Shown here: one piece after another, positions 1 to 64,000 of the stretch
How positions within the stretch are numbered: position 1 is the stretch's first letter
Layout of the letters: each line of letters begins with the position of its first letter
From: Chiloscyllium plagiosum
Taxonomy: Eukaryota
Direction of reading: 5' to 3'
Assembly (NCBI RefSeq): GCF_004010195.1
Contig: NC_057752.1
Span: forward strand, 209,241-273,240
Length of the DNA: 64,000 nucleotides
Notes under the pieces: model-generated
Seen by the model: only the letters and a program-made list of their open reading frames with translations
The model's database searches: none
What the model was told of the DNA's origin: nothing
Translations under genes and position numbers: made by a program

Positions 1-710
1 CAGCACAGCTGTAATGCTATCCCTTATCAAAAATGCCACTCCCCCTCCTCTCTTGCCTCCCTTTCTATGCTTCCTGTAGCATTTGTATCCTGGAACATTA
101 AGCTGCCAGTCCTGCCCATCCCTGAGCCATGTTTCTGTAATTGCTATGATATCCCAGTCCCATGTCCCTATCCATGTCCCTGCCTGCCCTGACTGTTTGA
201 CTCATTTCTGTTCTCAATTGTACCGGTCTCATATTGATCTCTTTCCTCACTATCTCCCTGGGTCCTACCCACCACACCCCACCTTACTAGTTTAAATCCT
301 CCCAAGCAGTTCTAGCAAATTTCCCTGCCAGTATATTAGTCCCCTTCCAATTTAGGTCACTTGGTTCATATCCCTCCAAACCCTTCCTATTCATATACCC
401 ATCCCAATGCCTTTTAAGTGTTGCAATTTAAACTACATCAACTGCATTATCCTCATCTACAAACTTGATCACCACCTTGAAACATTCATCAGACTTGTTA
501 GGTATGACCTCGCTCTGACAAAACCATGCTGACTGTCCTTGATCAAACCTTACCCCTCTAAATGGAGATTAATTGTCTTCTTCAGGATTGTCTCCAATAG
601 TTCCCAACCACTGATGTGAAACTCACTGTTCAGTAATTCCCTGGTTTATCTCTACCACCCTTCTTGAAAAGTGGAATCATGTTAGCTGTCCTCCAGTCCT
701 CTGGCAGCTC
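1..710 (-). mobile_element. CR1-clade LINE fragments
   Basis: Reverse strand resembles CR1 endonuclease start, 3' end and RT (NYxxVS, QHGF) pieces seen in other CR1 copies in the window. Confidence 0.7.
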
Positions 711-1919
711 TTCATGCTCTACTTTTTTGTCAATCTTGCCAGAGGACCAAAAGACTCAGGTCCTGTTTTTTTATCGCCTTTCAGCAATCTTATAAATTTA
801 AGAAAAGCATGTCTCGATACATATTTTTGTGATGCTTTTCACTACCTCAGGACATCCAAAGTGCTTTTCAAAAGTAGTTATCTGGTTGTACTGGAGACAC
901 TACTCAAATTAAGAACATAACAGAAATTTACATACAGCAAGCTCTCACAAGCAGTATGTGATAATGAATGATCGGAGATAGTTATAGCACAGAGGAGGTT
1001 ATTCAGTCTGTTGTCTGTGCAAAAATAACTCTACGTTCATTTGCCCTTGCCTCAGCCTTGCATTTTTTCTCATCAGGTGCTTATTCAAATCTCTTTTTGA
1101 AAGCCCAGTTGTATTTGCTGCTACTGTCACACTACCAGGTGATACATTCCAGATCCTAACCACTGGCTCTTTTTAACTTAAGCTTTGTGATTTTTGGCAA
1201 TCTCCTTAAACTAGTATCTTCTGCTTCTTGACCCTTCCACCAAAAAGAATAGTTTCTCTCTATCTACTCTGTCCAGATCCCTCATAATTTTGAACACCTC
1301 TGTCAAATCTCCTCTCCTCATCCTTCTCTATGGAGAAGACGCAGCTGTTTCCTATAAATTCACAAAACTGAAATAATTCAATCTGAAACAATTCTCATAA
1401 ATATGTTATAAAGCATTCACATCCTTTTCACAACACTGCCCAGAACTAGACAAAATATGCCAGTTGAAGTTGAATTGGAGTATTATAAATGTTCAACATA
1501 ATCTCCTTGCTTTTGTACTGCATGTCTCCCAGGATCTCATGTCTTATGAAGCACCTTCTCAACTTGTAAAGCCATTTCAATAATTTGTAGATGTAAAGTG
1601 CTAGGTCTCTGTATCTGCACTCCCTTGAATTTTGCCCTCTATTTTACGCTGCCCTCCTTGTTTTTGCTACTTTAAATTTATCACATCACATTTCTGTGCA
1701 TAAAACTTAATGTCCATTCCCCAACTTGTCTCTGTCTTAAAATCTATTACTATCCTCTTCACAGTTGACAATACTTTCATATTTTGTCATCTGTAAGGTC
1801 TGAAATTGTATCCTGCATATCCAAATCTCGGTCATTGTATAGGTCAGGAAAAGCAATGATGCAAGCACACATCCCTATGGGTCCCCAATCTACACATTCC
1901 TCCAGTTTGAACGACAACC

Positions 1920-2540
1920 ATTCACCATTTCTCACAATGCGGTCTCCTTTTACGTTGGGGAGACTGGACACAAACTGGGTGACCACTTTGTAGAACATCT
2001 CCACGCTTTCTGTGAGCAGAACTCTGACTTTCTAGTTACTTGCCATTTCAATAAAGCGTCTTGCTATTAACCTTTCCATCCTGGGCTTGCTAGTTTTCTA
2101 ACAAAGCCTGATCCACACTGGAGGAATAACACATCATTTACTACTTAGAGACTGTAAAGTGTCTAAGACTCAGTGTGGATTTTAACAACTTCAGAGCATG
2201 ACTTCTGTCCCTCATTTTGATTACATCCTACTCATCACCCCAGGCTGAGTCTTGTTTCTGCCTTATTGGATTTGTTGTCAGCAGAGGGGACCCATTTCCT
2301 CTTTTTCACCCCTAACATTTACACCTATTTTGCATGTCTCCCTCCTTTTACTACCATTAACATACTGTCTTTTCTTCTGGGCATCTTCACCATCTGTTCC
2401 ACTTGCTCTTCCTCCCCTGTTTTAAAGTAAAAAAACCCCACAATTTTCAAGTTTCTTTCAGTTCTGAGGAAGAGTCATAGCAAGCTCAAAATATTAACCC
2501 TATTTCTCTCCCCACAGATCTGCCAAGTTTCTCCACATTT
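1920..2540 (+). mobile_element. Degraded Penelope-like element 3' part (GIY-YIG region and terminus)
   Basis: gggagactggacacaaactgggtgaccactttgtagaacatctc resembles the GETxxxLGDxFVEHL motif of the copies at 21.5 kb and 54.5 kb. Confidence 0.6.
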
Positions 2541-5260
2541 TCTGAGTATTTGAGTCTCAAGCGTTTTCTTTTTCACTAGCATTTGTGTAACAGCTTCCTG
2601 GGTAAAGATGTGTAATAATATTAATATCTCAGTCATGTCCTCTGCCTCCATCTATAGATATATGTTCCTTTTGGGCCCGAACTCCCTCAATCCTCTTGTT
2701 ACTGCTCTGCAATATTAAATGACAGCAGAACCCCAAAGCTATCTTTCCAGCTCCTCTTTGAAACAGGATATTTTGCACCTAAATGAAAACCGAAGCTGGG
2801 GCAGATAATTTACTGTCCCATACAAAAGATGGGACCCAGACAATGCAGCATCCCCTTAATACTATACTGGGAGCATCCATCTACATTACATGCATAAGTT
2901 TCTGGACATCAGCCCATGACCTTGTTTTTGTTTTTATTACATTTTTTTTCTACATGTCACACTTAATTCCTGTCAAATTCTAATTTTTTTTTAGATGTAC
3001 ACTCTTGATCCTCTCCTTTTAGAGGCAATTCAGAAGAGGTTCACCTGCAATAAGCAGATTGTTTTATGAGGCTGTACCTGTTTTCGTTTGAATGTAGAGC
3101 GAGGGAGGACTTGATTGAAGAGTATAAGATCCTGAATGATCTTGAGAAGGTGGACATGAAAAGAATGGTTCCTCTTCTGGGTCAGTTCAGAATGAGGGAA
3201 TACTGTTTTAAAATTTGGGGTCACTTTTTCACGACAGATGAAACTTTTTTTTGAGGGCTGTGCAATTTTGTAACTGCCTCTGAGGATGGTGGAGGCGGGG
3301 TCACTAAATATTTTACTTATAACCAACCTATTCAGGAAAATATGTTACATACCTCTGGAGTAGGTGGGACTTGAACCCAGACCTCCTGGTCCAGAGGTAG
3401 GGACACTACTACTGTTCCACAAGCGCTCAAAGGTCAATAAATTCCCAGGGCTCTATTTATTTAAATCTACATCCCAGAGTACAAAAGGAAGTGGCCCTAT
3501 AAATAGTGAATGTGGTCATCTTTTAAGGTTTTACAGACTCTGTTACAGTTCCTGTGGATTGGAGGGAAGCCAATGTAACCCCTCTATTTTAAATGGGAGG
3601 CAGAGAAAAAAATTAGAATTAAAGACCAGTTAGCTTGATGTCAGTATTGGGGAAAAATGCTTGAGTCCATTTTAAAAGTGTTAATAGCAGAGAACCTGGG
3701 AAAACAGTGACAGATTAGACAGTCAGCATAGATTTACAAAAGGGAAATCATGCTTGACAAATCCAGTGGATTTTGTTTGAGAATGTAACGTGTAGAGTTG
3801 ATAAGGGGGAGCCAGTGGATGTGGTTTGTTTGGACTTTCAGAAGGCTTTTGATAATCCCACTTAACAAATTAGCAAGTAAAATTAAAGTACATGGGACTG
3901 GGGGTAGTACACTGACATGGATAGAAAACTGGCTGGCAGACAGGAAACCAATTTGGACCAAATAGGTCTTTTTTTCTTCGTGGCAGGCAGTGACAAGGGG
4001 GTTCCACAGGAATCTATGCGTGGACCCCTGATATTCACAATATATATGAATGATTTTAGATGAGGGAACTAAATGTATATCTCCACGTTTGCAGATAACA
4101 CAAAGCGAGAAGGGGACATGAACTGTTAGGAGGATACAGACATGCTTCAGTGTGATTTGGACAAATTGAATTAGTGGGCAAATGCAGTAAAATGCAGATA
4201 AATGTGAAGTGATCCACTTTGATAGAAAAAGCAGGGAAGTAGGTTATTATCGGAATGGTGGTAGTGAGTTTTGAGAATGGTGGTAAATTGGGAAAGGGGG
4301 AGGTACATTGAAACCTGGGTATCTTTGTACACCTGTTCCTGAAAGTAAGGCTGCAGGTGGTGAAGAAGGCAAATGGTATGTTGGCCTTCATAAAGGATTA
4401 GAGTACAGGAGCTGGGATGTCTTCCTGTAATTGTACGGGGTCTTAGAGACCACACCTGGAGTATTATGGATAGTTTTGGTCTCCATATCTGAGGAAGGAT
4501 ATTCTGGCTGTGAAGGGACACCAGACTGATTCCTGGGAATGACAGGTAACAAAAGACTGGATTGGTTTGGACTATATTCACTGCGTAGTTTAGATGAACA
4601 ACAGGAAATCTCAGAGAAACCTATGAAATGCTTACAGGAACAGGCAAATTGGATACACAACTGGCTTGATGGCTGGAAACAGAGGGTAATAGTGGAAGCA
4701 TGCTTGTCGGCTGGAGGCCTGTGAGTAGTGGAGTCCCTCGGGTTGGTGCTGGGTCCCATTACTGTTACCTATATCAATGCTGGGCCATTACTGTTATCTA
4801 TATCAATGATTTGGATGAGGATGTACAAGGCATGATTAGTAAGCTTGCAGATGACACTAAAATAGGCAGTATTGTGGACAGTGAGGATGTTTATCAGAAA
4901 TTGCAGCTGAACCTTGATCAGCTGGGGAAGTGGGCCAAGAAATGGCAAATGGAGTTTAATTTGGATACGCGTGAGGGCTTGCATTTTAGAAAGTCAAATC
5001 AAGATAGGGGTTTCATGGTGAATGGTAGGGCCTTTAGGAGTGTAATGGAGCAGAGGGACCTTGGAGTTCAGGTGCATGGTTCTCTGAAAGTGGAGTCACA
5101 GGTAGACAGGGCAGTGAAGAAGGCTTTTGGCACACTGGCCTTCAGTCAGGGGAATGCGTATAGAAGTTGGGAAGTTGCGTTGCAATTGTGCAGGACATTG
5201 GTGAGGCTACACTTGGGAGTATCGTGTTCCGTTTTGGTCACCTCGCTATAGGAAGGTTGT

Positions 5261-7155
5261 CAAGAGTGTGGTGCTGGAAAAACACAGCAGGTCAGGCATT
5301 ATTCGAGGAGCAGGAAAATTGATGTTTTGGGCAAAAGCTCTTCATCAGGGGTTAGGCTGGGAGGCTCAGGGGTGGAGAGACAAATGAGAGGGGGTGGGGC
5401 TGGGGGAAAGGTAGCTGAGAGTGCAATATGTGGATGGAGGTGGCAGTAAAGGCGATTGCTCGGAGGGGAGGGTGGTGCAGATAGGTGGGAAGGAAGGTAG
5501 AATGATGGGACAGATCATGGTGCTGAGATGGAAGGTTGGGTAAGGTGGGGGGAGGGGAAATGAGGAAACTGGTGAAATCCACATTAATGCCATGGGGTTG
5601 GAGGGTCCCGAGGCAGAAGATGAGGCGTGCTTCCTCCAGGCGTCGGGTGGTAAGGGAGTGGCGATGGGGGAGGCCCAGGACCTGCATGTCCTTGGCAGAG
5701 TGGGAGGGGGAGTTGAAGTGTTCAGCCACAGGGCAGTGGGGTTGGTAGGTGCGGATGTTCCCAGAGATGTTCTCTGAAGCGCTCTATGAGTAGGCATCCA
5801 GTGTCCCCAATGTAGAAGAGACCGCATCGGGAGCAACAAATACAGTAAATGACATGTGTGGAAGTGCAAGTGAAACTTTGATGGGTGTGGAATGCTCCTT
5901 TGGGGGCTTGGATGGAGGTGAGGGGAGAGGTGTGGGTCCAGATTTTGCACTTCGTGAGAAGGAGGCCATCTGGTGTGTTCTATGGTGGAACTGGTCCACC
6001 TGGGAGCGGATGAGGCGGAGGAATTGGGAATAAAGGATAGCATTTTTGAAGGAGGCAGGGTGGGAGGAAGTGTAATTCAAGTAGCTGTGGGAGTCGATGG
6101 GTTTGTAGAAAATGTCAATATTGAGTCGGTCTCCATAGATGGAGAGGTCCAGAGATGGTCCAGGTGAATTTAAGGTCTGGGTGGAATGTGTTGGTGAACT
6201 GTTCAACCTCCTCATGGGAGCACGAGGTGGTGCCGATGCAGTCATCAATGGAGCGAAGGAAAAGGTGGGGAGTGGTGCCGGTGTAACTGCGGAAGATAGA
6301 CTGTTCCACGTAGCTGACAAAGAGACAGGCATAGCTGGGGCCCATGTGGGTGCCCATGGCTACTCTTTTTTTTGTCTGGAGGAAGTGGGAGGATTCGAAG
6401 GAGAAATTGTTGAGGGTGAGGACCAGTTCAGCCAAACGAATGAGTGTCAGTGGAAGGGTACTGGTGGGGATGGCGGGAGAGGAAGAAATTGAGGTCTTGG
6501 AGGACCTGGTCATGGCGGATGGAGGTGTATAGGGGCTGGATGTCCATGGTGAAGATGAGGCATTGGTGGCCAGGGAAACGGAGGTCTTGGAGGTGGAGGG
6601 TGTGGGTGGTGTCCCGAATGTATGTTGGGAGTTCCTGGACTGGGGGGATAGGACAGTATCAAAGATGGTGGGGCAGGAGCAGGCTGAGATGATAGGTCGG
6701 CCGGGGTAGTCAGGCTTGTGGATCTTGGGTAGGAGGTAGAACCGGGTCGTGCGGGGTTCCCAAACTGAGGTTGGAAATGGGTGGGAGATCCCCTGAGGTG
6801 ATTGAGATTGTGTACAGTCTGGGAGATGATGGTTTGGTGATGGGAGGTGAGGTTGTGATCGAGTGGGCGGTAGGAGGATGTGTCTTCAAGTTGGTGCCTG
6901 GCTTCAGCAGTGTAGAGGTCAGTGCGCCAAACTACCAATACACCACCACCACCACCCCCCTCCCCCACCCCGGTCTAGTGGGTGAGGGGGGTGGACCGGT
7001 TGAGGCCGTCAATGTCTCAGTGGCAGTTGAAATAAAGAGGTCAAGGGCAGGTAACAGACCGGCATGGGATGTCCAGGTGGATGAGGTGTGTTGGAGGCAG
7101 GCGAACGGGTTCTCAGGAGCTGAAAATGTAAACTTGGAGGTGGCGGAAGAAGTGG
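5261..7155 (-). mobile_element. Penelope-like element (RT + GIY-YIG), frameshifted
   Basis: ORFs with VAMGTHMGPSYACLFV, SIDD, DIFYKPIDSHSYLNY and RRLEEARLIFCLGTLQPHGINVDF. Flanked by a near-direct repeat taggaagg(t/a)tgt at 5249-5260 and 7156-7167. Confidence 0.9.
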
Positions 7156-7555
7156 TAGGAAGGATGTTATTAAACTGGAAAGAGTGCAGAAGAAATTTCC
7201 AAGGATGTTGCCAGGACTCAACGGTCTGAATTATAGGGAGAGGTTGGACATGCTAGGACGTTTTCTTTAGAGCGTAGGAGATTGAGGGGGGACCTTTGTA
7301 GAGGTGTATAAGATCATGAGAGGCGTGAATAGGGAGAATGCACTCTGTCTTTTACCTAGGGTTGGGGAATCGAGGACTGGAAGGCATCGGTTTAAGGTTA
7401 GAGGGGAAAGAAGAAAAGGGAACTGAGGGCCAGCTTTTTTTACGTAGAGGGTGGTACACATTGGAATGAGCTGACAGTGGGAGTGGTTGAGGCAGGTACA
7501 TTAACGACATTTAAAAGGCATTTGAACAAATACATGAATAGGAAAGGTTTAGAGG

Positions 7556-9455
7556 AAGCAAGGGTCTAGCACAGCTTTAGAGGATTACAGGCTTACTAGA
7601 AAGGAGCTCAGAAATGGACTGAGGAGAGCCAGGAGGGGACATGCAAAAGTCTTGGCAGGAAGGATTAGGGAGAACCCAAAGGCATTTTACTCATACGTGA
7701 GGAATAAGAGAGTGATCAGGGAGAAGGTCAGACTGGTCAGGGATAGCATAGGGAATTTGTGCGTGGAGCCTGAGCAGATAAAGGAAGCCCTAAATGAGTT
7801 TTTTCCTTCAGTTTTCACGAAGGAAAGGGACCTTGTTGTGAATGAGAATTTTGAGGAGCTAGGAAACAGGCTTGAACAGATTAAGATTGAAGTTGATGTG
7901 CTGGAAATTTTGGCAAACATTAAAATTGATAAGTCCCCAGGGCCAGACCAGGTTGCTCTGGGAAGCGAGAAAGGAGGTTGCTAAGCTGCTGGCGAAGATC
8001 TTTGCTTCCTCATTCTCCATGGGAGTCGTAACGGAGGATTGGACGGAGGCGAATGTTGTTCCTCTTTTCAAGAAGGGGAATAGGGAAATCCCTGGCAACT
8101 ACAGACCAGTCAGTCTTACGTCTGTGGTCAGCAAGGTTTTGGAAACAATTCTGAGGGATAGGATTTATGACTATTTGGAAAAGCATAGCATGATTAATGA
8201 CCGTCAGCATGGCTTTGTGAGGGTCAGGTCATGCCTCACAAATTTTACTGAGTTCTTTGAGGAGGGGACGAGACAGGTTGATGAAGGTCAAGCAGTGGAT
8301 TGGTGTATATGGACTTCAACAAGGCACTTGATAAGGTTCCCCATGGTAGGCTCAATCATAAAGTCAGGAGGTATGGGACACAGGGAGATTTGATTGTCTG
8401 GATTCAGAATTGGTTGGCTGACAGAAGGCAGAGAGTGGTTGTAGATGGAAAGTATTCTGCCTGGAGGTCAGTGGTGAGTGGTGTCCCACAGGGCTCTGTT
8501 CTTGGGCCTCTGCTCTTTGTAATTTTTATAAATGACTTGGATGAGGAGGTTGAGGGGGTGGGTTAGTAAATTTGCCGATGACACAAAGGTTGGAGGTGCC
8601 ATTGATCGTATCGAGGGCTATTGCAGGCTGCAGCGCGACATTGACAATATGCAGAGCTGGGCTAAGAAACGGCAGATGGAATTCAACCTGGATAAATGCG
8701 AAGTGATGCATTTCACAAGGTAAAACTTGAATCGTGAACATAGAACTAAAGATAGGATTCTTGGCAGTGTGGAGGAACAGAGGGATCTTGGTGTTCAAGT
8801 GGATAGATCCCTCAAAGTTGCCAACCAAGTGGATTGTTGTTGTTAAAAAGCATATGGTGTTTTGGCTTTCATTAACAGGGGGATCGAGTTTAAGAACCGT
8901 GAGGTTTTACTGCAGCTCTACAAGACCCTGGTGAGACCAAGCTTGGAATATTGTGTCCAGTTCTGGTTGCCCTATTACAGAAAAGATACTGAGGTTTTGG
9001 AGAGAGTGTAAAGGAGGTTTACCAGGTTGCTGCCTGGACTGGAGGGCTTGTCTTACAAAGAGAGGTTGACTGAGCTCTGACGTTTCTCTCTGAAGAGAAG
9101 GAGGAAGAGAGGTGACTTGATCGAGGTATACAAGGTAATGAGAGGCATGGATAGAGTCAATAGCCAGAGACGTTTCCCCAGGACAGGGTTGACTCGCACG
9201 AGGGGTCTTAGTTTTAAGATATGAGGAGGAAGGTATAGAGGAAGGTTCTTTTCGCAGAGAATTGAGTGCATGGAATGTGTTGCCAGTGATGATGGTGGAA
9301 GCAGAATCATTGGGGACATCTAAGTGACTGCTGGACATGCACATGGACAGCAGTGATTTGAGGGGGACAGCAGTGAATTGAAGGATGTGTAGGTTAGGTT
9401 ATTTTATTTTAGATTAGGAATAATCCTCGGCACAACATCTATGTTCTATGTTTAT
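7556..9455 (+). mobile_element. CR1 LINE, 5' truncated, frameshifted ORF2
   Basis: [28 protein letters not shown] and FADDTKVGG; ctatgttctatg tail. Confidence 0.92.
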
Positions 9456-9664
9456 GATATGGGCTTAGTGCAGGGAAATGGGGTTAGTGTCGATCGACAT
9501 TTTGGTCAGCATGGACCAGTTTGGGCCAAAGGGCCTGCCTCTGTGCTGTAGGACTCTATGACTCTATATCTATGACCATACAGGATAGATGCAGGACAGA
9601 TGTTCCCGATGATCAGGGACTCCAGAATCAGGGATCATAGTCTCAGAATATGAGGTAATGCCAC

Positions 9665-11484
9665 GTAAAAACAAAGAAAATTACAGCACAGGAACAGGCC
9701 CTCAGCCCTCCAAGCCTACGCCAATCCAGATCCTCTATCTAAACCTATCGCCTAGTTTCTAAGGATCTGTATCCCTCTGCTCCCTGCCCATTCATATATC
9801 TGTCTAGATACATCTTAAATTATGCTATCGTGCCTGCCTCCACTGGCAACATATTCCAGACACCCACCACCCTCTGCGTAAAGAACTTTCTATGCATATC
9901 TCCCTTAAACTTTTCCCCTCTCACCCTGAACTCGTGACCCCTCGTAATTGAGTCCCCCACTCTGGGGACTTCTTGCTATCCACCCTGTCTGTACCTCAAG
10001 ATTTTGTAGACCTCAATCAGGTCCCCCCTCAACCTCCATCTTTCTAATGAAAATAATCCTAATCTACTCAACCTCTCTTCATAGCTAGCACTCTCCATAC
10101 TAGGCAACATCCTGGTGAACCTCCTCTGCACCCCCTCCAAAGCATCCACATCCTTTTGTTAATGTGGCGACCAAAACTGTATGCAGTATTCCAAATGGGG
10201 CCGAACCAAAGTCATTTACAACTGTAACATGACCTGCCAACTCTTGTAACTCAATACCCCGTCCGATGAAGGAAAGCATGCCATATATCAACTTGACCAC
10301 TCTATCGACCTGCGTTGCCACCTTTAGGGTACAATGGACCTGAACACCCAGATCTGTCTGTACATCAATTTTCCCCAGGGCTTTTCCATTTACCATATAG
10401 TTTGCTCTTGAACTGGATCTTAAAAAATGCATCACCTCGCATTTGGCCGGATTGAACTCCATCTGCTACTTCTCTGCCCAACTCTCCAATCTTTCTATAT
10501 TCTGCTACATTCTCTGACAGACCCCTTCATTTTCTGCTACTCCACCAATCTTAGTGTCATCTGCAAACTTGCTAATCAGACCACCTCCAGATCATTTATG
10601 TATATCACACACAACAGCGGTCCCAGCATGGATCCCTGTGGAACACCACTGGTCACAGTTCTCCATTTTGAGAAACTCCTTCCCACTACTACTGTCTCCT
10701 GTTGCCCAGCAAGTTCTCTAACCATCTAGCTAGACCACCCTGGACCACATGCAACTTCACTTTCTCCATCAGCCTACCATGGGGAACCTTATCAAACACC
10801 TTACTGGAGTCCATGTATATGACATCTACAGCCCTTCCCTCATCAATCAACTTTGTCACTTCCTCAAAGAATTCTATTAAGTTGGTAAGACATGGCCTTC
10901 CCTGCACAAAATCATATTGCCAATCACTGATAAGCCCATTTTCTTCCAAATGGGAATAGATCCTATCCCTCAGTATCTTCTCCAGCAATTTCTCTACCAC
11001 TGATGTCAGGCTCACAGGTCTATAATTATCTGGATTATCCCTGCTGCCCTTCTTAAACAAGGGGACATTAGCAATTCTCCAGTCCTCCAAGACCTCACCC
11101 GTGTTCAAGGATGCTGCAAAGATATCTGTTAAGGCCCCAGCTATTTCCTCTCTTGCTTCCCTTAGTAACCTGAGATAGATCCCATCCAGACCTGGGGACT
11201 TGTCCACTTAATGCCTTTTTGAATACCCAACACTTCCTCCCTCCTTATGCCAATTTGACCTACAGTAATCAAACATCTACCTCTAACCTCAACATCTGTC
11301 ATGTCCCTCTCCTCGGTGAATATCAATACAAAGTACTCATTAAGAATCTCACCCATTTTTTCTGTCTCCATGCATAACTTTCCACCTTTTGTCCTTGAGT
11401 GAGCCAATCCTTTCTCTAGTTCCCCTCTTGCTCCTTAGATATGAATAAAAGCCTTTGGAATTTTCCTTCACCTTGTTTGCTAAA
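9665..11484 (-). mobile_element. CR1 LINE, 5' truncated
   Basis: ORF 10689-11207 DKSPGLDGIY...NYRPVSLTSVV...; 3' end at 9665. Confidence 0.92.
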
Positions 11485-13249
11485 GTGAGACTGAGATGAG
11501 GAGAAATTTCTAGCTAGTGGGGAGCCTCTGGAATTCACTGCCACAGAATGCAATTGAGGACAAAACATTGAATGATTTCAAGAAGGAATTAGATATAGTT
11601 CTTAGAACAAAAGGGATCAAAGAGTATGAAGAGAAAGCAGGAACAGTGTACAAAGTTGTATAATCATATTGAATAGAAGAGCATGCTCAAGTGGCCTAAT
11701 CCAGCACCTATTTTCTTTTTCTATGAAGACATTTGCTGTTTGGTGTTAGGATCCTTCATCAGACATGTCTGTATATCTCTCATTGCCCTTCTGATCAAGA
11801 GTCCACACCTCAAGTGTTAACTGCTATGTTCTTGCCATGGAGTTCCCTGACCAACTGAATCTTTCCTGCATCTCCTTGGGTTTTTTTCCTTTTCATCCTT
11901 TAAACTATTTGCAAACATATGGTCAGCATAATGTGAAATTTGTTTACTTCATAATAAATAAACCCCTGCCACATTTGTTCATGGTTTGAATCCCTCAAAG
12001 TAAATATCTGTTCACATTAGTTACCAGTTTGGTAGAAATATTTGTTCAACTTTGCTTTCTGCTTGGTGTTTCAACAATGTTTAAAACTTTTAAGCATTGG
12101 GCAAGATGCTCCAAATTTCTTTCACTTCCCATTTTGTGCTGTGATTGTGTGCTAATATTTTGTCGTCTGTGTATGATAAATTAAAAGTACCAATTTTATT
12201 TAATTATCCCTTTCTCAATAGATATCTTGCATTGCAGTGATCAGTGACAGCTTTAACTTTTATTCTATTGTCTTCCTTGACAATAGTGACTACGCTTTTA
12301 AAAGTACTTTGTTACCAAAGTGTGTGTGTGGTGAACCTGGGATAGATCCCACAAGATTGGGTTCCGCTGTGGTAGCTCCCATGATCGAGACTGACACCAT
12401 TTATTGCTGAGGGTTGTGTGTAACAGCAGTACTGTTTGCATGTGTCAGTATCTTTTTAGTGGGGGACAAGGTATAGTACAGGTTAGCAATTGATGAGTAC
12501 AATGGATAGTTTGTTCTGTACTCCAATCACTGTTCTTCTTGAATCAGCTGTTAACGTTTTAGCCAGTACTCCCTTCAATTTTGAAGTCAGTCCCACCATA
12601 GTAGAGTCTAGCTTCAGTTATGCATTTTGTGCATGTTTTATTTAATCATCTGAAAACAAGGATGTAAAAATGGGCTGCATTGCAACATTAGTGGTGGGGG
12701 TACAATGAAGGATCTATTGTCACAATCAACTGTTGTTTTTCAGACTTTGAAAAATTCCTCCCAAGTAGTCGAATACTTGGATGTCTACACGATGTAATAC
12801 AGATAAATGATAAACACAGTGGCTATTCTTCACAAGCAGCAGGATGATTGTTCAATAACTGCAGGTATCAAATGTCCTGATCACGACATATTGTCACTCG
12901 TGTGCATATGCACTTCAGCAATGGTTATTAAATACTAACTTAAATCTTAGATTGATAGTTTTTTTTACCTTCCCCTTTCCACTGGAATTGCTTTCGTTTA
13001 AGATGCTCTTTAAAACCTACCTTTTTGTCCTAACGTTATCATCTCTGGTGCCAAGTTTTGTTTGATACCGCTGTTGTAGATGGCTTGGGATGTCTTACTA
13101 CGTTAAAGGCGATATACAAACGCAAATTGTCGTTATCAAGACTCTAAACCTGAAGACTGTTTTTGGGTCGGTGATGTCAAATGACTCTAGTTTTACTCAT
13201 TCTTTCGCAAAATCTAACTTTTAATCCCAGATCAAGGGAAGGCTTTGTT

Positions 13250-13520
13250 TTGGCGAGAATTTTGCATCTCCGTACAGAGAATCGATGAAGTGTAGTTTCA
13301 ACAGCTGAAGTGGGCTAACTGACAAAGAGCGGCTTTGAGCAGCCTCGCGATCCTGCTATTCGCTGAGCGCGTGCACCTGAAAACACAGGACCCTCTCCCG
13401 CCTAAGAATGCTGCGCATGTGCTTTTTCTTCGGTTAGTCGACGTTGTTCAGTGCGGGAGGACGCGTGAAAAATTGCTGAGGGCGATTCTCATACACATGG
13501 AGAGAAATATACGGTTCAAC
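13250..13520. promoter_or_regulatory. CpG-enriched promoter-like segment
   Basis: About 19 CpGs in about 270 bp of unique sequence against a CpG-depleted background. NRF1-like TGCGCATGTGC (13412-13422), TCCCGCC GC/E2F-like box and CTCGCGA. Confidence 0.55.
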
Positions 13521-13617
13521 TTCTCTTTTTTTATTTTGATATTTTACAATTGGGGCCTTCTAACTTTTTGGTTGTCATCCAAGAACAGCGGTTAACATTG
13601 TGTGGTATTTTGTTTGG

Positions 13618-13905
13618 GGGAGGCAGTGGCCTAGTGGTTTTATCAGTCAACATAGGTAATGTTCTGGGAACCTGAAAATCTGGAGTTAAGAGTCGAATGA
13701 TAATAAAACTATTGTTGATTGTCAGCAAAAACCCATCTGTTTCACCAGTTTCCTTTTTCACCAGGAAGGAAATTGTTGTCCTTACCTGGTCTGGCCTACA
13801 TGTGACTTCAGATCCACAGCAATATGGTTGACTCTTATTTAAGGATGGGTAATAAATGTTGGTCTAGCCAGAGACATCCACGTCATGTAAATGAATGGAA
13901 AAAAG
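13618..13905 (+). mobile_element. tRNA-derived SINE
   Basis: GGCAGTGGCCTAGTGG A-box-like head. The 3' tail (gggtaataaatgttggtctagccag...aatgaat + A-run) is shared with the LINE end at 41210. A related copy lies on the minus strand at about 44500-44770. Confidence 0.7.
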
Positions 13906-15433
13906 CACGGTTGCATCTGTATCACAATATTCTATAGTCTTTACCTAAATAACTAACTGACCTTTCTTCAACTTGAAGTACTAGCATCTACAGAAGACAG
14001 TGTTATCTGACCTGATGAGTATGTCCAACAGTTTCTGTTTTGATCTTCAATTGTCTTCCCTACCTATCCCCATTGTCTGTGGATCTACATCTATCCTCCA
14101 TGCAGATTTCTCCCAGACTAGAAAGCAGACACCGTCATACAGTCTCCTGCATGATGGCAATCTATATGGGAGTATACGAAACCTGTGTTCTAATTTGGCC
14201 ACTTCAGAGTTTGAGAAAGAAGTGGAAAAAGTTAAGCTTAAAGCACTTCTTTCTTCCTCTGTCAACCAGTCATTTGTAAATCAGCACAGTCTTGATTCTT
14301 CTGTTTGATACCTTATTAGGAAAACAATGGCAGTTGGCAGATTGGGAAGATGAGCAAAGGTTAAAGATTATCAGCTGTAGCTGACATATGGAATGAGTGG
14401 ATCATCCATGATCTTACTGAATGACAGGGCAGGCTCAAGAGGTGAGTTTCCTTTTTTTTCCCCTTCCTTTCTTCTGCACTTTGTCATTATATAGCTCCCT
14501 GCATACCTCTGAGGAGAGGGATGAATTCTCTAACAGTGCTGGTTTTAGTTTCCTCCAACTAACCATCAGGAGACAATATGGGAAGCTGAATAGGCTTGAA
14601 TTGGAATTCAGTTCCAGGGGAGTTAACAGACTACACACCAGTGTCCATTTCAGAATATGTAATCAGATGGTGAGTATTGGAAGGATTTTCGACTATGCGA
14701 GGCATTATAGCCAAGGCTGCTTTTGCTCTTGACTAATTTCCATGTCAACCTTTCAGTGGATGATAGTTGGCTTCCAGTCAGTGATGGGAATCCCTACTGT
14801 ATGTGCTCTCTCTTTCCCCCTCTGTCAGGCTGAAAATAGTGCAGGCTGACCACAACTTTGTGCACAAATGCACTGCACAATGTGGTACTGAGTCAAAAAG
14901 ATCACAGTCTGCAATTTGCTCACAGAAAAATAAGTCCTGTTCTCTCTTCAGGATTAGTGCAGGAAAGGAATCAATGAAGATCTGCAATGACAATAAGGCA
15001 TCTTTTTTTAATGTCGGAAAATGTCCCAAGGCACTTCATAAAAGCATGCTCAAAAAAATCAACACTCTATCAAAGAAGAAGATATCAAAACAGATAGATC
15101 AAGCATCTTCGAGGAGGGGAGGAAGGTGAGAAGAATCAGGGAGAGAAATCCAAAACTTGTGACCCAGACAGGTGAAGCCAGAACGATCAAAATGGGACAA
15201 TGGAAATTGGGGGTGGGGTGGGGTGGGGAGAGAATATTGAGTAGGAGGCCAAAGTTGTAGGAAAGCACAGAAATCAGAAGTTATAAAGCTGGAGGATAGC
15301 AGTAGGGAAGGATTCAAAAATCAATCAACATTTTCAATATCAACAATTTTTGTGAGTTATTGTGTTGGAAGGTGTAATTTGGAGTTATAGGTATTAAAGT
15401 CTAGGGACTGTATCCACAAAAGATGGGGTGACT

Positions 15434-17510
15434 AGCGAGTTTTGAGAAGATTTGTAGCTCCGGTTGAGATTCTGGATGTAGGTTTGCTCGCTGAGCTGGA
15501 AGTTTCGTTTTCAGACATTTCATTACCATACTAGGTAACATCTTCAGTGAGCCTCTGGATGAGGCACTGGTGGTGTAGCCCATTTATATTGATATGTTTG
15601 GGTTTCCTTGGGTTGGTGATGTCATTTCCTGTGGTGACATCATTTCCTGTTCTTTTTCTCAGAGGGTGGTAAATGGGATCCAAGTCAATGTGTTTTTGAG
15701 AGAGTTCTGGTTGGAACATTATTATCCTACCTGCAGACAAAAGACGCTTGACAGTCATTTTAAATCAAAGAGATTACATTGAGAAAGCAAATGCACTACT
15801 TGCAGATACCAACACTTAACAACAAGTGGCAACAGACCTGACCCCACAACGAGAGAACCGAATCATAGCCCTACTCAAAAAAACTTAAGAAATCTGGAGA
15901 AATGAATAAGACCGACTTCCAAAAAATGAAACCAGACAGATCCAACACCAAGCTTCTACAGATTACCCAAAATTCACAAACCAGGAGCCCCCCTCAGACC
16001 CATAGTCTCACTATCTGGAACACCAACTTACAGATTGGCTAAGGAGCTACACCAAAGACTAAAACACTTAGAAGACTTGCACCACTCCATCCACTCCACC
16101 CAAGAATTCCTGAAGACCATCAAAGACACCAAGATAGAGGATGAAATAATGGTCTCCTTTGACGTAACAGCCCTCTTCACATCCATCAACATCAACCTGG
16201 CCAAGGAAACACTGACTACACTATTAGAAGAACCAAAAACACATACACCAAACACCACCATCTTCATCAACAAGGACAGTATCATCAAGCTAGTGGACCT
16301 ATGCCTTACCACCCACTTCACCTTCAACAACAAAGCCTATAGACAAACCAATGGAACACCCATGGGATCGCCGATCTCAGGGTTCTTAGCAGAGGCAGTA
16401 ATGCAGAGACTCAAACAGCTCTGCCAACCATCCAACTCAAACTTTGGGTCCACTACGTGGATGACACCTTTGTCATCACTAAATGAAACAAATTAGAGGA
16501 AACCTTCAAGACCATCAATACCCTCACTGACATAAAATTCACTAAAGAGGAGGACAACAATAACAAACTGCCATTCCAAGATGTCGCAGTAGAACGAACA
16601 GCCAATGGAGAACTTCAAACCAGCGTCTCCAGGAAAACAACACATACGGACCAAATATTGAACTACAGAAACAATCATCCAAACATCCACAAACAAAGCT
16701 GCATTAGAACATTATTTCAACAAGCCACCACAGACTGCAGCACAGAGGAACTATGCCTGCATAGGAGCAGAGGAAAATCACCTATACGGTGTATTCAAAA
16801 AGAACGATACCCAATGAACACAGTCCGCCGATTTCTCCAGCAACAAACCCAAACAAGAGGACAAAACACGTCAAGAAGCCCTAGCCACTCTCCCCTACAT
16901 CAAAGACATCTTGGAACTGACTGCTAGACTACTCAGATGCCTTGGCATCATGGTAGCCTACAAACCCACCAACACACTAAAACAGCAGCTAATGAACTTG
17001 AAAGACCCTATACAGACAACAAGCAAAACTAATGTCATTTACAAAATACCCTGCAAGAACTGTAACAAACACACTACATTGGACAAACAGGCAGAAAACT
17101 AACCACCAGGATACATGAACGTCAATTAGCCACAAAAAGACATGACCCACTGTCTCTAGTATCCTTACATACGGATGAGGGAGGACACCACTTCAACTGG
17201 GGCAACACATCCATCCTAGGACAAAGCAAAAAGAGACAAGCATGAGAATTCCTTGAAGCATGGCATCCCAACCGGAACTCTATCAACAAACACATTGATT
17301 CCGATCCTGTTTACCATCCCCTGAGAAAAAGAACAGGAAATGACATCACCATAGGAAATGACATCACCAACCCAAGGAAACGCAAACATATCAATAGAAA
17401 GCGGGCTACGCCACCAGTGTTTCATCCAGAGGCTCACTGTAGATGTTACCTAGTATGGTGACGATGTGTCTGAAAATGAAAATTCCAGCTTAGCAAGTAA
17501 ACCTACATCC
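15434..17510 (+). mobile_element. Penelope-like element (Poseidon-type RT + GIY-YIG) with inverted terminal copy at its 5' end
   Basis: SFDVTALFT, GTPMGSPISG, YVDD and NVIYKIPC. 15434-15720 is the reverse complement of the 3' terminus. Flanked by 13-bp direct repeat AGATGGGGTGACT (15421-15433, 17511-17523). Confidence 0.93.
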
Positions 17511-17849
17511 AGATGGGGTGACTGTCCAGAAACTCTTCGAACTCAGTCACTGTTCTGGATTAAAGTTAATTTGAAGCCCCATGATGCGTTCTTGTTAATA
17601 TAGAAGCTGTGGGCCCTCCTTTATCACCAAATAAGTCTTAATTCAAAGGGAACTCTAGTGTAATATTTGACTGGTGAACTAATCATGGCACAGTTCCCCA
17701 AGAAGCCAAAAACCATCAGCCCAAATATTGATGAATGAGTTCAGTGAATACAAACATTTGAGTCATCTAATGTTCTGCCAATGTGTTCTGTTGCTTGACT
17801 GCATAGATGCCAGGGATGAGCAAAGCAATTTTTCAGTCTGATTCTGGAC

Positions 17850-18413
17850 TGTTGTGACGATGCTGCTCCTTTAACAAGGTTAGGTTGTCCTTGGGATTTT
17901 TTCATAGGTGTTGTAAAGACAGAGGTTCAGTTTTGTCTGTGTTTATCTACTTGAAGAAGCTTTTAAGTTTTAAAAAGAAACACTTGTACAATGAAAGGGG
18001 AGTGGCCAGTACTCCCAGCTCAGCTTTACTCAGGTTTGGTCTTTAGCAGTCTGGCTGTTCAGAGCTGCTAGTCATTTTTTTTAAGGCTGCTGGTCAAAGA
18101 AACAGCTACATGGAAGAAGGTATTCCATGCTGAATCTCTCTGACATCTCTCTCTCTCTCTCTCTCCTGTAAGACCCTGTGTTTGATATTACGTTTTTTGC
18201 CAAGGGGTGTTTATGGGATTTTTGCAGGAATTAGTAACAGTATCACTAAATTGGGATAATCTGTTCAGTTTTCGGGTAGGTGAAGTTATTCTATATTCTG
18301 TTATCTTTTGTTTGTGTTTCATTTGATAATCTTGCAAATAAATTCAGTTTTGTTTAAAACTCAGTGGTGGGGCCAACTGCATCAGTTGAGGGGGTCTGGC
18401 CTGGTCCATAACA
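17850..18413. mobile_element. Solo LTR-like element (Gypsy-type termini)
   Basis: TGTTGTGA...CATAACA termini like the LTRs at 25.2 and 33.6 kb; internal (CT)n. No TSD recognised. Confidence 0.55.
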
Positions 18414-18767
18414 CCATGAACAGACTGACTTTAATAAGATGGGATAGATTGGTAGTCACCATTTTGAAAGCTTTAGTTGATGCAAATTTAGAAAATGAGG
18501 GACCTCAATTTTCCATATTTTTGGATGTTTTATCTCAACTATTAGCAATTGTCCTTTTTTGTTGTTGTTTGGATACAATATTGAAGACATACCCAGAAAT
18601 GTTTACATTTCCTCAAGTTGTGCATGTTTTGGTTTGTTTGGAGTGTAAATGAATCCGGGTGTTCAGTGCCTTCGTTTGTCTATCATTACTCAGTGTATGT
18701 TGAGAAGTCCTCCATGATTCCTTTATGGCACAGTGAGGAAATGCATAGTGCGGTGGACACAGACTAG

Positions 18768-20122
18768 GATGATCCACAGAGGGTGGTATCCCATCATCAA
18801 GTCACCCTTTATTTACACTTGAAGAGTTCTTGACTACAGTACTGCCTCTTTAGAATCAGTTCTGCGTCCCAGAATCTCTGATACTCCTATTTATATTTTT
18901 TTTGGGACACTCCTGATTTTCTTTTTGTAAGCATGAGACACAGTGAAGGACATAAGGTGTACAAATCTTTATTCAATTTCCACCACCAGGAAGAAAGGAA
19001 ATACCCAAGTGGCCAGTGACAAGCAGTGTTCTTCACATCAAAGGGCAATGCTGCATTATCAAACAGTGAAGAGGAGGGCAGGGATTAAATCAAAATAGAG
19101 TTGGAGGGGGAGACATTCCTGTTTGTTTTTCTTTTGGCAAACTTTTTTTTTTCTTTAGCATAATTAGAGGACACTCCTTTTTTTCTTCTTCTTTTCCCCC
19201 ACACTACCGCCGAACTGTGGTAGTGCTTACTTTTTCCCCAGCACCCAGACACTTTTTTCCCCCCTTTTTACCCCCACACTATCGCCTAACTGCGGTAGTG
19301 CTTATTCTTTTTTCCCCAGCACCCAGACACTCTTATTTATTTTTTTTTAAAAACCCCCACACTACCGCCTAACTGCGGTAGTGCTTATTTTTTCCCCAGC
19401 ACCCATGTTGTGTGTGTGTGCAGGTGTGAGAGACACAATGTGTACACATCTTTATTCAGTTACCACCACCAGGAAGAAAGGAAACACTCGAGTGGCCAGT
19501 GACAAGCAGTGCCCTTCACATCAAAGGGCAATGCTGCGGGATCGAACAGTGAAGGGGAGGACAGGGATTAAATCAAAATAGCATTGGAGGGGGAGACACT
19601 CCTGTTTTTTTTTCTTGTGCACAGTACACTGATCCAGCTCCCTCAGAGCCAGCTCTGAGCAAACTGAACCCCTGATACTTCTGTCTAATTGTTTTTAACC
19701 CCCCACATTACCACCTAACTGTGGGAGTGCTTATTTTTCCTCAGCACCCATGTTACATGTGTGCAGGTGTGAGACACAGTGCAAGACACCAGGTGTACGA
19801 ATCTTTATTCAAATTTCCACCACCAGGAAGAAAGGAAACAGCTGAGTGGCCAGTGACAAGCAGTGCCCTTCACATCAAAGGGCAATGCTGCGTGATCAAA
19901 CAGTGAAGGGGAGGGCAGGGATTAAATCAAAATAGAGTTGGAGGGGGAGACACTCCTGTTTGTTTTTCTTTTGGCACCCTTGGCACTGCGGTAGTGCTTA
20001 TTTTTTTTCCCCAGCACCCAGACACTCCTGTTTGTCTGTCAGTCAAGTCTCCCTGATTGGGGCTGTTAATCTGGTCCAATCAGTGAACTCATTCTGATCT
20101 CCAGCTTATTACAATCACTACA
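18768..20122 (-). mobile_element. Short LTR-like repeat hosting an array of Tx1-like 3' ends
   Basis: Minus strand starts TGTAGTG and carries CCAAT boxes (~20053-20083), a TATA (ATATAAATAGGAGTATC, 18880-18896) and AATAAA (18808-18813). Interrupted at the TATA by 18897-20029. Confidence 0.6.
18880..20029 (-). repeat. Array of truncated Tx1/L1-clade 3' ends separated by a repeated GACACTCCT target motif
   Basis: Motif copies at 18880, 18906, 19112, 19170, 19248, 19326, 19595, 19674, 19949 and 20021. The inserts are reverse complements of the 3' end of the element at 52509-53454, each with a poly-T (poly-A on minus) end. Confidence 0.88.
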
Positions 20123-20769
20123 CTTAGATATGTTCATGATTGGTGCATGAGCCTAATGGACCTGCAACACTGTCCCAGCCTTCCTGAACTAAAGAGAAAA
20201 AAAAACAGCTAAAGATCTCTGTTCCTGATTTGCTATCTCCTGAGCCCTGACTGAAAGTACAATGTTCAGGCACATTCCTGCGTGGATGTCAAGTGGGGAG
20301 AGGATCAAGTCCAGCTGTGTTCGTTAGAAATGTTTTGTCTATACTTGAAAGCAAGGCATCTGGGCATTGTGCCAAAAAGGCCTGTAGAGATCTATGGAAC
20401 TAATGTCACGTGATTTATGAATTCAAGAAAGGTCCTTTAGCCTAAAGTTGATATGGAAGCCGTTTTAATTAGTGGGCTGCAGAATGATTAAATTCATATT
20501 GATCGAATGGGTAGAGGGTGACATGCTGTGAAAATGGGCACACAGTGACCCTATAATGCTTTAGCACCTGACTTGGATGGGATAGAAGGGGAACAATGCT
20601 GCCTCCTCGTGGGACCCTTCTGCGCACATGTTAGCTACTATGCTTCCTACTTCATAGTAGCGATTATGCTTCAAAAGTACTTAATTGATTATAAGCCACA
20701 TTGGAATGTCATGAAAGGTGCTTCTGGAAATGCAAGTTACTTTCTTCTTTTGTTATAGCTCAATCTATC

Positions 20770-22150
20770 TTCTGTACACCCAAGAGATCAATGATTTCCT
20801 CGAGTTGGGAAAGAGTGTGTGGTGACTTCGCTTCCAGTTTCCACTCCTCTCACCTTCACTTGGTTCACCTGACTTGCCCTTCCCTTCCTTGACATCTGTT
20901 TCCATTTTCTAGGGATAAGCTTTCCAGCAATATCCACCACAGACCCACCGACTCCCTTAGTTACCTTGACTGACCATACATACTTACACCCTGCTTCCTG
21001 TAAAGACACTCTATTCTATTTTCACAGTTCCTCTGTCTCTGTCGCATCTGTTCTAATGATACCAATTTTGACATGGGGTGCTTCTGAAATGTCCACCTTC
21101 TTCCTCGACCGAGGATTCCCCAGCACTGTGGCTGACAGGTTTCTTAGTTGGGTCTGGCCCATCTCCCGCACTTCAGCCCACACCCCCTCTCTTCCCTCCC
21201 ACGACAGCGATAGGGTCCCCCTTGTACCTCACCTACCATCCCACCAGTATCCACATCCAGAGGATCATTAGCTACCATTTCTGCCAATTCCAGTGGGATA
21301 CCATCACCAGACACACATTCCCCTACCCTCCCTTGTCAGCCTTCTGCAGGGACTGTTCCTTCTGGGATACCCTGGTCCACTCATCCTTCACTACCAACAT
21401 GCCCCCACAGCCTCTCAGCAATACATGCCCATTTACTTTCTCCCTCACTATCCAAGGTCCTAAATATACCTGCACTTCACTCAATCTACTCTGCTGTACT
21501 CACTGCTCACAGTGTGGTCTCCTCTACATGGGGGACATGAAGCACAGACTGGGTGACTGCTTTGTAGAACATTTGCGTTCTGTCTGCAGAAATGGCCTGG
21601 AGCTTCCAATTGCCTGCCATTTCAACACAATGCCATGTTCTCTGGCCAACATCTGTCTCAGGCTTGCAGCAGTGTTCCAGCAAAGCTCAGTGCAAGCTGG
21701 AATAACAGCACTTCATTTTCCACTTGGGAATTCTACAGCTTTCTGGACTCAGTATCAAGGTCAACAATTTTAGGACTTGAGGCCATGTTCTTACCCCACC
21801 TCCACACACCTGACCTTGTCATCACATGGGCTGCTACCACTGATAACCCATTGTCAGCTACTAATAGCCCCCATTAACAGCTACTCATTCCCCCAGACTA
21901 ACGTTTACCCACTTCTTTCTGTTTTTCTTCTCTTTGGGCTCTATCTCCACCTATTATTTGCTCTGCCCCAACCTGATCTTCTGTGTAAATGTCAAATCAT
22001 TTCCGAGCTACCATCTGTTCTGAACATGGGTCAATAGACCTGAAACATTAACTCTGATTTCTCTCCACAGATGGTGCCAGACCTGTTGAGTTTTTCCAGC
22101 AATTTGATTTTGGTTTTTGTTTCTGATTTCCAGCATCCGCAGTTCTTTTG
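20770..22150 (+). mobile_element. Degraded Penelope-like element (RT thumb + GIY-YIG + terminus)
   Basis: HCSQCGLLYMGDMKHRLGDCFVEHL...PIACHFN in ORF 21078-21773. Confidence 0.85.
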
Positions 22151-22844
22151 GGTTTTTTTTTGTTTAGTTTGGTGACTTGGTTCTGTAGCTTGTTGGAGTG
22201 ACTAATTTTGCTTGGTAACCAGATGCTGAGGTGCACTTGGCATTTTTCTGAGCTGTACAGGGTGGGTGTGGTCACAGGAAAACTGGGCTAAGAGAGGGAC
22301 AATTTAATCTGGTTCTGTGCTGATCAATATCTGGTCACCCATGGTGATTGTTGGTGTGTTGGATGAGTGATTCACTGTGGTGGTTAACAGATAAAGAAAA
22401 ACACAGGTGTTTTGGTGAGGGTGGAGAAAACATTCAATTGGATGTAAGAACACTTCTGGATATAATTTTTACAGTGTCGGTGGGTGGAGTTTGGATGCAG
22501 CATGGCTGTGATGATCTCCATGATTGAGTACTCTGGCACACATGTTCTTCAAAGCATTGGGGCTTGACAACAGGAATAATCAAGTTGCAAAATCTTTTGG
22601 AGTACTTAGATACATGATTTTTTTTCTCCCCTCTTTCAACTTTAGTTTATTTTTTCAAGGCATGGTGTAAAAGCTGCAAAATATATCTTGTTGACATTGA
22701 CACCAGTGTGAAGAGTGTGGTACTGGAAAAGTACAGCAGGTCAGGCAGCATCCGAGGAACAGGAGAATCATAGTTTTGGGCATAAGCCCTTCAGAAAACT
22801 TTTGACACCGGTGGCTCATTAAAAACTCCCAGGCGGGCACAACA

Positions 22845-23870
22845 AGGACTTGTAATTACGTTGTATCTTTTGATGTAATAAAACATCTCAAGGAGCTTCA
22901 TAGGAGTATGTAAAATAAAGTATGACACCAAGCTACATAAGGAGATATTAGGTCAGACAACCAAAAGCTTGGCCAAAGAACTAGGTTTTTAATATGTCTT
23001 AAATAATTGCAGGAAGGAAATTTCAGGTCTTTGGTCAAAGCAACTGAAGGCATAGCTACCATTGGAGAGCATTTGTAATTGGAGATGCACGTGAGGCTAG
23101 ATGAGTCAGAGTGCACAAATGAGAATAATGGAATTGAGATAGTGGGGCAAGGCCATACAGGAGTTTCAAAATGAGGATATGAATTTTAAAAATCAGGACC
23201 TTGTTTGATTGAGCCAGTGTAAGTCAGAGAGCATGGGGTAATAGGGAAATGAGACTTTGTGGAGGTTAAGACACCAAGCAGCAGAGATTTAGTTGACCTT
23301 GAGTTTATAGAGGGTAGAACTGTCGGAGATCAGCCAGATATGGAATTTGGATTCAACCAGAATGTGGAGCTTGCACACTCTCCCTGTGCTGCTTGAGTTT
23401 CCTCCAGGTGCTCCGGTTTCCTCCCACAGTCCAAAGATGTGCAGGTTAGGTGAGTTGGCCAAACTAAATTGCCCATAGTGTTTAGGGATGTGTATGTTAG
23501 GTGCATTAGTCAGGGGACATGTGGAGTAATAGGGTAGGGGAATGAGTCTGGGTGGGATACTCTTTGGAGGTTCGGTGTGGACTTGTTGGGTCAAAGGGCC
23601 TGTTTCTACACTGTGTATATAATACAGGGATTATAAATACTGTAGGGATTCTAGATATGCTTTGGAGTAGTCTATTGTAGAGATAGCCTCACCAAGCCTT
23701 AGCTTTAAGCAGCCAATGAACTGAGATGTAATATCAGGCAAAGTAAGGATGCCTCTTTCTACCTTCATTAGTAATGGTGCAGATGTAAGATTAGAAACTT
23801 ATCTTAGCATCAAATGTAACATCAAGATTGCAGATGGTGACTTAATTGCAGGCTGCTGCCAAGAAGAGGG
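22845..23870 (-). mobile_element. Very degraded L2-like LINE 3' portion with an HE1/V-SINE inserted on + at 23365-23610
   Basis: Tail resembles the DeuSINE/L2 3' end. The SINE carries the V-domain ctccggtttcctcccacagtccaaagatgtgcagg. Confidence 0.55.
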
Positions 23871-24064
23871 ATGATGTGGAGGTGTTGGATTAGGGTAAAC
23901 AAAGTTAAACATCACACGACACCACATTATAGTCCAACAGGTTTATTTGAAAGTACAAGCTTTTGGCGTGCTGCTCCTTGGTCAGGTAGCTAGTGGGACA
24001 GGATCATAGGACACAGAATTTATAGTAAAAGATCAAAGTGTCAATATAACTGATCAAAGTGTCA

Positions 24065-24312
24065 ATATTCCAGCCTCAGGCGACTGTGTGGAGTTTGCAC
24101 ATTCTCCCTGTGTCTGCATGGGTTTTCTCCAGGTGCTCCGGTTTCCTCCCACAGTCCAAAGATGTGCAAGTCAGGTGAATTGGCCATGCTAAATTGCCCG
24201 TAGTGCTAGATGCATTAGTCAGAGGGAAATGGGTCTGGATGGGTTACTCTTCGGAGGGTCGGTGTGGACTGGTTGGGCTGAAGGGCCTGTTTCCACACTG
24301 TAGGGAATCTAA
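24065..24312 (+). mobile_element. HE1/V-SINE (5' truncated) inside a Penelope-like terminal fragment (23875-24800)
   Basis: V-domain and HER1-type tail ending gggaatctaa. Confidence 0.85.
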
Positions 24313-27034
24313 TAACTGATGCAATGTATTGAACAAACCTGGATTGCTGTTAATCTTTTATCACTTAAAATGGAGATGCAGGTTCCGATTGATTAATATG
24401 TAAATCCCGGAATCTCTTTCAAGTCACAGTCCTGAGATAACTTAAGGTTTTACTGTTTTTTTTAAAAAAAGTGACAGCTCAGACAATGAGTTAAAGGTGT
24501 AAGCTTAGAGTCTGTCTGTATCGCAATCTGGAGTCAGACTGGTTCTATTTACAAAGTAGGAACTGATAAAATGTCACATGGACTGACTGCCTTCAACTTG
24601 TGTGCTTTTTGAACAAAATAGAATGTATCTGCAAATACAGATTCACCCCATAGTCTGATATAAGTGTGTGTCTGACAGAGTACGTGCCTGTGAAAGGGTG
24701 TGCGCATGTGTGCGTGTATGAGAGGGGGGTCTGTGTGAGTGTGATCGTGTGTGTATGTGTGTCTGCTTGTGTGTGAGAGTGTATAGTGGTCACCTGTGGT
24801 AAGAACATAGAACAGTACAGCATAGTACATACCCTTCAGCTCTCGATGTTGTGTCAGCCTTTTATCCTACTCTAAGAGCAGACTAACCTACATACCCTTC
24901 ATTTGTACTATCTTCCATATGTCTATCCAAGAGTCACGTAAATGTCCCTAATATTTCTGACTCCACTACCACTGCTGGCAATGCATTTTCCATGCACCCA
25001 CCACTCTGTGTAAAGAACCCACCTCTGACATCTCCCCTAAGCTTTCTGCCAATCATCTTAAAATTATGCCCCCTTGTGGTAGACATTTCCATCATGGGAA
25101 AAAAATCTCTGGTTATCCACTATCTATGCCTCTCATCATCTTGTACACCTCTATCAAGTCACCTCTCGTTCTTCTTTGCTACATCTTACAACATGGGGTA
25201 AACCTCTCTGCTAATTTAAACCTGACACACAGAAGCTCACCTTGCGCAGTAATCTGTTAAATTCAAGAGGCAAAGAACTATCCCAGAAGTCACTATTTAA
25301 AGTAAAAATTAACAACTTTATTCTTTAAGTCCAGCAGAGAATTTTAAAACCAACAACTATTTTCAACTCTTTTCTCTTAAACCTATCTTTTACCTCCTAT
25401 TTTACGATACTGGTCCGATGATAAATCCTGCCTAAGATTTACAAAAAAAAATCATATTTCTCAAAACCAGTCAACTTTGTCGATTTTTTTTTTCCCTCTG
25501 TAGATTTTCTTTATGTTGGTTGCGATGTTTTGCTGCGCAAACTTCTTATAGATAGGTACCTTTCAGAGAGCTCTTCAGCTAGCAGTCTATATTTGTGGAT
25601 GTCTTTGGCAGTTCTTTATTTAACAGTTCAAAATGTTTTATCCCCAAAACATTGGATCATTTCATTGATTTTAATATTATCAAAATAATAAATTCAAATT
25701 TGATTGGATTTTGATATCTCAGGGCATAATTTAAATTGATTTGTTGAATTTGAATTTGTTTGTGTTCCATGGCAACTCAGCTGCAGTTATTTGTTTCAAC
25801 CAAGTGTTACTTTTTTCCTGTGTTCAGGACTCTTTGTGCTTTGTCAGTCCTTGCGAGCTTTTCAACTCTCTTAAAGGTACAGTACACACCTACACCTTCA
25901 TAACACCTCCCCTTTAAGAAAAAATGAACCATCATAATGAAAAGATGTCTTATGTTTTTTCTCTACTCCTTAACCACCTTATCATGACATACGTGTGACT
26001 TTAATCTAAGTTCATATTAACTTCTTCCCACATAAATATACCATTGAATAGATACCAATCTTATCTATACTTTATTAGTTAAATCCACGATAATGCATTT
26101 GTGATTACGTTCTTATGACCCGCAACATGTACAATATGTAAATTAAAAATCTGTAACATAAGACTCCAATGAAATAGACTCATATTCATGTCTGTGAAGC
26201 GTTCCAAGAATGTAAGAGGCTTGTGATCCGTGTACACAACCATCTCCGACACATTGTTTGTAACATACACATTAAAATGTTGGAAGGCCAGTACCAAACT
26301 CAGTAGTTCTTTTTCAAGTATCTCCTCTGCTGGATGTTCAGTTTCTACAAAAAGTAACCAACTGGCAGTTCAATCTCATTATCATTTTCGTGCAGCAGTA
26401 CAGCTCCAACTCCCATGTAACTCGCATTGATGACAACTTTGAAAGATTTTGAAAAGTTTGATGAAGCTAAAACTAGTGTGATGGTTAATATTGCTTTCAA
26501 ATGGTCGAATGCTTCCTGGCATTGCTCTGTTCACCCCAACTTTATGTTCTTCTTCAGCAAATCGGTTAACGGTACCACTGTATAGTTAAGTTTGTAACAA
26601 ACTTCCGATAGAATCCATTTAATCCCAAGAATCGAAGCACCTCTTTCTTTGAGGTTGGTCGTGGTAATTCCTCGATGGCCTTAGTCTTTGCATTCTGTGG
26701 AGTCAAGCTTCCATGACCGATGTTATGCCCCAAGAACATCACCTCTGCTTTCATAAATTCAGTTTTGTTTAAGTTTATAACCAGTTTTACTTCTTGTAGT
26801 CATTCAAAGAGCTCTGCCAGCTGTGCCATGTGATCTTCCCAGGACTTACTAAAGATCACTACATCGTCCAAATAGACTGCACAGTTTGTTAACCCAGCCA
26901 CAACTCTGTTCATGAGCCTTTGGAATGTGGTGGGTGCATTCTTCATTCCAAAAGGCATCACTTTAAATTGATTGTAGCCCATTTGGGGTGACAAATGCAG
27001 AAATTCTCTTCTTCGTCTCTGATAAAGGTACTTA

Positions 27035-27945
27035 GAGTCATAGAGATGTGCAGCATAGAACCAGACCCTAGCCACAGAAACAGACCCTTTGGTCCAACTC
27101 GTCCATGCCGACCAGATATCCCAACCCAATCTAGTCCCACCTGCCAGCACCTGGCCCATATCCCTCCACACCCTTCCTGTTTATATAGCCATCCAGATGC
27201 TTTTTAAATGGTGCAATTGTACTAGCCTCTACCACTTCCTCTGGCAACTCATTGCATACACACACCACCCTCTGCGTGAAAAAGTTGCTCCTTAGGTCTC
27301 TTTTATATCTTTCCCCTCTCACCCTAAACCTATACCCTCTAGTCCTGGACTCCCCCATCCCAGGGAAGAGACTTTGTCTATTTATCCTATCCATGCCCCT
27401 CATGATTTTATAAACCTTTATAAGGTCACCCCTCAGCCTCCGACACTCCAGGGAAAACAGCCCCAACCTATTCAACCTCTCCCAATAGCTCAAATCCTCC
27501 AACCCTAGCAACATCTTTGTGAATCTTTTCTGAACCCTTTCACATTTCACAACATCCTTCCAATATGAAAGAGACCAGAATCGCACGCAATATTCCAACA
27601 GTGGCCTAACCAATGTCCTGTACAGCCGCAATATGACCTTCCAACTCCTGTATTCAATACTCTGACTAATAAAGGGAAGCATACCAAACCCCTTCTTCAC
27701 TATTCTATCTACCTGTGACTCTCCTTTCAAGGAGCTATGAACCTGCATTCCAAGGTCTCTTTGTTCAGCAACACTCGCTATGACCTTACCATTAAGTGTA
27801 TAAGTCCTGCTAAGATTTGCTTTCACAAAATGCAGCACCTTGCATTTATCTGAATGAAACTCCATCTGTCACTTCTCAGCCCATTGGCCCATCTGATCAG
27901 TTGTAATCTGAGGTAACCTTCTTCACTGTCCACTACACCTAGTGA
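27035..27945 (-). mobile_element. Young CR1 (HER1-like) 3' fragment inserted in the Gypsy RT
   Basis: 244-aa open ORF 27131-27865; atgactct tail. Confidence 0.92.
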
Positions 27946-30689
27946 AGCATAGCCTACACTTTCAGTGTAGTGTCGTGTAGTCCACTACTTGCCAGTAACC
28001 ACGCAATAAGTCCGATTTGGTGATGTTACTGGCTTGTCAACTTTCTCGATACAGTCCTCCAATCTCAGTATTGGATGTGAGTCCGATTTTGTAATGGTGT
28101 TGACCTTCCGATAATCCACGCAAAATCATTGAGTCCTGTCTGGTTTGGGAACTAAGACGACTGGCAAACTCCACTTGCTCTGGCTCAGTTTGATGATCTC
28201 CTAGTTAAGCATGACTTGCACCTCCTTCTGGACCTGACTTACTTTGAAAGGATTAAGCCGATAGGGGTGTTGTTTTATCAGAGCATTCCCTACGTCTACC
28301 TCATGTGCAGTAGCATTCGTCCTTCCCATCTGATTCCTATATGTATCCTCATACTGCAGTAACAAATGTTTCAATTGTGTTCTATGCTCCTGAGACGACA
28401 GGTAGTTTATTAACCTATCCCACTCCTCAAGGACTTCATTTTTAACATATTTTGAGACATATCAAAATCCACACCATCTGGATTTGATTCCTCACTGTGC
28501 AGGGCAGTAATCAACACCTGTTTGTCCAGTTCTTTTTCTCTAGTATAAGACAGTTTCATCATGTTCACATGACAAACCCGACACTGTTTTTTCCTAACTG
28601 GCATCTTTACTAGATAGTTCAACTGACTCAACTTGTTCTCCATTTGAGAGGGACCACTTACCCTGGCTTTGAAGGGATCTCCTATCACTGGTAACAGTAC
28701 TAACATGTTATCCCCTTGGGAAAATGTCCGAGTTTCGGAGCTTTTATTTGCCACCTGCTTCATTCTATACTGTGCCCTCGAGGCGCTGTTTAGCTAACTC
28801 ACCTACTCGATTTAATCTCTCCCTTGCCTACAATACATAATCTAAGTGTGAGATCTCCGACTTTGGTCCTGTCAGTTGCTCTTTAATTAATGTCAAGCCT
28901 CTCACTTCATGCCCGAATATTAACTCGAAGGGAGTAAACTGAGTAGATTCATTTGGGCCATCTCTAATGGGAAACAATACAAATGGGATATCTTTATCCC
29001 AATCATTTGGGTAATCCTGACTGTATGCTCTCAACGTGGTCTTCAAGGTCTGATACCATCTTTCTAAAGCTCACTGGGATTCCGAATGATATACACTATA
29101 TTTAAAGTGTTGTATACCTAAGCTACCCATAACCTCCTTAAACAGCCGAGCAGTAAAACTTGACCCTTGGTCCGACTGAATCTCTCTGGGTAGCCCATAC
29201 CACCCATTTGCCTTGATACTCCGTAATCGAATTGCCTCTGGAAATCTGGTAGACACATCCATTATGGTTGACAAGTACTGGTTCCCACTTTTAGTTCTCG
29301 GGAGGGGACCTACACTATCAATTATAACTTGTGAAAGGTTATTCAAATGTGGGAATTGACAACAAAGATGCTGGTTTTATTACCTCCTATGGCTGACCTA
29401 CCATTTAGTATGTATGACACATACTGCAAAAGTTAACCATATCCATGTGCATTCCAGGCCAATATGTATGGCTTTGTACCTTAGCCTGAGTCATTCATAC
29501 CCCTAGGTGACCTCCAGGTAGTTCATGTGCTACCCGTAACACTTCCTGTCTGTATGCTACCGGCAACGCAATCTTGTGCATTTCGGCCTATTTCTCCTCT
29601 GCACTAACCTGCTGTGGTCACCATTTCCGTCTTAGGATTCTGTCTTTCGGATAATAACCCTCAGGAATATCCTCTGCCTCCTTTTTGGGGTACGCATCCA
29701 TATATATATTTATGGATATATATATATATATCTTTTATTGTCTTGTCTTTCTGTTGCAAATCCCTTAGCTTTGACCCTCTGCCTGTTCAGGTTTTTCCTG
29801 CACCATTACGTCAAACAGGGTGTCCGCTAACTGAACCTCAACTCCTTCATCTTTCTCTTTAGTTTTTGCTTTGTGCTGTGACTTATGATAGTGGGATCTG
29901 GTTACTATATAGTTTGTGAAAATACCAGGATATTCCTGTCTTAACTCCTCAGTTTTTTGATCTTCCTTGTGTTTTCCACAACAAGGGGTGTCACTCCCAC
30001 CTTGGATCCTGCTAAATCATTCCCAAGAACAAACTGGATTCCTGGAACTGACACTCTGTCAATCACTCCCACTGTTATTTTCCCAGTCTTGAGTTGGCAC
30101 TCCAACCTGATCTTATATAGGGGAATGCTAAATTTCTGTCCATCTATCCCACAAATTACCACACTCAGCTAACAGATCAGAAAGATTGCAAATTTGCTTA
30201 TCTCTTACAATTAGAGACTTTTTAGATTCTGTATCTCTTAAAACTATAACTTCTTGTCCTTCTCCCCTTGTTCTTTGTGAGTAAACTTTACCCACAGAGA
30301 TGAATTCTTTATAGAAGTCCGGTACTAACGCCATACCCAGCCCCTGCCTCGGCTGTACACTCTCCTGTAGCTCCTCTGCTCTTCTTGGGTTTTCCTTTCC
30401 TACTTTCACTAATGCCACTGGCTTAGCTTTTTTAAACCACATCTTTTCTCACAGTGCCTTTCTTTAACTACCAGCGCAGTGACTTTACGTGCCCCACCTT
30501 CTGGCAGTGAAAACACCTTTTCCCAGTATCCTTCTGAAACCACTGGTACTGCAATTTTCTGTGTCCACTCCATTACAGTGAGAACACCTGAGGCCTTTCA
30601 TCTCCTTTCCAGCCTCTCGGGCTTCTTTAACCTGTGGTAAACACTTACCAATGTTCTCAACACTCTTTCACACTGTAGGATCTCCCCTT

Positions 30690-32060
30690 TTACACTATGG
30701 AGGGCTTGAGCAATGAGGCATTATGGGTAGTGCTGAGAAATAAGAAGAGTGCAGTTACATTGTTGGGGCTATACTACAGGCCTCCCAACCGTGAGCGTGA
30801 GGTAGAAGAACAAATAGGTAAGCAGATTATGGAAAGATGTAAAGGCAACAGGGTGGTGGTGATTTTAATTTTCCAACATTGACTTGGATAGACTTAGTGT
30901 CAGAGGTCTGTTTGGGGTAGAATTTTAAGGAGCATCCAGGAAAGTTTTCTAGAGCAGCATGCCAATAGTCCGACAAAGGAAGGGGCCATATTGAACCTGA
31001 TGTTGGGAATGAGCCAGCCATGTGGTAGAAGTTGCAGTGGGGGTTTTCTTTGGGAATAGTGACCACAATTCTGTAAGTTTTAGAATACTCATGGACAAAG
31101 ATGAGAGTGGTCCTAAGGGAAGAGTACTAAACTGGGCCAAGGCCAATTTTCTAGCAAAATTCAGCAGGATCTGGGAAATGTGGATGGGGAGCAGCTATTT
31201 GAAGAGAAGTCGACATTTGATATGTGGGAGGCTTTTAAAGATAGTGCAGGATAGGCATGTCCCTTTGAAAACAAGGAATAGGAAAGGCAAGATTTGTGAA
31301 CTGTGGATGACAGGAGAAATCATGTAACTAGCCAAGAGGGAAAGGGCAGCGTACATAAGATCCAGGTAGCTAAGAACAGAATGGGCTTTGGAGGAATTTT
31401 GGGAGAGTAGGACCAATCTTAAACGAGGAATCAAGCTGGTTAAAAGAGGTCATGAAATAACTAGCAAGCAGAATTAAGGAGAATCCAAAGGCATTTTATT
31501 CATCTAATAAGAAGCAATAGGGTAACAAGAGAAAGGATTGGTCCTCTAAAGGATAAGGAAAGAAGGTTGTGTGTCAAACCTGAGAAAATGGGTGAGATTA
31601 TCAGTGATTACTTTGCATCAGTGTTCACTGAGGAGAGGGACATGATGAATGTTGAGATTAGAGATACAAGTTTGTTTACTATGGATCACATTGACATAAG
31701 TACAGTCTCCATCAGCTTTCCCACCACTGACGTCAGGCTCACTGGTCTGTAGTTACCTGGATTCAATAACGAGAGCTCACGCATTCAAGGTGAGAGGTGA
31801 AAACTTTAAGGGGGATACACACTGAAAATACTTTACACAGAGGGTGATAGGTGCCTGGAATGTGTTGCCTGCCGAGGTAGTAGAGGCAGGCATGGTAGAT
31901 TCATTTAAGATGCGTCTGGACAGATGCATGAGGAGGTGGGGAGCAGAGGGATACAGATCTTTATGAATTGGACGATAGGTTCAGACAGTGGATTTGGATC
32001 GGCACAGGCTTGGAGGGCGGAAGGGCCTGTTCCTGGGTTATAAATTTTCTTTGTTCTTTG
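30690..32060 (+). mobile_element. CR1 LINE inserted in Gypsy gag, internally deleted, with a short inverted RT piece (~31700-31765)
   Basis: Endonuclease motifs LGLYYRPPN and GNSDHN, then an inverted NYRPVSLTSVV segment and a CR1 3' tail. Confidence 0.85.
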
Positions 32061-32477
32061 TTTTTCCCAACTTCTATCACTCACAGAACGAAATCCTGGC
32101 CGGAAGCTTGTCTTACGCACCAGCATGTATTCATCTGCTAATTCTGCTGCCCTTCTCACTTCCTGAACTTTCTGTTCATCCATGTGAATTCTTACCATCT
32201 CTGGAAGTGCGTTTTTAAACTCCTCCAGCAGAATAATCCCTCTTAGAACCTCATAGGTCATATCTATCTTTAAGACCCGCACCCATCTATCAAAATGACT
32301 GTGTTTAATTCTTTCGAACTTAACAAAAGTCTGACTTGGTTCCTCCTTTATGTTTTTGAACCGCTGTTTGTACACTTCTGGTACCAATTCATAAGCACTT
32401 AAAATAGCCTGTTTGACCTTTTCATAATCTCTTAACCCCTCATCTGACAGTGCGGCAAATACCTCACGAGCTCTGTT

Positions 32478-32797
32478 TTTTTAGATTACAATTAGATTAG
32501 ATAACTTAGTGTGGAAACAGGCCCTTCGGCCCAACAAGTCCACACTGACTTGCCAAAGCGCAACCCACCCATACATTTACCCCTTCACCTAACACTACGG
32601 GCAATTTAGCATGGCCAATTCACCTAACTTGCATATCTTTGGACTGTGGGAGGAAACCGGAGCACCCGGAGGAAACCCACGCAGACACAGGGAGAATATG
32701 TAAACTCCACACAGTCAGTTGCCTGAGGCGGGAAATGAACCCGGGTCTCTGGCGCTGTGAGGCAGCAGTGCTAACCACTGTGCCACTGTGCCGCCCA
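32478..32797 (-). mobile_element. Full-length HE1/V-SINE
   Basis: Head GGGCGGCACAGTGGCACAGTGGTTAGCACTGCTGCCTCACAG, V-domain and (TCTAA)n tail. Confidence 0.93.
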
Positions 32798-35700
32798 CTA
32801 GCATTACCCATAAATTCTCGGACCACTCCATCTGCCTAGCCAGTTTTTCAAATTAAATAAAGAAGGCTTCAACATCTTCTCTCAAAATGTGGCAGAGTTT
32901 TGACATACTTGTACATATCACTACCTTCTGTTTTAATCTCCATCCTGTTAACTTGACTTTGATGACGTAAGTTGCAACTTATCAAGTTCAAATTCTCTCT
33001 CTTTTTGCTCAGCTAAGAACCATCTCTCTCTTTCTTTTTCCTCTCTCTCTTTCTCTCTCCCTTTCTTCTCTCTTTGCTCAGCAAAGAACCTTCTCTGTCT
33101 CTCTCTCTATCCTTTTTTCCCTCTCTCTCTCTCTCCTCTCTCTTTCTTCTCTCTCCCTTTGTTTATCTTCTAACTCCATTTTCCTCAATTGTAATTTAAG
33201 ATTTTTTACCTCGACTGCGCTTGTCTGTTTCTCTGACACACCTAAGTGTTTGAGTAACTCCCTTACAATTTCAGCTTTACTTCTGTCCTTAGTTAAACCC
33301 AAATCTAACTTATTTGCTAACTCTAAAAGTATGACCTTTCTTTCCTTCTAAACGTTCTTGACAAATTTGAGAATCATCTTTAAACCCCAGAACCTCTTTT
33401 AAGAGCCATTTCTCTCACTTTTAATTGAACCAACTACAAGTCACTGAAATTAAACAAATTGTCTCACCTACGTTTTACTTAAAGATCTAGGACACTAACC
33501 TGCAAGTGTTTAAACCTACTGGGCTTTATTGTACCCCAAATCTATTCAAATCTCAGACTGGATCTGTCTAAACCTGTTCAAATGGTGGACAAAAGCCCTG
33601 AAACTGTTATGACATGGGGTAAACCCCTCTGCCTATTTAAACCCAACACACAGAGAAGCTTACCTCGCGCCGTAACCTGTTGAAATTCGAGAGGCAAAGA
33701 ACTGTCCCAGAAGTCACGATTTAAAGTAAAAATTAACAACTTTATTCTTTAAGTCCAACAGAGAATATTAAAACCAGCAACTATTTATAACTCCTTTCTC
33801 TTAAACCTATCTTTTACTTTTAACCTACAATACTGGTCCGATTTTTAAAAAAATCCCTAGTAAGATTTACAAAAAAAATCACGTTTCAAAAAAACCAGTC
33901 AGCTTTGTAGATTTTCCTCTGTAGATTTTCTCTGTCAGTTTCAATGTTCTGCTGCACAAACTTCTTATAGATAGGTACCTTTCAGAGAGTTCTTCAGCAA
34001 GCAGTCTATATTTGTGGATGTCCTTGTCAGTTCTTTTTTTAATGGTTCAAAATGTCTGGTTTTATCCCCAAAACATTGTACTGTTTCATTGATTTTAATA
34101 TTATCAAAATACTAAATTCAAATTTGATTGGAGTTTGGTATCTCGGGGCATAATTTAAATTGATTTGTCGAACTTGACTTTGTTTTTGTTTCATGGCAAC
34201 TCATCTGCAGCTATTTGTTTCGACCAAGTGTTACTTTTTTACATTGTTCAGGACTCTCTGTGCTTTGTCAGTCCTTGCTAGCTTTTCAACTCTCTTAAAG
34301 GTACATGCACACCTACATCTTCATAACACTCCAATGAGAAAAGCCCTATAGCTCCCTCAACCACTCTTCATGAGACATGCTTCCAATCCAGACAGCATCC
34401 TGGTAAATCCCCTCTGTACCCTCTCTAAAGCTTCCACATCTTTCCTATAATGAGGCAACCAGAACTGAACACAATATTCCAAGTGTGGTCTAACTAGGGC
34501 TCTAGAGACCTGCAGCATAACCTTGTGGCTCTGAAACTCAATCCCCCTGCTAATGAAAGTCAACAGACCTTACGCCTTCTTAACAACTCTATCAACTTGA
34601 GTGGCAACTTTGAGGGATTTATGGACATGGACCCCAAGCTCCCTCTCTTCCTCTACAATGCCAAGAATCCTGCCTTTACCCCTGTATTCTGACCTTCCAA
34701 AGTGAATCACTTCACACTTTTCCAGGTGAAATTCCACCTGCCATTTATCAGTCCACTTCTGCATCCTGTTAATGTCCCGTTGCAATCTACAACAGCCCTC
34801 CACACTATCCACCACTCCACCAACCTTCACGTCATCGGCAAACTTACTAAACCACCCTTCCACTTCCTCATCCAAGATGTTTATAAAAATCACAAATAGC
34901 AGAGATGCCAGAACCGATCCCTACAGAACACCGCTGGTCACCAAGCTCCAGGTTGAATACTTTCCATCTACTAACACCCTCTGTCTACTGTGGGCCAGCC
35001 AATTCTGTATCCAGACAGCCAGATTTCCCTGGATCCCATGCCTCCTTACTTTCTGAATGAGCCTACGATGGGGAACCTTATCAAATGCCATGCAAAAATC
35101 CATGTACACCACATCCACTGTTCTACCTTCATCAATATGTTTTGTCACATCCTCAAAGAATTCAATAAGGTTTGTGAGGCATGATCTGTCCCTCTCAAAG
35201 CCATGCTATCTCTAATCAAATTATGGTTTTCCAAGAGGGAATAACATTTGCCACCTGCCAAACATCTGGCATTACTCCAGCAGACAGGAGGCAAAGATCA
35301 TCGCCAAAGGCGCAGCAATCTCTGTAGTAACCAAGGGTATATCCTGTCTGGCCCAGGGGATTTATCTATCCTCATGTTTTTCAAAATCTTCAGCACATTC
35401 TCTTCCTTAAAATCAACCTGTTCGAGCATATCAGTCTGTTTCAAGCTGTCCTCAGAAACTTCAAGGTCCATCTCAGTAGCGAATATTCTTCTGACTCCAG
35501 GCGCAAGTTCCCTCCACTATGCCTGATCGGCCCTACCCTCACTCTGACGATCTTCTTGTTCCTCACATGCCTTAGGATTTTCCTTAATCCTGCCCACTAT
35601 GGCCCCCTTCTAGCTCTCAAGTCCATTCATCAGTTCCTTCCTGGCTACCTTGCAATCCATTTGAGCCCTGTCTGATCCTTGTCTCATCAACCTTAACTCG

Positions 35701-37719
35701 GTTTCCTTCCTCCTCTTGACTAGATGTCCCAGGTCCCTTGTCACCCAAAGTTCTTTCAACTTACGATCCCTTCTCTGCCTCAGTGGGACAAATCTGTTCA
35801 GCCCTATCAGCAAGTGCTTACTAAACAATCTCCACATTTCTGTTGTGCATTTTCCTGAGAACTTCTGTTTTCAATTTCAGCGCCCCAGTTTCTGCCTCAT
35901 AGCATTATAATTTCCCCTCCCCCAATTAAATACTTTCCATACTGTCTGCTCCTATCTCTCTCCATGACTATAGTAAAGGCCAGGGAGTTGCGATCATTAT
36001 CACTGAAATACTCTTCCACTGAGAGATCTGACACCAGGCCTGGTTCATTGCCAAGCACCAAATCCAATATGGCCTTCCCCATCTACATATTGAGTCAGGA
36101 ACACACATGACAAAAACTGGACACACATGACAAAAACTGTTCCATTCAAACTCTTTGAACTAAGAAGGTTCCAATCAATATTAGGGAAGTTAACAACTGT
36201 TCCAAAATCTTCCTCCCAATCTGCTCCTCCATGTCTCTGTTGCTATTGGGGAATCTATAGAAAACTCCCAATAAAGTAACTGCTCCTTTCCTGTTTGACT
36301 TCCACCCATACTGACTCTGTAGACAACCCCTCAATGACCACCTCCCTTTCTGCAGCTGTGATTCTATCCCTGATTAGTAATGCCACTCCTCCACCTATTT
36401 AACCTCCCCCACCACTCTTTTGAAACATTCCTTTTGAGTTAGTGGAGAGGGAAATGAAACAGTGACTTCAATCTTGCTAACATTTAATTGGAGGAACGTC
36501 TCCTCATCCAGTATTGCACAGGTTAGATAGTAAAGTCCCTTCATGATTTCCTTGTCCACTGCCCCCTGGACAGGTACAACCCTGCATTAGAGTAAAGATC
36601 CCTGTTGTTTTGTTGATCAAGTATGTGAAATAAAACAGCTGAAGAAACATGCTCTCCAGTTGACCATTCTGATGTATAATGTCTCAATTCACATGTGAAA
36701 AATGGGCACTGGGTTAGATGCCAGAGAGACCGCTCACAGAAAATGAACTTGAGATGCAGCCCCCAAAGTTTTAGTTGCAGCCTCAACAAAATCTCAATTG
36801 AGAAGTATAACTTCAGTACTGATTTTATCACTGGATTTGATGGCAGTGTCTTTCCAAGGAATTTCTGGGCTGCTTTGGGTGTATTTATGTTGTGAGGAGG
36901 AATGTGTTTTAAAGCACAAAAGCTACATTAAATACGTGAGATGCTCATTTAAAGCAACTGCAACTCATTCTGGCTGCCATTCTGTGTAAGCGACTCTGGC
37001 ATTTATTCTTGGGCCCGCAGCACTCCCTGGTGGAACCTAATATAATATCACTCTGAAGACTTGACAATAATTTACACTGTAATTCAAGTTGCACAGGAAC
37101 AAGCAGGTGCTATAGAACTGAGTAATGTCTAATCAAATATAGGGTGGGAAAAAGAAGCATTGCAAGGATTTATTGTGAGATGCATCTACTCCCACAAGTT
37201 AAAGAGACTACCCTTTATTTATTTAGTGTGTGCATAGTCACAGAGTTGAACAATAGCCTCATCAGTAGCTAGATGGCATTGTTTAGATCTACCTTTAAAT
37301 TTAGTCAGTGGACACTCTACAACAATGAGAGTCATTGTTTGGTCTGTACCATAACTGCAGCCTGGATAATCTTGGCAACCCCACTGAAAGGTGGCTACTC
37401 AAAGTCTTTGGCCACTCTGGAATCAGTTTAACAGGGTCCATTGATGCTGTGGAAAATCAAGGCAGGTGGTTAAGTTGCCTCAACTACAATAAGAGAGTGG
37501 TTTCTGATAGATATTTTCTATCGCTAAACTTTCTACCATTGGTCCTCAGCTATTACTCCTTGGTGCAGTGGGTTTAACTGTATAGGATGGTGTGAGGGAA
37601 GGCATAGTATTGGTGAATTGAGGTAGTCATTGAATAAGGGTAGACTTGCGTTAGCACAGGCTTTCTCCTGCATATTTATTTCAATCACCCTTCTGGTCTG
37701 GGGAGGTGGCAATTTTACT

Positions 37720-38095
37720 CACAATTCTGTATGCAGTATTCTAAAAATGGCCTCACCAATATCCTGAACAGCCGCAACGAGACATCCCAATTCCTATACT
37801 CCATGCACAGACCAATTGAGGCAAGTGTGCATAACGCCGCCTTGACCATCCTGTCTTCCTTCGACTCCACTTTCAAGGAATTTTGCACCTGCACCCTCGG
37901 TCTCTTTGGCAACATTCCCCAGGGCCCTACCAGTAAGTGTATAAGTCCTGCCCTGGTTTGCCTTACCAAAATGCAACACCCCACATTTATCTAAATTAAA
38001 CTCAGTCTGCTACTCCTTAGCCCATCAGTCCAACTGATCAAGGTCCTATTGTACTCTGAGGTAACCCTCTTCACTGTTCACTACACCACCAAGTT
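37720..38095 (-). mobile_element. CR1 fragment
   Basis: LHFGKANQGRTYTL and LVRPFLEYCIQ. Confidence 0.85.
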
Positions 38096-39041
38096 TGGCC
38101 CATTTCCTCTCCCACCCCACCTCTCTGAATGAGGGTGTTGTAGGAATTTGCAAGTCTTCCCCCTGAAGACATGGGAGCAGAAGTAGGCCCATTGAGCAGC
38201 AGCAGCAGTGCCCACCTTGATTATCTTTGTCCATCTCCCAAGGTGGTGAAGTGTTCAGAACATGTTCCAAATTTCTGGTGCCTAGGAAAGAATCACCACT
38301 TGCTCTGGATTTTCTTCATATGAGAATGGCACCTCTGGTGGGGATGGAATCAATAAAGCAGATTGTTGGCTGCCTAAATGGCATTTGCAGATATGTGGCT
38401 TGGCATTAATGGCCTCTAGACTGCTTTGAGGCGGTGGTGGACTCTCCAACCGTCCCAACTTGAGGGGGTGAAGTCAGATTCTTCGTCTTCCCTCATCTGG
38501 TGCGGTGAACATAATCCAGAAATTTAGTCAGATAGTCTGTGTCGCCTGGAGGACTCATTATTGGAGTAAAGAGGTAGACTCCTCATGCACAAGACATCAC
38601 TGTTGAGTTGTTCTGCTGGATCTGCAGAAATGACTATTCCAGCAGTAATGGGATATTTTGGGATGATGTTGTAAGTTTGTAAATGTAATTATTTCTTTGA
38701 GTAACAGAACTTTTCATAAGCACAAAATTTGCAAAAGGTTTTGTAACCAAGCAGTGGTGGGGAAGTGTTGGAGCAGCTGAGCATGGAAAGGGTCAAATGT
38801 ATTGTTTTTGGGAGACTTTAAAGTCTGGTTGTACTTTTGATTTACTAGGATTAAGGTTAGGTTAGTGTTCTGACATGGAGACAGACAGCCAAACCAGATG
38901 GACCTTTCTACCTCTTTATTTGCAATACAGTAAAATTAAAAACAAAATTGATATAAATAATGAAACATCAGTAAGGATCTTAATACTGCTAGATTTCAGG
39001 GTTTTTTTCAATCTACCTAAGTTGTTTTGGTTTATATGCAG

Positions 39042-39189
39042 GTTCAACACAGAACTAGTTTATAGCCAAGTCTTGTGGAGGAATATCTTCTGTCTGCTCT
39101 TCTGCTGCTTTCCCATTCAAAATGTAAGCCAGTTTCCAGAAGATTCCAAACTTGCAGTCCCACCAAAGGAAAGTAGAGTTGTCTCCAAG
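39042..39189 (+). pseudogene. CTDSP2: CTDSP2-like pseudogene, exon 2 equivalent
   Basis: Acceptor tatatgcag, donor aag/gcaagt (GC). Reads ...KSCG(frameshift)RNIFCLLFCCFPIQNVSQ...KESRVVSK versus human KPRGRNIFKALFCCFRAQHVGQ...KEEANTIAK. 148 nt versus 149 expected from the human protein, plus an early in-frame TAG. Confidence 0.8.
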
Positions 39190-39279
39190 GCAAGTGCACC
39201 TTGCTCCTTTTTATGGTCGGTCTCCATCATTCTTGCTCTTCCTGTCCTCCACCAGATTCCTCCCCTGCCCCCTCCTTAG

Positions 39280-39445
39280 GGTCAGCTATGGCTCAGTCGG
39301 TTGCTCTCTTGTCTGAGTCATAGGTTCTGGTTTTGAATCCTACTCCAGGACTCAAGCACAAAAATCAAGGCTGATATCGTGATATACTGAGGGAGTGCTG
39401 CACTGTTGGTAATGTAGCTTCTGAGATGTTAAACCAAGGTGCCGA
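39280..39445 (+). mobile_element. DeuSINE-like (SacSINE1-like) 5' fragment; related 3' remnants at 20630-20750 and 55170-55335
   Basis: tRNA-like head followed by tactgagggagtgctgcactgt, a recalled DeuSINE motif. Confidence 0.55.
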
Positions 39446-39959
39446 CTCTGGCTTTGTGAACACTCGTCACTCAGTTAAGTGGCAAGTTATCCTCCCAGGG
39501 GAGGAAAAGATGGTTGAGCCTTATCTTCTACTGTCCCAATAGAGATTCACTTACTCTGTACAGATTGGGACTTGAGCCTGGAACTTTCTAGGTTTATAGA
39601 AAGTTGCAGCATGAAGAGAGTCCATTCATCTCAGTAAGACTGCCCCAGCTCTTTGCTCAAGCCATCCAAACCTAATGCTACAGTTCTGCTCTCTCCACAC
39701 AACCCTATACTAATGAATTTTTGTTCACACTGTCTCTCCATTCTGATATCTTTCTTGGCTGTAAATAGCTATCTAGCTTTTCATTCGAGATTCAATGGTT
39801 TCAGCATCAACCAGTTTTAAAAAAAATACTTGTCCATAGGTTGTGGGCTGGCTAGGCCAACATTTATTGCCTATCCTGAATGGCCCTTAAAGTTGGTGAT
39901 TAGCTGCCGCCTTGAACTGTTAAAAGTCCGTGAAGGATAGATGCACTGTCTGTGACAAG

Positions 39960-41200
39960 GCAATTATACTCCAAAAATCCTCTGTTTGAAACATTTAAGT
40001 AGAGAAAGATTGCAGAATTTGGCTGTACAGAGAGATTTGGGTGTTCTTTTACATGAATCTCAAAGTTAGTTTGTGGGTGCAGCAAATGATTAGGAAGGCA
40101 AATGTAATATTGGCATGTTTTGTGGGGCAACAAGACTATAAAAGCACCAATGTTAAAGATGATGTGAAACTTGAAAGGGTTCAGAAAAGATTTACAAGGA
40201 AGTTGCCAGGGTTGGAGGATTTGAACTATAGGGAGAGGCTGAACAGGCTGGGGCTGTTTTCCCTGGAGCGTCGGAGGCTGAGGGGTGACCTTATAGTGGT
40301 TTACAAATTTATGAGTAGCATGGATAGAGTAAATAGGCAAAGTCTTTTCCCTGGGGTCGGGGTGTCCAGAACTAGAGGGCATAGGTTTCGGGTGAGAGGG
40401 GAAAGATATAAAAGAGACTTAGGGGAAACTTTTTCATGCAGAGGGTGGTACGCATATGGAATGAGCTGCCAGAGGAAGTGGTGGAGGCTGGTATAATTGC
40501 AACATTTAAGAAGCATTTGGATGGGTATATGAATAGGAAGGGTTTGGAGGGATATGGGCCGGGTGCTGGCGGGTGGGACTAGATTGGGTTAGGATATCTG
40601 GTCGGCATGGACGAGTTGGACCGAAGGGTCTGTTTCCATGCTGTACATCTCTATGACTCTATAGTTGTACAATATATTGGTAAGGCTACATCTAAAATGC
40701 TTCGGTTTCCTCCCACAGTCCAAAGATGTGCAGGTCAGGTGAATTGGCCATGCTAAACTGCCAATAGTGTTAGGTGCATTAGTCAGAGGGAAATGGGTCT
40801 GGGTGGGTTACTCTTTGGAGGGTCAGTGTGGACTGGTTGGGCCGAAGGGCCTGTTTCCACACTGTAGGGAATCTAATCTAATCTAAAATAGTGTATGCAG
40901 TTTTGGGGTCTCAACTTCTATTCACTGCTTTTAAACAAAAACAGGTTTATTCAACTTCATCCTGGAATGATGGGCTTATTTTATGAATAAATGTTGGTTT
41001 TTGGAATTTAGAAAAATGAAATGCATTTATCGAAATAAGGTCCTGAGGGAACTGAATTGGGTAGATGCCAGGAAAATGATTCCTCTTGTGGAGGAGACTA
41101 GAAATAGGGGCAATAATTTTAAAATAGGTGGCCTCCTTTTTATGATAGAGATGTAGAGATTTTTTTCTGCAGGTTGTTAGTGAGTGGAAAGCAACAGTCA
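39960..41200 (+). mobile_element. Old CR1 containing a young CR1 3' end (40150-40660) and an HE1 fragment (40700-40885)
   Basis: ORF 40041-40496 LERVQKRFTRKLPGL...; gactcta tail; (TCTAA)n SINE tail. Confidence 0.85.
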
Positions 41201-41514
41201 TTTTAATTTTTTAATTCATTCATAGGTTTTGGGCATCACTGGCTCAGCCAGCATTTATTTCCCATCCCTCGATGCCTTTGAGAAGGTGGTGGTTAGCTGC
41301 TGCCTTGAACTGCTGGAGTCCATTTGCTATAGTCACACATGCTGTCAAGAAGGCAGTTCCAGAATTTTGACCAAATGACAATGAAGAAATGGTGATATAT
41401 TTCCAAGTCAGAATGGTGTGTGACTTGAATAGAAACTTGCAGGTGGTGATAGTGTTCTCAAGTAACTGCTGCCCTTGTCCTTCTAGATGGAAATGATGGT
41501 GGGTTTGGAAGTAT

Positions 41515-42214
41515 TGGGGGGAAAATCACCAGCCTCTGAGTCAGAGTCGGGGTTCAACGACAGAGTTTATTGTACAAGGAAATACCAGAGCTCCGGGGAA
41601 AGAAAGACACCAACAGCACAGTGGTCAGCTGCGATTCTTCTCACAACCTGGAGCACATGTCAAGATACTTTTATAGATTTTGTGATATAATAGGTCAGTG
41701 ATGATGTTATTGTCTCTGTTAACATTGTTTGTTGTAAACATTGCAGAATCGTTGATAGTTTTGATGCAGTCATTGTCAGTTCCAGCGCAGCCTGTGTTAA
41801 TTTCAGTGCAGTTGTTGTCACTTTCAATGCAGACATTGTCAGTTTCAATGTCTGTGCAGAAGTCCATTGCTGTAGTAATGGGTGTTGATCGCTCTTCCTG
41901 AGAAGGATGAATACTGCAGCCCTGGCTATTAGCATTTTGTATTGAGTCCATATCAAAGTGTTAGCATTTCTGTCAAAGGATCCAGACACTTCAGCGAGCA
42001 GTATACGCTACTCATGTGTATTCTCTCCCCCACCTGCTTTAAATTAATCAGCTAGGTTGTGAGTGCATTGTGCTGGCATTCTGGTGGTCCCAGGCAGTAT
42101 CTGTGTTTGCTTTGCTGTCTCTCTCCATCTTGTGTGTCAAGTGGCCAACTTATGGTTCAGTGGAATCTTGTGTGTCCATGTGCCTAGTATCACCCTGCCC
42201 CATGCTATCTGAAC
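41515..42214 (-). mobile_element. Solo-LTR-like insert with an internal 21-nt degenerate tandem repeat
   Basis: Interrupts the LINE, which resumes at ~42215. gtat/gtac flanks; minus-strand AATAAA near 41566. Confidence 0.5.
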
Positions 42215-43444
42215 GTACTGTCTGAGGAACTTTGGTGAATTTCTAAAGTGCATCTTGTACACATTGCTGCTACTGAGTATCGATGGTGAAGTGACTGACT
42301 GCAGATGTGGTGCCAATCAAACAGGCTCCTTTATCTTGGGTGATGTCAAACTTCTGGAGTGATGTGGAAGCTGTACCCATCCACGCAAGAGGGGAACATT
42401 CCATCACATTCCTGACTTGTGCTTCGAAGATGGTGGACATGCTTTGGGGAGTCAGGTGGTGAATTACTCACTGCAAGATTCCTTGCTTCCAACTGGCTCT
42501 TTAGCCACAGTATTTATATCGCAATGCAGTTCAGTTTCTAGTCAATGGGAAGTTCCCAGGATACTGATAGTGGGGGATTCAGTGATGGTAATGCCATTGA
42601 ATGTCAAGGGGCAGTGGTTAGATAGTCTGTCTCTTATTGGAGATGGTCATTGCCTGGAATTTGGTGTGAATGTTTCTTGCCACTTGTCAGCTCAAGCCTG
42701 GTTACTGTCTGAGTCCTGCTTCATTTGGACATGGATTGCATCAGTATCTGAGGAGTTATGAATAGTGCTGAACGTTGTGCAATCATCAGCGAACATCCCG
42801 ACTTCTGGCCTTGTGATGTAGGAAAGATCATTGATGAAGCAGCTAAAGATCGTTTGGCCTAGGACACTACCCTGAGGAACTCCTGCAGACATATCTTGGA
42901 GATGAGATGACTGACTTTCAATAACCACAATCGTCTTCAGATGAGGCAGTTATGAATCCAACCAGTGGAGACCTCCTCTCCAAATACCCATTGATTCCAA
43001 TTTTGCTTAGGCTCCTGGATGCCACATTCAGGGAAGATATGTTAGGCCATGTGGTTGCAGAATGTGTTAGACTACAGTTCTGCTGCTGATGGTTCACAGT
43101 GCTTCATAGATGCCCAGTCTTGAATTGCTAGATCTGTTCAAAATCTGTCCCATCTAGCATCTCAACACAATGAAGGGTATTCTAAATGTGAAGATGGAAC
43201 TTCATCTCTTTCAGGACTTGTGCAGTGGTCATTCTTATTGATTTATTATCCTGAACAGATGCATCTGTTGCAAATAGGATCAAGTATGATTTTCCCTTTT
43301 TGGTTTCCTCACCACCTGCCACAGTCCGAGTCTATCAGCTGTGTCCTTCAGGACTTGACTACCTTAGTAGTGGTGTTGCCAAGCCACTTCTGGTGATGGA
43401 CATTGGACATTGAAGTCCCTCACCCAGAAAATATTCTGCACCCT

Positions 43445-44304
43445 TGTAATGTTAAAAGATTAAATTGTACTATCTCTCTGGACATTAGTGTAAAACTGCA
43501 CTGTCTTTGGGTGGGGACGACATTCATGCAGGAATGCGAATGACTCCCACTCCAATTAGACAAGTCATCTGCTACTACCCCCCCTACTATTAAACTATCA
43601 TTCAATCTCTTCCATTCAGAAATGCTTTCGAGCCATCCCCTGAAGCTAACTATGTCATACCTACATTGTCTTGGGGAATCACTGAGTCAGGAAATTGTCA
43701 GCATAACAATTCCCCAGGATTAGGCATTTACATTTGCATTATCTCTGAGGATGATCTCATCCTACCATTGTACCTGGGGTAACATGTGACTGAGGGAGTG
43801 GCTGGGAGGGTTGTCTTGAGTGGCCAGAGTATCTGTGAGCGTGACCAACTGATCTGGATAAAGGGGATGTGTTTTCTTTGTTCAGGGCTTCACTTTGACT
43901 TGACTTCGCATGCATGCGAAGAGGGTCAACGGGATCATCTAGTTTGTACAAGCTTTAATACATTTTAACTGTTTGCTGAAGTTGGTGTGTGTGAATTGCA
44001 TCTTGTGTGTAAAACCTCGGGAAAAGAACCTAACACCCTTGCCACCCTTGGTGCTTCCTCCAAATGGCCTTCAACATGGAGTACTGATTCATCAGCCAAA
44101 GGAGGCTTCCTTGTCTGTATTGGCCTGTTGCTATTAGACTTTGTGGGGTCTGGAGTCATTGTTGAGGACTCCTAGGGTAAATTCCTCCCATTTGTATAGC
44201 TCTGTGCCATCATCGTTGTTGGGTCTGTATTTCTGATGGGACAGGACATACCTACAGCTGGTGTTGTCTGGAACATAATCATAATCACAAAACTGTACCC
44301 TACA
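43445..44304. mobile_element. Solo-LTR-like insert (TGTA...TACA)
   Basis: About 860 bp between two LINE segments with TGTA/TACA termini; no TSD seen. Confidence 0.45.
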
Positions 44305-45711
44305 GACAATGTCAGGCTATTGCATGACTAGTCTGAGACAGCTCTCCCAATTTTGGCACCAGCCCCTAGTTAATGAGGACTTTGCAGGGTCAACAGAGCT
44401 GTTTACCATTGTTGGTCGATGCCAGGTGATCAGTCTGGTTTCAATCCTTTTTTCTTTTCTAGTGGTTGATGCAACTGGTGTTCCAGAAGGCAGTTTGTGT
44501 ATGGAGTCATGTGGAAGCCAGACTGGGGAAGGATGGTAGTTTCCTTCACAAAAAGACATAAGGGTACTGGGTGGGTTTTTATGATAATCAACCATGGTTT
44601 CATCACTGATCATTAAACGTCCAGTTCTAGATTTTTCTAAAAGAAAATTTAAATTCCACCAGCTGGTGTGTTGGGATTCAAACTCAGGTCCCCAGAACAT
44701 TACCTGTGGAATGGATTCTCTGAATTAGACATTGTGCAACAATACCATGAGGTCATTAGCTCCACGTTATTCATGGCTAAACTAGATGGACTTCTGATGA
44801 ATCAGGGAGTCGAGTATATGTGTGTGCAAAACAGGAAACTTGAGTTGAGACCACTGCTATATCAACTATGTTCTAATTAAATAGCAGAGCAAGTTTGAGG
44901 GATCAAATTTTCCTTTTTTTTCCTAACCTACTCTTAAATAACTATTTTAAATTGATCGTTCACCATTGGCTCCCTAGCTACTGTTCTATTCACCTCGGAG
45001 CTTCCAAAAACCTCTTTTGATTTTTGAGAAGTACTTTTTGGATGCTTGCTACTCCTTTCAGCTCTATATGTGAAATACTGGTCCATCCAGACTGTTCCAT
45101 ATGTGACATAAGACGCAACAAAGTAAGTTTTTAAAAACCCAAGCTAATTAGCTGAGGGATAATCTGTAAAAATATTCTCTTCAACCCATGCTTAAGATAA
45201 TTGAAGAGATCTTCTGGACTCATTTCATTCTATCCTTATTGTTGAGGTGCAGATTTATGCTCACCAGGTGCTCATTTATTTTCTGGAGTGAGCTTCAACT
45301 ATATGTATCAAAGACAAGCTTGATGCTGTGTATCTTTAACAACTGCATGCTATCCACTGTCACAGGGAGTGATCAGCTGAGACATACATGACTCAAGGGT
45401 GCTGTTCAATCCCATCTGAATCCTTGGAGCACTTGAGTGGAATCTTTTATGGTTCATGTTCCTGCTTAAACAGAATCTCTGGCTTGGGGGCTTTTGTTTT
45501 CTGCTGAGGAAAGGACTCATTGGGAAAGATGTTTCTCACATCACATCATGTGTTAGAGGCGTTATTATATTGGGAGGCCATGAAGTTTAAAAAATGAATT
45601 CAAACTTCCAGTCTCTCTCTCTCTCTCTGTGGTTGCTTCTCACCCAATATATTAACAATGTTGCTTGTTGTCTACAACAGGTTTGTTTTAGACTTCTTAT
45701 TTCCTCCTCAG

Positions 45712-45813
45712 ATTTCAGGCATTTGACTTCTGCCCACGATTGAGCTACAGGTTGCAGGCAAGTTTTGTCTTGTCATCGATTTAGATGAGTCATTGAATCA
45801 CAGTTCCTTTGAG
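45712..45813 (+). pseudogene. CTDSP2: CTDSP2-like pseudogene, exon 4 equivalent (catalytic DxDxT exon)
   Basis: 102 nt, AG/GT intact. ISGI*LLPTIELQVAGKFCLVIDLDESLNHSSFE versus [34 protein letters not shown]. TGA at 45724-45726; DLDET changed to DLDES. Confidence 0.92.
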
Positions 45814-46261
45814 GTGAGTGTAATAGCTCTGTCTTTGAAAACCTCTCAGACAGTCTGGTTGATTTTTGGATCTCCAGGGTGTCTTAAACTTCCAATTCTC
45901 TACAGCCTCCTTTGACTTAGTTAAAAGCAGTCAACCGAATGTACCCTGCCTATCTATCCGGTCACTGGAAGTGTGCAGAGAGAGAAAAAAGTGCTTGTGT
46001 CTGTGAAGCTCCATCATGTATACTGGATGGAGACTGTTCACAAGGGGAATTGTATTTCAATGAGTAAGGTGACTGTGCTTTCTAAGAAGAAAATTGGGAT
46101 AAATCCCACCAATTCCCACTGAATATGGGGAATATAATTTTTCTTTTCCTTCTTTGCTGGCTCGTTCTCTCCCCGTCACATGTGCTCTGTTTTTCATTTT
46201 CACTTCAGTTGGTTTAATTAGTTAATTTGGGTTTTCAAACAAAAAGCTTGTGGCACAGCAA

Positions 46262-47060
46262 TAATCATACAGTATGGAAACAGACGATTTGGTCCAACCA
46301 GTCCCTGCTGACCATAATCCCAAATTAAACGAGTCCCACCTACCTGCACTTAGCCCATATCACTCCAAACCTTTCCCATTCATGTACATATCCAAATGTC
46401 TTTTAAACCTTGAAATTGCGCCCACATCCACTACTTCCTCTGGCATAGGGTGTAGGTTTGCTCGCTGAGCTGTAGGTTTGATTTTCCATGACGTTTCATT
46501 ACCTGGCTAGGTAACATCATCAGTGGCGACCTCCAAGTGAAGCGAAGCTGTTGTCTCCTACTCCTCGCTTCACTTGGAGGTCGCCACTGTTGATGTTACC
46601 TAGCCAGGTAATGAAACGTCTGGATATCAAACCTACAGCTCCGCGAGCAAACCTACACCCTAAACCTCAACCTGAGCTACAAACCTTCACAAACCTTGCG
46701 ACTTCCTCTGGCAGTTCATTACACACATGAAACACTTTTTTAAAAATTGCTCATCTTTTTTTTAAATCTTTCTCCTCTCACCTAAAACAAAATGCCCCCC
46801 TAGTCTTGAAATACCCCACCCTAGGGAAAAGACACCTGCCATTCATCTTATCTATACCCCTCATGATTGTATAAACCTTTATAAAGTCAACCCTCGGCCT
46901 TCTACGCTCCACTAAAAGAAAGTGTCAGCCTATTCAGTCTCTCCTTCTAACTCAAACCCTCCATTCCTGGCAACATCCTGTTAAATCTCTTCTGAACCCT
47001 CTCCACCTTGATATCCTCCCTATAACAGGGAGACCAGAACTGGATACAGTCCACCAGTTT
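46262..47060 (-). mobile_element. CR1 3' fragment interrupted by a fold-back mini Penelope-like insert
   Basis: CR1 tail and ORF2 end on both sides of 46446-46700. Confidence 0.85.
46446..46700. mobile_element. Palindromic mini Penelope-like element (about 98-bp inverted arms)
   Basis: Arms 46446-46544 and 46565-46662. Perfect 13-bp TSD ACTTCCTCTGGCA (46433-46445, 46701-46713). Confidence 0.9.
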
Positions 47061-47949
47061 AGAATCTGTGATAGACAGTGTCCCTATCTTGGGGCCAGAG
47101 GGCCTTGGTTCTAATCCCACCTGCTCCAGGGATTGTCATAACATACCTGAACAGGTTTTTTTTAAATGATGCATAGCACAGAGGAAATTTCTATATAGTC
47201 TGCTGCTGTACACTACTGATTTGTCCACTGCCTGGACACGCTGTGGCGTTCTGTTTTGCTGCAGGGCAGCAAGGACCACCAGTGGAGTGCTCTCTGTTGC
47301 GAACTCTTATATTTCTAAATACCTCTGATATTTGTTTGCAGGAAACTATATCACCTGTTTAGTTACTTGAAGAATCTTTTGGCTATACTTCAGTTGCATT
47401 CTTTTCATCATCAGGTACCCAGTGCAGAAAAGGGCATGATCAAGGTGGAAGACTCCCTCGTGGGCCTAGCTAAAGTAGCCAAAATACGGTCCAGGCAGCA
47501 TGCTGTGGTGGGAGTCCAAATTCTTGACCAAATGCCCCTCTTCTACAGCTACATTTGCACCTGGGTATCTTTGGAGAGGGAGTACACGGCATCAAGCAGG
47601 ACCTTCAAAGCTTTTAGAATTGGTTCTGCAGGGGTGGGATGCATTATCTACCCCCTCCAAAACTATTTGGATTTAATTCAAATGCCTCCTTTCTCCACAC
47701 CCACCTGGTTTTGAAGTTTTAGTTTTTATTTCACTGCTGAGTGGGCAACGTATGATATTTGTTAATTGGGTAATTAGTTAATTTGTTGGGTTTTATTGCA
47801 TTTTTTAAAAATGGATTCTTTCCCAGTGGGAAGGGAAAGGTCCAGAAAGAAGAGGTATAAACTGGTGTTTGTGCTGGAGTATAGATGCGCAATGAAACCC
47901 TTGGAAATCTCTGAAAGTCTTTTGCTGTGTAATTTAACATATGGAATGC

Positions 47950-49262
47950 GATTTTTGTGAAGATTTGTGGTTCAGACTGTAAGTTTGCTCGCTAAGCTGG
48001 AAGATTTGTTCTAAGACATTTCGTCACCGAACCAGGTAACATCATCAGTGAGCCTCTGTTGAAGCACTGGTGTTCTGTCCCGCTTTCTATTAGTGTGTCT
48101 TGGTCCTTTGTGGTGGGAGATATCACTTGCGGTTCTTTTTCTGAGAGTTTGGTAAATGAGGTCCAAATCGATGTATTTATTGATGGAGTTCCGGTTTGAA
48201 TACCAGGCCTCTAGGAATTCCCATGTGTATCTTTGTTTAGCCTCTCCCAGAATGGATGTATTGTCTCAGTCGAACTGGTGTCCCTCATTGTCTATAATGT
48301 ATGGATACTAGTGTTAGTTGGTCATGTCATTTGGTGGCTAGTTGGTGCTTGTGTATCCTGATGGCTAGTTTCCTGCCAGTCTGTGCGGTGTAATGTTTGT
48401 TGCAGTCCTTGAAGGGTATTTTCTATATGACGTTCATTCTGCTGGTTGTTGGTACAGGTTCATCAAGAGTTGTTTCACTGTGTTGGTAGGTTTGTGGGCT
48501 ACCATGATGCCAAGGGGCTGGAGTAGTCTGGTTGTCTGAGATGTCTTTAATGTATGGTAGTACAGCTAGAGTCTCTGGGCGTGTTGTTTGGTGAACTTCA
48601 TACCAATAAGGATATTGTTTGTGTTAATGGGCTTCTTCTAATTTGTTGCATTTCATGATGACAAAGATGACATAGTGAACCTAAAGCTTGTGCTGGATTG
48701 TGAGGAGGGCTGATCGTTCCAACCTCTGCATAACTGCCTCTGCCAAAAATCCTGATATTGGTGATCCCATGGGTGTCCCATTGATTTGTTTGTAGGTCTT
48801 GTCATTGAAGGTGAAGTGGGTTGTGAGGCACAAGTTAACCAAGTTTGAGGATGCTGTCCTTTCTGATGGCTGTCAGGTGTTTGTGACCTTCGTTTGTCTA
48901 GTAGTGTGGCCAGTGTTTCTTTGACCAAGATGATGCTTATTCATGTGAATAGGGCCATAGCGTCAAAGAAAACCATGACCTCATTTATCCTCCACCTTGG
49001 TGTCTTTCATGATGTTCAGGAATTCCAGGGTGGAGTGGATGGAGTTGGGTGAGTCATCCTCTAGGTATTTCAGTTTGCGTTGAAGTTCCTTTGCACGTCT
49101 CTATATAGGTGTGCCGGAAAGTGAGACTATGGGTCTGAGGCGGGTGGAGGGGGGGTGCCTGGATTGTGTACCTTTGGTAATCCGTAGAAACGGGGAGTCT
49201 TAGCAATGATGACAAAACATCTGAGAACAGATCTTCCAGCTTAGCAAGCAAACTTACAACCT
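47950..49262 (-). mobile_element. Poseidon-type Penelope-like element with an inverted terminal piece
   Basis: Homologous to 15720-17510. Flanks ttaacatatgg/ttaacatgtgg. Confidence 0.88.
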
Positions 49263-49489
49263 TAACATGTGGCTATTGGTCATGTTTTTTTATAAAAACT
49301 GGTTCCTAATGATGCCTCAACTGCATATAGTTGGCTTAAATCTGTTTGCTGGGAGAGTGAACATTGAATAGGAGGGAAAATTCCAATCGTATCCAGGGTT
49401 CCGATTTTATTAAACTAATGCACTTCACAGGAATTCCAAAACCTTTTGTTGAGACATTCTGTAATTTGGATGGCACAAGGATTGTTTGT

Positions 49490-50805
49490 AATTTTGGGAA
49501 GATTTGTAGCTCAGGTTGTGGATCAGGTCAAAGAAACAGTGGCCTCACTACTAGACGAACCAAGATCACAAACACCTGACAGCACTAACTCCATCAGCAA
49601 GGACAGCATCCTAAACCCATAGACCTGTGCCTCACAACCCACATCACCTTCAATGACAAGACCTGCAAACAAATCACTGGGATGCCGATGGGACTCTTAG
49701 CAGAAGCAGTTATGCAGAGATTAGAATGAACGGCCCTTCCCACGATCCAGCCCAGGCTTTGGGTCCGCTGGGTCAGCTATGTGGATGACACCTTTGTCAT
49801 CGCGATACACAACAAATTAGAAAAAGCCCACAAACACATAAACAACATCCTTTCTGGGATAAAGTTCACCAAAGAGGAAGAGACCAACAACAGACTCCCC
49901 TTCCTAAGCGTCACAGCAGAATGAAAATCCAATGGAGAGCTGCAGACCAACGTTTGCAGGAAAGCCAACACAGACCAGATACTCAACTACAGGAGCAATT
50001 ATCCCAACAACCACAAACTAAGCTGCATCAGGACATTATTTTAAAAAGCCACAACACACTGCAGCACCTAGGAACTACAAGAAGCTGAGGAAAAAACTTA
50101 TACAATATATTCAGGATCAACGGGTACCCAATAAGCACAGTCTGCCGATTCCTACACAACAGACCTAAATAAGAAGAGACAACATGCCCAGAGACTCTAG
50201 CCACCCTGCCATACATTAAAGCCATCTTGGACATGATGACTAGACTACTCCAGCCCCTGGGCATCAGGGTAGCCCACAAAACCTACCACCACACTGAAAC
50301 AGCACCTGATGAATTTAAAGGACGCTGTACCAACAACCAGCATAACGAATGTCATATACAAAATGCCCTGCAAGGACTACAACAAACACTACATTGGACA
50401 AACAGGCAGGAAATTAGCCACCAGGATACACGAGCACCAACTAGCCACCAAAAGGCATGACCAACTATCACCAGTAACCATACACACACAAGGCGGGACA
50501 CCAGTTCGACTTGGACAAAACATCACTCCTGGAACAGGCTAAACAAAGATACGCATGGGAATTCCTAGAGGCCTGGCATTCAAACTGGAAATCCAATAAC
50601 AAACATATTGATTTAGACCCTACTTACGTTAGAAAAAGAACCGGAAGTGATATCACCCACCACAACAGACCAAGACAAATAAATAGCAAGCGGGACAGAA
50701 CACCAGTGCTTCATCGGATGTTCACTGATGATGTTTCCAAGCATGGTGATGAAATGTCTGAAAACAAACAAATCTATCAGCTCAGTGAGCAAACTTACCA
50801 CCTGA
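49490..50805 (+). mobile_element. Poseidon-type Penelope-like element
   Basis: YVDD and NVIYKMPCKDYNKHYIGQTGRKLATRIHEH (GIY-YIG). Confidence 0.9.
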
Positions 50806-50876
50806 CAGGCAATGTGTTATTGGAAGTTAACAGTGCAAATGTATATTTAACCTAATTCAGACTCTCGCTGTTTCAG

Positions 50877-50933
50877 CCAGTCGGCAATGCTGACTTCATA
50901 GTTCCTGTTGAAATTGAAGGAGAGACCCAGCAG
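50877..50933 (+). pseudogene. CTDSP2: CTDSP2-like pseudogene, exon 5 equivalent
   Basis: 57 nt. PVGNADFIVPVEIEGETQQ versus PINNADFIVPIEIEGTTHQ. Acceptor intact; donor reads TTGAGA instead of GT. Confidence 0.92.
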
Positions 50934-51299
50934 TTGAGAAACTGTTCAATTTATTTTCAAACTAATCAGTGTCATGATTCTCTGCCCTTCTATGACTTCT
51001 GTGATAATATGGACAGTGACTAGAGTTGTGAGCCTGTGTGCCAGGGATGAATTCTTGAGCATGGATTATCTGCATGAACCGAGTGTGGGGATCATTCCCT
51101 GTGCTAAATCAGGTAAACCTAAGGTTCACCTGGTTTACATGAGCTTGGTCTGCTGGCAAATTAAATTTGTCAAGTAACCTTTGTTGTGGACCAGACCAGA
51201 CCGACACCCCCCCCCCCGGAGTTGAAAGTGAATCTCTTGAACTCTGCCGTAACCAAGGAGGTGGAAATGGAGTGTTTCACTGGGTGGGCTAGTTGAACA

Positions 51300-51507
51300 A
51301 ACAAGTGAGGACTGCAGATGCTGGAGATCAGAGTCAAAAATTGTGGTGCTGGAAAAGCACAGCCGGTCAGGCAACATCCGAGGAGCAGAAGAGTTGACGT
51401 TTCGAGCATCAGCTGACGAAGAGCTTATGCTCGAAACTTCAACTCTCCTGCTCCTCTGATGCTGCCTGACTGGCTGTGCTTTTCCAGCACCACAAGTTTT
51501 GACTCTA
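51300..51507. mobile_element. Fold-back mini Penelope-like terminal element
   Basis: Inverted arms around cagctgacgaagagcttatgctcgaaa; approximate TSD ggctagttg/ggctaattg. Confidence 0.8.
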
Positions 51508-52245
51508 GGCTAATTGGAGGTCATATAATGAAAGCTGCGAGAATACATCCGACCTGAGAGAAAACGGAATTGGTAGAGTAGTGGTCAGTTCAGGTTGTCT
51601 TCAGTGCTGTGGAGTTGGTCCTTTTCTCACTATATTCAATCAAATATTCTTTTAAAAACATAGCCCTTTGGTTGTGGCTTGCAGAGGTACCTCTTAAGGA
51701 CTGAAATAAGCCTTAGTTTAATGCAACAGTCCTGGCAATGTTCAAAGCAGATCAATTTCAGGAAGGATATCTTTAAAAATGATCAGGGCTCTTTTATATA
51801 TGCAGTGACACACCATTTCAGTCCCTGGACATCTATCTCTGTCTTTTTGTTAATACTGTGAGCAATACATCTTTCAGATGAAATGTATGTTCTCTCATCA
51901 CAATGTTAATGTGTTTTTATACCTATACAAATGGGATCGTGTTGACTAATTCCTGTTTCCAAGCAAATGGTTACAAATACTTTGGCTGTTATATTACAGA
52001 ATCATAGACATTTACAGCACCAAAGGAGGCTACTTAGGTTATCATGTCTGTGCTAGCTAATGAAGAGCTATTCAGCCTAATGCTATATTCCAACTCTTGA
52101 ACTGCAGCTTACAGCAGCTTGAGTATATATCCAAGTATTGTTTACTCCTACAGTGGAGATTCATTTTGTATTCACTAATTTTTAGCTTATTTGAAATTTT
52201 GTTTTTCAGCTATTGGAGAGCTTGATTTTAACCAAATGAGTGTCT

Positions 52246-52334
52246 GTCTAGCTAAGACCTGCTTCAAGTAATCCAGGATAGGCTGTGTTAATTTAAAATG
52301 GCCTATTCTTGATGACTTGTTTCAGGAAATAGAC
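52246..52334 (+). ncRNA. MIR26A2: miR-26a precursor hairpin (mir-26a-2 type), intronic in the CTDSP2-like locus
   Basis: 52263-52284 TTCAAGTAATCCAGGATAGGCT is identical to mature miR-26a-5p. 52302-52323 CCTATTCTTGATGACTTGTTTC differs at one base from recalled miR-26a-2-3p. Basal pairing cctg/cagg and gtcta/tagac; UGUG at the loop. Lies between the exon 5 and exon 6 equivalents, the known miR-26 intron of CTDSP genes. Confidence 0.96.
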
Positions 52335-52508
52335 TGTTTCACATCGGCGAGGATTGCTGATGGGATCTTCAGTTATCTGTTGTTCATTATGTGGGAGAGG
52401 AAGTGAATGGAGGTGCTGGCTTCATGATACCCTAATTTGAATCATTGAAAATCAATTAGCCATTAGTAAAGGGAGATGAAAGTTGATACAGAATAGAAAG
52501 TGGCCCAG

Positions 52509-53454
52509 CGGGAGCCTGTGCCCCACAACCTGAGCCGCCTCCGGAATTTTAATTTTGTTCCCTTCCAGGGGGTAAAAAGGAAGGCCTTATATCGACTGCT
52601 GCTGCACACCGTCCACCTCTTCTCCATCATCCACCGTCCGGACACGCCTTGGCATGCCCATTTGCCACCGAGAGATGGGGATCCCCAGTGGAGGGCTCTC
52701 CCTTTCTCTCGGGGATCTGGGGTGGCGGGTGCTGCACACAGCAGTCCCCTGCAACCGCAGATTGCGGTGGTTCACGGACTCCCAGCCCAACTGCTTGTTC
52801 TGTGGCGCTGTGGAGTCCGTGGACCAGGTGTATATTGGGTGTGGGCGTTTGCACTCCCTTTTTGATTTTCTGAAAAACCTCCTCCTCTGCTTTTGGTTGC
52901 ACTTCAGTCCCACGCTCCTGGTCTTCGGGCACCCGGTACGGAGGAGGGAGGGCAGGTCTGAAGACCTCCTCGTGGGTCTGCTCCTGGGCCTGGCCAAACT
53001 GGCCATCAACAGGTCGAGGCAGCGGGCCGTGGAGGGGGTCGTTAGGGCCGACTGCCTGCCCCTCTTCCGCGGTTACGTTAGAGCCCGGGTGTCCTTGGAG
53101 AAAGAGCACGCAGTGTTCACCAACACCCTGGAGTTGTTCAGGGAGAGGTGGGCGCCGCAGGGAATGGAGTGTATTATTTCCCCCTCCAACTCTATCTTGA
53201 TTTAGTCCCTACCCTCCCCTTCACTGTTTGATCACACAGCATTGCCCTTTGATGTGAAGGGCAGTGTTTGTCACTGGCCACCCGGGTGTTTTCCTATCTT
53301 CCTGGTGGTGGAAATCGAATAAAGATTCGTACAACTTGTGTCTCTCACTGTGTCTCACACCTGCACACACACACCATAGGTGCTGGGGAAAAAAATAATA
53401 AGCACTACCGCAGTTAGGCGGTAGTGTGGGGGAACAACAAAAAAAAGAAAAAAA
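52509..53454 (+). mobile_element. Tx1/L1-clade non-LTR retrotransposon, 5' truncated (ORF2 C-terminal CCHC region + 3' UTR)
   Basis: DLGWRVLHTAVPCNRRL...CLFCGAVESVDQVYIGC...FRERWAP*. 3' hairpin cactaccgc/gcggtagtg, poly-A, and 17-bp TSD AATAGAAAGTGGCCCAG (52492-52508, 53455-53471). Confidence 0.9.
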
Positions 53455-53656
53455 AATAGAAAGTGGCCCAGAGCTGTCTGAATGGGGGAAACAAAGTTTA
53501 AAAAAAAATCACATGACACCAGGTTATAGTCCAACAGGTTTATTTGAAAGTACTAGCTACTTTGGCAGGGGGAGGAGATGGAGCAGAGAGAGGAGAGAAA
53601 GGAATGTTAGTGTGCTGGGTCTGTTACTGCTTCTAACTAACGTGCACTTCTTTCAG

Positions 53657-53743
53657 GTTTGTGTTCAAGAGCCCGTTTGTTGAATTCTTCAAAGAACGGG
53701 AGAACTGTTTGAATGTGTACTATTTACAGCCAGTTTAGCTCAG
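53657..53743 (+). pseudogene. CTDSP2: CTDSP2-like pseudogene, exon 6 equivalent
   Basis: 87 nt (93 expected), AG/GT intact. [28 protein letters not shown] versus [31 protein letters not shown]. Small deletions give TGA at 53681-53683. Confidence 0.92.
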
Positions 53744-54409
53744 GTACTCTTCTCTTTTAGTGTCACTGAGCTGATAAATTTTATATTTTGGAAAAAAGTG
53801 GAAGAAGAATCTTCCATTGGAAAATGTAATTGTTCTTCTCATTACTTAATTTCAAGCACCATCAAATGGCTAGTTGCTAGGCCCCTGCCAGAAGTTCTCT
53901 GGAACCAGTCACTCTTCTAAACATGTGTGCTCACAGTGATAGAAAACATAATCTGTTCCACTTCACTCTGAGCATTTTCATTACCTTCCTGAAACCACTC
54001 AGACTGCTTGCCTTACCCACAAACTCCTGACATTAGCTGGCTGTGATTCCTGCTTGATTTTTCATGGCAATGTAACAGGAAATCAAAGGGTAATGTTTCT
54101 ATTGGCATGTGTAATGCCTGCCAATAAGTGGATAAGGAAAAGGAAGGTTGACAGTGGTCTGGTTATAAGTGAGGAAGGGTAAAGGACAATTGAAGTTGAT
54201 ACATGTAAGTGGCAGTGGACCATTTTGTCTCAATTTCTGATGTTAATGCAATCAATTTTGGTCAGGATTGTTGAGAGGAAGCCAGGCCCAGATCAGAAAT
54301 GCAGTGTGAAATCAATTCTTCAGCGTGCCATGAAGGTGTTTCACATTCTGCCTGAGGGTGACTCCCATGACTGTGCATCTATCATGATATTTTGCTAATC
54401 TATCATGAC

Positions 54410-54930
54410 TGACAGCCCTAAAGGAGCCTTCCACATCCATCAAAGGTTTACTTGCACATCTACTAATATCATTTATTGTATCCGTTGCTCCCGATGCGGT
54501 CTCCTCTACATTGGGGAGACTGGACGCCTCCTAGCAGAGCGCTTTAGGGAACATCTCCAGGACACCCGCACCAATCAACCATACCGCACCGTGGCCCAAC
54601 ATTTCAACTCCCCCTCCCACTCTGCCGAGGACATGGAGGTCCTGGGCCTCCTTCACCGCCACTCCCTCACCACCAGACCTCCACCCTCTCCTCCCTGACC
54701 TATCATCTTCATTCCCTCCCCCACTCACCTATTGTACTCTATGCTACTTTCTCCCCACTCCCACCCTCCTCTAGCTTATCTCTCCAAGCTCCAGCCTCAC
54801 TGCCTTTATTCCTAATGAAGGGCTTTTGCCCAAAACGTCGATTTCAAAGCTCCTTGGATGCTGCCTGCTGTGCTCTTCCAGCACCACTAATCCAGAATCT
54901 GGTTTCTAGCATCTGCAGTCATTGTTTTTA
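54410..54930 (+). mobile_element. Penelope-like 3' fragment (GIY-YIG + terminus)
   Basis: NIIYCIRCSRCGLLYIGETGRLLAERFREH. Confidence 0.9.
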
Positions 54931-55521
54931 CCAGCTTGTATGAGTTGAACATCAAATTATAAATGGGGGAGTCTGAAGTCAACGCTCTACTTGGACCATA
55001 ATTCTTTGTTCCTTTTGATAAATCTGGGGTCATGGATTTAGGCTGAGTGTTAGGAGGCTCAGAGGACAATTTTCTACTGGTGGGTTCTAAGACTCACGCG
55101 AGCTGTAGGGAGACCTACAATATTGTTCAGGACTGACTTCCAGAATTTTGATTCAGCCATCTGATATATTAAAGAAGAGCAGGGGAATTATCCTCAGTGG
55201 CCTGACCAGTATTTATCTCAACCAAGTAGATGGTCTTGTCATTATGGGGCTGGCCACACTTCCAATGTACTTCATTTGCTATAAAAAAGTGTTTTGGGAT
55301 GTCATTGACAGAGATTGTATAGATAAAACTCCTTTCTATGCCTTGGTTGCAATGAAGAATGACCGCTTGCATGAACTAAGTGTACAATGCCAAAACCCGT
55401 GAAACTGCATCCTTGTCAGAAACAACTGATTTATCATAAGCTTGCTCGAGTAACAGTTTAACAGAGGAGCAAAGAAAGACACTATAAATGTACCCCTATT
55501 CAATGTGTTGGAGATCATTAT

Positions 55522-55527
55522 TTTATT
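55522..55527 (-). terminator. Probable TSFM polyadenylation signal (AATAAA on minus strand)
   Basis: TTTATT on + strand about 70 nt downstream of the TSFM stop codon. Confidence 0.6.
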
Positions 55528-55598
55528 CTGATATCAATAAAGAGATTTTCACAATGAAAAATGGTACACATTCCTTTGAACGCATCAATGCATTCCAA

Positions 55599-56017
55599 CT
55601 ATACTTTCTCTGCCAATTCAGTTACCTCACCACACTCGTACCGTACAAAGTCCAGCACTGACACCCCCCTTGTAAGCAGGAACTGCCCTACAGTTGTGTC
55701 AGGGTCCAGCAGAAAAGGCTGTGCCAACATCTTGGTCTCTGTGTCATCACCAGGTGGGTCCTCCATTGAGCCCATAGATAGTGGCATCATTCCCACAATG
55801 TGCTGACCTAACCTGCGGCCCAGCTCTGAGAAGTTTACATTTGAATTATGCTCCATGGGCTTACAAATCACTAGTGCACCATATTTTCCAAATGTCATCT
55901 TTGAGAGGTTTGGGTTGTCCTCTGGCAACATTCCATGAACATACGTGCCAATATAGCAATCAGTTGGCACAGCCACCCAGGAAGCTCTTCTTATAGTCAT
56001 GTTCTCACCAAGGTTAC
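55599..56017 (-). CDS. TSFM: TSFM last coding exon (exon 6) with TAG stop
   Basis: (G)NLGENMTIRRASWV...GKYGALVIC...GRRLGQHIVGM...ETKMLAQPFLLDP...VLDFVRYECGE...KV*. Phase is compatible with exon 5. The five exons total 912 nt in one open frame. Confidence 0.97.
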
Positions 56018-57280
56018 CTTTTAAAATATTTTTAAAAAAGGGCGAATCAAAATGTGTTTGTAAAAAGCAGGGTTCTTATTCTTGAATTAAGACATCACAT
56101 GAAAATCAAATTCTTCAGTGAGGGTGCACTTATTAAAATACACTAAATTACAAACCAGCTTTGGGATGTAGGTGGTGATATATTACAGATCATTTAGGGT
56201 GTCAGATTTACTGTAGGACATCCATTTTTGCTTGCGTGTCATCATCTGGAGCAATGCATTGTGATGGTCGAGATTCCAATTTTCTTTCTGTCGTATAGCT
56301 GACCAAGAACCTCTCCCACTCTTACCAACTGCCGCATCATAGGGTGGAAGGAATTACAGGTTGGTATGCAACCTGTTTGGCTGTGCTATGAAAACATCTT
56401 CCTTGACAACCAAGTCTCAAATCTACAGCTTCAGGTAGGAACATCACCCACTCTGCCACAAGCCCTCCTAATGAGTTAGTTAACAACTTGAGTGTGTAGT
56501 AATTGGAGAATTAGTGGGAGATCAAGGTGAAAGTCAGTTCTGAGGAATAGATACTTCAGCATTTGTTACACTCCAGCATCAGTAGCAAGCACTGCCACGC
56601 AAAACAAGTCATGCTTAATTGCCCATACGAGTTAGGTGCATTGGTCAGGGGGTATGGGTCTGGGTGGGTTACTCTGCGGAGGGTCAGTGTGGACTTGTTG
56701 GGCCGAAGGGCCTGTTTCCACACTAGGAAATCAAATCAAATCTAGACATTTCTTCCTTTGCCTCTAATCATGCTCTCTTTTACCGTCTCTCCATTTTATA
56801 TGTGTTATGATCATTGCAGCTCTGAGCTTTCTTCTCTTCCTTCTCATAGGCTCCAAATCCAATCCTATAGACTTTTCTTTTGGCACCCTCACTGTGCTGA
56901 CATAAACATGATTGCAGTCTCCTACTCCAACTCATTTCCTCGCAGTAGCTCAAAGCTGTGCATGGTTTTGTCTCCTTTGTGTTTTCTAAATTCCAACAGT
57001 GACGACACTTAAAGTACTTAATTGATTGTAATGCACTTAGGATGTCCCAAAGCTTGTGAAAGGAATAATATTACCGGAAAGCTTCCTTTTCTTTCTCCCT
57101 CAGTTTTTTTTCCTCTGGCAGTTATCTGGACTAGACTACAGAGATGGTCATATTTATATCAAAAATGTTACTGAGGAAACTTTAATTTTAAGAAAGAATA
57201 GATAGCTATGCCATTGCACCTCCCTGCCAAAAAAAAGGGCAAAGCAACTCAGCAGGCTATGATTATACTGCTGATCTTAC

Positions 57281-57365
57281 CAATAGCCAGGGCAAGCTGG
57301 TCAGCAAGGGGACGACTGTCTAAACTGGTTTTCAATTGTGTTATTTCTTCAGTCGTAAGGAAATT
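57281..57365 (-). CDS. TSFM: TSFM coding exon 5
   Basis: 85 nt, phase 0 to 1. NFLTTEEITQLKTSLDSRPLADQLALAI(G), matching human ...LKDQLALAIG. Absent from the ORF track; read manually. Confidence 0.93.
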
Positions 57366-58160
57366 CTGAAAAGTAATTGTGAAACTTTAATATACATGAG
57401 AATTATAAGGTTGTTTATTAATCAGAATCACTTTCTCAACCCATCCTTTGGGCAAAAATTTAATTTGAATCTACAGGACATAATGATAGAAGGAGATGGG
57501 GTTTTTTCCCCCCAAATCGCAACAAAACATAATCTGCGCTACCACTTTCTCTCTTGCTCTTCCTAGCTGGCAGTGCTAGGCTTCCACTTGCCACCTCATA
57601 GTTTGACACTTCTGTCAGAAGGAAACTCTCACCAATCTGGAAGTGCTGCCTAAATACAAGATTAAGGAAGAGTGGTGGAGTGGGTGGAAGATGTCATTGA
57701 ACCCTGACAGTCGAGCAGATATTAGGACCATGCCTTTTGGGAAATCCACGATAGTAAACCTTTCACTAATCGATAGGATAATATGTCTTGGATGGCACAA
57801 TGTCACAAGATGGTACAATGCAGGACAGGAAAATATTTGTTCCAGCAATGCTCCACTTGCTGATCCTTAATGGGGCATAGAAAATAGAATAACAATCCCA
57901 GCTGATTCTCTTGGTGAATTTTTATAATTCCTGATAACAAGACAGACAAGAGTGGGATATGTCAGCAAATACAAGCAACAGCAGGTAGCTGCTGTGGCAA
58001 ATTCAATAATCCAATATTTGAAGTAGAACTCCAAGGCATTGTTGATGGTTAAGCAGCCAGTCTGTGTTACAAGTAAAACATCAAGCATTGAGTGGTCAAT
58101 GGAAAATGGGATTATTCTGATTTAACATACTCTATGACTATGTGACTGAACATGACAATG

Positions 58161-58336
58161 GGGGAAAGTGAGGACGGCAGATGCTGGAGAGTCAGAGTTG
58201 AAGAGTGTGGTGCTGGAAAAGCACAGCAGGTCAGGCAGCATCCGAGGAGCAAGAGAGTTGACGTTTCAGGCATAAGCCCTTCTTCATTGCCCTTGACTCT
58301 CCTGCTGCCTGACCTGCTGGGCTTTTCCAGCGCCAC
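58161..58336. mobile_element. Fold-back mini Penelope-like terminal element in TSFM intron 4
   Basis: Inverted arms gtgtggtgctggaaaagc...gcttttccagcgccacac. TSD-like actgaacatgacaatg/actgcacatgataatg. Confidence 0.78.
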
Positions 58337-58627
58337 ACTGCACATGATAATGCCCTAATGAACTGTGTAGTCCTGGCTGGATCAACAATGAGAAATTTTC
58401 TCAATGCTCTCAGCAGCTAGACTACCTGGGTTTAGCAGGTTAAAACTCGAGTAGTCCAGGCATGCTTGTAGGATTTGCTCCTACTGGGAAAGATCTATAA
58501 ACAACAAAATGAAACCTAGCAGATATAGCCTTCTCAGTTGTTTAGTTTGGAGACTCAAACAATGGTGATGAGCTTCAGCTGACAAACAAGATTCCAGTTT
58601 TATTATAAATAGGAAATAAAGACAAAC

Positions 58628-58750
58628 CTTGTTGTAATTGATGATGTTTGCATGCTTGGAGTGACAGTGTGACATTGTGGCAGTGGCTGCTTGCTGCACC
58701 AGCTGCTGGAACTTGACATTTCGGGCAACAAAATCTGTTTCACAATTCAC
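58628..58750 (-). CDS. TSFM: TSFM coding exon 4 (EF-Ts signature NCETDFV)
   Basis: 123 nt, AG/GT bounded. VNCETDFVARNVKFQQLVQQAATATMSHCHSKHANIINYNK. Confidence 0.97.
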
Positions 58751-59218
58751 CTGTCGTGGGGGAGAAAAACACATTTCTGTCAAGAAGGACCATTTTGTTT
58801 ATAGGATTATTGATTTATATGAAATCGTATAGCACAGGAGACTATTCAGCCCATTAGGCTCTACTGGCTCTTTGGAAGATCAAATATAAAACTAATTAAA
58901 TTAGTTTTATTGCCCACACTGCTCTTTCAGAGATTTTAATTTGCTAACTGATTCATACATTAATTCTATCAGGATAGGACACAAAATGACTCTGGTGAAT
59001 GTAGATTCCATAGTAAATTTTAAGAGATTAGATATGCACTTAAAAAAGAGATTTGTAGGGCGCTGATGAAACAGCAGGAATGGGATGGGGTGGTGGTGGG
59101 GAGTGGATATCTCTTTCAGAGAACTGATGCAGGTAAAATGGGCTGGATGGCCTCGTATGCTATAAATGCCATGATTTAACATGTGTGTCACTTCAAACCA
59201 AACATTCTTCATCTTTAC

Positions 59219-59347
59219 CTCCACCAGGACAGCTGAGTTTCCATCTTTCAGCAGTCCAATGAGGCCCTCCTTTGTTTTTCGGCCTTGTAGTTTAGAAGCT
59301 TTACTCCATCCTTCCTTATGGGCCTGTCTGTGCAGCCAGGCTTCAGC
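59219..59347 (-). CDS. TSFM: TSFM coding exon 3
   Basis: 129 nt, AG/GT bounded. [43 protein letters not shown]. Confidence 0.97.
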
Positions 59348-59734
59348 CTTTGAAAAGAAACAACTTTAATTACCTTGGACAGTACCAAATTATTTCATCC
59401 CTGGGAACAATGAAATTTGCCTCATTAATCCTTTGGACTCTGTACCCTTTTTGCCAACCACCCTCAAAACTGGCAAGCAAAGTAATTAGTTTACATTTCA
59501 AATGTAGGAATATTCTTTCATAATCTGTCTTGTTTTGAATTAGGATATTGTGCTTGAATACATTTTCTACTCTATTCCTGAATCACGTATATAGGGAACA
59601 GGCTCGTGCATCTTATAATGAATATTACAAAGATGCTGTCATGTTGCTTAAAGACGACTAGTTGAAAATGGTATCAGGCCTGATTTTTTACGTGTATGAA
59701 CAATCAGATAAGATGATGTATTACGAAAGGAGTC

Positions 59735-60243
59735 ATAGGGTCATAGTCATAGAGATGCACAGCATGGAAACAGATCCTTTGGTCCAACCGTCCACGCCGA
59801 CCAGACATCCCAACCCAATCTAATCCCACCTGCCAGCACCTGGCCCATATCCCTCCAAACCCTTCCTATTCATACATCCATCCAAATACCTTTTAAATGT
59901 TGCAATTGTACTAGCCTCCACCACTTTCCCTGGCAGCTCATTCCATACACATACCACCCTCTGTGTGAAAAGGTTGCCCCTTAGGTCTCTTTTATATCAT
60001 TCCCCTCTCACACTAAACCTATGCCCTCTAGTTCTGGACTCCCCGACCCCAAGGAAAAGACTTTGTCTACTTACCCTGTCCATGCCCCTCATAATTTTGT
60101 AAACCTCTATAAGGTCACCCCTCAGCCTCCGATGCTCCAGGGAAAACAGCCCCACCCTGTTGAGCCTCTCCCTATAGCTCAAATCCTCCAACCCTGGCAA
60201 CATCCTTGTAAATCTTTTCTGAACACTTTCAACTTTCACAACA
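59735..60243 (-). mobile_element. Young CR1 (HER1-like) 3' fragment ending at an assembly gap
   Basis: VQKRFTRMLPGLEDLSYRERL; tail near-identical to 27035-27540 and 40150-40660. Confidence 0.92.
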
Positions 60244-60638
60244 NNNNNNNNNNNNNNNNNNNNNNNNNNNNNNNNNNNNNNNNNNNNNNNNNNNNNNNNN
60301 NNNNNNNNNNNNNNNNNNNNNNNNNNNNNNNNNNNNNNNNNNNNNNNNNNNNNNNNNNNNNNNNNNNNNNNNNNNNNNNNNNNNNNNNNNNNNNNNNNNN
60401 NNNNNNNNNNNNNNNNNNNNNNNNNNNNNNNNNNNNNNNNNNNNNNNNNNNNNNNNNNNNNNNNNNNNNNNNNNNNNNNNNNNNNNNNNNNNNNNNNNNN
60501 NNNNNNNNNNNNNNNNNNNNNNNNNNNNNNNNNNNNNNNNNNNNNNNNNNNNNNNNNNNNNNNNNNNNNNNNNNNNNNNNNNNNNNNNNNNNNNNNNNNN
60601 NNNNNNNNNNNNNNNNNNNNNNNNNNNNNNNNNNNNNN
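60244..60638. other. Assembly gap (395 N)
   Basis: Run of N. Confidence 1.
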
Positions 60639-60639
60639 G

Positions 60640-60966
60640 GGTTAGATTAGATTAGATTAGATTACTTACAGTGTGGAAACAGGCATTTCGGCCCAACAAG
60701 TCCACACCGCCCCGCCGAAGCGAAACCCACCCATACCCCTACATTTACCCCTTACCTAACACTACGGGCAATTTAGCATGGCCAATTCACCTGACCCTGC
60801 ACATCTTTTGGACTGTGGGAGGAAACCGGAGCACCCGGAGGAAACCCACGCAGACACGGGGAGAACGTGCAAACTCCACACAGTCAGTCGCCTGAGGCGG
60901 GAATTGAACCCGGGTCTCAGGCGCTGTGAGGCAGCAGTGCTAACCACTGTGCCACCGTGCCGCCCA
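60640..60966 (-). mobile_element. Full-length HE1/V-SINE
   Basis: tRNA-like head, V-domain and (TCTAA)n tail. Confidence 0.93.
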
Positions 60967-60969
60967 TAA

Positions 60970-61810
60970 GGAGTAGCAGTTTAGATGAGAAATATGAGGT
61001 TATGTTCTTTGGTAGAAAAAAATAAAAGAGCTGAATATAATTTAAATGGAGAAATATTGCAGCAAGTTAGAGCACATAGGGATTTGGGAGTCCTCATGCA
61101 CGAATCACAAAAAACTTCCATCCAACTTCAGATAACAAGGGAGCTAAATGGAATATATGCCTTTATTTCAAAGAAAAATGGAGTATAAAAATAAGGAGTT
61201 CTTGCTAAAACTAGAATACTGAACAACTTTGGTCCTCTTATCTGAGGAAAGATATGCTGATATTGGAGGCAGAGCTGAAAATGTGTTGCTGGAAAAGCGC
61301 AGCAGGTCAGGCAGCATCCAAAGAACAGGAGAATCGACGTTTCGGCCATAAGCCCTTCTTCAGGAATCAGGATATTGGAGGCAGCCCAGAGAAGGTTGGG
61401 TAGTTTGGGGCTTGTACTCATTGGTGTTTAGAAGCATGAGAGGCGACCTTATTGAAACATGCAAGATTCTCTGGAGCCTGATAGGGTGGATGTGGAAAGG
61501 TTGTTTTCCCTCGGTGGGAAAGTCTAGAGCTACAGGGTATAATCTCAGAATAAAAGGGTAATCCATTTAAGACAAATCACATATTTCTACGCTCAGAGTT
61601 TAGCAAATCTGTGGAATCCTTTCCTGCAGAGCGCTTGTAGAGGCTTTATTGTTAAGTATATTCAAGGCTGGGACAGACAGATTTTTAATCAGTAAGGGAA
61701 TCAAGGGTTCACGGGAACAGAGAGGGAAGTGAATCAGCCATGATCTCACTGGTGGAGCAGACTTGATGAGCTGAATGGCCTACTTCTGCTCCTGCATCTG
61801 ATGGTCTGAT
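60970..61810 (+). mobile_element. Old CR1 with a Penelope terminal fragment inserted (61273-61370)
   Basis: Perfect 14-bp TSD GATATTGGAGGCAG at 61259-61272 and 61371-61384. Confidence 0.8.
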
Positions 61811-62163
61811 GTGATCTATAGCCCAAGGAAGTCCCAGTTTAGTTTCTAGTCTGTGTTCAGTTCACTACTGTAATCAACTGTGGAATGCTGCAACATCGCA
61901 GGAATAGCAAAGAGGTGACAAAAATAATTAGCTTGAATTTCCTACTCACTATCCAAACAACTTGGTTTGCTTATGATGTCCCCAAATTCAAACGGTCAGC
62001 TGAAGCATACAATCAAGCTGTGGATCTGAAGAATTCCCTCGAAGTAAGGTATCAAAAGGCTGCCTTTACCTATGAAACCATATCATACCATCAGGTTGGG
62101 GCTTGAAGGGAAACATACATTGGGGTATCCAGCAGCAACTTTCACATTATAATTTCCACCTAC

Positions 62164-62319
62164 CTGCTGAAGGTCACTGCTAAACTTCTCTAAGGCCTTC
62201 TTACAATTTGTAAATGAGTATCCTGTCTTCTTCCGGAGTTTCAGGAGGAGTTCTTTATCAGCTGCCATTAATCTAACCCCAGAACAGTGCAGAAACTGGG
62301 TTGACCGTGCAGAAAAGAC
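62164..62319 (-). CDS. TSFM: TSFM coding exon 2 (end of transit peptide and N-terminal UBA-like domain of mitochondrial elongation factor Ts)
   Basis: 156 nt, AG/GT bounded, phase 0/0. Translates [52 protein letters not shown], matching EF-Ts [23 protein letters not shown]. Exon 1 not located. Confidence 0.96.
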
Positions 62320-63424
62320 CTAACAAAAGCAAACAGAACTCTTACAGAACTTTGTAACACAATCTACACGTTGACACATTAGTTCCACAATGTTGCTTTA
62401 CTAAGATTCTATCAAAAGGTCACAATGCTATCTCCCTTGATGTGCAAGGGTTGCTCCAATCCAATACTTTGTGATGGAGGAATACAGTTTCTGTGTTTGC
62501 TCCTCATCATATAGCAAGCCTGTCAGTTCAGTCACATTACAGTGGGCAGCTATCATGGGAGGCCAGGCATTTCACCACAAGGAGAAATAACTTGCAAGGG
62601 CAATGGTTGTGTTCCAAAGAATGGAATTTAAATGGGGCCCTTTCACCTATATGGGAGCTGGAAGGCTCCATGTGATCGGTAGCTTGTTCTTGGTTTTTTA
62701 TTAAATGGAAGAGGGGAAAAAAAAGGAAAAGAACTGAGTCCTAGCTGTCAAAATCCCATAGTCAGGCAGGCTGCAAATTTAGGAGGCGAAAGTGAGTACT
62801 GCAAATGCTGGAGCTTAGAGTCAACAGTATGGTGCTGGAAAAGCACAGCAGGTCAGGCAGCATCCGAGTAGCAGGAAAATCAATGTTTTGGGCAAAAGCC
62901 CCTAATCAGGAATGAGAAATCTAGGTCACAACCGATCAGCATGGGAGTAAAGCTATATCATAGCTATGAGTTTTAGAATGTGCACACATTTCCTTGTCGG
63001 CATTTGGATTTACTTGAAAACCACCCACCCCCCCCAGACACACCACAATTTGCTGACTTCTTGTAATCACTGTGAAATTCAGTACTGTACAGGTATATAG
63101 CCCTACATAAACCCATAAATGCATTTTGACAGGAGTTTCATGGTCATTTTACACCCTTCCTGAAACTGAGTGACCCAAATGGGTCTTTTCAATTTCTTAT
63201 TATAATGTATGATTGGAAAGTCATAAGCACCCCCCCCAGTTCACTGGCACATTATTATATTTTTAATAGATAGTAATTAATACATAATTAGGGGCAAGAG
63301 GGAAACTTGGCTGTTCAAGTGTATTGACAGACTATCCAAATTTTAGAGGTTAAAAACCTAACCTGACAGTGAACTGTAGATCCTGAAAACCGACAGACTA
63401 AATAAAATTTTATTTGAAGTATTT

Positions 63425-64000
63425 ATGACTTTGAGGTCAGTGCGGGAAATGGGTCAGACACATTTGAGGGTTGTGCCACAGTGGTGGGGACTTCTTGGTT
63501 GAAGATGAACATTTCTGAGAGCCTCTTGCAGAAGGTTGCATTATCAAAATAGATGAAATGGAGACAAAGAAACTGGGAGAATAGAATGGAGTCTTTATAG
63601 GAAGTGGGGTGTGAGCATATACAGTTAAGGTAACTGTGGGAATCAGTGGGTTTGTAGTGGATATTGGTGGCCAGCCTATCCCCAGAAATGGGAACAGAGA
63701 TATCAAGGAAGGAAAGGACAGAGTCAGAAATGAACCAGGTGAAGATGAGAGCAAGGTGGAAATTGGAAGGAAAATTGATAAAATTTCCAATTCTGGGTAG
63801 GAGAGGGAAGCAGCACTGATTAATCAATGTACCGGGAAAGAATTGTACGGAGGGACCCAAGTAGGACTAGAACAAGGAATGTTCCATGTAACCTACAAAG
63901 AGGGGCATGTGCAGGTTCCCATGGCCACACCTTTGATTTGAGGAAAGTGAGAGGAGTTAAAGGAAAAGTTGTTCAAAGTCAGGACGAGCTCAGCCAGGCG
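63425..64000 (-). mobile_element. Penelope-like RT fragment
   Basis: SFLDISV...NIHYKPTDSHSYLN; GVAMG near the window end. Confidence 0.85.

Follow-up and report, generated by a model that had tools for sequence, protein, structure and literature searches.

How could one short site in an LTR of Chiloscyllium plagiosum have been filled with a whole series of inserts, and why do these inserts begin at so few positions? The window, by which is meant the whole stretch of 64,000 nucleotides that was analysed (contig NC_057752.1, positions 209,241 to 273,240), carries on its minus strand, at 18771-20122, one solo LTR that is split at a single site by an array.

The array, its inserts and their host

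Ten copies of the target start at 18880, 18906, 19112, 19170, 19248, 19326, 19595, 19674, 19949 and 20021. They separate A-tailed minus-strand inserts, three long, three short and two tiny and A-rich, which bears out the description given in the first-pass annotation. The features, in the direction of the minus strand, and the reference copy are as follows.

20021..20122, minus strand: upstream half of the host solo LTR, which contains ATTGG and CCAAT boxes and has target copy 1 at its end; 90.5% identical over 74 nt to the LTR of L061, an LTR-RT-integrase-LTR copy
19985..20020, minus strand: short Tx1 3' piece, junction class 866, shortened on its 3' side
19949..19964, minus strand: target copy 2, with an A-rich tail ahead of it
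19700..19948, minus strand: long Tx1 3' end, junction class 666, 3' end normal; 87% identical to 53179-53432
19604..19687, minus strand: degenerate target (19674), about 70 nt of host-LTR sequence of another LTR copy, and A tail
19333..19603, minus strand: target copy (19595); A-tailed long Tx1 3' end of junction class 666
19256..19334, minus strand: target copy (19326); tailed short Tx1 3' end of junction class 866
19179..19256, minus strand: target copy in decayed form (19248); tailed short Tx1 3' end of junction class 866
19112..19178, minus strand: target copy (19170), tiny A-rich insert, then tail-plus-target (19112)
18916..19111, minus strand: long Tx1 piece of junction class 666 that stops about 35 nt past the internal AATAAA and has its own A tail
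18880..18915, minus strand: target copy (18906), tiny A-rich insert, and last target copy (18880) with ATATAAA
18771..18879, minus strand: downstream half of the host solo LTR with AATAAA, its end decayed
52493..53471, plus strand: 5'-truncated Tx1 copy with ORF2 C-terminus, 3' UTR and A tail, the reference copy; 16-bp TSD (52493-52508 and 53456-53471) at a non-LTR site

Measured against GACACTCCT, five of the ten array targets are exact, three have one mismatch and two have two mismatches. All five exact target 9-mers of the window fall inside the array, with none elsewhere on either strand, and the one-mismatch count over the whole window (25 versus 17.5 expected) is not above chance; the target signal at the array comes from the clustering of exact copies and not from the one-mismatch count. 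The three long Tx1 3' ends (19948-19700, 19594-19333 and 19111-18934) are 85-88% identical to 52514-53432, and both these and the three short ones (20020-19985, 19325-19271 and 19247-about 19195) have A-rich tails. Together the six Tx1 inserts use only two distinct 5' junctions, classes 666 and 866, three times each. Class 866 is found in this array alone; class 666 is found in other loci too, being hot genome-wide and having a 2-nt microhomology. Since the array copies differ from one another by 8-16%, an assembly echo is ruled out. The tail-plus-target at 19112 is a repeat of the one ahead of the 19948 insert (TGCCAAAAGAAAAACAAACAGGA.TGTC).

The two-junction pattern had gone unnoticed earlier, as had two other features. 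An A-tailed piece of host LTR of about 70 nt, at about 19614-19687, is approximately 85% identical to other LTR copies and matches the local half weakly; it is likely a 3' read-through (transduction) carried in from a donor locus. The reference Tx1 copy at 52.5 kb lies off the array target and has its own 16-bp duplication. Internal target copies (L101:1984-2076 and many arrays) often read AGGAGATT where the local LTR has AGGAGTGTC, which suggests that targets can also be imported from donor loci with read-through tails. An older relative of the Tx1 ORF2 end, 67% identical, is present at window positions 47457-47585.

The inserted element is a LINE of about 7 kb that belongs to the Tx1 clade and to the lineage of Xenopus Tx1L, so the Tx1 identity read from the sequence at first sight holds. 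Its long copies (6.7-7.1 kb) have an upstream ORF and an APE-RT ORF. Every copy examined is broken, and all analyses use natural open stretches of single copies. In ORF2, Pfam recognizes an N-terminal APE endonuclease (PF03372) and an RT (PF00078), with the C-terminal zf-RVT below the Pfam cut-off. Upstream of ORF2 lie open stretches of 328-410 aa with a cysteine/histidine motif, and this putative ORF1 has no Pfam match. Against Tx1L of Xenopus (ORF2, P0054, UniRef YTX2_XENLA) identity is 56% for the RT and 42% for the APE, the closest named endonuclease relative being from horn shark (66%). In an RT tree of 39 rows from 38 chosen matches, which contains neither L1 nor named Keno/Kibi rows, the element forms one clade with P0054 and with turtle and sturgeon proteins at a support of 99/95, a value that holds for the whole clade with P0054 and not for the branching inside it. 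Copies show a poly(A) tail, 5' truncation and TSD. Copies in L069, L088, L092, L094, L095 and L144 show internal deletions or inversions of the kind that twin priming typically leaves. A 0.92-kb non-autonomous element with a fixed 5' start at CGCGGGAG was considered and rejected because the copies continue upstream into ORF2.

The host is a Gypsy-order LTR retrotransposon. Its LTR of about 230 bp contains, in order, ATTGG, CCAAT, TATAAA, the target, an initiator-like motif at +30 and AATAAA. In L061 two LTRs (191-419 and about 4867-5096) lie 4.9 kb apart and flank decayed RT and integrase frames, in which RVT_1 is followed by a weak Integrase_H2C2 match (E 0.005); this is the Gypsy order.

Target preference and the host promoter

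The first-pass annotation proposed that the LTR holds a preferred target, which each insertion duplicates so that the site is re-used and grows into an array. Genome-wide samples, comprising the best 25-30 matches per query (best 40 candidates scored) and hence well-matching copies, agree with both proposals. Choosing on Tx1 sequence gave 57 loci, 43 of them with a readable 3' end. Among these 43, the target motif stands behind the tail in 24 (3.7% for shuffled flanks), the motif or a same-strand host LTR in 31, and neither in 12, while 32 hold at least two pieces. At 112 of 150 junctions, 11-14 nt separate the start of the motif from the first element base. Loci chosen on the LTR carry Tx1 at this one site, in the LTR sense, in 15 of 58 cases (8/29 read by eye, with two more ambiguous, and 7/29 in a second LTR sample). 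Random flanks and local tandem duplication of a single insertion had been named as the outcome that would speak against re-use; across the genome the flanks depart from random, and the arrays are not accounted for by plain tandem duplication. Target specificity is a strong preference and is not strict, the off-target copies including the one at 52.5 kb.

The target (about 14 bp) lies directly behind the presumed TATA box of the host LTR. The initiator-like motif at +30 after CCAAT-TATAAA was read from two strictly matching empty LTR copies, and the boxes, putative TATA included, would by their sequence and order have promoter roles. In 42 loci the CCAAT box and the first target copy are followed immediately by an inserted piece. 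Insertion leaves CCAAT and TATA together upstream and displaces the putative initiator and the downstream half of the LTR. The earlier proposal that insertion parts the CCAAT boxes from the TATA/start region is not supported for the TATA box, which stays with the first target copy behind CCAAT. Only 15 of the 42 upstream target copies still read TATA(A/T)A, and the upstream copy of the array at 18771-20122 has lost this reading. Capture of the host LTR promoter by the inserts is plausible in view of their position, their orientation and the LTR-like heads of both the Tx1 element and a passenger element described below; an internal start near repeat position 719 is an alternative. In one poly(A) single-cell run, 3831 reads fell mostly on the 3'-UTR repeat (approximately 13:1 sense) and on an unrelated high-copy repeat within the reference, with almost no body reads and no start sites, and a second run gave zero reads. 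Priming on genomic A tails would look alike, so this read pattern is evidence neither way on expression.

The passenger is an A-tailed element of 1.8 kb that uses the same LTR site and orientation as the Tx1 element and has no evident coding sequence and no Rfam match. Examples are L180:7736-9545 and the tandem copies in L183, and a genome search returned 2533 first-look candidates. Over its first 50-70 nt it is similar to the portion of a variant LTR that follows the target, scoring above all 500 shuffles in 4/4 copies. Truncated passenger junctions are repeated in five loci; a rare-variant gradient of the kind described next for Tx1 is absent (0/9 versus 2/49, from three pairs only).

Shared 5' junctions and their origin

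Junctions were compared among target-flanked pieces of 95 de-duplicated loci, with positions within +/-1 counted as the same. The same 5' junction is used by 68 of 239 within-locus pairs and by 191 of 14812 between-locus pairs; permutation gives a mean of 4.1 and a maximum of 12 against the observed 68, and an earlier version of the within-locus count gave 51 of 198. Sharing is present in 28 of 44 multi-insert loci. We consider it probable, at roughly two chances in three, that a LINE of the Tx1L lineage prefers the LTR site in sense and duplicates it at each insertion, and that the exact 5' junction shared by about a quarter of within-array insert pairs arises when a new copy completes its 5' end by copying from a resident insert.

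The evidence lies in how similarity is distributed along the shared pieces. Counting substitutions only and one pair per locus, same-junction pairs share rare substitutions at 28 of 98 within the first 60 nt, 1 of 43 at 60-100 nt and 4 of 212 beyond 100 nt (first versus last class, Fisher p 6e-12), and different-junction pairs at 2 of 104. A tails are unshared (2/122 versus 41/3000). The typical second copy has the front of a resident and an unrelated remainder. Sharing confined to the first 60 nt or so, together with unrelated tails, argues against plain tandem duplication and for junction borrowing. The near-junction signal is carried by about a dozen loci, half of it coming from L003 and L004, and mismatch is lower near than far in only 14 of 22 pairs. 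Same-junction pairs are no more often adjacent than other pairs (24/68 versus 77/239), which means that the donor need not adjoin the cut, or that later insertions came between. Hot junctions exist at about 666-669, 718-727 and 745, each in four to eight loci. A hairpin with an 11-bp stem in the 3' UTR (window 53238-53266), seen when a head copy was folded, coincides with several hot junctions and with most of the head starts described below. By eye, the start positions show no 15-nt erosion ladder.

LINE insertion begins with a bottom-strand nick and reverse transcription from the A tail, and a downstream top-strand nick then gives the duplication, as is established for LINEs (PMC2881922). 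In the borrowing model the cuts at the LTR target would be made by the element's own endonuclease. At an occupied site the top nick would fall exactly on the resident's 5' junction. The freed top-strand end could then be extended by tens of bases along the resident DNA, or the cDNA could invade the resident, and the extended strand would anneal with the new cDNA by homology. The outcome would be a new tail and a new target copy with an old junction, and the tract copied from the resident beside the cut would measure 30-60 bases, sometimes 100-150.

Alternatively, the borrowing could come later: the endonuclease re-cuts an internal target without insertion, and short gene conversion overwrites one junction with that of a neighbour. 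Such conversion would leave the same footprint, with the first 30-60 nt shared and the 3' parts unrelated, and it fits the missing adjacency and the upstream tail common to 19112 and 19949. However, far-apart starts would then give long tracts more often than is found, and coupling to insertion is a better fit both for the two-piece loci with one junction (L004 and L022) and for the weak tendency of the upstream copy to be the younger (27 versus 16). We regard later conversion as unlikely, at about one chance in six.

Independent insertions followed by unequal crossover or tandem duplication would make the shared junctions products of recombination. Unequal exchange that expands TSD-separated tandems is described for R1 (10.1101/158386). 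Here a few pairs (L133 and L181) are near-identical throughout, and 3' ends, in a mirror test, are shared by 26 of 733 pairs within loci versus 203 of 21531 between, about four times background, so true duplication or unequal crossover contributes. As the main route to shared junctions it is largely refuted, and we give it less than one chance in ten. Each 5'-sharing pair should be accompanied by a 3'-sharing pair with its tail, whereas tails are shared as rarely as noted above and 3' sharing stands at 3.5% against 29% near junctions. Moreover, crossover can account neither for loci of two pieces that share a junction and differ in their 3' parts nor for full-length copies whose head takes its start from the junction of a short neighbour.

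In favour of a route in which array transcripts are reverse-transcribed back into their own locus, same-junction copies frequently stop close to the internal AATAAA and carry a new A tail (nine ends with an A tail lie at 830-839), and arrays contain A-tailed LTR-derived pieces. This route predicts a match over the whole length, whereas similarity is at background beyond about 100 nt, and the RNA of a 3' fragment cannot give a full-length element with the same junction. Templating of whole copies by array transcripts is refuted, and the route as such is very improbable, at about one chance in twenty. Least probable of all is that every insert is independent and that microhomology, RT stops or an internal start favour a few positions: the hot junctions, and the heads that cluster at 702-740, speak for it, but the enrichment rises when junctions found in at least four loci are left out (46/130 within versus 63/8781 between) and most repeated junctions are private to one locus, with shared private variants, so recurrence is refuted as a general cause and remains a partial cause for the three 666 inserts of the present array.

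Junction borrowing also alters the reading of an array as a record. The first-pass annotation saw in it a spacer-like record of insertions, and a clean record of independent events is not what is found: 5' junctions appear often to be copied from residents, and order tracks age weakly. The upstream copy is less decayed in 34 of 50 loci (p 0.015; 36 versus 14 in a cruder version) and in 17 of 24 of the promoter-anchored subset (p 0.06, Wilcoxon 0.32). Strict CRISPR-like polarity was rejected, decay order showing only a tendency.

The 5' head and comparison with known systems

Loci picked on the unique 5' UTR have a repeat of the 3' region directly upstream of it in 29 of 30 cases (28/29 without the query's own). 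This head repeat consists of the element's own ORF2 end and 3' UTR, stops about 135 nt short of the 3' end and is between 43 and more than 1200 nt long. Behind it come some 50 nt that resemble the stretch of the host LTR immediately after its putative start (30/38 against one LTR copy, E 3e-4) and that beat all 300 shuffles in 7 of 8 copies. A recurring Tx1-LTR chimera, considered as a separate SINE, proved to be this 5' end of the full-length element. Of 24 head starts, 16 lie in the 40-nt zone 702-740, which may be a real transcription start. Six heads (L134, L140, L145, L146, L119 and L121) have as their exact starting point the junction of a 3' piece that lies in their own array, and a copy of that neighbour's own RNA cannot explain such a head. 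In 5 of 16 elements, and in 4 of 6 heads over 200 nt, the best match of the head is the 3' copy of its own element (mismatch 9.4% versus 11.1%). Where a head is long and has no neighbour, its closest match tends to be its own 3' copy, which lends weak support to a jump like that proposed for Drosophila TART.

Several arrays contain A-tailed fragments of the element's 5' end (head and up to about 110 nt) as inserts (L005, L010, L017, L027, L095, L110, L122, L125 and L126), implying that short or prematurely ended transcripts may be mobilised. At L099:1400-1510 a full-length Tx1 body starts in internal sequence of the host retrotransposon, the usual head being absent. In L077, just upstream of a Tx1 piece at 1501 whose 5' junction lies within the LTR target, there is a short stretch that we take to be 28S rRNA-like; it has no Rfam match at E 0.01.

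In the borrowing model the head repeat would give full-length cDNAs the same homology route, and it could be re-lengthened by copying from a resident or by jumping onto the 3' copy of the same element. The CCAAT and TATA boxes of the LTR would help transcription of the inserts, with the repeat as an expendable leader. More speculatively, and with odds that we put clearly below even, the element may be a LINE that lives on the promoter of another retrotransposon with a self-renewing 5' leader. Truncated tails would then serve as landing pads that capture new cDNAs, fix their 5' junctions and rebuild the terminal repeat, and the array would belong to the replication cycle, in convergence with TART/HeT-A and with LTR strand transfer.

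The first-pass annotation knew of no Tx1 family with such a target, and to that extent novelty is lost: the crocodilian families Tx1-8_Crp and Tx1-4_AMi already prefer LTR retrotransposons (PMC4494074). Crocodilian Tx1 elements (with Tx1-Mar and SINEU-3) are described as having tandem insertions around the TSD, a target-sharing passenger and captured 5' heads, and transcription from the flanking target was proposed for them (PMC4494074). The likeness to the present family covers LTR preference, TSD tandems, a non-autonomous passenger and captured heads. However, the crocodilian families group with Keno and the present one with Tx1L, and their heads are U1/U2 snRNA where the present head is the element's own 3' region and host LTR; the LTR targets are compared by description. 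Tx1L of Xenopus laevis inserts at one site of the DNA transposon Tx1D (PMC1950540). The present element shares its RT clade and its habit of inserting at one site of another transposon, but it goes for a Gypsy-order LTR, with roughly one copy in four off target. In the secondary literature on Tx1L that the search covered, neither arrays nor borrowed junctions nor a 5' repeat are mentioned. Similarly, a literature search outside whose reach most subscription papers and Repbase/Dfam lay returned no paper on this Tx1 family or on junction borrowing in insertion arrays, and no Tx1 with a 5' repeat of its own 3' end.

TART of Drosophila has a direct repeat at its 5' end and in a subterminal 3' position, and a template jump was proposed to lengthen the 5' copy; HeT-A obtains its promoter from upstream sequence, and both form head-to-tail arrays (PMC1636488). 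The present element likewise repeats a subterminal 3' segment at its 5' end and forms head-to-tail arrays. TART and HeT-A belong to another clade and have telomeric targets without TSD, whereas the target here is an internal LTR site with TSD, and unlike that of TART the present repeat includes the ORF2 end, has a widely varying length and often takes its start from a neighbour. The element is TART-like in its terminal repeat only and is not of the TART lineage; if the proposed reading is true, such a repeat arose independently in a vertebrate Tx1. R2-like LINEs that are processed by a ribozyme have an HDV-like ribozyme at the 5' end; here Rfam gave no match at E 0.01, and a home-made pattern, used without a positive control, found none in 7 heads. 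TRE5-A was dropped as a two-ended analogue, since the text examined in PMC5633606 does not bear the analogy out.

Joining of LINE cDNA at the 5' end is still described as poorly resolved (PMC2881922). In human L1 templated insertions, short DNA (<250 bp) beside the site is copied into the junction, and an annealing-type switch was proposed (10.1101/2024.08.27.596794; PMC11702581). These cases are rare (22) and draw on non-L1 DNA, whereas the template in the present arrays would be a homologous resident, with sharing in well over half of the multi-insert loci. The arrays hold many natural events with an identifiable junction template and a tract mostly of 30-60 nt; if the reading is true, homology beside the cut can raise precise or full-length insertion, which is relevant to LINE-based gene insertion. 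For R1, P and other elements, double-insertion tandems separated by the TSD show that a duplicated target is re-used, and distinct 5' truncations were taken as a sign of independent insertion (10.1101/158386). Here inserts that seem independent often share the truncation point, and identical truncation points in tandem LINEs would then be no proof of DNA duplication. Set beside these systems, LTR targeting alone is an ordinary new example, and what sets this family apart, within the literature searched, is the 5' head and the probably borrowed junctions.

What the first reader, a model, noticed from the sequence alone, without database searches (positions are those of the whole stretch)
39042..53743. 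Dead CTDSP2 phosphatase gene apparently retained as a host for an intact miR-26a
Seen: four exons match CTDSP2 in order, phase and near-exact length. Each is disabled: frameshift plus TAG (exon 2), TGA before the DLDES motif (exon 4), GT to TT donor loss (exon 5), deletions plus TGA (exon 6). In contrast, the intronic miR-26a-5p is invariant and its hairpin intact. All four acceptors and two GT donors survive. Known: miR-26 loci sit in introns of CTDSP1, CTDSP2 and CTDSPL and are co-transcribed with their hosts. Inference: protein-coding function was lost long ago while selection kept the transcription unit as a non-coding miRNA host, i.e. a protein gene turned pri-miRNA lncRNA.
Basis: partly seen in the sequence, partly recalled or inferred. 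Interest (0 to 1): 0.88.

Follow-up and report, generated by a model that had tools for sequence, protein, structure and literature searches.

The report
MicroRNA outliving its dead host gene
In a shark genome the phosphatase gene CTDSP2 is an old, broken and truncated fossil, but the microRNA miR-26 in its intron is still intact: a new example of a known pattern in which an intronic microRNA outlasts its host, though its expression from this locus is not yet shown.

Summary
Observation confirmed and extended. Four CTDSP2 exons (2, 4, 5, 6) lie in order around an Rfam-grade miR-26 hairpin, each broken as described; three of them and the hairpin read the same in a public DNA-like run. The gene is more dead than reported. 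Exons 7-8 are missing, no advillin gene was found, and TSFM ends 1.86 kb after exon 6. No intact CTDSP2 was found in the assembly, while CTDSPL and CTDSP1, each with its own miR-26, are present. The exons have decayed by about 10.5% at conserved sites. At that level, survival of the splice dinucleotides is expected by chance (P about 0.5), and hairpin conservation is only suggestive (P about 0.05-0.09). One read-laying showed no spliced joint and no reads over the hairpin in a shallow poly(A) sample. A clientless CpG-rich patch 25.5 kb upstream is a candidate surviving promoter. Best reading: a unitary pseudogene whose miR-26 is kept by selection and transcribed from the old promoter, with no need for host splicing. 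Precedents exist in teleosts (miR-499, mir338-2). Four look-ups found no earlier scan note on this.

The parts
13101..13500 (.). Candidate surviving promoter: unique CpG-rich patch with an NRF1-like motif at 13412. Direction and client are not shown; no recognisable coding exon 1
   Evidence: 24 CpG in 400 bp (o/e 1.13), against a median of 3 in 188 unique windows; only NRF1-like match in unique sequence from -80 kb to +56 kb, motif pattern recalled
39042..39189 (+). CTDSP2 exon 2 remnant: one-base frameshift, TAG at 39056-58, AG acceptor, GC donor
   Evidence: 37-43% identity over 37-38 aa for 50 of 52 hits, nearly all mammalian, many named CTDSP2; single copy in the assembly
45712..45813 (+). 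CTDSP2 exon 4 remnant: TGA at 45724-26, DLDET changed to DLDES, AG acceptor, GT donor
50877..50933 (+). CTDSP2 exon 5 remnant: open frame, donor GT changed to TT
   Evidence: best PDB match is human SCP2, 2q5e
52252..52332 (+). miR-26 precursor; 5p arm 52263-52284, 3p arm 52302-52323 with one stem-breaking G at 52314
   Evidence: Rfam 76.8 bits; fold z -3.01, 2 of 200 shuffles as stable; 5p identical in all three loci
52576..53330 (+). Sense-strand 3' end of a LINE-type retroelement, with AATAAA at 53318, between the hairpin and exon 6; a possible new 3' end for the transcript
   Evidence: 209-aa frame with a weak zf-RVT match below the Pfam cut-off, E 0.0056; multicopy by read depth; AATAAA
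53657..53743 (+). CTDSP2 exon 6 remnant: 6 nt deleted in up to three events, TGA at 53681-83, AG acceptor, GT donor
53744..55598 (.). 1,855 bp without N between exon 6 and the TSFM stop; exons 7-8 and AVIL are missing here (inferred deletion)
   Evidence: partly covered by X15 contigs
55599..56018 (-). TSFM last coding exon (intact, spliced, expressed neighbour; synteny marker)
   Evidence: spliced RNA-like contigs at depth 37.6 and 53.4

Best explanation
This is a unitary CTDSP2 pseudogene whose intronic miR-26 (the miR-26a-2 position) has outlived it. Shown: the gene is broken in every surviving exon, exons 7-8 are absent, TSFM now abuts it, and the hairpin still has an unchanged 5p arm. Inferred: one deletion removed exons 7-8 together with AVIL; since those exons encode the C-terminal part of the phosphatase domain, this alone would kill the enzyme, and CTDSPL and CTDSP1 cover the function. 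Inferred: the remaining exons then decayed neutrally. Inferred: RNA polymerase II still starts at the old promoter (candidate at 13.1-13.5 kb) and runs about 39 kb to the hairpin, Drosha crops it from the nascent RNA, and the rest is discarded. Selection acts on the promoter and the hairpin (miR-26 dose, or the old CTDSP2 expression domain), not on exons or splice sites.
For: Identity as CTDSP2: tree support 99/99; TSFM and METTL1 on the same contig; the other two miR-26 loci sit in CTDSPL and CTDSP1. No intact copy found. Decay of 13 of 124 non-degenerate sites and about 4 indels in 394 nt of exon, against 0 changes in the 22-nt 5p arm: P 0.087 for the 5p arm, P 0.047 for at most 1 change in both arms. 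A unique CpG-rich patch survives with no other evident client; CpG decays when methylated (established knowledge). Precedent: medaka miR-499 is expressed without MYH14, and its old 5' flank is conserved (PMC3716903).
Against: The hairpin statistics are weak (Fisher P 0.08-0.11; P 0.27 when hairpin sites shared by both paralogues are used). This hairpin folds least stably of the three (-31.7 against -43.5 and -40.5 kcal/mol) and has one broken stem pair. The 5p product is identical at all three loci, so it is redundant. Raw poly(A) single-cell run X19 (12.96 M reads, about 2% of the run) had zero depth in the exon 2, hairpin and post-exon-6 bins, while TSFM reached 14. No coding exon 1 was found, and two assembly gaps lie upstream. 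The direction of the CpG patch is unknown.
Confidence: 0.55

Rival explanations
1. One reading: the remnant is a spliced, polyadenylated lncRNA host whose exon structure is itself kept by selection, as in non-coding snoRNA or miRNA host genes.
For: Four AG acceptors, two GT donors and a consensus-like GC donor survive; exon lengths are near the originals.
Against: Splice-site survival matches neutral decay (P 0.49; Fisher 0.50). The exon 5 donor, which opens the miRNA intron, is lost. A sense LINE poly(A) signal sits before exon 6. The one RNA-like contig listed at exon 6 crosses its acceptor unspliced (X1 53535-53718, depth 4.3), and no exon-exon joint is among the 15 of 1014 shown.
Confidence: 0.15
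2. The whole locus is silent, and the hairpin is decaying neutrally in a very slowly evolving genome; it looks intact because only about 10% of sites have changed since the gene died.
For: An invariant 5p arm has P 0.087 (interval 0.015-0.275) by chance; one stem pair is broken; it is the weakest fold of the three; two other loci make the same 5p; no reads in X19. In teleosts the miRNA survived host loss in only 14.4% of cases (PMC8321539).
Against: Both arms, the loop length and the basal stem still score 76.8 bits, above the copy in intact CTDSP1 (67.2); the upstream CpG patch persists.
Confidence: 0.15
3. The miRNA is functional but driven by its own nearby promoter or a retroelement promoter, so the dead gene is only a bystander.
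For: Intronic miRNAs can have their own promoters, discussed for miR-499 (PMC3716903). The exon 4-5 intron just upstream is 68% repeat-like. Exon 1 was not found.
Against: No unique CpG-rich patch lies between exon 2 and the hairpin; the best candidate is upstream of exon 2, where a host promoter is expected.
Confidence: 0.12
4. Artefact or duplicate: the lesions are assembly errors, or an intact CTDSP2 exists elsewhere, for example unassembled or on a sex chromosome.
For: The assembly is fragmented (101,977 contigs; CTDSP1 exons 4-5 are on an unplaced contig). Elasmobranch X chromosomes are homologous to part of human chromosome 12 (PMC12952989). X15 may be the source sample.
Against: X15 contigs reproduce exons 2, 5, 6 and the hairpin; 13 of 66 conserved residues are changed; exon-7 matches at 83% or more occur only at CTDSPL and CTDSP1; exon 2 DNA is single copy.
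Confidence: 0.03

Closest known systems
Medaka, stickleback, cod and platyfish miR-499 without host MYH14 (PMC3716903; abstract and passages seen)
   Same: An intronic miRNA kept at the syntenic site after loss of its protein-coding host; the old upstream regulatory region is proposed as its driver.
   Different: There the host is erased and expression was shown in medaka. Here four fossil exons remain, expression is not shown, and the host is one of three ancient vertebrate paralogues rather than a teleost-duplication copy.
Teleost cases of miRNA kept and host lost: mir338-2, mir135a, mir103b (PMC8321539; section 10 read in full)
   Same: Decoupled fate of an intragenic miRNA and its host; 5.4% of cases in that survey.
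   Different: Those follow the teleost genome duplication; this one is in a cartilaginous fish and involves loss of the only CTDSP2, apparently with AVIL.
lncRNAs that are fossils of protein-coding genes (PMC5577775; abstract and one passage seen)
   Same: A lost coding gene whose transcription unit may persist as non-coding RNA.
   Different: That study is mammalian, requires expressed lncRNAs and credits mainly enhancers; its main text has no occurrence of miRNA, microRNA or host. Transcription here is unproven.
Canonical miR-26a-2 in CTDSP2, miR-26a-1 in CTDSPL, miR-26b in CTDSP1 (PMC5825903; passages seen)
   Same: Three loci, one per host; in this genome each hairpin lies just upstream of exon 6 on the host strand.
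   Different: In mouse all three hosts encode protein. Here the CTDSP2 host is dead, and all three 5p arms are identical, so there is no distinct miR-26b 5p.
MYH7b/miR-499 uncoupling by exon skipping in mammals (title seen in a reference list; content recalled; paper not held)
   Same: The host transcript serves the miRNA without making protein.
   Different: There it is regulated and the gene is intact; here the loss is fixed in the DNA.

Membership tests
mir-26 family (RF00244) | Precursor scores above the Rfam gathering threshold over the full model | tested here: met
   76.8 against 57 bits, model positions 1-81
mir-26 family (RF00244) | Conserved 5p arm and seed | tested here: met
   22 of 22 nt identical to both paralogues
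mir-26 family (RF00244) | Processed 5p and 3p reads from this locus | not testable with these tools
   No small-RNA run was listed
CTDSP2 orthologue | Groups with CTDSP2 proteins, not CTDSPL or CTDSP1 | tested here: met
   99/99 support; AU test rejects CTDSPL (p 0.037) but not CTDSP1 (p 0.222); long branch of 1.16
CTDSP2 orthologue | Synteny with TSFM and METTL1 (human order recalled) | tested here: met
   TSFM convergent at 1.86 kb; METTL1 at C43:362.5-363.4 kb
CTDSP2 orthologue | AVIL directly downstream (human order recalled) | tested here: not met
   No gelsolin or headpiece match on C43 (22 matches from 67 candidates; 8 from 99); no villin exon match in 383 kb
Functional SCP/CTDSP phosphatase | Open frame, DxDx(T/V) motif, complete domain (exons 4-8) | tested here: not met
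   Stops and frameshifts; DLDES; exons 7-8 absent; longest stop-free stretch of the joined exons is 56 aa
Unitary pseudogene | No intact orthologous copy in the genome | tested here: met
   the assembly is fragmented, so absence is not absolute
Non-coding miRNA host gene (MIRHG) derived from a coding gene | Transcribed on the miRNA strand | tested here: inconclusive
   Only unstranded, unspliced pieces at depth 3-4.4 in RNA-guessed contigs; zero in X19
Non-coding miRNA host gene (MIRHG) derived from a coding gene | Spliced exons or splice sites under constraint | tested here: inconclusive
   Survival no better than neutral (P 0.49); the joint table was swamped by repeats
Non-coding miRNA host gene (MIRHG) derived from a coding gene | Conserved as non-coding in related species | not testable with these tools
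   No related genomes are held; no chondrichthyan-named CTDSP2 protein surfaced in two word-limited searches, which is weak evidence

The most novel reading that the evidence does not exclude
CTDSP2 (with AVIL) was lost deep in shark or elasmobranch ancestry, and for over a hundred million years its promoter and fossil exons have run as a dedicated non-coding host for miR-26a-2. That would be a visible half-way stage between an intronic miRNA and a stand-alone miRNA gene, and a natural test of whether the miR-26/CTDSP coupling matters for the miRNA's expression pattern rather than for feedback on its own host.
Probability: 0.3. Interest if true: 0.62.

Novelty: new member of a known kind. Interest (0 to 1): 0.42.

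Why it matters
miR-26 and the CTDSP phosphatases are a standard example of host-miRNA coupling: co-expression in mouse (PMC5825903, passages) and repression of ctdsp2 by its intronic miR-26 in zebrafish (cited in PMC4159003; the primary commentary was not held). A lineage that dropped the protein but kept the hairpin would show that the third miR-26 copy is selected for dose or expression domain, independent of its host protein. It would also offer a rare snapshot, with the exons still readable, of how miRNA-only host genes arise. The general phenomenon is already in print for teleosts, so the value lies in the specific locus and the visible intermediate. I found no report of CTDSP2 loss in sharks in four full-text searches. 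Curated miRNA catalogues and the supplements of PMC8789304 and PMC8321539 were not read and may list this hairpin.

Tried and rejected
Splice-site survival as evidence of selection: rejected. The substitution counts are invalid (off-by-one register) and were redone, using paralogues only, gave 15 of 105, an overestimate.

Intact CTDSP2 on unplaced contig C100614: rejected, its exons 4-5 match the same protein (P0141) as the C7 exons 6 and 8, so they belong to CTDSP1. The C42 headpiece as AVIL: rejected, it is ABLIM/dematin-type; five other headpieces were not checked one by one.

CpG-rich block at C43:3-6.5 kb as promoter: rejected, it is a tandem repeat with tRNA-like genes, read by eye. The CpG-rich spot at -28 kb is repeat. 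Exons 1 and 3: no convincing remnant. STAT gene as client of the 13.3-kb patch: no STAT match on C43 (12 matches from 17 candidates). Other clients: 128 of 339 unique ORFs between -34.5 kb and exon 2 were scanned, giving one retroelement integrase hit only; one search scanned 96 of 519 longer upstream ORFs.

Chondrichthyan CTDSP2 proteins: 2 candidates and none scoring; 52 hits of 57 candidates, none named from a cartilaginous fish; weak evidence. No RNA holder on record was listed. The lay over 19.3 kb was swamped by repeats, so 15 of 1014 joints and 24 of about 156,000 pieces were shown. The genome search of the CpG patch gave no answer, so its copy number genome-wide is untested. The IL23A identity of the upstream gene was not confirmed by Pfam, PDB or the Atlas. 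Earlier scan notes: four look-ups, nothing relevant. PMC8789304 and PMC10208646: passages only, no mention of mir-26 or CTDSP2 respectively.
Full report
Setting. The window is G000:C43:209241-273240 in a 3.56-Gb assembly. Its CTDSPL exon 7 is 100% identical to shark-named proteins, so this is a shark-type genome.

The observation. Rfam finds one RNA in the window, mir-26 at 52252-52332 (76.8 bits), which folds better than 198 of 200 shuffles. The genome search scored 56 candidates and found three miR-26 loci: C5, C7 and this one. All three have the same 22-nt 5p arm. Four exon remnants surround the hairpin: exon 2 (39042-39189), exon 4 (45712-45813), exon 5 (50877-50933) and exon 6 (53657-53743). 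Five CTDSP2 proteins hit exons 4-6, and the two mammalian ones also exon 2, collinearly in 383 kb. Contigs of DNA-like run X15 reproduce exon 2 (no gaps, 2 other letters in 671), exon 5 with its donor, the hairpin and exon 6. Exon 4 was not among the pieces shown, and X15 may be the source sample.

Which gene. In a tree of 22 rows the remnant groups with CTDSP2 at 99/99. The AU test rejects CTDSPL (p 0.037) but not CTDSP1 (p 0.222), and the branch is long, so synteny carries weight. TSFM ends 1,855 bp after exon 6 on the opposite strand, METTL1 is about 100 kb further on and PAN2 lies upstream; that these are human 12q13-14 genes is recalled. The C5 hairpin sits in CTDSPL, with seven coding exons found open. 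The C7 hairpin sits in CTDSP1, whose exons 4-5 are on unplaced contig C100614. Homeobox clusters lie on C5, C7 and C33, none on C43 among the 150 scored.

Exons 7 and 8 are absent from the 383 kb and from the genome search, where exon-7 matches at 83% or more occur only on C5 and C7. There is no N between exon 6 and TSFM. AVIL, which lies between CTDSP2 and TSFM in human (recalled), was not found on C43. One deletion of exons 7-8 plus AVIL is the simplest account (inference); whether it came first cannot be told. A sense-strand LINE-type 3' end with AATAAA at 53318 lies between the hairpin and exon 6. Exons 1 and 3 were not recognised, and two gaps lie upstream, at -29 kb and at -2.3 kb to 0.

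Age and selection. At non-degenerate sites of residues conserved in at least 8 of 9 CTDSP2 proteins, 13 of 124 have changed (0.105; 95% interval 0.057-0.173). With the epaulette-shark rate of 7e-10 per generation (PMC10587355, abstract and passages) that is about 1.6e8 generations. This is only an order-of-magnitude sign of great age, since long-term and small-chromosome rates may be higher. At this decay, one or fewer changes in 16 splice bases has P 0.49, so the splice sites say nothing about selection. An unchanged 5p arm has P 0.087, and at most one change in both arms P 0.047 (interval 0.002-0.277); the latter assumes one change in the 3p arm, whose last bases I could not check against an orthologue. 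Fisher tests give 0.08-0.11 and 0.27 in the paralogue-only version. The hairpin has one broken stem pair and the weakest fold of the three, yet outscores the CTDSP1 copy in Rfam. Selection on the hairpin is likely, not proven.

Promoter. The densest CpG window in the 136 kb examined is unique sequence at 13101-13500: 24 CpG, against a median of 3 in the window's 188 unique 400-bp windows, with an NRF1-like motif (pattern recalled). PAN2 has its own CpG-richer patch near -75 kb and is separated from this one by another gene. No other coding client appeared in 128 of 339 ORFs scanned. It lies 25.5 kb upstream of exon 2, where the CTDSP2 promoter is expected, but its direction is unknown.

Expression. 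No run on record as RNA holds the stretch, which is no evidence either way. In the single lay, RNA-guessed contigs show spliced TSFM at depth 37.6 and 53.4. Over the remnant they show only short unspliced pieces at depth 3-4.4 (X1 53535-53718; X2 47308-47495 and 49279-49469); a TSFM intron piece has the same depth, so DNA or pre-mRNA could explain them. No exon-exon joint is among the 15 of 1014 shown, which were dominated by repeats. Raw poly(A) single-cell reads (12.96 M, one sample) gave zero in the exon 2, hairpin and post-exon-6 bins, against 14 for TSFM. Such libraries mainly see 3' ends, and a cropped pri-miRNA would be scarce, so this counts against an abundant spliced lncRNA in that sample but does not exclude a pri-miRNA.

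Mechanism. Most likely (0.55): the old promoter still fires, Drosha crops miR-26 from the nascent transcript, and selection holds only the promoter and the hairpin. That cropping does not need splicing is stated in PMC3716903. Rivals: a selected spliced host (0.15), a silent locus decaying slowly (0.15), an own promoter (0.12), artefact or hidden copy (0.03).

Comparison and novelty. It works like medaka miR-499 without MYH14 (PMC3716903) and the teleost host-lost cases that make up 5.4% of outcomes (PMC8321539, section 10), and it may belong with lncRNAs that are coding-gene fossils (PMC5577775). It meets the tests for the mir-26 family, for CTDSP2 orthology and for a unitary pseudogene; membership among non-coding miRNA host genes is unproven. 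Four full-text searches (listings only, plus passages of PMC4159003) found no report of this loss. Verdict: real, a new member of a known kind, interest 0.42.

Noticed in passing
G000:C43:168786 to about 173,320 (L051:9546-9698, L027:3001-3114, L027:3912-4079; + strand): A multi-exon gene with a signal-peptide-like start, head-to-head with PAN2 inside a CpG-rich region. By recalled resemblance and PAN2 synteny it is probably IL23A (p19); Pfam, PDB and Atlas gave no confirmation.
   Followed up: partly
G000:C43, between the CTDSP2 remnant and TSFM; whole genome: No advillin (AVIL) gene was found: villin-type genes sit beside CTDSP1 (C7) and CTDSPL (C5) only. A possible lineage loss together with CTDSP2 exons 7-8.
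   Followed up: partly
L001, L003 and window 52263-52284: All three miR-26 loci encode the identical 5p arm, so there is no distinct miR-26b 5p at the CTDSP1 locus in this genome.
   Followed up: partly
G000:C43:36,357-37,437 (L066) +: An inositol-phosphatase-family gene (PF00459; INPP1-like by recall) tail-to-tail with PAN2; may be a paralogue that human 12q13 lacks.
   Followed up: no
G000:C43:3,000-6,500 (L063): Tandem repeat of about 1.26 kb carrying tRNA-like genes, read by eye; CpG-rich.
   Followed up: no
G000:C16:47,946,037-47,946,408: Intronless, stop-containing EF-Ts match, probably a processed TSFM pseudogene.
   Followed up: no
G000:C7:105.58-105.70 Mb and C100614: The villin-type gene and CTDSP1 are on opposite strands here (tandem in human, recalled), and CTDSP1 exons 4-5 are on an unplaced contig; possible local mis-scaffolding or inversion.
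   Followed up: no
window 47342-47414: Exon-like stretch with a good acceptor and a GT donor inside the exon 4-5 intron; an RNA-guessed contig covers it unspliced at depth 4.4.
   Followed up: partly
G000:C15:35,720,087-35,722,064: Five gelsolin repeats in about 2 kb with long open frames and some stops, like an intronless gelsolin-family retrocopy.
   Followed up: no
window 46446-46662: A 220-bp palindrome (90%) formed by head-to-head ends of a repeat element.
   Followed up: no
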